Positions 1 through 64,000 of a stretch of 64,000 nt of DNA are shown piece after piece. Numbering within the stretch: the first letter of the stretch is position 1; each line of letters starts with the position of its first letter. Made by a program: the position numbers and the translations under genes. The stretch covers positions 97,030,001-97,094,000 of the forward strand of contig OX597815.1 of NCBI GenBank assembly GCA_951406725.2. The letters run 5' to 3'. Under the pieces are notes generated by a model, which was not told the DNA's origin, ran no database searches, and saw only the letters and a program-made list of their open reading frames with translations. The stretch comes from Octopus vulgaris. Lineage: Eukaryota.

Positions 1-824
1 TGTGTTCATTTTTTTTAATATAAAAGTTAATAATTATTCACTGAAATATTTCAGGAGAAAGGTTATAGAAGCAAAGCAGAGGCTGGTGAGGTTGATGTGA
101 TTGATATTAGCTTTGAGCTCATTTTGGTAGATGATGGGAAAATGCCTATATTTCGAGAGACGGGATTGTGGAAGAGTAAGACTAACAACATCTAAAACAA
201 AGGTCTGTACAGAATCGTTAGAAAATGAAGAAATATGAACCGCAAACTTTGGAAATGTTTGCAATGATCCCACCTCACATACACGTGTCCTTGTGTATGT
301 GTTAATGATCGTGTGTCAGAGATATAAAGAAAGCGTTGCCACATCAGATTGCTAATCTTTCAACAACATTCTCTTTAGAACCAAATATTTATCCAAACTG
401 TAGCGACAAAAAATAAAGGATTCATTCTGCAGAGCTAATGTGAACAATGCGGAAGGTCGTATTTTCTCTCCCGTTTGCAGCATACATAGCAAGCTGGAAA
501 AAGTTGTATTAATGGACTTATCAAATTATAGTAAAAGGCAAGAAAACGAAAAAGAAATATTTATTAAAAAGGTGAAATTTCGTTACGATTAAATTATTAC
601 AAGCTCTAATATTTGCTCTGATTCGAATTACAAGAGTTAATTATTGAATGCTAATACTTATGATTTCAATAAGGCGAAGAATTGAAGTTAGGAATGAAGG
701 TGTCCCTGATGGTAAAAAGAGAAGCGAGAAAGGACTACATGACGTTTTGTTAGGTAATATCGGTATTTAGGTCTGCTTATTGTCGTACAGTATTTTCAGG
801 CAAATCACGACTGATATATAAATA

Positions 825-1197
825 TGCGTCGCTGTATGATAAGATGTTTGCTCCCTAACTACTGAGATCTGCGTTCAGTGCCACTGAGTAGTACTTTGAG
901 CAGGTGTCTCTTATTATGGCCTTAGGCCGACAAAAGCCTCGTGAATGGATTTGGTAATCTAAACTGTAAGAAACCCGTCGTATGTGTGTGTGTGGGAAGG
1001 GGGGGCAATGTGTTCCTATGTGTGACTGTGTGTATATATTTGTCCACCACCACCACCGCTTGGCAATTAGAGTTTTATGTGTTTACATCCCAGTAGCTTA
1101 GTCATTTGGCAAAGAGACTAAAAGAATAAGTACCAGGTTTAAAAAAATATAATCACTGGGCTTGAGACATTCGATAAAATTTCTTCTAAGCGATGCT
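825..1197 (+). mobile_element. tRNA-derived SINE, family A (octopus-type), diverged near-full-length copy
   Basis: Colinear with the copies at 38614, 30148 and 20830 (GGCCGACAAAAGCCTCGTGAATGGATTTGGTA...AACTGTAAGAAACCCGTCG, internal TG microsatellite, 3' AGAATAAGTAC tail); degenerate A/B boxes. Confidence 0.8.
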
Positions 1198-1524
1198 CAA
1201 TTTTAGCTCCAATAAGTACAAGTTCAAAGTTAAATATATCTTAGATTTCGTATGATCGTGTCCAGGTAAATATATTAGTCGATGAAATTCAAGTGCAGTC
1301 GCGCTTATATGTTTTATTTTTGTAGTCTACAATTTTATAATGTTACATATTATGATAAGTCAAGAGCTTTCATGCTTTCAGCAATTTTCAGGTTTATATA
1401 GTAGCAGTATTAACCGACATTTATATCTCACAACTGATAATTGTAGTGGAGTGCTTGAATTTGTCCTTGAAATAATTTCCAGTAAGCACCAGTAAGCTAT
1501 GTTAGGAGATGCCTTCTAACATAT

Positions 1525-1830
1525 CAGCGAGCGGCTTAGACATCAAGTTTGGGTGAATGCGCCAGCATAGTTGATATTGATACAGTGTTATTCATAGCAA
1601 AAAAGAAAAAAGCATCATAATAAAGCAGCGTGCGGCTTCGTTGTCACAGCTTCGTAAGCGCGCCAACACAGCGGACATTAGAAAGCGCGTATCAGAGAAT
1701 TTTTAATCAAAATCATGTAGAAAGGAGTTTGAGGTATATTCAGATGTAAAAAAAGACGTTTTTACGTGAAGAGAAAATGGGTAACACAGAATTCCCATCA
1801 CTCGCTATTATGGTAACTAAAACGACATAA
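1525..1830 (+). promoter_or_regulatory. CpG-enriched, non-repetitive-looking segment; possible promoter or first exon
   Basis: Local CpG cluster (GCGTGCGGCTTCG, GCGCGCC, GCGCGT) in CpG-poor DNA; AAAATGG at 1774-1780 followed by possible donors GTAACA (1781) and GTAACT (1813). Confidence 0.2.
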
Positions 1831-2913
1831 CTATCACTATTGATATATATTATAAAGAAAGATACATATCAGTATCCGAACTCTAAATCACATATATGTA
1901 TGCATGTATATGTGTATGTAGGTATGCGTGCATGTGTGTGTGCTCGCTTGCGTGTGTGTGCGTGTGTATGTATGTATATACGTATGTATGCTTGTATGTA
2001 CATATGAATGTATGTATGTATGTGAGTGTGTGCATGTATGTATACCTGAGTGGGTACGTATAAATATCTCACGGAATATCAGTCTAAGGACAGAAGTGGA
2101 TACTGTGTTTTTTTCATTCGAACTTCGAGAGGGACAGTGAAAACCATTCTGAAAGCGCATGGTATTGTGTTATCTTCGCGAGCAAGGAATTTTATCGTAT
2201 ATCTATTTGGTCACAGATTATCTCGGAATAAATAATAAATAGAAGCATTATAATTATGGATGCAGTATCATGTAATCATATTTTCCCTCTTCGTAATTTT
2301 TCATTCATTTTACCCAGCTTCTGTTCCTTTACATAAATTTCCCTCTTCGTCATTCTCTTGATCCTGTATCGTAGTTCTTTATTCTAATTTATTAAACTCA
2401 CCGTCCTGTTTGTTACTACTTTCTTGTAACCTATTCTTTCTCCTCCATTCTCTCACTGCTTGTTCTTTCTCTCATTCCATTTCTTTTTCCTTCTCTCTTC
2501 ACATGTGTGCCTAGAGGAGGTCTCTGTGAATGTACATATGCACATCTGATGTATACATACATCAGATTTACGTGCATCTAAGACTTGATTTTCATCTTTA
2601 AATTTCTCATAAACATTAGAATGTTAATGAGGAACATATAGATAATTTCAGCTTTGACTGCATCTATACATCCTGTACCCCACCATATGTGTAGCATAAG
2701 ATCACTCTTTGTTTTAATTAATGCGTATCTGCATTCATATGATTGTACACATAATTGCACTTCAGCGTGTGTCAACAAAACGGACCGATTCCGTCACTTA
2801 TTCTGTCTTTATGCTTCGCTTTTCTTTCTTCTATTTCTCTTTTCCCAACGAATTTTCGTCTCCATTTTCATTTGCATTAACTAACTTCCTTCATTATTAA
2901 CTCACATCTTAAA

Positions 2914-3125
2914 GCGGATGGCTGGCGGCATCTTTAGCACGCTGTGCAAAATGCTTAGCAGCCTTTCGCTTGGGTTTACGTTCGAAGTTCAAATTCCACC
3001 GAAAACGACTTACTTTTTATCGTTTCGGAGTAGATAAAATAAGTACCCGTGAACTATTGACGTAAATATCATTGAATTGTCCCCCTCATCGAAAGCTACT
3101 GGCTCTGTTCCAAACTATGAAACCA
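2914..3125 (+). mobile_element. tRNA-derived SINE, family B
   Basis: AAAATGCTTAGC...GTTCAAATTCCACCGA...GATAAAATAAGTACC, colinear with the young copy at 34193-34428. Confidence 0.8.
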
Positions 3126-3241
3126 ATAATTACTCAACCCTTCATTAGTTACTTGTCCCTTCGAAAATTTATCTCTATTAGCAATTGTTACTTCCCTTTC
3201 TCTGTAGTATTTTATTTCTTTCTTAAATTACATCTCATTAA

Positions 3242-3443
3242 GCGATGAGCTGGCAGGCTCTTTACCACACTGGGCAAAAAGTACTTCGTCCGTCTTTGCG
3301 TTCTGAGTTCAAATTACGCCGAGGTTGCCTTTCCCTTTCGTCATACCGAGGTCGATAAAATAAGTACCAATTGAACACTCGGATCAATGTGATCGACTTA
3401 TCCGCTGCAGAAAGTACTGATCTTGTTCTAAACTTTGAAACCA
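3242..3443 (+). mobile_element. tRNA-derived SINE, family B
   Basis: GAGCTGGCAG...GTTCTGAGTTCAAATTACGCCGAGGT...GTCGATAAAATAAGTACCA. Confidence 0.85.
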
Positions 3444-4549
3444 TTTATTATATATTTCTATATGGGCCTGTATATTTATTTCTGTATTTGTGCGTGCGGG
3501 TGAAAAGGGTGCGCGCGCGTGTGATTGTTTGCACTTCTGAGAATGTTCCTTTCTCTCTTTATGAGCATGGTCATTTCTACTTGAAGCTCAATGAGACTTT
3601 CGTCTTCTTTACACGGTCGCACATTCAACCACATCGAATATCTGCCCCTACCAAATCCCATTCTCAATAACGTTTATGATACATAAACACGTTTCGTTCA
3701 ATCTTTCCGATTGAATTTAGGTGGAGTTTTGAACTCGTTTGCATTCATTTTGTTTTTCCTAATATGTTTCCATATTTGAGAACGCTGTAAAATATTTTTT
3801 TTCATTTTCTTACTCTATTTTATATTCTCCTTTACAAAACACGGAAAATAATACTGGTAATGGAAAATCTTATGTGATTCCATCGTATTCCATTATATGC
3901 TAATCCGAAATTGCTTATAATATTCCAAAACATACGTCTTATGAAGAACGAGAATTATAAATTACAGGTGGGAATTTTATGCCGTCAAATTATATCATTT
4001 CTTATTTCATTTTTTTTTTCTTTTCACGCTTCCTCCTTATGTCCCTCTCTCACGTTTTCAGTAAGCATTCTCCTTAGAACATTTCCTGTGACATACCTTA
4101 CACTCCATTCATAATTATCCCAGATATGTTAAAGTAACATTATCTGAAGCGTCGACAATTTATAAGGCATTGAATGATTTCCAGTGTCAAACACTATATT
4201 TACACATCACATATTGCTTCACCATCCAAGTGTATTTTAGTTTAAATTCTTCACCATTTCTCAACACGCTCACCTAGAAGATGATAAACCTGACTAGATA
4301 ATAAGGGATCAAGCTATGATTGCAGATGACTGTAAGTTCATGGATTGCACTGATGTCAAAGAGAAATCAGCAAATATCACATATGTAATTTACTACTGAG
4401 TAAAAGGCCGTACCTCACATAATTTATAATGCTGCGATATTATACCCCTTGTGACAATTTTAGATTATGAAAGATGATGCTCATAAAAGTGTATTCATAC
4501 ATAAACTATTTAAACCTGAAATCAAATTTCCTCTTGAAACACTAGTTTG

Positions 4550-4605
<56 letters not shown>

Positions 4606-4907
4606 CTACCTTTTTCGAATCAAATATATAGACATGCGCTGTCAAACACACAAATGCAGTGTAAGCGGCACACGTCTAACACAGTGAAAAACTTTGCCAT
4701 GAGAAAATGAAAGAGAGAGGCATATATATGTAGCAAGAGAGGGAGAGAAAGAGAGAAAGAGACTGCGAGAAGGGGATTTTTTTGAAATTTTGAAATTTTA
4801 AAATTAAGAGAACATGTTCAAATTTGGCATATTGATGTATATATTTCCATGATGAATAGGCATTTATGAATCATGAATACTAGAATATATTGCAGAAAAA
4901 TATTCTT

Positions 4908-5035
4908 GAGATAGAATAAGTACTAAGCTTACAAAGAATAAGTCCTGGGTTGATTTATTCGACTAAAGGCGGTGCTCCAGCATGGCCGCAATCAAATGGC
5001 TGAAACAAATGAAAGAATAAAGGAATAAAGGAATA
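4908..5035 (+). mobile_element. 5'-truncated SINE family A (3' tail)
   Basis: GATAGAATAAGTACTAAGCTTACAAAGAATAAGTCCTGGG...GGCGGTGCTCCAGCATGGCCGCAATCAAATGGCTGAAACAA plus AAAGAAT tail repeats; matches the 3' end of the 825-1197 copy. Confidence 0.75.
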
Positions 5036-5666
5036 GATGTGTAAAGTTTCATCATTTTTACCCACTCAGAAAACATGATATGGAAGCGAGGCATTGTGAA
5101 TGTTATAACCTGTGTATCATAAAATGGAAATAAATCTGAAAGGACGAGGTTTTAAAGAAAATTCTAGTTATACGTGTGAGATAATATATATACAAAGCAT
5201 GTGAGTATAAAAGACTATAATAAATGTAAATATATATCGAGAGAGAGGGAGAGAGAGAGAGAAACATTGATGAGGATAGAGAGCGGAGGATAGCGATAGT
5301 GACGGTCGCTCTATAATTTGGGTTTCAGTTAAGGATTGCTTCACACACCAACCTATGCTGCATCACATTGTGGACAACTAGCCTATGTTAAAAGTGTGTG
5401 CTCTTCTGTGGAAGCATCATTCACTATAATCAGTTTCCCGCACATTAATTTGTTGGATAACTAATTTGTGCCTATACTAAGGGTTATTAAATAGACGTGA
5501 TTGAAGAGCAGTTAACATTCCCGTTAAAATGCTTAAAGGCATTTTGTCCGTTCTTTTGTCTGAGGTTAATTTCCGCCGTGATATACCAGTCAAGTACTGA
5601 TGTTAATATAATCAACTTCACTTTTCAAAAACTGTTCACACTTCGCCAAATTTGAAGCCACTATTT

Positions 5667-5860
5667 AGGCGGCGGGTTAACAGAAAATTTAGCACCCGGT
5701 AAAATGCTTAGCAATATTTCGGCTGTCATATTTCTGATTTCAAGTACCAGCGGGATCAACTCGGATTTTCCTCCTCTTAGGGCCAATTAAATTATTACTG
5801 GTTGAGAATTAGAGTCGATGTACTTGTCTACTACCCACCTGCAAAATCTAGGAGACGAGC
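5667..5860 (+). mobile_element. degenerate SINE family B
   Basis: GGCGGCGGGTTAACAGAAAATTTAGCACCCGGTAAAATGCTTAGC head; body weakly similar. Confidence 0.6.
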
Positions 5861-6169
5861 CTATATTAGAAAGGTCTGTTGTAGTGTTGATGTTGTTGTT
5901 GTTGTGGTTATTATTATTATGAATATTGGGTGAGAGATCAGAGCAATAAAGTAACACTGGGGTAAAATATACAAAGCCCAGTATACCCATCATGATTACC
6001 CGTCTGATAAGATTACACCATGCACATGTATCACAACCATATGTGCGCGACATGGTAATCTCATATCAAGATTAACAGCGCTTGACTTTGCAGGTGGGGA
6101 CCGAGATACAATTTTGTCCAGGTCGAGTAACTCATCCCACACAATAGGTCCCTGAATAACGTTTGTTTA

Positions 6170-6388
<219 letters not shown>

Positions 6389-6843
6389 CTTTACATGATT
6401 GCTCGTTTTGTTGAGTTTGTTATTTATGTACTGTTGCATAGAGCAGAAAGTTATTTTTGGAGCCTCCTTATGTAAAACATTAATTATGGTCCGTGAAGAA
6501 TCTTTTCAAGGAAAATGGACAAGGATAGAATATTTCAAAGAAAACAGACGAAACGGCTTAACGAAAGTAGAATCTAGGTCACATATTGATCTACCTTCCG
6601 CAAATGAAAACCACTCTTCTGATACATCTGTTTTAATGCGCGAACCATTTCTAAAATCAATACATTTTTGAGAACGTAAAACGTACACTTAACATACCAA
6701 TGTCATTTAATGCACTGTCTATTTCCATCACTCTCCCTTTCACTGCATCACTGTTTGTCTGTCTGCTTGTCTGCCAGTCTTTCTCCCTCTCTCTCTTTCT
6801 CTCCCTCATTCTATCTTTTTCTCACCCACTCATTTTTCCTCCC

Positions 6844-6874
<31 letters not shown>

Positions 6875-8970
6875 AACATTTAGAAATAAGTAAATACAGA
6901 TATAAATATATCAATAAATGTTGGGTATCTTCATATTGTATAGTACACAGATGCGTGTGGGTTATGTACGTAAGGTCTTCTTCACATAAAACGATATTTT
7001 TTTTATTGACTTACATTAAAGATTTAATTAAACAGTAAACTTTTGTTTTTACATGTAACTATGCAAATGAAACTATTCTATATTGGTTTTGCATTGTTTT
7101 ATTACTGATTTCACTCTTTGCTACTTCGCTTGTCTTTGTATTCCAATGATAAAATCAGAGAAGAATCTGTCGAACGAAAGTTATAGTCATTGTTCATTTA
7201 TTCTCTGCTTTCACATGTTGATTTCCCTGTTGGTCTTCTGTTTTAATGGACGCATTGTCTTTGTCTGAAGCCTTTTGTAGTTTAACTGTTGTTCGGTTTG
7301 TCTTACGTTTTCAACAATTGTTTCTTACACAAGATACGTTGCTATGTAAAAAGCAGTTATTCTATGTTATTGTGTCGCAGATATGGCGTCAAGGAGAATG
7401 AAATCAATGAGAGTCAGATATCGCCGTGAAGTAATGTCAGTTTTATTCTGAACATTTGTTCGGCAACTTCGCTCTATTTATCTTCTGTTAAGTCAGGTTC
7501 AATAGTTTTGAATATTCAGCAGTGAGCATATGAGATCCTCTTGTTTAATGGTTCGGTACGCATCTTAACGGGAAGCTATAATAGTCCTGTGAATAATGTT
7601 TTGTCTCTCTTTACACGTATCGTTAATTTAATTCGATTCAATAAAACTAGTCGTAAATACTTGAGGAAGACCGTCGTTTCCTATCTTAGTCTATAAAATT
7701 GAAATTTGATACCAATGCATTATATTACTTATTGATACTGGAGTTACAGTCGATGAGAATTTATATGGTCCATAGTGCAGATTTGACAATAGAATATTCT
7801 ATAGTGTGTACTAAGTTGATCAAGCCTACAACCTGATGAATTAGCAGTTTCATATCGCTTATATCATGCTTCAGTGTGTCAAATATAGACAACAAGAAGA
7901 TTTATTATAAATACAGCAAAAAGAAACGAAAAATATATTAGTAACACAGTACTAGGTTGCCAAATCAACATGATCAGCAATAGTGCTACATGTCATCAAG
8001 CAATTTAAATAAGTTTTTTTTTTTAAATATGCATATGAAATTTCAAAGAACTGGGGAAAAATGCGATCTGTTAGTTTATAATAATCCTATGAACATGCTA
8101 TTGTGAAACCAAATGGATGGATTTAAGCTATCCTGTTTAATTAATTAGCCTTGTAGAATTAGGATGTTTTACAGCTTCTTTCTCGCATATTTACGAAATG
8201 CACCATCGAATATTTAACAATTCACACAGAACTATACTTTCCGAGCACTTATGCCGTTTCATTAATGAACGAGAGTAGCAACAAAATTTTCCGTAGGCAA
8301 TGACTCAATAAAATTGATAGGTATATAGACATCCCTAACATAATAAATTTTATAAACGTCCTGATATGCAGGACACAAAATTTCCAGCAAGTGTTTTCAT
8401 TTTCATTATCATCATCATCAACACTACCTCCAGTATCACCACCGTGACGAACAGCAGCAGTTCTATCGTTCTTATTACAATTCCATTGGAAACAATATTC
8501 TGTCATTACTGTCAGATCTCGTCACCGCTTGCTTATTCTTGTAATTATTATTATAATTGTCATCACTGCCATTGCATCTATTAACGTGACTGAAGTTGGT
8601 AGTTTTATTGCAATGACTGTTGTTACTGATTGTTATTATTAGTTTCAGTATTGTTTCCTCCAGTTACCGATCCTAATATAACATTAGCGTACATTAGCGT
8701 TAACATTATTATTTTCTTTAATACTAGCATAGCCATGTCTACAAAATTGCCGACAGTTTTATTAATGATAGAAAATGACGCATCAACACAATTGAAGAAA
8801 CCATTGATAAGTATCAGCAATCTAGTAAATATATGTACATACACAGAATTAAAGTACTTGAAGAATCATATATGGTTGTACTGTCTCCTTTGAAAATATC
8901 GTGAACATAATTTATGTGTGTGTGTGCTTACACACATACATATATATATATATATGTATATACATATATT

Positions 8971-10000
8971 CTAGCAATGCATCGCGGCGTTACCCGGGTG
9001 TAATAGCCAACAGCCATATTGTATTATTCGTTTCTTTCTTATGAGTAGAATAGCAAATTAGATTATAATGAAATCCTAAAAAATGCCCACAAAATGACCT
9101 AGACCTACGGATGTAGAGAATTGGATAAAGAATGAGAACGTAGAGGTATCCGTATTGCAAAAAGTAAGGTACATGGAAAGTAAGCTGTTTCATTGTGAAA
9201 AGCACCATCTATGTAATGTTTTGGCAGACTGAACACTTCAACGTAAGTTAAGTGAAGCCGACAATGCTTTGGGTAAACCATGTGATGCGTAAGTCAAGTG
9301 TTGGCAGAGTAAATATATATATCCACTGCCATCTGTTCTGTTAACTCAAGAGCATGCTACATATTGTTGTCCGTGAGAAAAGTAGGGTTGCTGTAAATTG
9401 TGACACATGATTTTTAAAGTTTGACCCTGGGCTTTGTTGATTGTCATAGAGAAGCACAATCGCGCTGGGAACTGGAGGCGCTTGAACTGAAATAGCACAT
9501 TTGATGGAATACAGGGCATGCAGGTAATGTATGCGATCTCTTCTAGATGACGGCAATAATAGTTGCTTCTAGGACATGACTTGTCATTGTAGTTATAATC
9601 AATCTTGTACCATTAAATAGTCGCGGTGGGTGCAAATTCCTCAAGAGTTAGATAAGTGCACTTTTCTTTAGGAACATCGTATGCGGTAGCAGTCCTGTGA
9701 GTTGTAGGGAGTTGACGAATTCAATTGGATACTCAACAGTGGGGACAATGGAGACAAACGTTAAAGCATCTCTATCTAGAATGTGGAGGAGTTCATGCTT
9801 TATTTTATCAATGCTTTCATTTCGAGGTACTAAAATAGCTCTCTCTGCAGACCATGCTGCTTTTGAAGTTGTCTTACATTTTCTTTAAGATCGGCCAATG
9901 TAGACACCATGAGCCCAAATTGCAGTACATGCTGTTCCTAAGGGGTCGTTCTAGAAAAGAGCTCGTATATTTTTGCTTAATGAAAGGTGACGAACAAACC
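8971..10000 (-). mobile_element. Helitron 3' remnant (5' boundary uncertain, may extend to ~10580)
   Basis: Minus-strand 3' end: GC-rich hairpin CCCGGGTAACGCCGCG (8983-8998) followed 8 nt later by terminal CTAG (8971-8974); helicase C-terminus lies upstream. Confidence 0.85.
9335..9920 (-). pseudogene. Helitron Rep-Hel PIF1-like helicase C-terminal fragment, with stops and frameshifts
   Basis: Manual translation: ERAILVPRN...EYPIEFVNSLQLTG...LLRNLHPPRLFNGTRL...FQFKRLQFPARLCFSMTINKAQGQTLK...FSHGQQYVACS*V, the hallmark Helitron helicase motifs. Confidence 0.92.
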
Positions 10001-10393
10001 ACCACAGAGGTGAAAACTTTTTCCGTGCATTATAATCGGAAATTGAAAGAGAAAGATAATGCCTAATTCTACGCATGCGTGAGACATGGGTCTAAAATGA
10101 AAATGACCTGAAAATTTGTACGACACGACCTCGGTTCTGCGGTCGTCCGCGTCCCCTTCTCTCTTCCTTTCCAGCTCTTTGTGCCGGCTTTTTTCACTTT
10201 CAACTATGGAACATGCATAGGGTATGAAACATCAACGTCTATCTTTCACCCGTTATCCATCGTTCAACATCTCCCGTAGGTGTCTGTGTGTGTGTATAAG
10301 TGTATGCGATAGAGAAAGAGAGAGATAGAGTCAGTGAGTGAACGTGTGTGTCGTGATGGATGTATTTTAAAGTACGCACTCACATAGAAAATG

Positions 10394-10423
10394 TGACGTC
10401 ATCGTGGTCGTCGCAGTATAAAA
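10394..10423 (+). promoter_or_regulatory. full CRE palindrome followed by a TATA-like box
   Basis: TGACGTCA at 10394-10401 and TATAAAA at 10417-10423; motif match only. Confidence 0.25.
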
Positions 10424-11624
10424 TGTTTACGACAGTTGACTTATGGAAAAGATATGTTGAACTTTATTGCCAAAAGTTAATAAGGGCTTGCGTGAGAAAG
10501 GGAAGACATGGAACAATTAACTAAAACGGAAGAAAAAGTAACATTCTCTCTCCCATCTCCTTCATTTTGTTCTTTATATAAGTACACACATACACACACA
10601 CACATACGCACGCACACACATATACTAACACAACACTTGGAAATAAATAATGTATGAGTGTATAATATATATACATATACAAATATTTGTTCATCATCTC
10701 TTTTGGTTTCTAAATTAAGGCCCCTTTCTCTTGCTCCATAACCAGTGAGAGGCTCTTGTAACTGTCTCCAATTCTGCAAGCAACTCTCCATCTTACTTAT
10801 CTTCTTATTCCAATTTCTGTAAGCGATCACCCACAGCCAGTATAGACTAGGAATAGACAAACTTGCTTCCTATCTGCTTGCAACCTGCAGAAACTATGGT
10901 GCCTGGCACGTTTCAATTTAAAGGTCTAATCAGATCCTATATATTAAGCCTAGTATTAACATTAAAATGTATCAAATGACAAAAAAGGCAAATAAAACAC
11001 GCAACATTTTTCCACTTCTTCTCGCAGGTACCACTATCCATAAAATTTAAAAGCTAAATATTGCTTCCCTGTTTAGCGGCTGTAGCGAATCCAATATTAC
11101 TTTGTTTGAAACGAAACCACAGTTCAATTTGAAAATGTTATCCTTTTATTTAATACCAAAACTTTTTGCTCTACACATAAAGTTTATATTATCTTCCTAT
11201 TACAGGTTTAGTATTACCTGATGCTACTTATATTGACATATAAGCATATAATGCTGTCACCTAATATTACTTATATTTCATATGAATAAACTCATATTCC
11301 GAAACACATATTCCGAAATAGATTCGCTGTTATGTTCTAGGTCATCGGGCCTCATCGAGAGTTATTGGTGAGAGCTTAAACATTCTAAATATGTTAGTCA
11401 TAAGAAATGTTATACTATAATTGCATAGCAGTGATGCTATTGATGATGAGAGACAAAATGTCCATGCTTAGTTACGTTTCGATTACTTTAACCAATATAA
11501 GTATTTAAATTGGTCTACCTGAGTAAATGTTCTACAGATGAATGATATATCAGAACAATATTAATCATATCCAACCCAATGAAATTATCACTGACACCTT
11601 GCTAATATTGATTTCAACTTTTCG

Positions 11625-11775
11625 CACAAGATCAGCAATTTTCGAGGCAAGGCTAGTTGATTATATCGACGGCAGTGTTCTACTGCTATTTATTTTCTCT
11701 TTCTCGGAAGAATAAATGGTAAAGTTGACGTCGGTGGAATTTGAACTAAGAACGTAAAGACGGACGAAATGCCAT
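11625..11775 (-). mobile_element. SINE family B
   Basis: Reverse orientation: AAAGTTGACGTCGGTGGAATTTGAACTAAGAACGTAAAGACGGACGAAATGCC. Confidence 0.75.
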
Positions 11776-11816
11776 CTCTCCGTCTTACGTCTTGAAAATA
11801 TTGCACTCCCGTTTAA

Positions 11817-12018
11817 GGCAACGAACTGGCAGGATCGTTAGCATACCGAGAAAAATGAATTACAGGCATTTTTTCGTCTTTAGGTTCTGAATTCCTCCGA
11901 TGTTAATTTTACTTTTAATCCTGTTGGGTGCGGTGGGAAGTCGATAAGAAAAGGTTCTAGTTGGTGAAATCGACTCGATCCCACCCTCAAAATTGCTGGC
12001 TTTTGGCCAAAATTTCAA
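11817..12018 (+). mobile_element. SINE family B
   Basis: GGCAACGAACTGGCAGGATCGTTAGCA...AAAATTGCTGGCTTTTGGCCAAAATTTCAAAC. Confidence 0.7.
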
Positions 12019-13180
12019 ACTAGTTAGCTGAAGAAGGACTCGAGCAAATATTTTAGACACTGCAAAAAGAAGAGAATATGAATAAACATGTTCCAGCACA
12101 TAAGAAGATTATTTATGCATAAACTAATTAATCAAATGTTTAAGAATTTATTTAATGCACACCAAATTCTCATTCAGTAAAGCGTGTGGTACTTCGGCGT
12201 GGATCCCTATGTTATTCATATTGTAATGAAGTCTTATAATCGGATGCCGAATATATGTAGAATTGAATGCATTATGACATCTGATTTCGCAGAAATGAGA
12301 CATGCCAGCTACAACACAAAATAACACCAAGCAAATATATTAATCTACAAATCAGATGGTGCAGTTGTTACAGTTATTTTAAAACATTAGTAAACTAAGT
12401 TATATAACAATACAGAGGTGTATGTAATAAAATGTATACAATAGACAAACCAGCATTTACATCAAATAAATCAAATAATGTATATCACATAAACTATGTG
12501 TCTCGACTACTGAATAAACACAATTCAAAAGATAGTTGATAGATGAACAAGTTCTTAACACTTACCTTCATGAAATCTCAATACACAATGCAATTACGAA
12601 GTGAATAAAACGAATAATAGTTTTAAAAAAGGTAAACAAAAGTTTATTTAAACGACAATAGACAAACCTGCAAGCAATAGATTATCAATTCATCGGTATA
12701 AAGCAATTTAAAAGTTCAGCTATAATTATGTAAGTTTCAAGACTTGTATCTGTCATTAAAACAATCTATATAGATACTATTATTCAACCTGTCGACGAGG
12801 GAGATCCTGTATGATTATTCAAACTACATGCTTGTTATATTCACCAATACTTGTTATATTCATCTTTTTACGTACAGACACCATGTGTTGCTTATATTTC
12901 ATAGATATCATATGTATAAATATAGCGGCCGTATGTAGAACAGGCATTTTGGTATTAATAAATAAGTTCTTTTTCAATATACCAACATATTCTAGCTTAT
13001 TACAAATCCATTCTGCGGGAAATAAATTGTATTAGGTATTCAATAGTTAGAATATTATAGATAAATTGTGGTATACTTGTTCAAAATATGAAATATATTC
13101 TTATTTCAGAGACAGATAGAATACTTTCAAAACATTTAATTTCGGTGATGGGGAAGTTATATATATATATAATATATACA

Positions 13181-13225
<45 letters not shown>

Positions 13226-13683
13226 GTGTGTGTCTGTGTGTGTATATATCGAAACGCGTGTGTGGGTAATCGGAATCGTGTTGATTCATTGTTTTTCTCT
13301 TTGCCTACATAAAAAAAGTGGTTTACAGTCTTGGAGATTCTGACTATAGTAGAAAAGGAATTTTTAACTCCTATTTCTAAATTCGGTGTGTGGTGAAGCA
13401 ACTAGATGATTCCTTATTGGAATTATGTTTATAATTATGGAATATTTGTATATATATAAAGGTGTAGAAAGAAAGTTAACTTCAAGCAATCCGAAGTAAA
13501 TATAGAAACAATTTTCAAAGCATGTGAAGAGAGTTCATAATGCATAGCTGTGCATTATGTAAGAGAATGTGCAAAACTTCGCAGGACTCTAGAGTCATGC
13601 AATTGTCTTATATTGCATCAACATTGACTCATTTCATTGATTCTTTCTGTCAATAGCATTGCTCGTGTACGAGAAAGGAGCTG

Positions 13684-13844
<161 letters not shown>

Positions 13845-14339
13845 CAAAAGGAAAACGGTTTTCAACAACCATTTGTGCTCCGATTCGCTCACCGTGTGAA
13901 CTTTCTAACCAAACTAATTTTCAAAGTCTTAAGCTCTAATTTCCTACCACAACAGAAGTATGTATGTATATATGTATACATAAAAGTACACGTTAGTTTG
14001 TATTTCCTCACACATAAGAACATATAAATATCGACTAAAACATATACTTGCATGCTGATACTTTTCGCATATATAGACACAGTCATGGTTATTGTTGTAT
14101 ATTATATATTCATGAATCATTCCATAATAAGTCATTTATACCACCTCACGTTTCTACTATGTGAAACATAATTGATCACTATAGAAAATAGATATGAAGG
14201 AAATTGTCGCTGCAAATCCATAAAGGAAAGGGAAAATATCATGTATTAAAAGTGCAATATATTCCGTAAAGTTTTGTAAATATCTGAAACTGCTCTAATA
14301 ACTCATACAAACATTTCATACATACATACATAGATACAA

Positions 14340-14371
<32 letters not shown>

Positions 14372-15084
14372 GCACACACATACATACATGCACACACACA
14401 TACATACATACTTACATACAAACATTCATACATATATACATACATATATCAACGCGTACAGAAACAGATATTCCTAGGTGTATATGTGTGTGTGTGTGTG
14501 CTTGCGTGTATGTATATATATGTATGTATACTTTGTACTTCACAAAAGTATAGAGTAACACTTAATATTAACGTAATATAGATTTTTTTATAATATCTTA
14601 ACATAAAAACAAACACTGATACACGCGCACACACACACGCATACATATTGAACGTAGGAAAGTAAATGTAAACGTGATTAGCAGTTAAATGTTAAATAAA
14701 ATGAGAGGAACGAATTTGGGAAAATATATGATTACGAAATCATTCCGGATAGATGCCAATAAAATGAATAACATGATATAGTGCAGCTATTGAATTTGTG
14801 TTCGATGGTTGATCTCCCGATATATCAAGGAAGAAAGTACCCATTTAATAAATCTATTTCATCAGTAATCCAGGTAAGAGTTAAGTTTGCCGTAATGGTT
14901 TCGTAGTGCCATAAATTTTATTTTCTGGCACCGTTCATGTACAACACCTTTTATCAAATGTTGGATGCCATTTGCCCTCATTAATTTGTATCCTTCATCC
15001 ATCCATACGTACATACATCCGTCCACCAATATATATATAATATGACGGAATATTATTCCAAACTATTTTTCACGTTTTACGATT

Positions 15085-15122
<38 letters not shown>

Positions 15123-15480
15123 GTTAGATCATCCCATTAATGATGCGGTAATTTTATAGTTCTTTTAGTATAAAATGAACATAGACAAAATTCAATTTTA
15201 ATCTAAAATATACTCCGCTTCATTTTCCACAATGCTCTTCCAAAATTCATTTGCAAGGCCCCTTTTCCAAAATTCTCTTCCGTCCAAATGATTTCGAAGA
15301 CGGCGGAATAAATGCTAATCAGATGAGGCAATTTCCGGGGAATATGGTAGGTGGGGTAGCGTTTACCTTTCAAACTGCTCCAGCCTTTGGAATGTCATCC
15401 TCACTGTATATGGTCGAGCCCTGTACTCATGGAAGAACACACTTCGTCTTCAAACCACAGTCGGTCGTTTTTATTCTAGC
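15123..15480 (-). mobile_element. mariner transposon 3' remnant
   Basis: Minus-strand translation gives LPHLPYSPEIASSD*HLFRRLRNHLDG (YSPDLAPSD motif) and a C-terminal IVENEAEYILD*; TIR-like sequence next to (TA)n at ~15123. Confidence 0.7.
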
Positions 15481-16869
15481 GCTGATTTAAGCCGCCCAAG
15501 ACGCTCGCATTAGACCCCTTATGTTGTCGAATGGTTTGGGTTTTAATGTTTGAATAGGACAAAACGTTTCATATCCCAACAAACAGATAACAACAACTTC
15601 TTTACCCAGGGCTTCCGGTTTTGTCTCCTTTCCCTAATATATATATATATACGTTGTGTATTTGTGTATACCAAAGTATGTGTATATGCATGTATGTATG
15701 TATGTATGTATGTATGTATGTATGTATGTATGTACGTATGCACAAGCACATACATACACACATACACTGATATTCTGTCTTTTCTCTGTTGTTTCTCTCC
15801 CTTCTTCATCTTTCTTTTCCATCTTTTTAATCACAATCTTCTAATCAATGTAATTATATGTGATACATAGTAATAATAGGTTCAAACACCATTAAATTTT
15901 TGTCAAGTCTTCATCACTTGACAATATTTTCTTGAACTCGTTGACGCTATGAAATAGGAATAATTCTTATTCTACACTACACTAAACTATAAAAGCGAAA
16001 TAATCTTTTCTTATTCTTGTCTTCATTGCGGCCTTACTGTTTTCTTGTGTGCGTATGTTTGTGTTCCAATATCTAAAGAGCACCAGCAATGACGTCATAA
16101 ACAATCATTTGAAGGAAGGAATAATATCCCTTTCTACTTCGGGTTGAAGTCCTGAAATTTCTAATCGATTATATAATTTATTGACTTTGAATAGATGAAG
16201 CGGTTCTACATAGCTCGCTGCCTTTCAGGGATAGAATAATATTAGAATTGTTATTCAACACAGTATCTCATTGTTATTTTGTTCATAGACATCCTAACGG
16301 TGAAAGACTGTGTTGAACGTGGTTCCACAATTTCTAACTTCATCACAAAAACAGTCAGCAATATTTCTTATGTTTCTTCCCAGATCGCTCATAAAAAAGA
16401 AAATTCAAATGTGCGCGAGTAGGCTGAATGGATTCAGATGAAGGTATTGGGGATGCAGGCAAAAAGAAAACAGCGGGAACAAATAATCTGCATGAATTTA
16501 ATCTTTCATTTACAAAACGTATAATGTTAATGAAGCTCTTGAATTTGCAGTTTCTCTTGTCAGTGAAACAGCTTATCCGTGTTTGTTTGTGCGTGCGGGC
16601 GTGTGAGACAGTGCGTGTGTGTTTGTGTTTGTGTATGTGTGTGTGTGAATGAGAGAGAGAGAGAAAAAAAGCGAGAGAGCGATTGAGAGAGAAAGAACTC
16701 ACGGTAAGCAAAAATGTGGAAGAGTCGAATACCAAAGAGAAAAAGCTAAGGAAGATAAAAGAGACAGGGACAACATATCAAATGGTGAGGGAACATCTAT
16801 CTACCTATTATACATACACACGCTTATTTACACACACACACGTACACACGTACATACACATATGCCGTC

Positions 16870-16945
<76 letters not shown>

Positions 16946-17127
16946 GTACGTAAATATATGTATGTATGTACAAATATGTGAGCGGTCCATATAATTGCTA
17001 GGAAAAGCAGCAATTTCCCTAAAGTCAGGCCGTAAACTTTTTAAAAGCTTATGTTGATTAGTAGAATATAGTTTCTTTGCTCATACTTTTACTTAATGAA
17101 TGCCGATCGACAAACATAAAATGTTTC

Positions 17128-17322
17128 ACCATAGTTACGATTTCTACTATCAAGATATCTGTAAATTCTGCTAGTAACAGCAGCTAAATCACCAGCAGTT
17201 AAAGAAAAAGGAAATAGTAGAACAATGTTAAAGCTGATATACAAAATCCTCCATTGGTGATACCTGAAACGACTATGATCACAGGTGTGCTAAGACTTGC
17301 CTTGCTTGTCTTTCAACAACAA
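17128..17322 (-). repeat. ~195-bp interspersed repeat (family D-like), near-copy of 19397-19597
   Basis: Shares ACCATAGTTA...AAATTCTGCTAGTAA...ATCACCAGCAGTTAA...GTTAAAGCTGATATACAAAAT...CCATTGGTGATACCTGAAACG...GCTTGTCTTTCAACAACAAT with the second copy. Confidence 0.85.
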
Positions 17323-18059
17323 TGATAATAATAATACCTGTGTCTTCCATTAAATTATGGAAGCTTCTATACAATCAAATCTCCTTGAAATTCCTCAGAA
17401 CAATACGAATGGATTGGAATGTTATTGCTACACAAACGGTGTCTGAAAAATACTATAGGCTTATTAACAAACAATCTAACACAACTGAATTCCTACTAAA
17501 TTTCAATATCTGACGTAGTCTGACAACTATATGTAACTTAAAATAACAAGCATTGCCTTTCAACTGGGAAATATTGTTATAACAGAAATCAAATTTCGTT
17601 TTTACATAAAATAGCTTGTTTCGTTGTTGTTTATATTGTTTTTGAATGATTAACGCTGTTTCCTCACGATGAGAAAAATATAATTAGGCATTTATTATTT
17701 TATTTTGTCAATCATTTACTAATATTGAATGTATTAACTTATTAGTGTTTTGATATGGTAAACTCTTTCATGACAATGCGGTTCCCAAGTGGTTTCCACA
17801 CAGAGGTAATATGGACATCCATCTCATCCGTAATATTAATACTGTAAATATTAAACAAGGCTAAACATAGTTTCCAATACCATTGTATAAATATGGCATC
17901 AAACTTTTGCAAGCATGCATCAGTATTAACACGTATTAATATTGAATGTGTGTACATGTGCGAGTGTACTCACAAACACAGACATATACATACATACATA
18001 CATACATATATATACATATATATCTGTGTGTGTGTGTATGTGTGTGTGTGTGTGTGTGT

Positions 18060-18306
18060 GGTGGACTCTCATGTCGAAGTGGACGAATGGACATTCACCT
18101 TTGTTCTCGAACGACCTGCACAAATGTTTGTGCCGCATATATGCTCACTATATCCATCAAATCAACGTTGTCAGCTTTCGAGGTGTTCGCAGACCAGCAT
18201 GAGATGAAATGTTCTGCTCAAGAACACAACGCAACAACCGGGCCAGGAGCTGAAACCCCTATCTCGCGGTCGTGAGTTCAACACCCTAACTACTAGGACA
18301 TGCGCC
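18060..18306 (-). mobile_element. tRNA-derived SINE, family C
   Basis: Minus strand begins GGCGCATGTCCTAGTAGTTAGGGTGTTGAACTCACGACC...GCGTTGTGTTCTTGAGCAGAACATTTC: a tRNA-like head plus the GTGTCCTTGAGCAAGACACTT-like motif common to many SINEs. Confidence 0.7.
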
Positions 18307-18307
18307 G

Positions 18308-18353
<46 letters not shown>

Positions 18354-18373
18354 ATATATATGCATATATATAA

Positions 18374-18406
<33 letters not shown>

Positions 18407-18460
18407 CATATATATATATGTATGTATGTATATATGTATATATATATATATATGTATGTA

Positions 18461-18516
<56 letters not shown>

Positions 18517-18786
18517 GAGAGATATAGGTAGATAGATAGATAGATAGATAGATATATTACAGTTTCGGCAACTAGATAGTGGGCATATTAAAAGGTCTAC
18601 TTCAAAAGTATAATTTACTTAATGACGCCAACACTGGACATGAGTCAGTATTCACAGAGAGGGTGGGGTTGTTCCTTCGTATGTTACGCTGCCATACCAA
18701 TAAAAGTTATAACAAACGAATACAAGCAAACATATGTAACATCTTCATATATAATACATACATGCAGACATACATACATACATACA

Positions 18787-18817
<31 letters not shown>

Positions 18818-18912
18818 GTCTGAACACCTATTTAACTAAATTTTATATGGAATTGCTTGAAGGCTTTCTTAATAAACGTATTGTGTGTGTGCGTGTGCGT
18901 TGTACGCGCGTA

Positions 18913-18943
<31 letters not shown>

Positions 18944-19319
18944 CTACAAATGTTTAGAAAAATAGGCCATATCTTGAACAAGCGTATTGAGATTTTACTA
19001 AGGGAGTATATAGAATGCATTATTACCAACAAACACTCTGAAGGAATATAACTAAACTAGGTTTAACACAATATATCGAAACAGTGCGTTTCACCTTATA
19101 TCTGGTAGAACCTCAATCCCCTTTGTGGTCTTTCTACATTTTTATTGAAGCCCGTCTCATGAAAAATATTTTTATCGTATTAAATTAAGAGTATCTTATA
19201 GACTTTGTTTCTGCTACATAATGTTGAAGCAATCTCTTATTCATTTCATATGGAGATAGATTATTTCCCAAACTATTAACTACCAATTTACAGATATATC
19301 TACAATAGTCATTACTAAT

Positions 19320-19725
19320 AATTATTTCTGTTATAGTCATAAGACTTAAATTTTCTGGGAAGGGAGGTAATCAATCATATCGACCCTGGTACGTGACCAT
19401 AGTTATGATTGCTGTTGTCTAGACATTTGCAAAATTCTGCTAGTAATAGCAGCCAAATCACCAGCAGTTAAGAAGAAAAAAAAGGACATCATGGAACACT
19501 GTTAAAGCTGATATACAAAATGCTCCATTGGTGATACCTGAAACGCCTATGATCAGAGGTGTACTAAGACCGAACTAGCTTGTCTTTCAACAACAATTAT
19601 ATCTCGAAAGGATGAAAGGCAATGTCGACCAAGGCGGAATTTGAACACAGAATGTTAAGACCGACGAAATACCGCTAAGCATTTCGCCTCGCGTGCTAAA
19701 GATTCTGCCAGCTCTCCGTCCTTAG
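19320..19725 (-). mobile_element. SINE family B with a 14-bp TSD and a nested ~200-bp insert
   Basis: TSD TAGTCATTACTAAT at 19306-19319 and 19726-19739; SINE head 19600-19722; 19397-19597 is a copy of the 17128-17322 repeat. Confidence 0.85.
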
Positions 19726-19919
19726 TAGTCATTACTAATTATAATGTATTTGTTTCCTATTCTTTAAACATTATAAATGCCATTCCTACCCATTGAAAGA
19801 ATACTTAACTCGTGGTAAGAGATGCAAGATTCAGTAGCAAGTAGTCCAACCACCAGCACCATCACCATCACCACCATCTCTACCACTTATACAATACTGT
19901 TTGAAATGGTTTCAAATTA

Positions 19920-20102
19920 TGGTACAAACAAGAATTTTAGGAGAGAGGTAAAGTTGATTTACTTCGACCACACTACTTCAATGGACGAAAGAACGAAAGG
20001 CAAAGTCGACCTTGCAGTAATTTAAACTCTAAACGTGAGACCAGAAGGAATTCCGGCATTCATGCAATCCGGCTTGGTAACGATTCTGTCAACTCACCGC
20101 CT
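19920..20102 (-). mobile_element. SINE family B, degenerate
   Basis: GAAAGAACGAAAGGCAAAGTCGACCTTGCAGTAATTTAAACTC...AACGATTCTGTCAACTCACCGCC. Confidence 0.7.
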
Positions 20103-20369
20103 TCATTCTGTCTTAAATGAAAACAAAAGAACATCATAAGATGATTTTGTCAGACAGACCTGTATGCAATCAGGATGTTCAAAGCTGTAATTACTTAATG
20201 AAGATGCCTCCCTCAGCCAGAAGTGATCAGTGGATAATCAGTACAATCAAGAGATATCTAACACATTTGTTTTAAAAAAAAGCTCTACACGCAGCGTTTT
20301 CATACTGTTGCTCTCACCAATATTTTGTTCATTTGTATATTTACCTATATATTTACCTTAATTTGTAAA

Positions 20370-20443
20370 TTCTAACGTCATATTTTTCTTTCGTATTTTT
20401 CAGGTAAGTCTTCACAAAATTTGAAAATCTCAGTCTGGTAAGA
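20370..20443 (+). other. candidate recursive splice site (ratchet point) with a 34-nt RS-exon
   Basis: Branch point TTCTAAC (20370-20376), pyrimidine tract, TTTCAG|GTAAGT junction at 20403/20404, second donor CTG|GTAAGA at 20437/20438; no AG dinucleotide for ~105 nt upstream. Confidence 0.6.
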
Positions 20444-20829
20444 TCTATCATTATCTAATGCACGGGTAGCTATAATTTTCCTTTATTCAATAACATTCAA
20501 ACAATTTATCAGTAACCTCAAACAACAAGTTCGAAATTATATCAAGAAAAAGAAAAAAAGGCTTTTTGAAATTCATTAATACAGAGCTGCAAAGAGATTT
20601 TCGCACAAGAGAAACTCCTTTAAAACATAAACACAGAATGAGAGTGTTGTGGAGAAAAAAAGGCCGGGCAAGGATACGTATAAACGTGAAAAATAAACAG
20701 ATTATTCAACTTTTAGTGACTTTGGTTCAGATGCACTTCACTAAAATTTGTACTCGTATCCAGATGATCAAACGTTCTTTTAGTACTTCTGCTTGGAAAT
20801 CTGAGTAGAAATGTATGTGATATATATTA

Positions 20830-20980
20830 TATAGTGAGGTAAGAAGCCTGCATAACATCCACATAGTTATGGTTTCAGTCTAACATCATTGCACATCGGG
20901 TAAATGTCTTCTATGGCCTCAGGCCGACCGACCCATTGCCTGTAGAGTTGGTAGACTGAAACTGAAATAAGCCCGTATTA
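20830..20980 (+). mobile_element. SINE family A, 5' half
   Basis: GGTAAGAAGCCTGC...CCACATAGTT...GGCCTCAGGCCGACC...GGTAGACTGAAACTGAAATAAGCCCGTA. Confidence 0.75.
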
Positions 20981-20986
20981 TATATA

Positions 20987-21270
20987 CAGGGTGCGGTGAA
21001 TGAAATGCTGTCTAAATTACGCAAAAATTAATATAAAACTGACGGGATTTTAACAAATATATTTGCCAAAATTACATAAAAATATCTTGATATATTCCAT
21101 AAAATCAACATTAGCTTCAACCACTCCGTAATTTTTTAAAATATGTTGAATAAGTTGAACTGTTCTTTCATGTTTGAAGATCATGAATTCATCTGACCAA
21201 AACGGTTTTCTTTGCAATGCTATAATGTTCTCATTGACCAATTAAAGAGTTGTTAGAAACGGCCATATTG
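20987..21270 (-). mobile_element. internally deleted Tc1/mariner-superfamily remnant
   Basis: TA|CAGGGTG terminus; minus-strand ORF contains FWSDE and a C-terminal GVVEANVDFME resembling the AVxEAxGxxxE end of Tc1-like transposases. Confidence 0.4.
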
Positions 21271-21996
21271 AATTGATATCTGTACGCCTTTATTACTTAT
21301 ATTTTATATACCTTTTATATTCCTGAAACAGCTATAAGACTAACTTTTTCTTTATAAATGACTTAGAAATTTGATACTACTTCGGCTTTGTTTTCCCATT
21401 TCATTTAACATATACAAGCTCGCACACTACTCACTTTAGACTGCTCACTCATATTATTATCCAACCAGGAGATTATCAGCGGTCCTTCCACAGCACTTAC
21501 ATAGTCTTACCTGCCTTTTAGGTATTCTGGATAAGAAAAACTTGACTTGTGAGTAGAGGTATCATGAATATCATTCAAACCGCAAGAAAAAAGAAGTGTT
21601 CACATTTACTCTATATTATTCTATCATCCACCATGTCCTTTCGTTTCTAAGACAAAAGCATGCAATTACGGTATGTCATCCAACACTGATTTGTTAGTTA
21701 TTTCTAACGGCGACAGATGAGATTATTCGTTTGCTCAGAATCCATGTTGCAATTTCACAAGCTACTACCCATTTTGATGTAACTGAGACACGGGCACGGT
21801 TACGAATCCCGACAGACAGACATGTGCGTGCACGCGCACACATATATATATACAGATCTATGCTCAAAATTACATACTCACACACGCACACATATCTATA
21901 TGTATATCTATATCTATATAGATAGACATACAGACAAACAGACAGATCGATAGATAGATATAGATATAAATATCTGCGTGTATGCGTTTGTACGTT

Positions 21997-22031
<35 letters not shown>

Positions 22032-22894
22032 GTAATTTCTACCGGTTTATAACATATGTCCCGCCTATTATGTGCAACAACATACTACATTTTTAAACCT
22101 ACGCATGAATTTAAATTGTCAATTTTCGTAACTTTCTCAACATTTTGCTAACAAATCATCTATTATGTACTATGTCATTTTATTTTGTTTGCTTAAATGT
22201 CAAAACTCAAGACGGTGCAAACGTGACATGAAATATCATTACAGATTTAACAATCAATCACTGAATATAATGCGGTGTATTTATTTTGTAGTTTTCTGTT
22301 TTTTTTCCTACCACATTTACAACAGACTTATTGTTATAAAGTGCCAAAGAAGATGAAGGCAAACTTATGAAGTAAATAAGGCATCGCTATACAAATTTCT
22401 AGTAAATGTTAACAACATACTTTCAGTTAAACTCAGATTTTGGGGTGTGTATATCAATAGTTCTATTACACATAGACCTACATAAGTGATTATGGAGAAG
22501 CAATCGTTTGCCCGAATCCATTTCATACGCAACATTTTGACACATACTTCATATTTTCCTTTCTGCTGCAAATAATCTACTAAGTTTACTGCGTATATTC
22601 ATCAATCCTAGCGAGAGTTATTGTTTCAATCACAGAATAATATGCTAAGAATATATGAATGAAGACAGATTCGAAATAGTTAGCGAGTAATGTGATGAGT
22701 GCAAAAAGCGCGTTGTAAGTCTTATCTATACATTAAAGCTATACGTCTCTAGCACTTCAAGTTTGGCGTTCAGCATTTCTCACGAGCTCACCCATTATTT
22801 TTGATACGCAAACAAATAATGTTGTGTTATATATATATATATATATATATATATGACTGAATATCATCAAGTACATGTCACCTAACACAACATT

Positions 22895-22960
22895 ATTTTA
22901 ACTGTTAGTCGCGGGGGTATATATATATATATATATACCCCCGCGACTACCAGTTAAAAT
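22895..22960. repeat. 66-bp near-perfect palindrome centred on (TA)n
   Basis: ATTTTAACTGTTAGTCGCGGGGG-(TA)n-CCCCCGCGACTACCAGTTAAAAT; one mismatch in the arms. Confidence 0.95.
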
Positions 22961-24833
22961 TCATTGTATTCTCTTATATGTTTTATTTTATGTGTTCAAA
23001 CCTATATAAATATTGTTTTTCTCAACATTGCGAATTGAGAGATATTTGTTTAGAAATGTGTAGATAATGTGATTAGTTGATCTGTATCATAACTAAAATG
23101 AATGGCGATCACGCACTTGCATATAAAAAATTAAACTTACCCAAATCGAGGATTAAATAAGGCGGCAGGTGTAATTACTGTATATACTGCATATATGTAA
23201 GTACCCTGTATTTAGTCAAAATCTTTTAAATTATACTGCAGTTATTTGCTTATAATTTACATGCACATGTTCTATATATTGTTTTGTTTACTTGCTTATT
23301 CATATTTTGACAACTGCTATCATTTTTGATGTTTTCATTGTTTTTCACGTTATTGTTTCAACAATGTGGCTAACAAGAAATTTATCATATATTGAATTAG
23401 AAATTTATTAAATTCATTAAATAGGAAAGAAATATGATAAACTAATTACAAATGCATCCAACTTCCTCCACCATCTCATTTGTCTCCTATACCCATGAAA
23501 TAATATCCACCACTTGCAGTTGACGTTACCGTATATATTCAGAAGACCTGCAGTTGATTAATATTTCACCATTAGCAAGTTACACAATCGACTGAATTTG
23601 AAATGTATCTATCAAATATAATATTCATTGTAATTGCCATTTGATAACAAGTACTGTAATGTAACGACACTTTTTTTTCATATATCAGAGTTAAACATAT
23701 TAGCGACTTCAAAATTCTCATCTTTCGTATTTTGTGCGAAATGAAAAAGACCACTAAGGTAGTGTTTTAATTTCATGTAGTGAAAGGATACAAATAGGAT
23801 AAAAACTTCTCGACTTAATGTATTGTTATGTCATCTTACGTAGTGATAAATATGATGGCATATCACCACTGATTTAAAACTACCATACAAAACTATGATA
23901 ACAGATGCATGAATGTAATGGTAGTATTTACGCGTTTGGAATGAGCTGAAACATAGTAATGAAACAGTTTGTTGGTCTATGCTCTGGTCTCAAGACACTG
24001 CACACAAGTTTCTAAGAATGTACGTGCAAATTTTTAGAAGATATATTTTACCATCTAGAGTACTCCGTATGCGCTTTGTACGAATTAAAAGTTATGTATG
24101 AACAATGCTTATGTGAATACAGGTTTCATAGACCTTGACTGATATTTGAATTACAACACAAGACGGAAAAATATATAAAATGAGAGGAATTGTGATTATG
24201 ATCTTGTCATTCAATAGTGTTTTGATCATATGAAGAAACATCATCATATACACCTAGATTACTTGAAAGCATGTTCAGTTGTGTTCATAGTTTTCTGGCA
24301 ACCTACTGATTCCCAACAGTTAATTAACTATAATATTTAATAAAGGCATTTACCTATAATCGAATAAAAAGTAGCGAAACTTTCACGCTCCCAACCACCA
24401 GGACTGTTCCTTCACATTGTTGCTGGATGTTATATGGTGACGCAGCATATTTGTTTCTTTGAATCCAAAATCATCAGACAACTTTGTAAAAACATTTATT
24501 CATCAACATACTTTTGTTGTTCATTCAGAACATGGTGTTGTTATCAGGCCAATAGGAATTTCTTGACTCAAAGCAGATAGACATCTCATCGATTGTACTA
24601 AACATAGAAAAATATAGATTTCTAGTTCTCTTGAGAACTGCTTAGATATTGTTGAAATATATAACATGCACGTAGAGATAAATATATATGAATTCCACAA
24701 ACAAAGAGGAGCCAAACGGACTGACAAGATACGTACATATACATTATGAAGTTAATTCGACTTGTAAAGCCTCCCTCTCCTCAAAAACTTTGATCCTATG
24801 TAATCTGAGTAAGTTTGCTCTATTCAATATATA

Positions 24834-26087
24834 CGAGGGGTGTTTATTAAAGATTTCCTTTTACACACTTCTCAAAGACAGGGATAAATGCAGCTTGGCA
24901 TACTTATTCATTCTTCTCTACATAAACACCACCAACGGTGACTGCTTTCTCTTGTCGCTTTATGCAGCTTTGAAGACCTCGTTTGTAGAGCCTAGACTTT
25001 ACCTCAACATCATCCAAAAAATGCTTCCCCTTCACAAAGGACTTCATATTTGGAAAGAGGTGGACGTCAGATCGTGCGAGGTTGGGAGAATAAGGGTGTG
25101 ATGTAGGATTTCATAGCCGCAGGACAGTGCTTTCATCCGGGTAACATGCGCACTGTGAATTGGAGCGTAGTCTTGGAGGACGCGAACTCCTTTGGCCATC
25201 ATGCCACGCCTCTCTGCTTTCAAGGCGTCCAAACATTTTTCAGCACAAAAAGCATAATATGCCTTGTTATTTGTGGTGCTCCTTGTGAGAAAATCTATCA
25301 CTACTCCGCGCTGGTCCCAAAAGACTGTGATCATTACCTTGCTTGCTGAGGGTTGGACACGAGCCTTCTTTGGAAGTGGTGAGTTATCATACTTCCATTG
25401 TTTCGATTGGAATTTAGTCTCAGGATCATAGTGATGGACCCATGTTGGTTCTTGTGTTATAAGTCGGCCGAAAAATTCCTCGTCGTTTTCTTGTCACATT
25501 GCCAAAAGAGACTGGGAATAATTGCCTCGTTCCTGCTTCTGAAAAGGTGTAAGCATCCGCGGAATCGATCGAGCAGACAATTTCCGTATGAGTAAATAGT
25601 CGTGAACGATTTTTTTTCCATTAACCCTACACTTGCCGTCAATTCTTTGGCCAATTGCCAAAGAGTTATGCAGCGATCCTCCAAAATAGCGGCTCCCACT
25701 TCATGGATAGGTTAGCCATAAATGGCGGAATGTGGTCGTCCAAGAAGAGAAACAGTTTCCTGCGATGTCCGACTACATTTGAACTAATAATGCCAGTGGT
25801 TGACTACATTGTAAGATGGTGCATCGTCAACATAAACTTCTTTCATCTCATCGAAAATCTCTTCTGGTGTATAACCTGTTAAGTTTACGAACCCGATCTC
25901 TGATCTGCATTCAACTGCCACAATTATAACAACTTAGTCCATTTCAGAAGCAGTAAAAGACAAACGCATACTACTGGAAAGCTGAAATTAACAATGTGTC
26001 ATGTAGAGAAATGTATGATTGTACCTGTACAAGTTTCGTATCTTACAATAAACGTGAGTTAGGGGAAATCTTTAAGGAATACCTCTC

Positions 26088-26090
<3 letters not shown>
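24834..26090 (-). mobile_element. near-full-length mariner (DD34D-type) transposon, ~1.26 kb, decayed
   Basis: Imperfect TIRs (CGAGGGGTGTTTATTAAAGATTTCC / GGAAATCTTTAAGGAATACCTCTCCTG) with TA flanks; transposase fragments ILEDRCIT...LAKEL, MITVFWDQRGV, LQDYAPIH, HPYSPNLARSDVHLF. Confidence 0.92.
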
Positions 26091-26164
<74 letters not shown>

Positions 26165-26186
26165 ATGTTACATTACTCGGTAGTCA

Positions 26187-26249
26187 AGATAAAACTCTGA
26201 GTTTCAGATGCCGAAGTGGAAATCCACAACACCATCTCTTCGGTTATCT
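26187..26249 (-). ncRNA. type I hammerhead ribozyme motif (inverted pLTR copy)
   Basis: Exact reverse complement of 27569-27631. Confidence 0.7.
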
Positions 26250-26369
26250 GGCTATTTGAAAACGTTATGAAAAAATACCGTTAAAAATGAAGGGAAATTA
26301 CTCTGTTATAACTCTTATACTAAGAGTTATACTATAACTCTTATAACTGTTATACTAAGTCCGAAGTAT

Positions 26370-27374
26370 AACTTCGGACTTAGTATAACTATAGACACTA
26401 ACCTGACGGTTGTCAATTTCTTAGACGTTTCCTTAGATCTTAATAATAATATTTATAAGCCTTATAGGAAGCCCAATGATAGACTAAGTTATATTAATGT
26501 AGGTTCATGCCATCCCCCTATAGTATTCAAAAATTTAGTTAAAAATATTAGTAAGAGGATTTCTAGCCTCTCATCTAATGAGGACATCTTCAATAGCGTT
26601 GCCCCAGTTTATAATAAAGCTTTAAAAGATAGTGGTTTTAGCGAAAAAATAAAATATACACCTATCACCAGCCCAACAATAAGGAAAAGGAATAATAGAA
26701 ATAGGAAGGTCATCTGGTTTACGCCCCCTTACTCACCCGAGGTGGCCTTCAATATAGGTAAATATTTCCTAGCACTGATAGATAGACATTTTCCAGTTAA
26801 CCATGCTTATAGGAAACTCTTCAATAGACACAATTTAAAAATTAGTTTTAGTTCAACTACCAATTTTAAAAACATAATCAATCATAACATACAAAAAACA
26901 CAAGAAGAAAACAGCTGTTCATGCAGGAATAAAGAATTGTGCCCGCTAAATGGAGCTTGCATGTCCAAGACCATCATATATGAAGCTACCGTAAACTCTA
27001 TAACCACTAAAGACACCGTTTCGACGAAGAAATACGTGGGCCTGACAGAGGGTAATTTCAAGGCCAGGTTCAATAACCACACTTTGAGCTTTAGGCACTG
27101 GAACAAAAGAAAAGCGACACAATTATCCAATCATATTTGGTCTTTAAGAGATAAAGGTGGCGATTATAACATACAATGGAAGATTTTGGCCAGATGTAAG
27201 CCCTATACTAACGGCAGCGGAAGGTGCGGTTTATGCGACATGGGGAGATGGCTTATCTGGAAAAGAAGCTTAGACCCTACCCCATGTCTAAATACAAGGA
27301 CAGAGCTTTTCGGATCATGCCCACATGTGACTAAATTTCTGTTACGTTTTTGGTCCCCTAAAGAAAACGGATAG
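26370..27374 (+). CDS. PLE reverse transcriptase C-terminus/thumb plus GIY-YIG endonuclease (partial, ~334 uninterrupted codons)
   Basis: Frame is open upstream of the listed ORF: FGLSITIDTNLTVVNFLDVSLDL...YKPYRKPND...SCHPP...RKVIWFTPPYS...IIYEATV...YVGLTEGNFKARFNNH...CGLC...LNTRTEL..SCPH; no start codon because the element is truncated. Confidence 0.9.
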   Translation, partial: NFGLSITIDTNLTVVNFLDVSLDLNNNIYKPYRKPNDRLSYINVGSCHPPIVFKNLVKNISKRISSLSSNEDIFNSVAPVYNKALKDSGFSEKIKYTPITSPTIRKRNNRNRKVIWFTPPYSPEVAFNIGKYFLALIDRHFPVNHAYRKLFNRHNLKISFSSTTNFKNIINHNIQKTQEENSCSCRNKELCPLNGACMSKTIIYEATVNSITTKDTVSTKKYVGLTEGNFKARFNNHTLSFRHWNKRKATQLSNHIWSLRDKGGDYNIQWKILARCKPYTNGSGRCGLCDMGRWLIWKRSLDPTPCLNTRTELFGSCPHVTKFLLRFWSPKENG

Positions 27375-27568
27375 AACATGCTTTCTGTGTTATGTCCCAA
27401 GAAGATTTTATATATTTTTATATATTTTTATATATTTTTATGTATTTTTATATAATTTTTATGACGAAAAATGCGAGCGATGTATAAGTACGCAGGCAAA
27501 GCAGAGTTATAACAGAGTAATTTCCCTTCATTTTTAACGGTATTTTTTCATAACGTTTTCAAATAGCC

Positions 27569-27631
27569 AGATAACCGAAGAGATGGTGTTGTGGATTTCC
27601 ACTTCGGCATCTGAAACTCAGAGTTTTATCT
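27569..27631 (+). ncRNA. type I hammerhead ribozyme motif in the PLE pseudo-LTR (variant core)
   Basis: Stem I AGATAA/TTATCT; core CCGAAGA; stem II GATG...CATC with inner GTGG/CCAC hairpin; extra T before GAA; palindromic stem III ACTC-A-GAGT; GUU cleavage triplet. Confidence 0.72.
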
Positions 27632-27787
27632 TGACTACCGAGTAATGTAACATATTGTATAGATAAATTTCCTCTATTTACATAATATTGAGGTCTCTTT
27701 CTTTCTTTTGTTATCTTACCGTTTTATCAATATATATATATATATATAGTTATAGATGCATAAATATATATGTATATGCATATATGG

Positions 27788-28060
27788 GTACAGAAGGTCA
27801 CAAACCGTAAACAACATGAAATGCGAAAACAAATAAGTTGAATATGCAAGCAAGGAGAGAAACAAATGTAGAACAGGAATATTAACATAAAGAACGACAC
27901 TTCATCAGTTGTTTGCTGTATGCCTGATTCTCATTTCGAGTATTGAACAACAACTTGAGTCTTCAAAAAGGCAGTTGCTCCCGCAAAATCCAAATTAAAT
28001 TTGGGATTTATGGAGAGTCAAATTTGGTAACAAAAGCAGGACGGTGGAGATATACAAGGA
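27788..28060 (-). repeat. interspersed repeat family E (unassigned, possibly a PLE tail)
   Basis: Reverse-complement similarity to 38340-38570 (CAAATTTGAC.CTCCATAAAT...GGGAGCAACTGCCTTT..GAAG...CTCGAAATGA...ACAACTGATGAAG). Confidence 0.7.
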
Positions 28061-28078
28061 AACAGAACAAACAAACAA

Positions 28079-28148
<70 letters not shown>

Positions 28149-28469
28149 ATGTAAACTAAAAATACTTGATTGTTAATCATACGAAAATTTTAAGCCCACC
28201 TTCTCGTCTTAGATGTACACGTGTATATATATTTTGTACATATTTTCTACATTTAAACCCAAGGTTTTTATTTTTTATCTGAATTAATATTTCCATATCT
28301 GTTAACTTGGTATCTTTATTATCTTCCCGTCTTTGTCCTTGGTATTGGTGTATAAGTTCAAATCATTTGAGCACTATTAAATGTTTTCTATATTGAAATT
28401 TTCTTGATCGCAACTGTTGACTCCCTCTCCTTCCTCTTCGTCTCTCTATCTCTTTCCGTCTATACAGAA

Positions 28470-28560
<91 letters not shown>

Positions 28561-29524
28561 CAACTTTCCATGTGAATGACTATTTCTTCCTTTCTCTCTC
28601 TTTATAAATGTGTGTGTATGATTATATTTGTATGTCAGTATGTGTATTTATGAATAAAGTTGGTTCAATATGTGAATATTATTGTACACGCGTGTTTGAT
28701 ATGACTCCTAGCAAACAGTTATTTACAGGCGTGTATCGTGTGATTAAAGAATTGAACTTTTTATTTTCAATTTTTTTTTATTTGTTGGTGCCAAGAAAGT
28801 ATGATATTTGAACAAAATTCTAGGCTTATATATATGGCTTTGTTTCTCTAATTTAGTACTTGTTTTGTTTCTAGGCAAAATAACACAACATCAAATTCAA
28901 CTAATTCTAGACGATGTGACAACACAAAGCTCCGTTTTCTGAAAGCCAGATGCACTATAAATAGAAGGAATAAATATGTCTTCCGTGGTTACTATAAATA
29001 TTTCTTTTACATATGTTAAACAAACTTGCCTAGATGCGTATTTGATTTTTTAAGAAATTCATAATAGTCTGTGCATATGAAAAGCAAAAACCAAAGTGTG
29101 AAACAAAACAAAATATTAGTAAGACCTTGGTGTTATTCTTACATTTATTTCGTATGAGAAGTAATGTAAACTAGTATATTCATTTAATACTTGTAAGCAA
29201 AAAGAAGAGAAAGAAGCTGGAACTTTTGAACTCGATTTAGAATTGTTATATGTAGTTATGTTTTGAGTTGAAACAACACCGGTTTCGTCTTACAGCGGTC
29301 GATAAATTAAATCCCAGGCAAACAATGAGTTCAATGTAATGGACTATAATTTCTTCATTAAATGTCAGCACTTGTATCAATGAAATAATCTCATGTTTGA
29401 CATTTGGAAAGTAATTGATTAGTCATGTACTATGTGTAGAGGTTTCATGTTAAAGTTAGGAGCGATTAAGATGGGGAAGGTGATGGTGATAATATTATCG
29501 ATTTAAAAGTTATTGTTGGTGATA

Positions 29525-29700
29525 TTTTGTTGTTTAACCCCGTTCTTAAACTAGATCAAAAGCATTTCAGCCGTAACCAATCCTGTTTTAATCTAGTCAA
29601 ACTGTACCCCAGACAACCTTACCTAATTGATTCTTCCATTTATTGAAGACAGTATGGTGTAAGGAATATTTAACATATATTTCTGGTAGGGCGAATAAAT
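29525..29700 (+). repeat. family D-like interspersed repeat
   Basis: TTGTTGTTTAACCCC...GATCAAAAGCATTTCAGCCGTAACC; weakly similar to the reverse complement of 17128-17322. Confidence 0.45.
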
Positions 29701-30147
29701 CGTGTGAGGGTCAAATTTTTGGATCGAATTAAATATATTTGGATATCGAACTCATGTGGGATTTATGAATAGAAGACTATTGTTATAACATCTGAAACTT
29801 CTGCTATATTATGGGTACAGCTTTGTTGGGTAAAACAAAGTTCACATTCAGCGGGGTGAAAACATTTTCAGTAAGGATAAATCGAGTCAAAAATGGTAGG
29901 GAAGACATCTCGGAAATTTAAAATTAAAAAAGGTTGATGTGAGGGATGTGAGCTGGCATAGCAGGTCTGGCCTACTGCAATTTTAATGAGAAATAACCAG
30001 TAAATAAAATAGCATGTGTTCTTAGCAAATTTTTAATATTTCATAAAAAAATTTCTTTTACTCGCCACGTTATTTATATTTATACGGAAGCACTATTTTC
30101 TTGTTCTTTAATGAACCATTGTTAGTATCTCACCGTAATTTATAACG

Positions 30148-30328
30148 ATGCATCGCTGTGTGATAAGTGGTTTACTTCCCAAACACATGGTTTAGTCCCA
30201 CTGCATGGCAACGTGGGTAAGTATCTATTATTATAGCGTCAGGCCGACCGAAGCCTTGTGAGTAGATTTGATAGACACAATTTCAATGAAGCCTGTACAT
30301 AATACATTCATACATATATGTATGCATG

Positions 30329-30363
<35 letters not shown>

Positions 30364-30520
30364 TTGTGTGTGTATATGTATGTATTATGTTCATGTGTGT
30401 ATCCGTGTGTGTAAATGTATATATGTTCAAGTATGTGTGTGTGTTTGTCTCCAGCCGAAACTTGACAACCGATAGTGGTGTGTTTAAGTCCTAGTAACTT
30501 AGCATTTCGGCAGTCTAATG
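30148..30520 (+). mobile_element. SINE family A with expanded internal TG/TA microsatellite
   Basis: CACATGGTTTAGTCCCACTGCATGGCAAC...GGCCGACCGAAGCCTTGTGAGTAGATTTG...CTTGACAACCGATAGTGGTGTGTTTA. Confidence 0.8.
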
Positions 30521-30987
30521 ATTTAAACAAGTAAAACATGAAAGCTAACTTAGTTGTGAAAAAATATGCTTAAGTCGTTAATGCTTATTGTATTACTCTG
30601 TACTTTATTCTGCTTGATTGCTGTTTAAAGTATTAATACTATTTGTGTTTGTAACAACATCATAAACTACATGTGATTAAATATCAAACATGAAGTATGA
30701 ATATGTATGCAACTGCCATTCATTTTGTTTAAAATATCAGAGGTTTCTTTCTGTGATTTATAGAACTATTTTCTGTTATTTTGTTTTCTTCATCAGAGAA
30801 AATTTGTTAATTGCATTAAAATTTTACCAATAGCTTTATTTAATTCACATGCTTATTGAATTTTACAAATCACTCAATATTTTATTAATGTGTTTCTGAA
30901 TACCGCTAATAATTCTGCTTTCATTCATTAATATTTAGATCAAATTACATATTTACAAGGGTTGTGATGTTTTTACCTTTACATGTA

Positions 30988-33350
<2,363 letters not shown>

Positions 33351-33799
33351 TAGTGTGGTGTTATGTGTTTGAAAAAAAAAATATATATGGCTGCGATGAA
33401 CGATCTAGATTTAAAGTATGCATATAAATATGAACATTTGTAGATGCACAGGGGATATGTTTGTGTTGGTATGGAACGTATACATGTTTATAATTATGTA
33501 TGTCGAGGTATGTTATACTGATGACGTTAAAGGAAGTTATATCCCTGGACTAGAAATCAATTGATCCAAGGCGAAACCTTTTTTAAAATGTTTTTCGTTC
33601 ATTTCTTTCGCTTTCAGCCCGTGTCTATGTGATAAATAAGGTAGTTTTAGAGTTACTTGACCTCTTCTACCATGATATGCTACCATGTAGTTTGCCTTTA
33701 TATACATATAAGCAAAAATTTAGAATTAGATGAATTAGGTATTAAGTTGAGGCACCGGAACTTAGTACGGTATTATCCATACATTTTCAAAATAAGGTG

Positions 33800-33915
33800 A
33801 TTAAAATGAAAGTAAGCAACAGGTTATCCAAAAGTAATGCAGTACGATCGTTTCAAGCGACTCTATTTAATTGAACAATGCACCCATTACATCAATTGCA
33901 TTTAGCTTCTGCATA
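33800..33915 (-). repeat. hammerhead-bearing short repeat (family F), core partly deleted
   Basis: Reverse complement of 35075-35197; keeps GAAACGATCGTA and a TGCAG/CTGCA stem I but lacks CUGANGA. Confidence 0.75.
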
Positions 33916-34192
33916 TATATATTTTATCATGGTTTTAGTGATCAAGCTGTTTTATTCCTTTTCTACACTACCTGATCATTTTTTATTTTATAACAGCCTC
34001 TATAAAACAAACCTAATATTTGTGCCGCTATAAATTCATATTTAGCTTATATAAAACAATAACGGTATCTGCACAACTTAAAATAAACTGCTTCGATTAT
34101 AATTTAATTAATATATAGTTAGCATATTATTCTCTTGCCACAGTACTCCTTTATAAAATACCAGTAAATGCCAATGAAAAACATTCATAGAT

Positions 34193-34428
34193 ACCTATTT
34201 CTTTATTACCCACAAGGGGCTAAACATAGAAGGGGCAAACGAGGACAGACATAGGTATTGAGTCGATTACATCGACCCCAGTGCGTAACTGGTACTTAAT
34301 TTATCGACCCCGAAAGGATGAAAGGCAAAGTCGACCTCGGCGGAATTTGAACTCACAACGTAACGACAGACGAAATACGGCTGCGCATTTCGCTCGGCGT
34401 GCTAACGTTTCTGCCAGCTCGCCGCCTT
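34193..34428 (-). mobile_element. young full-length SINE family B with TSD
   Basis: Head GGCGGCGAGCTGGCAGAAACGTTAGCACGCC, B-box GAGTTCAAATTCC; flanking direct repeats TGAAAAA(C/T)ATTCATAGATACC at 34175-34195 and 34429-34449. Confidence 0.92.
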
Positions 34429-35080
34429 TGAAAAATATTCATAGATACCGAGAAATAAGTTAGTATGTAATTATATAATACGTATGAATATTTAACTATT
34501 TCTATGCAATTTTTTTTCCTCCCTCTATTGTGGTAAAATTTGTTATATACTCAAAAGTATAAAAATAAATTATCCTTTTGTTATAAATAACCCTAAGTTT
34601 TAGCTTTATACGATATGGCAATATTGTTTAAAATATCTAACTATAGTACCCCATGATAAAATTTCCCCTGTATTATCATCACTGGTTTACGAGAGTCTTG
34701 CCCCTTTAAATATCAGCTAACATTTTCATTTAAGATTTCCTTTATCAAATCTCGTTATATCGTTTCAAATTAATCTTGATAGTTTTAGGACTATACCGAC
34801 TTGATTTCAGTCGACTCTCTCAGTCCCTTTCCTAATAGACACTGATCCTTGTTCTTTGGCCTTAGATTTTCATATACACAGATTTGATAAACAAGACTAT
34901 AAATTAAAAATAGTGACAAGCGAGAACTCTAACAAGTATTTCTTCCTCATACCTTATTGGCTTCTGAACTGAAGTGATGATAGCATATTCTTTGTCTATC
35001 TCCTTACCTTCTTGGAGGTTTTGGGTAAAATTATATTAATGTGTCCATGAATTTTAATTTAATTTAATTCTATATATTTG

Positions 35081-35166
35081 TACAGCTGAGGACTGTTCTG
35101 CATTTAAATTTATGTAATGGTTCCATTGTTCAATTAAATGGAGTCGCTTGAAACGATCGTACTGTA
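35081..35166 (+). ncRNA. type I hammerhead ribozyme motif with long stem II, in family F repeat (35075-35197)
   Basis: TACAG-CTGAGGA-[stem II with CATTTAA/TTAAATG and AATGG/CCATT]-GAA-ACGATCGT-A-CTGTA; base of stem II imperfect. Confidence 0.65.
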
Positions 35167-35198
35167 TTACCTCTGGATATCCTGTTGCTTATTTTGAT

Positions 35199-35240
<42 letters not shown>

Positions 35241-37900
35241 CGTGTGTATAATTATACATATATATATGACTTCCACAGATACACACAACTTATATAATAA
35301 TATATTTATGTATATATGTGCATATACATTAGTTAGTGTATATAGTTGAGTATACATAGAAATACATACCTATAAACATTCTCATATACCTACATATACA
35401 TATATAAATACACATATATGTATTTATTTTATATTTATATATATGTATATATACATATATGCACCCATACATTCAGACGCACACACACATATGAGAATGG
35501 AAGTACTTCACTAATGACGATGCATGTGCACGAACACAGACAAATATACATATACAGACATATGTTCATGATATACATTCCTACGCCATATGCATGTATG
35601 AATGGTTGCCAATTGGCAATATATGCAACTAAAGAGAAAGACAAAGATATTTTCTTCAATTGCTGGCCATTTGACAGGTGTGATATGATAATGAGACATG
35701 CTGCCTCACAAATTTATAGAGCGAAGACACACACTTCTTCGGATATTAACTAACATAATACTGAATCACAGTCACAATCATAGGTGATAAATGCGAACAA
35801 ATACAATCAATATATTAAGCTTTAAAAGAAAATATGTCTTCTTATAACACCATTCGTAAGACTGACAGTTGGAATTTCTGCATTGTCTGAATTATTTTAT
35901 CATGTTAGCTTGAATCACTGTATGGTAAATCCACTGAATTGATGTCATTTATTTTTATCTTATAAATACTTCATACCAGTTGTTTCAGTAAATGTAGTTT
36001 TAGCAAAACCTGAATGGATGCATATCCATCTAAATATACCTGGAATCAAATTTCAAGCAAAACTTTGTTTTATATGCATAGCAATACGCTGTAGATTAAT
36101 ACATCTGGGAATGTGAACTATAATATATAAAAATATTTTAGGTTTTATTATTTTTAACACGAACAACATACTTCCCGTCCCGTATAGAGTAATAGATTAT
36201 AAGTTAATAACTGGTTCAATGACATAACTAATACATGATTTCTAAATTTCTGCAGTACGATATAGCAGAGTTTTATCCATCTGTAAATTAATTTCTTCGT
36301 GAACACATAGTAGATATTTTATTCGTCTTAGTGCTTTTGACATTAACAGCGTTGTGCACGCTAGGAAATCTTTCACAGTAATTCTTTCTTGAGTTATCTA
36401 ACGAACTAGGAATTGTTGAGCTGATTATGATGTTGTATAATGTAGCTGTTGTTTAAAAGTTTAGGATTGTTTATATTAGACCTTCTTGGATATAAAGCTG
36501 ATATTCAGAATCCGTTATTTAATATGCTGATAAGCTATTTTGCAATTTAAAAACACCTACATAATGGATGCTATAAGGAAAAAGTTTATAATTGTATACA
36601 TGGAGTTGACATTTAAGTTCAGAATAAATGAGCATCTAATTATTGTTAATTTTTTAGATATATGAACATAATAAAGTACTTATACTGGTCAAATTGCAGT
36701 TCATTTATAAAAACTGATGTCATTTCCTCAAAATTCTTTGAATCCTACTAAATAACATAAGATCATATCGTAGTTACATTTTACGAAGAATCACTTTAGG
36801 CGTGATGCTCATTATTCTAACCGAGATATAAAATATTATGATGCATCACATACAAAAAGCAATCATACATTAAAAAAGTAAAACTATGCAGACAAAATTT
36901 TATATAGTTTAGGTTTTCTTACCAATATTCACTAAAATTTACTAAACTTTCACAACAAGCATTTCTTCAGAGAGTATAGAAAAGATATAATCTTTATATA
37001 AGAAGCTGCCCCATGCTCTGCATTAACATAAGAAAATATAAACATCTCAACCAAGCAGGTTTATATGTTTAATTACAAGGGACATAAAACCTGCCCTACA
37101 CATGAGCATGTGTCTTTCTAAAACTTTAGATCATCGGTCGAAGAGCTATCATCCGAAGTAGTGAAAAATCCTATACAGTGAAACTTGCTGTAGAAGGGAA
37201 TCTTGTAACATTTGAGAACATTCAGAAATACAGAATTTCGGCTCACCAAATTTGTTCAAATATATATTGTGTTTAAGGGATGAAAATATTAATAATGAGA
37301 AAATCGATTACTCTATTACAGAACACGCGTCAGCTTATATCCGTATCTCGAGAAAATATTATCTTTATATCTCGGAGAAATATATCCTATTACAACGTTT
37401 TGCAAATTTAACGAAAATTCGGAAATTGTGGATATAACATTTATTTCCATCGATATTTATTCAGGAATGTCTAAATACAAATCGCCAAAATTGTTTATTT
37501 TCTACGTAATTGATTTGCCATTCTCAGGCACATATACACAGATTATAAAATATATGCCTTTATGTTGGCCCAAACTACAAAAATTAATAACGAGTCTTTC
37601 TTCATTGTGTAGTTTCCACATACAATGGAGAAAACATCAAAATATTATGTGCTTTTGAAAGTGAATAGATGAATATACCACGTGTTCCGCATACAACAAT
37701 TGCAGAGATGAAAATCCTACGCATAATCTGTAGGAATAACTAGCAGCAACGCTAGTCCCAATGAGTAATCATATCTCGATGCATTCATGAATATTTATAT
37801 TTCCCTATTCTTCCAGTTCTTTTTGATTTGTTTACATATTTGGCAATATTCGTGTCCAAGTAAAGACGGGAAGGCTTCAGATTCGATAATTCATAGTATT

Positions 37901-37946
<46 letters not shown>

Positions 37947-38339
37947 ACTCCTTGTCCAACATACACTACTCCCCATATATAGATATATATATATATATAT
38001 ATATATAATTACTTGGAGTACTCTATACTGTTTTCATCCTTCTCTAATTTCCTTTTTCCTCCTCCCTCTTTCACCGTTTCAGTCTGTCTCTCTCTCCTCT
38101 TTCTCTTTTTTCTCTCTCTCGCCCATTGCTCAAACGTTACCATCGTCCATCTTCCGTTCCCTCACGTGTCCATCTTCCTGTTCCTATACGAACGTTTAAA
38201 CGAAAGTACCTATTTCTCTCTCGCTTCTATCTTTACAAAATTGTTTCTCCCAGGGTTCACTATTTTCCTCTCGTTCTGGTCAAACGAACCTCCATGTTTG
38301 TTTCCTTTCGACTTCTTTGTATCGCTCTACAATCATTTT

Positions 38340-38567
38340 AAGTTTCCCAAATTTGACCATCCATAAATGATCAATTTTGTGTTAGAATTTATGGGAGCAA
38401 CTGCCTTTGAAGGCTTATATTGTCGCTATATGCTCGAAATGAAGAGTTGTTACACAGCCGACAACTGATGAAGAGTGCTTTCTCTGTGTTAAATTTCCTA
38501 TTTTCCATTTTTTTTTCGTATGTATTTCATGTTATTTGCAACATTGGTGACGTCCTGTGCTCATATA

Positions 38568-38570
<3 letters not shown>
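38340..38570 (+). repeat. interspersed repeat family E
   Basis: Second copy of 27788-28060; ends in (TA)n. Confidence 0.7.
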
Positions 38571-38613
<43 letters not shown>

Positions 38614-38615
<2 letters not shown>

Positions 38616-38832
38616 CGCAGGAGTGGCTGTGTGGTAAGTGGCTTGTTTACCAACCACATAGTTCCGGGTCCAGTCCCACTGCGTGGCACCTTGGCCAAGT
38701 GTCTTCTGCTATAGCCTCGGGCCGACCAAAGCCTTGTAAGTGGATTTGGTAGACGGAAACTGAAAGAAGCCCGTCGTATATATGTATATATATATATATA
38801 TGTACGTATGTATATACATATGTATGCATGTG
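38614..38832 (+). mobile_element. young SINE family A, 5' half
   Basis: GGCGCAGGAGTGGCTGTGTGGTAAG (A-box) ... CCGGGTCCAGTCCCACTGCGTGGCACC (B-box-like) ... GGTAGACGGAAACTGAAAGAAGCCCGTCG; directly follows (TA)n. Confidence 0.9.
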
Positions 38833-41137
38833 TGAAGGAGGTATCCTTACTCATCCCTACTGCTAGTGGTAGAGAACAAATAAGTCAAATTGAAAAAGTA
38901 GAAGTGTATTTATTAAGGTTCTTTCATTTAAATTTAACACAATTAACCGGTTTCGTTTTTGTTGATTTTCAAATGTGTACATTTTGAGAAACGTATACTT
39001 GCATCATAAAATGGATCATTTATGGCCGTTGTTCTAAAAACTGTTTGTGGCTGAGGTCGCTCCCAGTTGACATACGGATTTATTTGTGATTGGTGAGATA
39101 AAATAATTTGCTGTCAACTCTCTGCTTCGTCTGTGTATTAAGACCAGCCACGCAAGGAGGTCGCATGAAAACTTCAATTCGTCAGATATGTGATATGATA
39201 GTCATAACTATAGCAATGATTGTTGGAATATGCGTCCTTCCTTATGGTTGTTCGATGCTTTGGTTTGTGCCAAGTATCTCTATAAGCAACTCTTATGTCA
39301 GTCATTTAAGGCGTCGTGAACTTTCGGTATCATACATATGCAAATTTAGTGAATGATTCATTACTCCTAACCAAAATGTGGTCACCACTGTCGAAACAGA
39401 AAGTTGCTGAAAATAATAATAATGATCAAAGGCATCCTGTAAAAATTAAAAATTATATAGCACGGTTTATGTAAGATTTGGAGACCAAGCTTGGAAATTT
39501 GCATGTATGTCACCTACATGGTAATGAAGCCGAAACAGAGTGAAAGAGGAATCTGGAATCCACCGAAGTTGAATTATGTGGACATATATGGTTTATAATT
39601 TGCGAGAAATATGTTTGCTGCAGTCAAGTAATCAATGAATTAGGACAGTAATTTAATTGTCTGAACTGAATTTGTGGAGAGAAATTGTTTTGACTTGTTT
39701 TCTCTATGGGGTAGAATCAATCGTTTCGGAACATCGAATAAGGAGTCAGTAATTGGAAGTTTGATATCTCTCAGGAGAAATATATTGACTCCCTACGAAC
39801 CGAATTTCAACTGACTAGTTGCTTAATACGATATTGTTATTGGTTCATTCGTTCCAGATGATCTCCCTCTCTCTAGCTATAAGCCAAACAGCTCCAATTT
39901 ACAAATCTTTTAGAAATAATGTCCAGTAATATTAGTTATCGATAGAAACAATGCTATTTTAATCAGTCATTGAAACAATACTTTCTATCGATTTTAGCAT
40001 TGTATTTCTTTCTATTTCTCTAAACAAGATGATACATTAAAAAATTTCCGAATTCTTTATTAGATTTACATAATGTAAATTTAATGGTGAAATAATATTT
40101 CTTTGAAATTTGTCCATTTAATAAATGTGAAGATTTGCATGTCAAAGCATTTCATTTTACATTTCATTCAAATATATTCCATTCTTGTTTAACACATCTA
40201 CTAAGACCATCATTACGTGCACAAGCACACATACATACATATACAAATCAGACTGAGACTTACATACAAAAAAAGAAAATTTCACAAAGCGCAAGCAAAG
40301 AAACCTGAACACTTATGGAAATGCAGGCATACACTTTAACATTTTAAAAGAATTTTGTCGAAAATTAAACATTTAGATTTAATTTATTCTTTATCGGTGA
40401 AATCTATTGATTCCTGCAAATATAGGTTTTGGTTGTATCCTTTGCCCAGTGACAAATTGTATTTTAGTTTTAGGAAACTTTAATTTAAAACTGTTGAAGA
40501 AAGATAACTTCTACGCAAATTTTATTACACATAATTAAACATAATTACAGTTCTAACTTGATTCTTCATACTACTTCTTACACAGTAAATGAACTAAAGA
40601 ATTGGAAAAACAGTCGTGCGGATATAAATTGATTTATAATTGTGAGGCATTTTAGAGGCATCTAAAAGACAATCCACTATCAACACCACCTTCAAAAAAT
40701 ATAATCCTTACTTTTAATTATTTGACCTGATATAATCCTTTTGGCATCAAATGTACAGAAACACTTTATATAAAGTTAATTTTTTTCATTTCATGAATGT
40801 GAAGCAAAATATATTAATATAATTGGTAGCGTGTTGAAATGTTATTTCTGTGACGTTATCGCGTCGAATTCATTCAGAGAATAGGAAAATGAATGAAAAA
40901 CAATTCGGTTGAAAATTGATTGACTTCCATTGCTATCTCATTCGCCTCCTCTTTCATAGACGAACATTCGTGCTCATACGCATATTAACCGTTCATGCAT
41001 GTAAACACACACACAAACACGCAAACACATAAACACATACACAAATACATACAAATACACAGATACCCTAATATAAATGTATAAGAAAGAGAGAGGTGAA
41101 TATATTTAATCTTTTAAAGATAACTTTGTTTTTCTAG

Positions 41138-41158
41138 CTGGTTTGCAAGGTTATTTAT
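41138..41158 (+). other. candidate 21-nt microexon
   Basis: TTTGTTTTTCTAG|CTGGTTTGCAAGGTTATTTAT|GTGAGT; length is a multiple of 3 with no internal stop in any phase. Confidence 0.25.
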
Positions 41159-41539
41159 GTGAGTTCGTATGCTGAAGCAAATTTTGTTGTGCCTGGCGAT
41201 AGTAATATTGTATTAAAGCCTTATTACGTAACACACTCGCTAGCTTGTATATTATTTATCTTATAACAATGATCAACAAGAAGAATTGTTGCAGAGCCTC
41301 ACAAAAAATGCATGTGTTATTAGATACAGTATTTTACTTCCTAAATACAAATCAGATCTTTGCTAAACGTGACAATCGTGCATCTGAGTTCGATAACGTA
41401 TAGCATCACACAAGTACTATGGTTGATTTCCACCTTCTGAATTCTGCTTCTTATTTTTATTTGACGAATGTTTGGTTACATTGCACGGTACAAAGTTGAA
41501 GGAGAACTCACATTATACAATCAGGTAAACCACGTCCAC

Positions 41540-42450
41540 GTTATCGCAGTTAGACAAGTCTTTCGCAATTTACATAACTTTAAATAACCAATACAACACT
41601 TCTACAGCCTCTGCTGGCAATGACGATTTCGGAGGCCGAATTTCCTGTTTTAGCAACCTCCTGGAATTTACAACTTAGTTTGTACTGCTCAAACTCGGGC
41701 TTTGCGGTTGTTGGGCTTATAAAGATATCATACTGATCAAGTTCATCCTGTCTGTCTTGCGTGGTCGTGAAAAAGGTGCTTAATTCTTTTGCTTAGAATT
41801 CAAGATTACCACTTTACTTATCAAGAACCAACTTATCAACAAGTTGAAAGACTTGGAAAGGAAAGCTATATGCATTTTGGCCCTTTCTTCTTTTGGCCTA
41901 CTGTACCTTGTGCTATACCAAAAAGTGATTAAAATTTTCGTGATGTTACACAGTAATGCTTGTGGCTGACGTTTCTCTCTACTGGATAGCTTGTACTGCT
42001 TTCTGAGAGTCCTCAACTCCTGCATAAGGTCTTGTGTCATATTGGTTCTGCAGCTTTATCGTAGCAAGTGCTGCCATATCTGTGCAGGGCTTTATGTTAT
42101 TTCTTACTTCTGTACTGACAGAAAGCAGCATCTGACAGACGTGTATCTAATAGTGATAGTAGTCATTGCTTTCAATCGGCTGTCAGTGACGCACTTCGGT
42201 GTTGACTGTCCTTGCATACATCGTGTTCAACGTGCAGCCACTCATTCTTAATGTTTTTTGGAGGCCATTTAACCTGTTGGACAACTTTGCGTGGTATCGG
42301 GAGTAGTGAGGCATGGAGGGACTCAGCACGGTGGGATGCGTCCTGCCATGCTTCCCCTTCGTTTCACCAGGATAAGTTCCTTTGCGTTGTACCTGATTCT
42401 CGTTCTCAATGCGTTTCACTCTGGCCTGATAGATTTTTAGGTCACGGAAT
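41540..42450 (-). mobile_element. RLE-type non-LTR retrotransposon N-terminal fragment (HERO-like)
   Basis: QELRTLRKQYKLSSREKRQPQALL...KEERAKMHIAFLSKSF resembles the basic pre-RT region of HERO/R2-group elements; recalled similarity only. Confidence 0.5.
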
Positions 42451-43525
42451 TTCTTGCATTCACTGCCGGAGAGGCACTGTTTTCTTTCTCCTCTTTTTTC
42501 ATTTCAGTGGGTGAATATTTTCTATGCACTAGATAGTTTGTGTGTTTACATATATATAAACCATATCAAATTTTAAAATCATATATTTAAAACGTATATT
42601 GCAGATATACTAATTTAAAGCAGGTAAATATGTATACTTAGTGTCATATATCTAAGTTTGGCCTACAAGATGCTTGAAGTTAAGTTTAAATATTATTAAA
42701 ATATTATTTAAATATTATTTGTTGGGTAGTTGGGTTACATGTCAGCTATTTTCAGAAACGTGGTTATATAGCTTTACTTATATTTCACATTATGGATAAT
42801 ATGGTAATAAATACGCCTTCGAACGAAGCACAGTATGCTATTAGTATGTCTTATGTTTACTCTGCTTTGGCGTGTCAGTTTCTGAAATATTTGTTTAAAC
42901 GTGTATTTGAATTACATTGGATAAATATTGAATAATGATATCGAAGGAAACGTACAGGTAATAAGTAAAGATGCATACAGAAATATGTACAGATTCTCAA
43001 ATTTGTGATAGAAACGTCTGTTTTCTTTCTTTTGTTTTGTTTTTGAAGTGCAATAAAGTTCAGATGTGGAGATAGCAGTTGAAGGAGAATATACGCCTGT
43101 ATAAAAAATATACGCCTGTGCATCTACATTGCTCTTCATTAAAATGAACTTAACCAATACGAAATGTGCTTCTTAAAACGAATCAGTCCCTTCGATAACT
43201 GAGGACAATATTGTATGAAAATAATATTGAACAATATATATTCAATACTGTGTTAGTTGTTACAAATTGCTTGCTTACAAACAAAGCAACAACATTACAT
43301 TTACAGTCTTCTTCACTGGGAGAATAAAAGAAACAGCCAAAGAATTAAATTAGACAGATTAATCAAACTTTATCATGAACTCCACTATTCACAAACAGCT
43401 GCCTGCAAACACCATCACCATTTTATCGTTCATAACATATGGTACCCTATTATTCATTTTATGCAGTGATTCCAACAGTATTTGCAGCATATAACAGCAT
43501 TTTTTTAAAGTTCATATTGACGAAG

Positions 43526-43614
43526 CATTTACGCATAAGTTTTTAACTGTGTGAAGTAAGATTGTAACATTTACGCATAAGTTTTCAACTATGTGAAGTA
43601 AGATTGTAGCATTT
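43526..43614. repeat. 42-bp tandem duplication
   Basis: CATTTACGCATAAGTTTT(T/C)AACT(G/A)TGTGAAGTAAGATTGTA(A/G) twice, plus CATTT. Confidence 0.92.
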
Positions 43615-46600
43615 TAATGCACTCTTGAATGCATTAGAAAAGCATGTAAAATAAAATGACTTTAAGTAGTAATGTAATCTTAGTCACTCTATTGATTTGT
43701 CGTCATTTAGTCTCTCACTCCGTACTACTTGCAACCCTTTTTAGAATTATTGATTTCTTAAGAAAGAGACGAAGCATCTGGATTCTGAGTTCATTTTTGG
43801 AACGAAGTATTGAGAATGACAATTGAGAAAAAAATATTGAGTGAAACAGTATTGGGTTCGGCGTTTGCTGCTATTGTAAGCTAATGTCATGAACTGGATA
43901 ACTTAAATAAAATAACGTTGCTACTGTTTCATGTAAGTTAATTCTGCTTCAATAATGTGATGTGATCTACTGCAATTATTCTCGCATTCCGGAGTGAACG
44001 AAAATCGGAATGAATATATCGAATTTGCCGATTTAAACAGGGGATATCGATTATAGTCATTTTTTCAAGTTAAATCCAATTTTGCTGGTCTCATTTAGCA
44101 ATCAACTTATGATGCTTTGCTAAATCTACATAAAAATATCCAAATATAAGCTACGTTAACTTTGAGTAAATTATCCGATAATGCTAGAGAAATAAGAAAA
44201 ATATAGAGACGAGCAAAGAATAAAATTTCTATTTTTTTCTTTGCGTTTTATACATTTCGTGTAGATATTGTAAAATGGTGATGTTTATTGCCAAAAACAA
44301 AATATTTAAGACATAAAATCTAAAATTACAATAAATAATAATGTATGTGTTCGTGGTCGATATAGAACTTTTTTCTGTGTAGAATTGCATATAATTAATG
44401 TTAATAGTGGCTGACTGGCGCCACCTTTCCAATACCATTGAGACTTTATGTAAATACAAGACAAATATATTCCACAAATATTCAGACATACGCAAATGAT
44501 TTAAGTTGTAAATTTTAGCCATGGCTTGTGCTGAAATTCTCATTCATCGCTAATAAAATGTCAGTTGGTAAATCATAAAAATAGGCGACAAAGACGAGTA
44601 GTATATTAAATATGTTACATAATATGAGTGGAATTTATTAAAACATTCTATGAGTAATATTAAGTAATACAAAAAGATTTAAGCTTATAATAACATTTAA
44701 AATTGAATTACGACTTCAATACATCATGTTTAACTAATATGTGTGTATGGGTGTGCCTATTATCTTTTATTTGTTTCAGTCATTAGACTACGGCCATAAT
44801 TGGACACTGACTTGAAAATATATAGTTTCATCTAGATATTCAGATATATACTTATATGCATGTCGATATTTACAAGCGTAGTATATGTCATATACTATAC
44901 CAGCAAAATAATCAGGATAACTTTCAGTGCTGACTACCAGGTCTTAAAATTCTTAAGCCATGGCGAAGAGGGCTGACATTTTTGTCTGTACTTGGCCTTC
45001 AATTACAGGTAATAAAGATGCGACCACATTTCATCCTCTGTCACCGGTCCACCATTTTTTGTCGTGCATTGCGAGATCCGTATCACTAGCTGAAGTTGAT
45101 GGTATTCCACCAAGCATTTACAAGACGTGCTTTAACATACCTCGAACTGAATTTTGAAACATGTCACTTCATTTGAAATGTTAATATAGGGCATCTTATA
45201 TAGGGAATGTAGCTATTTTATAATGAAATTAAGCCTTCACGTATGTGCTCTGTCTTTTGTTCGGCCTATATCATACGCTGTTTCGAATAAGAGCAAACGT
45301 TTTATTTATTCTAATAGAGTTAATATGGATTATGTGCAACTTCTGTTTCTTTTTCTTGGGGCAATATTGGCCACAGTAAATGAATAACTGTCTTTCAATT
45401 AGTAAGTTGGAATAGTACCGGTTTGCAGAAACGCCGCGGGCTTTCTTTTCAGCATTACGGTGCTCGATATTGCTAAATAGTATTGATTTTCTCCCTTTCT
45501 CTTTGGCAGGAGGCAATATATCTAAAAGGATGGAGGATATTCGATTAATTCGAACTTATAATAAGTTTTTTCTGACCTTACATTTATGAAAAGCGATTTG
45601 ACTTGCGGCAGGATTAGAGATCAGACACTTTAAGTGCTGTAACTAAATAAGGAAATAAATTATTTCGTCTGGCTTTTTATATTTTGTAACTGAATATGCT
45701 GAAAAAATCATATAGTTATATTTCATTACAAAAAAGTTAATGCAGTTTTCTTCTTCGTGTACTCGGCTGATGTCTTTGAGGACAAAAGGCAAAAAATAGC
45801 AATCGAGAACTTCGTCACAGAAAGTACTGTTTTGTATTGAATGAAAATCATGAAAAATACACTTCAAATGTATCAGCAGAACACGAAAAAGAAAATGTAG
45901 TTAACTTAAAGTTTTAATATTCAGAATTAAATTCCTTTCAGTGTCAAAACTTCTCCACCACAGTGATATACGGGAAATATACTGAATCAGCTATAAGTCT
46001 TCTGTCTACTACATATTTATTTTATTTTACTAAAATACGAAATCATTGATGTGAAAATAAACATCTCAGAAAATACAATGCGGAGACCAAAAGAGAATAG
46101 CTAGCATCATTTTTTAATCGTAGATGCAATATATAGAATACACGAGTGTTGCTTCAAGTAAAATGATGGAATTGTCAATTTTATCTATTATTTTCGAAAA
46201 TTGTATTACAATTAATGCAAAGATTTTACAAGATGTTAAACTCTGATCCTACTAGTGGAGTCGTTATTCAATACTTTGAAAGCAGTTGGTGAAAGTATGC
46301 TAAACTTTGTGTAATTGCACGGGGATATATTTGTCACATAACAACTATCTGTGCAGTCTTTATTCCCAAAATAAAGAATAGTTAAAACGTACTTATTTTT
46401 TCTTTTAATCATGTTATTGAAAAATTAATACGTTATGTGTTTCAACAACTTTGCTTTAATTGCACTAACGTATCGAAATATAATCCCAGCAATATATATA
46501 TATATATATGACTATATTTATATAGCATCATATATATTTTCAAATGTGTATTACAATGGAAGCATATATTTTAAGCCAAAATTTGGAAATAAAGCAAAAT

Positions 46601-46689
46601 GAATTCTATTTATATAATGCAATCTGCATACGATGTGCTTTGAAGCTTAGATGTACAGTTGGAAAGCAAAAGATGTAAGTTTGAAGACA

Positions 46690-46858
46690 AATTCACATGG
46701 GAAGAGATAAGTCAATTCTATTGACTCCAGTGTTCAGTTGGTACTTATTTTAATGAACCTGAAAGGATGAAATGCTAATCAACCACGGCGTAATTTGAAC
46801 CAGGAACGTAAAAGCGGATGAAATAATGCTAAGCATTTTGTCAGGCGCAGTAATGACT
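46690..46858 (-). mobile_element. SINE family B
   Basis: GGTACTTATTTTAATGAACCTGAAAGGATGAAA...AATTTGAACCAGGAACGTAAA...GCTAAGCATTTTG. Confidence 0.75.
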
Positions 46859-46937
46859 CTATGTAGTTTTAGTTCAGACGTATGATTTTGTTGATTCAGG
46901 GGCCAGTTTAGTCTTAAACATATTGTCAATTGTAAGT

Positions 46938-47173
46938 CAGCGAGCTTGTAGAATAACTATTATGCCGACCAAAATGCTTGGCCGCATTTCGTCTGTTTCT
47001 ACGTTTTGAGTTCAAATTCCGTCTGTTTCTACGTTTTGAGTTCAAATTCCACCGAGGTTGACATTGCCTCCCATTCTTTCAGGATCAATAAAATAAGTAC
47101 CAGATGAGCTCTGGAATCAATGTAATCAAATGAATCCCGCCTCATGAATTGCTGGTCTTGTGCTAAATTTGAA
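46938..47173 (+). mobile_element. SINE family B with a perfect 30-bp internal duplication of the B-box segment
   Basis: GTCTGTTTCTACGTTTTGAGTTCAAATTCC at 46991-47020 and 47021-47050. Confidence 0.85.
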
Positions 47174-47376
47174 ATCTATAATATCGTGTATTATAGCGCA
47201 TTTTTTTTGTAATTTAGTTTTTCATTTCATTGGCAAATATACCAGGATCACATTCTAGCTCTGTCTTTCTCTCTCTTTCTCTCTTTCTTTATATCCATCT
47301 ATCTATCTACCTATCTATCTAAAATGTGGCTAGATGCATAAATAGATTCTATACGTTTCTCTGCGAATATATGCGT

Positions 47377-47442
<66 letters not shown>

Positions 47443-48937
47443 ACATGTACTCGTATATATAAACAGACGCATGTATAGATACACGAACGCGCGCGTGTAC
47501 ACTGTCCGATGGGTAGTTCGTTTTCTCATAAGTTATATTTTGGGATGTAAATAAATTCTAGAAAATCTGACTGTATAAATCCACTACAAGTGTTTATTTC
47601 TCTCTTCGCCTTCTAATATTGTTGCTTACAAATGAATAGTGAAGCAATGAAAATTATTTCCACTGGTGTATGTTTTGAACCGCTATAATGCTGTCGTAAT
47701 AATTTTAAGGAAAGAAAAGAATGTTTATTTTGTCAATCTTTATACAGGAAACAGCTTATTGTTGGGTTTTTAGTTAATACATCATTTTAAGGTGGTATTT
47801 TGCCAACTCGATGGAGTTGTTATTCAATATTTTACAGAATCATAGAAACTTTTCTAATATTTAGTGAAAATCTGAAGAGAGGAAATTTTTATTGTTCACT
47901 CGTTTTTCAGAAGATCACATCAAAAGTTGGATTCATAGACACTGTTTCAGAGCTCGGGCAGGCCTATACAATCGTGTTGAGCCTTGCTTTATTATTGAAA
48001 TTTAGCTGAAGAAAACTGCGGTAATATCGATGAACATGTAATTCAGTTTTGCCATATATCTTAACATTGATTTGGCTTAGGAATGAATTTAATGCTACAC
48101 GAATCTTTTTGTGTACTCATCTAACATTTTGAGAGAAACACCAACATTGAGTAACTATGAAGACAAAGTGTCATCTTAGTAAAAATTATTTAGATCTATT
48201 TTAGACAGTCACGGCAACTGATAGGTTCTAGGAACGGAAAATTTTACTGTAAGCGCATATGCTGGTGGGCAGATAATATGATAATGGGATAAGATGGAAA
48301 TGTTCAAAAAGGTCACAGTTTACTACTACATTCTTGGAATTGTCAGTAATATGAATAGAAATATAAGGAGAGAAATCGAATTATACATAAAGTTTTAAAA
48401 AATAAGGCCATGTTATTAACATAAAAAAGATACATAATAAAGCTATAAGGCGGTATGAGAATAATGGCTCAATATTATTGAGCAGACGGAATTTCTAAAC
48501 TAAAATTACTGGAGGTATATATGATTAGTTATATAGAAATTCATTTAAAAGGAAAGTATTTAGATACAAAAGACAATTTCTAACTGTGATGAAGACAGAG
48601 AAACTCAAAGACTATGGACATTAAATCTATTTATATTAGAGAACTTAAGTAAATGATATAAGATTTTTTTTTTGCATTGGTGTTAACACTAGAACAATAA
48701 TTCGTTACGAATATTAAATAGTCTAGATTATGCCTCTACAGAACATGAATTACAGCTATCCCCAGTATGCATAATTGACCACAAAACTGAGTAATGAATA
48801 GTCATTTTGTTGTGGGGGGAATCTAATTTAGCTAGTAAATCGCAAAGAAACTGTCTTTTGCTTTTGAGGAATGCATATGGTTATGCATCTAAATTTGAAT
48901 GGAACTTTTCGTGTTTTATTACCTCATTTACTATAAT

Positions 48938-49501
48938 GAACTTTTATCTAGTTAAAATATATTTTTGTGGAATATTTTAACTTCTAAAGGTATACTCACT
49001 GCGCGTACTAAGGAGAAGAAAATTCTCTTTTAAAATTCTCGCGTCAAGGATTCTGCTAGGGAGAAACACTGGTCGCTTAGGGTAATTTTACACCTTTCTC
49101 CAAAAGTGAAAATTTTCTCTCAGTTGTAATTTCCCTGAATGTATCTTTAGAAATAGGCTGCATGAAAAGAAAAATATTCCTTATTGCTTGGCTCTAATGC
49201 TGGTAGTTTTTTTCTGACCAGGAGGTCTACGAATTCAACTCAGTCATTGATGCTGAAAATTTTTAAGAAAAAGGTACGACTTTGAATCTGTTCAGAGTTA
49301 TCTCTCTCCGATATTTCCCATTAAGAAAGCCTAAAGAGCCAGAATCGCGCCTGGAAATCAACTAAGGGAGAGCAGAGGGCAACTATGTTGGTTTCCTACA
49401 TTTTACCTTAAGAGATAATTTTTTTCTCCACGGTACCTGCTGTGAACTTTCCTTTAGAAGTTAAAATATGTCACAAATATATTTTAACTAACATAAAGTT
49501 C
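48938..49501. mobile_element. non-autonomous DNA transposon (MITE-like) with ~95-bp imperfect TIRs
   Basis: GAACTTTTATCTAGTTAAAATATATTT...ATATTTTAACTTCTAAAGG matches the reverse complement of CCTTTAGAAGTTAAAATATG...AAATATATTTTAACTAACATAAAGTTC; no clear TSD. Confidence 0.8.
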
Positions 49502-50741
49502 CTTCATTTCTCACCACTGCTTCACGCTGATGCTGCTATTCACACGCTAAATTATTATTAAGAGATATTGATTATTTACAGGCATTTATTCTGCCCCCTA
49601 TTTTACGTATACTATTTGGATTATTATCTTATAAAACATTGTTTAGTGTATTAGTTTTACACATACTACCGGGAGAGGACTCCAAAACACATTTATTTGT
49701 GTACAATAAAGGCCTGCATACATTTTATTTTTGCTTCTAAGATGGTACCTACCATTGAGTTGTTTTCGAAAGAAACGCACAGTCCGTTTACGAAGGAATT
49801 TCCGAGCTTTTTTCTATTCGACTGTGTCTTTTCGTCATTACCTTTACAGAAGGGGAAATAAGTAGCGTTCCTATGTAGACCATATCAGAAAACGCTCCTT
49901 GAATGTGGCACGCGTCGTCAGGTGGTTTTTTCACTGCGTCATTCGTTCCCATGGTTATAAGAAAAATCGTTTTGGCAGTCCTTATTTACTTTCGAATTCA
50001 GTAACTGTTCTCCTAGTTGATAATATATATATAAATACTTTCTCGATAATTGGTTGTTCTGTATAGTGAAAATAAAAGATTTGTTGGAGATCATAGAGAA
50101 AATATATGAATATAATCTAGAAAGGTCTATTTGCATAACTTCAATATCATCCCTGCCATTTAAACTTTTAAACTAATAAGTTACTTCTAATGTCTTTAGA
50201 CATAAATGCAGTTCAACACATATTGATAGTACGGGCAAAATTTTGTCAAATACTTTTTTTTTATTTTAACTCCATCTAATTTTAATCGTCAAATTAGCGA
50301 AACCCAAGAATTACTAACATTTTAAGCTCATGCAACTCGTCTTACTCGAAGAAAGCTCAGTAGATCTTCGAAATTAAGGTGACTGAGAATCATAGATCCT
50401 TCCAAATCGTTTTCATTAAATTTAGTATAAAAAGGTATGCTATACTTTCTATGTAATTACGTCCTATTTTTCACAATAACTGTAACTTATTAATAAATCC
50501 AATGTTGTCATGTGCATTCAATTGTTTACGTTTAGAGATACATAAATTCATACGTACAAATATATTTGTGTATGTGTGTGTTTGTAAGTGTGCGTTTACA
50601 TACATACAAACAAATCATACAAATATATACGCATATATAGGAAAGTTAAAGAAGTGATTTTAAATTCTCAAACGCACGATGAGGCTAATAATATAGCCTG
50701 AACAGGATAACCTACCCTATTTTGAAGAAAAACGTGTTGGC

Positions 50742-50816
50742 GGCCGGTTCTGAGACTCGAACTCACACATCTGTGATTACGCGTCGCGGTGCTCTCAAAC
50801 ATTAAGCTAAACCGCC
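50742..50816 (-). pseudogene. degenerate tRNA-like cloverleaf, Thr(CGT)-like; tRNA pseudogene or SINE head
   Basis: GGCGGTT-TA-GCTT..GAGC-A-CCGCGA-CGCGTAA-TCACAG-..-GTGAG-TTCGAGT-CTCAG-AACCGGC; several stem mismatches and G at position 33; T5 run ~10 nt downstream. Confidence 0.6.
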
Positions 50817-53800
50817 CACACCACAAGTTCTTCCGCAAATTTAAGATATATAAAAGTCTCGCTTTATGAGACGCTACCATACGTTAAATTCAAATTAAGA
50901 TGAGCGTATATAAAGTTTGCTTTAGAAGCGTTGATCAAAAGTTATCCAGAGGAGTTGTATATTCTGAAAATTGTAACCTCATGAAAGCAAACGCTTGAGG
51001 TTTAATCCAAGAAATGTTATTCAGATGGCAGGAAATCTATACACAAGAAAATATGCGCAGTGATGCACCGAAATGATTGGCATATGTTTTCATTTCATTT
51101 AACGTTATAAATTTTAATCCTGTTGAGGACGACTTGGCATTAGAATGTAAATATTTTTTGATGAATTTCAATGATTCACTGATTATTTTCATGGGGATTT
51201 TTATCCTCTAATTTAGTTGTGTATCAGTAGTATTGAAAATACTAGAAGATAATATTTACGAAATGTTTTAATTCATCTGCAGCTTCTGGTTATTTTATTT
51301 CAAACAATCGAGTATATATTACTTTCGAATAAATTTCAAATTAAAAGTGTTTTCGATGAGGAAGTAAACAGTTTAAATTACACCACAGTAGGATTTTTTG
51401 TAATGATCAGCGTGTGGTTTAGTAAAAATTTACATCGACAAAATTCTAGTGAAATATTTTCAATAATACTCTTAGTCCAAGAGGAACATGGACCGCTGCA
51501 ACGATTGTAGAATAATTGAAAGATGAGAACAATATGAATGACATTAAGAAGATAAAATGATAGAGAAGTAAAAAAAAAAAAGAAATTAAGATAGAATAAT
51601 TCATGTATTAAAACTGATTATTTCACAAAAGAGCCACAGGGAGTCAACGCTTTATAGAGTTGTATTCAATTCTCTTTTATCTATATCCCACCTTATTTGT
51701 GAAGCAATGTATACTTAATATTTTTATAGAGAATTCCTCGATGTAATTCACATGAATGAAAATGTTTTGTTCAATTCCCATTTCGAATTTTCTAAAAGTC
51801 ATTTCCTGACCTTTGTTAAATTTTATACAATTTTATTTTCACTTTTTATATTTTCATCTTGCATATCAACAAAAAATCACGTTCTTTATTATTTTTCGTT
51901 TTCGCACTCACAATTTCCTTTACAAAACAAATGAAATTTTAGTATTTTTATTTTGGATTTTTATAAAATTGTATGAGGTTAGTTTTCATTTTGTAAAATC
52001 TCCCTCCATGAATGCTACACTATATATTTTCTACATTATTCTGAGAAATCCGTATTTTATACAACTACAAACATTATTTGGCGAAACGTCGTACTTGTTT
52101 ATTTATAATCAATTATAAACTTGAATACATTTCCTTCTATGCTTTAACATTTAACAACAATGGAATAACTAAAGTAAAAGGACGAGCGTATGTTGTCATG
52201 TATGTGTGTGTGCGTGTATCTATGAATATGTACCCATACATATACACAAAAACATAGTCACACAACGTCTTATGGAATTTTGACCACACGTAAGCATGCG
52301 TAAACTAATGCCGCGGAAAATCTTTTTTTTTTTCAAGAAAATGCTTGTCTCCGACTTTTATGTGAATGACACTAACAATTACTGCAATTTCTTGCACTCT
52401 GTTTCTACTTGTCTTTTAATCACACGAAGGGATATATGTGAAAATTTTTTCCCAGCTAGTTTTGAACTTGTAACGCAGAGAATCGGAGCCAGCATGCAAA
52501 TACAGTGGGACATATGCTTAATGTTCCAATGATACTATCTAGTATGAACGTGCGTATGTATTTGTTTTCATGAATGTAATCTATTAAATTCATGCACATG
52601 TGTTAACTGTTGTCATACGCACATACATTAAAAGACTTCCTAAGATTCACGTACACACTCACGCACACACAGTGACACACACATACACACGCCGCACAGG
52701 CCTCCACACACGTTCACACACGCATGAATACACATACTACTTCTTCCAGAGAAGTCATGTTCAAAGTAGATGTGCAAATTTGTGTACAAATGTAAATAGT
52801 CTAGATCATTGTTTTTCCCTGTCTGTCATTAAATATTAAGACATCTAGTATTCCCAGCACTTGATCGTCCTTTACTTTGCTTTCATTCTCGTCCCTATTT
52901 AAACAGTCATTACAAATTTGCAATTTTCTCTACAAAAACGAAAAAGCCTGAAAGCAATTTGCATATATTTCCATTAATCAAATTCTGTTTCAGTGAATTC
53001 TTTTCACTACGAATAACCCTCTATGTTTTTTTTACTACAACTTCATACATTTCTAATTTATATTCACAAAGGAGGAAATTAACTCGATAAAAGTTTATAC
53101 TGGATTCTCTTTTTCTTTAAGATCGTGTCATCCTTGAAGAACACAGAAAGATTAATACTGGTTGTTACACATAAGTAGAAAAGGCGAATCATAAAATGGG
53201 GAATAATATAAAATGAGTAAATAATGTTTCAAATGTCGAAGGCTTACCATTTGATTTCAGTGTTACAGAATATCATATCAACGGTACATTGTTTGAAAGA
53301 TATGCAAATGTAATACCCATGTGTGATACACACACATGCACTCACATATAAGCACACAAACGTAACTAACTATGTATGTATTCATGAATGCATGAACACA
53401 TCAATATAGGTTTAGAAATATTTATGTATCTTAATAAAGATATTACGGTGTAACTTCTCCGTTTTTTCGGTGTATATAGCTTATCGTGATACTGAATTAT
53501 GTGATGTTGAAGCCGTGATATCCAGACCATCAAATGACAGCCATTGTATAGTATATGGACCAAGTGTAAATAATGTTAAACTGTACACTTGTAGTGCAGA
53601 ATAGTAAAATAAATAGGGTTTATGTATATAGATTGTCGAATACTATAAGACTGTTTTAACTAATTCAACAGTATGTACCTATTCTACTAATTCTATAAAA
53701 CTGGAAGTCATCTTGCTCACGCCAAACAAAGATCTTTTGGTTATAACACGAATCAAGAAATTGCTCCTGCTATTAAGAGAGCAACTTTGAAATATGGTGT

Positions 53801-53841
53801 ATTTTATTTACTTACATGTTTAGAGTATGTGATGTGTGTGC

Positions 53842-53878
<37 letters not shown>

Positions 53879-55665
53879 AGTAAAAGCGATGGAGAGAGAG
53901 AGAGAGGCTTTTCTTGGAATTCTTAAATAGTATATCACCATATATCAATAAATATGCACTAGTCGCCTTATTTTACCCTATGGCCATTACACAAATTTCG
54001 CTACCGAAATATGGGACCATTTAATTGTATTTTGCATGTATGTTTATACATATACATATACTTATGTTTATGTGTAGAGGTATGTGTGTGGAATAGATAT
54101 TTTGTTGCATATGTATAAACACATATATTATCATACTTTGATAATTACAGCAATATAATTATTACTTTTATTGCTGTAACTACAACACAAAACAATATTG
54201 TTATAGTTATAGCAGTAAAACCATGGAAACTATCATTGAATAGCAGTAACTCTTTAAATTCACTAGCATGCTTTGATAAGTATAACTGTAAAATCTATAA
54301 ACATAGTTGATAATCTATGAATTCAGAAAAAGTTGAGGACACTATAGTCGTATATTATTTGTATCATACAACATTGTTATTCCAATATCAAGTATTTTAG
54401 GAAATGGTATTTCATTGCTATGTTAGAAACTACTCATGTGACAAGTGATTGAGCATTGCATTGAATCGCGATATTTCTATTGTATCGACTAAACTCATGT
54501 AAATCAACTAAATCCATGCATTCTTCCGAAAGCAATAAGATATTCTTGATTATAGGGTAAAAATTCATTTTAACAGATCCATTGTTAATCAATTGCACTG
54601 TGGTGGGATTCCAGATGAAGGAATGGAGAATTTTGAGAGCTTTTATTAATGAGTTATATCTTCATTTACATTGTGTTTTGAATAACGTTTTCCATTGAGT
54701 GTCAGATGGAATACTCTGAATAACTAATATACACCACGATCTATTCTTGGACACTTCCAACTGCAGTTGAATATTTACTTTCATAATTAGTCAGAGTACC
54801 GATCTGATTCAATACGCATGACCTTCTAAGCCTGGACCTTCCATCTTTAATTACCAAAAAAAATATGTGTATCTTGGACTTCGTCACACAATGTGACGTG
54901 CCTTTGATGTTGTTAAATTTATAATTAAAGTACAGTTGACCACAAAAATGAATCAATACGAAGTATGTCACATGTGAAACGTCTGAAAATTGTGTTAAGA
55001 ATGTAATACATAAAAAAAATCAACAGTTGTATAGCATAATATCATATATTACAAGAAGCTGTATGCATTCAAACAAAATGTTCCGAATTCAAATGATTAC
55101 CTTATAACTATAGAATTTACATTTATAAGTATCACTGTAATTTTGGAAGTCTTATGCGTTGCAATTGCTTCATAGTTTCTTGAGTTGACAAAACAGAAAG
55201 CATATATGTGTACAGTTGTTTATATTACCAGTTATGCTGTCCCACAGTGTGTGGCTTTCTGTCACAAGTCAATAATTGCTATGCATTCAATACACACATT
55301 GTTTGCGCTTGCCTCTCCAGTTTCAGGATCAACAAAATACGTACCCTGCACTAACCATGTGCAAAGGGAAAAGAAAAAAAAGATAATTGCTAATATCACT
55401 GTTTGATTAAAAGTTTCATTAACTGAAATAGCATGAGTGAAAACAGTGTATGACGATGGCGGATTTCCATTGTTTGACGGAGAGGATTCAAATATCTGGT
55501 CAACTCCTATACTTAGCTATCCTGTAAATGTCATCAAATTTCATGGAGATGTATACCTATCACTCTATGTATCCTATCTATCTACACCTCTCTCTCCTTT
55601 TCTCTCTTTCTTTCACTTTCTCGCTCTCTCTAACTCTCCCTAACTCTCTCTTCCTCTCTCTCTCG

Positions 55666-55774
<109 letters not shown>

Positions 55775-56701
55775 TAATAAAAATAATATTAGGGAGTATA
55801 ACTCCAAACTTACAGGGAAAAATTCAATTTAGTTTTAAATCAAATTTCACAATATAAATATATAATATATATATATATAAATTAGAGAAGAACCACTATT
55901 ATTCAATTCAAACAATGATAGACATAAACCACATCATTAATGAAAAATAAAATATATTATAAAACATATAACTAGATCACAAAAAGTACCAAAAGATGAA
56001 TAAAACATGTAATATATTATATTATTATAATTATATATTATTATATATGTTTTATTAATTTGATCTGCATAGAACACTGCATTTTTTTCTGTCATGTGTG
56101 GTCTCCTATCCTTGCCAGTTAGAGGAGTTTTCTTTGATTGCAACGTGATGCTTTGAATCCATATATTAGACTACAGATACAACAGATACATATACACACA
56201 CGCACACGCACACACATAGAAGCAAGCGCGTTCACACATATATGTATTTTTGTATATTTAATTCTCAATACAACTCTCAATTCTCGACTAGCAAACAGTT
56301 GTCTCTATAAATCACACTATAAAAATCATTGAAAATTATGCGTTACATAATATCTTATATATATATATATAATGGCGGTGCCCCAGCATGGCCACAGATC
56401 ATTAGCTGAAACTGGAAAAATCAAAATCAAAATCATATATATATATATGTGTGTGTGTGTGTGCGCGCGCCCGCGTGTGTGTGTAGAATCACACTGTGCT
56501 TGCACTGGAAGAACAGAAATAAAAATCAATCTAGCACTTATAACTGACCAGGGAGGAAATAGCAACACAAGTGCATACTGAAAATTATCACATTGTTTCC
56601 TCTGTGAAATTGCTACTCGACACAAGGATAGTGACGAAGCGGATCTTTGCGTTTGTAATATAATATATACCAGTAGTAGCAATTTTGATCTCCTGAATAT
56701 A

Positions 56702-57927
56702 CAGGGGTTGGAAAAAATAATGGGAACACCTAGACTCATTGCATCATAATGTCGAAATATCTATAAAATTGTCAAATGCTCATTTATTATTACGTCTTTG
56801 ATTTATTATTAGTGTTGCTTAATATGTTCTGCTAAAATTGCTGTTTCTGTATAGATATCCTCAGAAAATGTTAATCAAAATTCATTAAAATGACAGACCT
56901 ATCGGACTTTCAAAGAGGTCAAATTGTTGGTTTTTGTATGGCAGGCGCTAGCGTAACTAAAACAGACGAAAGGTTTGGTGTATCAAAAAGTGCTGTCTCG
57001 AAAAGAATGATAACCTTTGAGAAAGAGGGAAAACCTCCTCATCGAAACAAAACCCCTGAAAAAACAAAACATTCTGATAGGAACCGTCAGACTCTTACGC
57101 AAATTGCACAGCTCCCAAAATTACTGCAGAGCTTAATGACCACATCGAGAACCCAGTTTCCACAAAAAACTGTACGCTGGGAGCTACACAAAGCCCGGTT
57201 TCACAGGAGGGCTGCAATCAGAAAACCACAACTTTCAAAAACAAACGTTGCAAAGCGTTTACAGAATTGTTCCGTAGAGCAGTGGAAAAATGTTATTTTC
57301 TCGGACGAGTCATCCTTTACCTTATTTCCGATCACCGGTCGAGTATATGTGTAAAGACAGCCAAAAGAAGCATTTGACCCAGGCTGTCTTCTTCCAACTG
57401 TTAAATATGGAGGAGGATCTCTGTCGATCTGCTGGAGCTATATTTTGGAAATCCACCGGCCCAATGCTTTCCGTTCATGGCAGAGTTAATAGTCAAAATT
57501 TAAGCATTTTATCTGATCACATTCATCCTATGGTTGCGGAATTGTTTCAGGGGAGGGGCTCACACTTTCAGGATGATAATGCACCAATTCATACAGCTAA
57601 AGTTATTATTGAATGACACGAGGAACATTCTAGTGAAGTTGAACATATTATCTGGTCACCACACTCTCGAGTTCTCAAATTGAGTATTCATGATGCATTT
57701 TAGGAAAAAAACAAGGAATCGATATCATCTGCTATCATCACTACAAGTACTAGAGACTGTTTTAGCTGAAGAATGGACACAAATTCCTTTGGAAACAATT
57801 CAAAATGTGTAAGGGTCCATACGGCGTAGAATTCAAGCTGTAATTACTGCCAAAGATGGTCCTACCCGTATTAATATAAATTTGTTTGAAATTTTAATGA
57901 TTTTTCCATTATTTTGTCAAACTCCTG
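56702..57927 (+). mobile_element. Tc1-family DNA transposon, ~1.23 kb, full length but decayed
   Basis: TIRs CAGGGGTTGGAAAAAATAATGG / CCATTATTTTGTCAAACTCCTG, flanked by TA. Confidence 0.95.
56890..57872 (+). pseudogene. Tc1 transposase (DD34E), frameshifted
   Basis: MTDLSDFQRGQIVG (paired-like HTH), WKNVIFSDESSF, FQDDNAPIHTAK, degenerate WPPxSP, C-terminal RRIQAVITAKDGPT. Confidence 0.9.
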
Positions 57928-58304
57928 TATATATAATTCATTTTCCAACGCTAATTCATTACAGACAACTGATCAGACTCGAAAGCTTCAAGTAAGGAAG
58001 AAATGTCAAACATTCCGCTCAAAATTGAACGACTTTTCAGAAAAAGATTCCTCAGTAAACCCCAGAAAGCTTCAGATTTGTAGTCTTAACGGCATACTAA
58101 ATACCTATCCTTTTCTACTTAATTTCAGACCTTGCAATTACTTTTATAATATGTTGGGAAATTAGTACAGTTTTGGTAAGAGAGTGTTATTGAATATTTC
58201 GTTATCTGTATTGAACTCATGTGAAGTTTGATGGCATGTAAGAAATAATATATATCACATACAAGAAAGCAAAAAAGCATACGGTTTTCATTTTGTAACA
58301 GTTG

Positions 58305-58450
58305 TCATTTTGGTATAACCGGCCAGGAGGAAACGATCATTTGGTTGGCTCGATGATATAGTAGAAAACACATGCCCAAGGTGCTACGCAGTCGGAGTGA
58401 ACGCGGAGCCATGTGGTTGGCAAGCAAGTTACTTAACACACAACCACCAC
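58305..58450 (-). mobile_element. SINE family A, 5' half
   Basis: Reverse complement: GTGGTTGTGTGTTAAGTAACTTGCTTGCCAACCACATGGCTCCGCGTTCACTCCGACTGCGTAGCACCTTGGGCATGTG. Confidence 0.8.
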
Positions 58451-58461
58451 TTCTATATATA

Positions 58462-58680
58462 GTTAATCCAAACAAGAAAACACAAAGAGAAAGCACAACA
58501 ACGCGAGGACGTGGAGCAAGTATAGTATTATTGGACGCTCAGGAGAGAAGGAAAGAAGGAGGGTTTAACATTTCAAGCGAAGCTCTTCTTCAGAAACATA
58601 GGAAAAAGAAAGATCCAAAGAACGGGAGGAGGACGAAAAATATCGCCAACGGTACACACGCGATCACATTTTGAACCTGC
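58462..58680 (-). mobile_element. solo PLE-type tail (pseudo-LTR-like) carrying a minimal hammerhead
   Basis: ~215-bp unit between TA runs containing the hammerhead at 58563-58597; organisation similar to the Neptune-like tails at 61.6-62.0 kb. Confidence 0.6.
58563..58597 (-). ncRNA. minimal type I hammerhead ribozyme motif
   Basis: GTTT-CTGAAGA-A-GAGC-TTC-GCTT-GAAA-TG-TT-AAAC; changes consistent with CpG decay from GCTC/ACGT. Confidence 0.7.
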
Positions 58681-58760
<80 letters not shown>

Positions 58761-59474
58761 GTCTTATTGCTTTAATATTTTGAGTAACTAGTTTGCGGCA
58801 ATTCTGGAGCGTTGTCTTCTACGAATAAAAACAACCATTGTACTAATATTTTAAAGCCTGTTACTTCTACCTGTCTCCCTCTCTCTCCCACGGACACACA
58901 TACTCTTTCTCTCTCTGCGTGTATGTATATCTATATGTGTGTATATATTTATATATAAGCATACACAGACACACACACACACACATATATACATATATAT
59001 ATATTCATGTATATATATGTATAAGCATGCATACACATACATACGCATATATATATATATGTCTGTGTATGTGTGTGTGCGCGCATGTATACATGTATGT
59101 ATACGTATAGATATACATATACATATACACGTATGAGATTTTCCTTCATGCATTATTGTGAAGAAAAACTAAAAAGTAAAATCAGAAAGTTTTCTAAAAA
59201 AGCATCTCGTTCAAGCTGTCACTGCATTTCCAATGAAATATTTCAGACTAATACTATTTGCCTAGAAAATAGTTCGTGTCTGTCAATGTTTGCAGTGCTA
59301 TGCTTATCAGAGAAAATTGCAATTCAAACAGAGCAAAATTTTACAATGTTGTCAAAATGGTTCTTCATACCGCAATAGAAATATTGTTAATAATTATAAC
59401 AATATTAAGAATTACGGCTATAGTGCCAATAAAACAACGACAAAACAGCAAGAAGAACAACAACTACCATGGTC

Positions 59475-59583
59475 ATAATAATAATAATAATATTATCAAT
59501 AATAATAATAATAATAATAATAATGATAATAACAACAACAACAATAATAATAACAATAATAATGATAATGATAATAATAATGA
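59475..59583. repeat. (AAT/AAC/GAT)n trinucleotide microsatellite
   Basis: Direct reading. Confidence 0.95.
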
Positions 59584-59589
59584 TTACAC

Positions 59590-60245
59590 CCGAGTAAGTG
59601 ATATTCATTAATTTTTTTTTCTATTTTCCAAATGAAGTATTTAAATTGTGTATTATCTCCATCACTCGCACAACACGTGTAAACACGCTCGTCTCATTAA
59701 GATCCAATCAATATCAGACCTTTCCCATCCAGAAACACCATGAAAAATTGTACCAGAACCACCAGGAAAAACGGGATGTACGTAACTTAAATTTGTTACA
59801 CAAAAATTACAGAACGATTTAACACCAGAAATTAACAGATCGGCACTCTACGAAAATGATGACTATCAAAATAACGGGCTGGAAATTATTCGTCATGTCC
59901 CACAAATAAAAATCAAAACGTATAAATGGAATATATTTCAATACTACACACTTATTTTACAGCAGTGCTCTACCCACAGAACGGAAACACACCAGCATAT
60001 ACATATAAAATGTAGAAGAAAATTAACTAGAAGATTTGGATACAGCAATGAACTTTAATAAACTAGCCAACATAAGGAGATATATTCTCAAAAGAAAACA
60101 AATATCAGAAATAGAAATAGAACACCTAAAAGACAAAATACGTTAGGAAAACGTAGATAGTAGCCGCACTGCAATGCCAAATACCATAAGCACTGGAAAT
60201 GTAAAATATGAATACAGACGTAAAATATCCAAAGAAAAACAACGA
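59590..60245 (+). mobile_element. probable N-terminal region of an R4/Dong-like non-LTR element
   Basis: A-rich coding-like sequence (KLANIRRYILKRKQISEIEIEHLKDKI) following an (AAT)n tract; recalled similarity only. Confidence 0.4.
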
Positions 60246-60595
60246 AGTCCTACTATGATAATAATTTTTTTCTGTTTTTAATCTACACATTCGAGTTACG
60301 TCTATTTCCAAATCTTTGTATTTTGAAAGTTTCTACGTTTCTTTTAGAGAAGAAATGTCATCTGTCGGTATTGATGCATCGATGAGAAAGCATTCTTTCA
60401 TGGTAATCTCAGACAACTATATCCAGCCTATATACCTAAACTTCTCTATCTGTGTGTATTGGCATATTCCAGGGTGTGGTTGCTTTCCCATTTTCTGTGC
60501 CATTTTCTGGTGTGTGCCTCTACCATCTTCTTTCTGTTGTTATTCCTTAGTGTTCGCACAGTTTTTCAGTTACTTAAAAATTGTAACTTAAAAGC
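60245..60595 (-). pseudogene. restriction-like endonuclease (PD-D/ExK) domain of an R4/Dong-like retrotransposon
   Basis: Manual translation: WNMPIHTDREV*VYRLDIVV...CFLIDASIPTDD..LKET*KLSKYKDLEIDVTRM..LKTE..IIVG. Confidence 0.8.
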
Positions 60596-61000
60596 TGATC
60601 ATGTCATTCCATCAACGTGTGGACGCTAGTTGCTATCGTTCCAGAAATTTCTCCCTGGAATTTCACTCTGATTGATTTTCTCTATAAACAGCTACTTAGG
60701 GTTTCTGTGTTGAGTAGGCCGAAATTCTTTCTCAGAATGTGTAACAGGGCTAAAACTGCATTTGATTGACTCGTTTGGTTTCATTTACATATAAATATTA
60801 AAGCATTAAGGCTGTTTTCAAAGCCGCGAAAGGTAGCGGTTTTGGTGTATATTAATAGCGAGTTTAATAACACTTTAGATTATGACAAGTCGGCTGCGAA
60901 CGGAAATAAATAATGCATACATATATATCTGTCTCCGCGCGCACGTGTGTACGTAATTCTCTGCTTGTACCTATGTGTGCATATATGTACGTATGAAAGA

Positions 61001-61790
61001 GCGCCATTTCTGCTCTACTGGTTATTCACTACAGCATAGTCTTCTCTTTTCACTGTTTATCTCCTCATAGGTTCAACTCCTCACCTCTCTTCATCTGATA
61101 CCTAATTCCTCTCCATTCCTACCCACCTCTCCTCTCCTCGGCACCTACTTCCTATCTTCACTCGTACCCACCTTCTCTCTTCATTGATACGCCCTCCATA
61201 CTCCACGCGACACATCCCCACCACTACAAATCCCCACCCCAGGCACCAGGCCGCATCACCACTCCCCTACGCGACAAACCACCATATCAGCACACCACCC
61301 CACAGCACTCTCCACACCCTTACAATGACCAAGTCCCAGTATCCCCACCCCACGCCATCATCTTCACACCTACAAATTATCATCACACGCCCACACACCA
61401 TCATTGATACACCCACACATTACAGACGCACAAACACACACACGCAAACATCGACACACGTCAAAGTCAGTAGCACCTATCCATACACACACGCACGCAC
61501 GCACACATTCTCCGATACACACACGCACGCACACATTCTCCGATACACACACGTACGCACGCCTTTGTTTTGGGATCACAAATACTTTATTGTCTCCCAT
61601 TCTTTCTGACTTTCCTCTCAGACCTTGTCACCATGCTTGATCGTTAAATTCACACGCTTTTTATTCCTTCTGTTGAAGAGCATAGTCTCGAAACGTAAAA
61701 ATTTTCCTCATTTCCCCGAGCGTCAAATTAATACACCTGCCTATTGTTCATACACGTAACTTCGTTTTTTGTTGTTCTGTAAATTTCAAT
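61001..61790 (+). mobile_element. Neptune-like PLE 3' fragment (EN C-terminus, CA-rich UTR, hammerhead tail)
   Basis: RHFCSTGYSLQH matches RHFSSTTRSLQY in the partner copy; tail 61660-61790 is the inverse of 61845-61970. Confidence 0.75.
61666..61701 (+). ncRNA. minimal hammerhead-like motif, variant core CUGUUGA
   Basis: CCTT-CTGTTGA-A-GAG-CATAGT-CTC-GAAA-CG-TA-AAAA; stem I weakened. Confidence 0.5.
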
Positions 61791-61807
61791 TATATATATA
61801 TAAGTGC

Positions 61808-61838
<31 letters not shown>

Positions 61839-61844
61839 TGTAGT

Positions 61845-62970
61845 GAGAATTTACAAAAAACAAAAGATGAAGACCGATGTGTAAACAACAAACATATGTA
61901 TTAGTTTAACGCTCGGGAAGTGTGAAACACTTTTACGTTTCCAGCCTACGCTCTTCGACAGAAAGGAACACACAAATAAACAGGTAGAGAAAATAAAAAA
62001 GGTTTAGTGGCTAGCGATCTATCATGGCGAATGCCGGACAGAGGGATCTCAAAGAAGAGTTAAGCAGAAGGGACATAATTAAGCAGTAGTGATCCCAAAA
62101 CCTGGTGCGCGTACGTATATATGTGAGATCGTGTATGTGCGTGTGGAATGGGGCTGGTGATCTTGACGTGTGCTTCTTTGCATGTGTACGTGTGTGAATG
62201 ATGGTGTAGTTTCTGGGAAGTGGTCAGTGCTAGTGTGTGCGGGGTAGTGTGACGTGGTGTGGTATGGTATGGTGGTGTGTGGTGTGTTGGTGTGTGGTGT
62301 ACTGGTATGCTGGTGCTTGGTGTGGTGTGGTGGTGTTGGAGTGTGGGGAAGCGAGAGTGGGGAAAGAAGAGTGGGGTCTAAATGATGGTGTGGGGTGTGA
62401 TGGGATGTATAAGGATATTGATGTTGGAATGTGTAGGGGTAGGGTAAGGGGGGGCGACGGATGGAGAGGTGGAAGGAAGAAGGTGGGTAGAAGTTACGGG
62501 AGGAAGAAGGTTCCAGAGCAAGAGAAAAGAGGTGGGTGGGATGAATTAGGTGTGAGAGGAAGAGAGGAGCGAGGAGGAGGGTTCGATGAAGGAGAGAGGA
62601 GATTTGAACCCATGTGGCCCAAAGGAGAGAAGAGAATCCCTGCTCATGGCGAAAACAGGAGACCGAATGGCCCCTATGCAAGGACAACCCGAAGACAGAC
62701 AAGTATTGTAAAGAGCGTGTGGTAGAGCTGAAATGGCGCGAGACCACGGTGTCGTTGCCGAGTCAGATGTCTCGGAGGTTTTCTGCGAACCGGTCAGCCA
62801 AGCGGCGGCCAATTTGAACGATATATAGAGAAGGACAGAGAGAGCAAGAGATGTAGTAGATGACGTTCCTAGAAGTGCAAATAAAGGAGTCAGTGATATG
62901 ATAGGGTCGATGATGGATGCCTGTGAGGAGGGGGTTTTGGAGAGGTATGGGTAAGTTCTCTACTGTTGCA
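61845..62970 (-). mobile_element. Neptune-like PLE 3' fragment with GIY-YIG endonuclease
   Basis: Minus-strand translation: DSFICTSRNVIYYISCSLCPSLYIVQIGRRLADRFAENLRDI*...VSRHF (VIY...CxxC...YIG(Q)TGRRLxDRFxEH motif). Confidence 0.88.
61930..61965 (-). ncRNA. minimal hammerhead-like motif, variant core CUGUCGA
   Basis: CTTT-CTGTCGA-A-GAGC-GTAG-GCTG-GAAA-CG-TA-AAAG; one mismatch at the base of stem II. Confidence 0.55.
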
Positions 62971-63012
62971 TAATTTAGAGCGTGCTTCTCTTTCGGTTCA
63001 TGATTTACTGAC

Positions 63013-63365
<353 letters not shown>

Positions 63366-64000
63366 TACATTCCACACGCTTATGCTTTCATATAGGGACA
63401 CAACACATGCACACGCAGCACACACACACACACACATACACACACGCAAGCACTTACACACACATATAATCATATAATAACCATTCATCTTTTGTCAAGA
63501 ATTTTTAATATAATCAGAAGGAAATGATGACGCCTTGTATCGTTGAAACATTTTTCTATGAAATCGAATAAGAACTGAATTCACTTGACCGTATCGGAGG
63601 CCAGCTACAAATGTTCTCATCTTAACGATTGATTATTCATCCACTTCAATTTTCGTAAAGATGAAACTGGTTTTCGCGTTCTCTTTAATCTTCAATTTTG
63701 ACGGTACTCTTTATATAGTGTACCATCGATTCTTTGTTAACAAAATAGATATTTTCTGAACATAATTGCTTTAATCTAAAAGCAGTTGTTCTCCCTGAAC
63801 TTGATTTTCTTTCTAAATTACTCGGTGCGAGTATTGTTCATACAAAATATTACATAAGTATTTATACATATAGGAACGTATGCAATTACCAATATTCGGG
63901 CCGGAGATTACCTGATAACTTTTTGTTTAGACTCGAAACCCATGCAATCAAAAATAATAATGCAATTTTAAATTTTTTTTTTTTTTTTAAATACATATTC

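Follow-up and report, generated by a model that had tools for sequence, protein, structure and literature searches.

A probable recursive splice site within a 226-kb intron of an octopus gene for a kainate-type glutamate receptor

The window that we analyzed, 64,000 nucleotides of Octopus vulgaris DNA (C2:97,030,001-97,094,000), hosts at positions 20370-20443 what is probably a recursive splice site, i.e., a ratchet point with a cryptic RS-exon, to which the first coding exon of a kainate-type glutamate receptor gene is likely spliced (we put the probability of this reading at roughly 0.8). Use of the site as an acceptor is well supported, and we infer that it is re-used as a donor. Since assembled contigs point to a joining of the upstream exon to a fused acceptor and donor, the 226-kb intron that surrounds the site is likely removed in two steps.

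A fused acceptor and donor in a giant intron

All elements of the site lie on the + strand. A putative branch point, TTCTAAC (20370-20376), places its branch A at 20375, i.e., at -28 from 20403, and is followed by a polypyrimidine tract at 20383-20401 (17 of the 20 letters at -23 to -4 are pyrimidines). The tract leads to the AG of the 3' splice site (20402-20403), and the putative ratchet-point donor GTAAGT (20404-20409) abuts this AG directly. A second donor, CTG|GTAAGA (20438-20443), lies 34 nt 3' of the ratchet point and delimits a predicted cryptic RS-exon of 34 nt (20404-20437). The first-pass annotation had described the branch point, the tract, AG|GTAAGT, and the donor at +34, and inspection of the sequence found all of them present as claimed; the zone without AG, which it gave as ~105 nt, measures 107 nt (20295-20401, with the preceding AG at 20293-20294). 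This arrangement, in which a strong 3' splice site (branch point, tract, and YAG) directly abuts a 5' splice site, is the sequence criterion of a recursive site.

Scored with rough splice matrices that are untrained on this genome, the site is the top donor among 3700 GT and acceptor no. 2 among 3213 AG on the + strand of the window. Its joint acceptor/donor score was equalled, with both strands considered, in 1 of 600 Markov-simulated 64-kb windows (0/200 at order 1, 1/200 at order 4, and 0/200 at order 6), and the joint motif exceeds chance expectation. Very strong acceptor-like sequences were also observed at 11028 and 10175 (+); there is no strong donor at or near either of them, and they are probable decoys. 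An Rfam search of 19000-22000 returned no family.

The site had been described as lying in sequence that does not look repetitive, which stands for the site itself but not for its surroundings. Indeed, 20150-20650 has a single match (itself) in the 2.80-Gb genome in a search that skips very common words, and a comparison of 20251-20520 with the other loci gave only short matches of 27-48 nt to the pyrimidine tract or the motif, whereas high-copy repeats stand within about 200-500 bases on both sides. Judging from the depth of cover, very high-copy short repeats occupy 19600-19720, 19890-20190, and 20880-21170. The window also carries open reading frame remnants at 25044-25493 (-), 56875-57616 (+), 26271-27374 (+), and 31597-33217 (-), whose look suggests transposases of the mariner/Tc1 type, a retroelement-like frame of 367 aa, and pieces of LINE-like elements.

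The window lies wholly inside one + strand intron of 225,955 nt (C2:96,927,816-97,153,770), which separates the first coding exon of a gene for a kainate-type ionotropic glutamate receptor from the second, and the site divides this intron into 122,588 nt upstream and 103,367 nt downstream (122.6 and 103.4 kb). An exon scan of 200 kb on either side of the window ranked two + strand exons highest, at C2:97,153,771 and 97,252,809. The second of these is 100% identical to the Octopus sinensis protein 'glutamate receptor ionotropic, kainate 2-like' (E 7e-51) and matches Pfam ANF_receptor; the protein cluster of the host includes members from O. bimaculoides, O. vulgaris, and Argonauta. More specifically, the first 50 residues of the receptor protein map at 98% to C2:96,927,668-815 (the first coding exon) and the rest to exons up to C2:97,730,906, so that the coding exons extend over about 803 kb (C2:96,927,668-97,730,906), with every gene match on the + strand. 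This protein-to-genome mapping bore out the earlier proposal of a very long + strand intron. The kainate-type receptor gene likewise agrees with the neuronal type of host that had been anticipated, and the exon identity to an Octopus protein supports an octopus origin of the DNA, then called probably cephalopod. The site is on the sense strand of the long intron and apart from known exons (it is absent from 10 aligned proteins).

An acceptor-like signal ahead of the first coding exon suggests that further non-coding exons may lie upstream. The database O. vulgaris model P0008 starts with an 8-residue first exon at C2:97,148,016 (L049) that has a poor donor, and it is without the signal-peptide exon located 220 kb upstream of that exon; this start is likely a gene-model error due to the giant intron. 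We also noted two weaker AG|GT candidates on the sense strand, one upstream in the same 226-kb intron (C2:97,010,243, L025) and one in the next intron, of 98.9 kb (C2:97,166,320, L051).

RNA contigs at the site and the splicing they point to

Logan contigs are non-branching paths in a k=31 graph, as described in the accessible part of PMC12424806. Matches were listed for 24 runs, none of which is recorded as RNA (which tells neither for nor against RNA), and four runs were compared over 19000-21950; the RNA status of three runs (X5, X13, and X20) is the tool's guess (probable RNA), and the contigs carry no strand, expression level, or transcript-end information. One contig of X5 (study P4), 650 nt long, matches 20403-21025 with 1 differing letter and carries 27 unmatched letters at its 5' end. 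The corresponding contig of X13 (study P9) is 100 nt long; its match to 20403-20480 is exact, and 22 unmatched letters precede it at the 5' end. Both matches thus open at 20403, the last base of the 3' splice site.

Downstream of the site, the X5 contigs cover 20403-21025 and 21049-21714 (depths of 8.7 and 8.0, depth being a poor measure), and those of X13 cover 20403-20480, 20482-20605, 20655-20938, and 21246-21500. A contig of X20, a run with a different organism label, covers 20492-20751, and none is listed for it across the junction. The contig-covered stretch (20403-21714) runs past both donors and past an AATAAA at 20692. The two junction contigs extend across the second donor, as expected of an intermediate, and are unbroken at 20437/38 (rare variants are dropped from contigs). 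All three runs are without cover at 19000-19395 and 20188-20385 and have cover after 20403, a pattern that would suit a saw-tooth step but that we do not count as evidence, holes in contigs proving nothing by themselves; contig depth, which cannot show level, is flat over the 3 kb around the site. In addition, the DNA run X10 gives short cover near 20287-20484, and the contigs of organism D yield no clear cover of the site.

Ending in CG, the first coding exon shares exactly 1 end base with the sequence that precedes the site, which is why a contig joining the two would match from 20403. The first bases of the site have 7 letters in common with the start of the first exon's own intron and 2 in common with the start of exon 2. 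In a k=31 simulation, an exon-to-site product that branches against the mature mRNA leaves 27 unmatched letters and one that branches against the unspliced pre-mRNA leaves 22, while a DNA-only graph has no break at the site. Among the 12,595 upstream + strand GT sites in 220 kb, a single one fits both 1 and 7 shared bases, and it is the donor of the first coding exon. Because the observed lengths of 27 and 22 match the k=31 model and only this donor fits both overlaps, the junction from an upstream exon donor to 20404 that the first-pass annotation had called for is supported, by contig geometry in two studies and by the simulation (the letters were unseen). The evidence for splicing of the first coding exon to 20404 is therefore strong but indirect, its partner being identified by lengths and not by letters. 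Another candidate first exon, at C2:96,859,193, was rejected: its 2 shared end bases predict a match from 20402, and the receptor protein maps elsewhere.

If the site works as in flies and humans, a tiny exon would be defined by U2, acting at the branch point and tract, together with U1 at the donor 34 nt downstream. The exon ending at C2:96,927,815 would then be joined to window 20404, with removal of 122,588 nt. The resulting junction reads TCG|GTAAGTC and matches the exon's own donor over 7 intron bases, so splicing to the site would rebuild the donor of the upstream exon. This rebuilt donor would in turn be spliced to C2:97,153,771, with removal of 103,367 nt, and the mRNA would hold no trace of the site. 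On a predicted side path, use of the donor at 20438 would include the 34 nt and lead to a frameshift and NMD. Exon definition, re-splicing, and NMD are carried over here from the fly/human model as presented in the accessible parts of PMC8605326, PMC5126111, and PMC6110457.

In-silico translation of the exon 1-exon 2 join yields the database protein. Adding the 34-nt exon shifts the frame, as had been expected, and brings a stop a few codons into exon 2, and read-through from the site without donor use reaches a TAA at 20439-20441. The rebuilt donor scores 9.4, the same as the exon's own, and the RS-exon donor 9.7 on a rough untrained matrix; since the two are about equal, donor strength would not ensure that the 34-nt exon is skipped. 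The donor at the site had been called perfect, which describes CAG|GTAAGT as it stands in the genome but not the donor after the first step, whose exon side becomes TCG and whose score is that 9.4. The 34-nt segment is absent from all 10 aligned proteins, in which it could not be in frame. An 11-residue difference between isoforms X1 and X2 was ruled out as the RS-exon, for it sits near residue 408.

Similar sites across the octopus genome

A search for 14 pyrimidines-N-YAG followed by GTAAGT returned 125 sites in the genome, compared with 87 when the tract is followed by GTAAHT (H = A/C/T), a ratio of 1.44. The reversed patterns gave 29 versus 113 (OR 5.6, p 3e-13). A purine-tract control, which also controls for ordinary donors, gave 68 with GTAAGT and 185 with GTAAHT, and its reversed form gave 120 versus 189, a ratio of 0.63, against which the enrichment is 2.3-fold. 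This last ratio indicates that backgrounds vary with repeats, and therefore the fold enrichment is approximate. With that reading, the pyrimidine-tract-YAG|GTAAGT motif is enriched about 4-6-fold over controls, as the proposed scan for YnCAG|GTRAGT-type sites had anticipated. The excess amounts to about 90-100 sites under the 14Y-N-YAG|GTAAGT pattern, a pattern that misses the 20403 site.

The matches also cluster by strand. Among the first 100 of the 125 matches there are 14 neighboring pairs separated by 300 kb or less, where about 1.5 would be expected, and in every one of them both members share a strand. The control set of 87 has 2 pairs at that distance, one same-strand and one opposite; at 500 kb, the same 100 matches give 15 same-strand pairs and 1 opposite. 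A YTRAY branch motif was found at 21 of the first 30 loci versus 6 of 23 control tracts, and a second donor within 80 nt at 10 of these 30 loci versus 0 of 23. The AG-free zone of the test loci is no longer than that of the control tracts (median 35 versus 43 nt). When CTAAY was required, we obtained 22 matches, compared with 5 for the reversed pattern, 10 for a scrambled branch motif (TCAAY), and 29 for the donor-broken control, in which 10 of the 29 are copies of one repeat (Fisher p 0.027, or 0.005 when copies are counted once). The sequence TTTTTTCAGGTAAGT by itself gives a weak signal (22 versus 12). A looser branch-point pattern (197 versus 33 reversed) was set aside, as about 70 of the 100 matches listed are, by eye, one interspersed repeat. 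From their sequence, the roughly one hundred look-alike sites in excess under the 14Y-N-YAG|GTAAGT pattern suggest that the octopus may use recursive splicing in many giant genes.

In 1.66 Mb examined, all nine strong sites share their strand with the coding exon that comes next and 0 are antisense, and each has a downstream donor 34-105 nt away. These regions were chosen around known matches (seven of the nine sites were known beforehand and two were found blind), and other genes may lie between the sites and their next coding exons. Five of the strong ratchet-like sites form a series on the + strand of C13, at 4,468,681, 4,550,882, 4,648,757, 4,685,588, and 4,805,417 (L147, L156, L165, L169, and L181). 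They are 37-120 kb apart, all continue as GTAAGTAC, and each has a second donor 45-55 nt downstream. The series precedes a + strand DUF7044 exon at 4,856,824, and we regard it as the best test case for a multi-step intron.

Three further ratchet-like sites on the + strand of C21 (9,708,748, 9,860,030, and 10,016,646; L251, L227, and L202), two of them found blind, precede exon 2 (10,153,633) of a paralogous kainate-type receptor, with successive gaps of 151, 157, and 137 kb. This exon is homologous to exon 2 of the host gene, and a protein bearing the name of O. vulgaris matches it with 100% identity, which agrees with an O. vulgaris origin of the DNA. A search of the 550 kb upstream of exon 2 did not find the paralogue's first coding exon; the database protein P0028 begins inside this exon 2, and thus the true first exon seems unannotated.

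Same-strand pairs or series were also observed at C3:9.64/9.75, C5:10.73/11.00, C6:97.12/97.26, C8:15.10/15.24, C8:50.88/51.02, C9:104.96/105.23, C13:57.42/57.57/57.80, C18:39.83/39.97, and C20:68.16/68.36 (Mb). A separate group of loci (L064-L093, e.g., C1:213,382,295) belongs to an interspersed repeat with a branch-like motif, a pyrimidine tract, and TAG|GTAAGT. Its 15 copies that were compared are 75-82% alike in alignments that extend >1 kb on either side, and no copy was found in the examined C2 and C21 regions. Such a repeat could be a seed of new ratchet points or could carry the element's own splice signal.

Collectively, the same kind of stepwise removal is likely at work in many giant introns of the octopus, with spacings of about 40-275 kb. 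We lean, by a small measure, toward a wider proposal in which recursive splicing is a genome-wide octopus device: there would be hundreds of ratchet points with steps of roughly 40-275 kb, several times the fly size; the points would have persisted at one and the same intron across glutamate receptor paralogues; and near-balanced RS-exon donors would double as NMD switches for neuronal genes.

Alternative readings and relation to known systems

Taken alone, the exon-to-site product also fits a poison exon, a cryptic last exon, or a dead-end splice. A regulated poison cassette exon, in which the acceptor is mostly paired with the donor at 20438, NMD follows, and GTAAGT is not re-used, is partly compatible with recursive splicing as its side path; as the full account we regard it as unlikely. 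It would agree with the frameshift and early stop caused by 34-nt inclusion, with the similar scores of the two donors after the first step, and with a product joining exon 1 to the site and retaining the downstream intron, which is also an intermediate of cassette inclusion. It leaves unexplained, however, why a consensus donor lies exactly at the exon start, as well as the genome-wide +5G excess and the spaced same-strand series, and the X5 and X13 contigs have no break at 20437/38, though contigs drop rare variants. Marginally less probable is an alternative last exon, in which exon 1 is spliced to 20404 and intronic polyadenylation attenuates the receptor gene. The contigs do extend at least 1.3 kb beyond the site, an in-frame stop lies at 20439-41, and AATAAA (20692) and ATTAAA (21241) follow; yet the X5 contigs run past both poly(A) signals, there would be no call for a donor at the first base of a last exon or for another one 34 nt further along, and the site series in other genes would be left without explanation.

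Splicing to a strong chance acceptor, as a dead end or noise with no part in making mRNA, appears very unlikely to us. Giant introns hold strong decoy acceptors such as that at 11028, one repeat family spreads a similar motif, and, according to the accessible part of Pai et al. (PMC6110457), unproductive events are not told apart by approaches based on junctions or saw-tooth patterns. Against this, the joint motif is rare by chance, single copy, and central in the intron, and an assembled contig is present in two studies. The notion that the unmatched letters reflect a DNA variant or an assembly artefact (an insertion or chimera at 20403) is hardly credible: the RNA status of X5 and X13 is guessed and their letters were unseen, but the two studies break at the same base, which is the one predicted from the exon end, their two different lengths each fit the splice model, and a DNA-only graph is without a break. 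Moreover, 92-100% of the words across the site are present in four further runs, of which two may have supplied the assembly. A recursive splice site, with the first coding exon joined to it, remains our preferred reading.

At the RNA level, recursive splicing is supported in flies and vertebrates, and no mollusc report was found in the literature that we could search (openly licensed PMC/bioRxiv texts). The octopus has an independently evolved large brain and very long neuronal genes, among them the present one. Given a junction-supported site and a catalogue of candidates, the handling of giant introns becomes testable from existing total-RNA data, be it in the fly way (many ratchets) or in the vertebrate way (few), as do the questions of what sets step length and whether RS-exons regulate receptor levels. 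If true, the genome-wide device would bring ratcheting of the fly type to the third great branch of the bilaterians and to its largest brains. The case also serves as a warning that gene models can miss first exons ahead of giant introns.

The comparisons that follow rest on the accessible portions of the cited sources. Fly zero-nucleotide ratchet points with cryptic RS-exons are described for Ubx, kuz, Bx, and luna (Duff et al., 10.1101/006163; Joseph and Lai, PMC8605326), with recursive branch points at -36 to -21 (10.1101/006163). As in Drosophila, the octopus site has a juxtaposed AG|GT in a long intron, an exon donor joined to an unannotated intronic acceptor, a branch point near -30, and a cryptic exon that is short and out of frame (34 nt here and 34-105 nt at the nine strong octopus sites, as against ~50 nt in flies), and several such sites may occur in series within one gene. 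The octopus site agrees with Duff et al. (10.1101/006163) in the sequence, the position, and the first junction that they require of a recursive site. It differs in scale and phylum, this being a mollusc: fly recursive introns are 11-133 kb and their segments 2.6-63.6 kb with a mean of 18 kb (10.1101/006163), whereas the octopus intron is 226 kb, its segments are 123 and 103 kb, and same-strand octopus sites are spaced 37-275 kb. In addition, saw-tooth patterns, lariats, and cross-species conservation are established for Drosophila, whereas the octopus site is known from sequence, position, and contig geometry.

Vertebrate brain RS-sites and RS-exons (Sibley et al. 2015, as relayed by PMC5126111 and PMC8605326) resemble the octopus site in having a giant intron, a nervous-system gene, and an RS-exon with a premature stop (PMC5126111). 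The vertebrate outcome is set by competition between two donors (PMC5126111), and two donors are likewise present at the octopus site. Fully cryptic sites are nonetheless very few in vertebrates, with no clear excess of the motif in long introns (a ratio of 1.5 or less; PMC2773006) and nine fully suppressed sites in long introns (cited in PMC8605326), unlike the octopus with its excess of about 90-100 sites under one tight pattern. Shepard et al. (2009) predicted RP-sites and reported a motif excess in insects and sea urchin (PMC2773006), and the octopus resembles those invertebrates in that fused acceptor/donor motifs are in excess in long introns, with a bias in strand. Their analysis, in the portion accessible to us, comprised 13 species, none a mollusc, and motif counts only (PMC2773006), whereas the octopus site has junction evidence. 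The octopus site is thus likely a Drosophila-type ratchet point with an RS-exon, whose segments are far longer than those of the fly.
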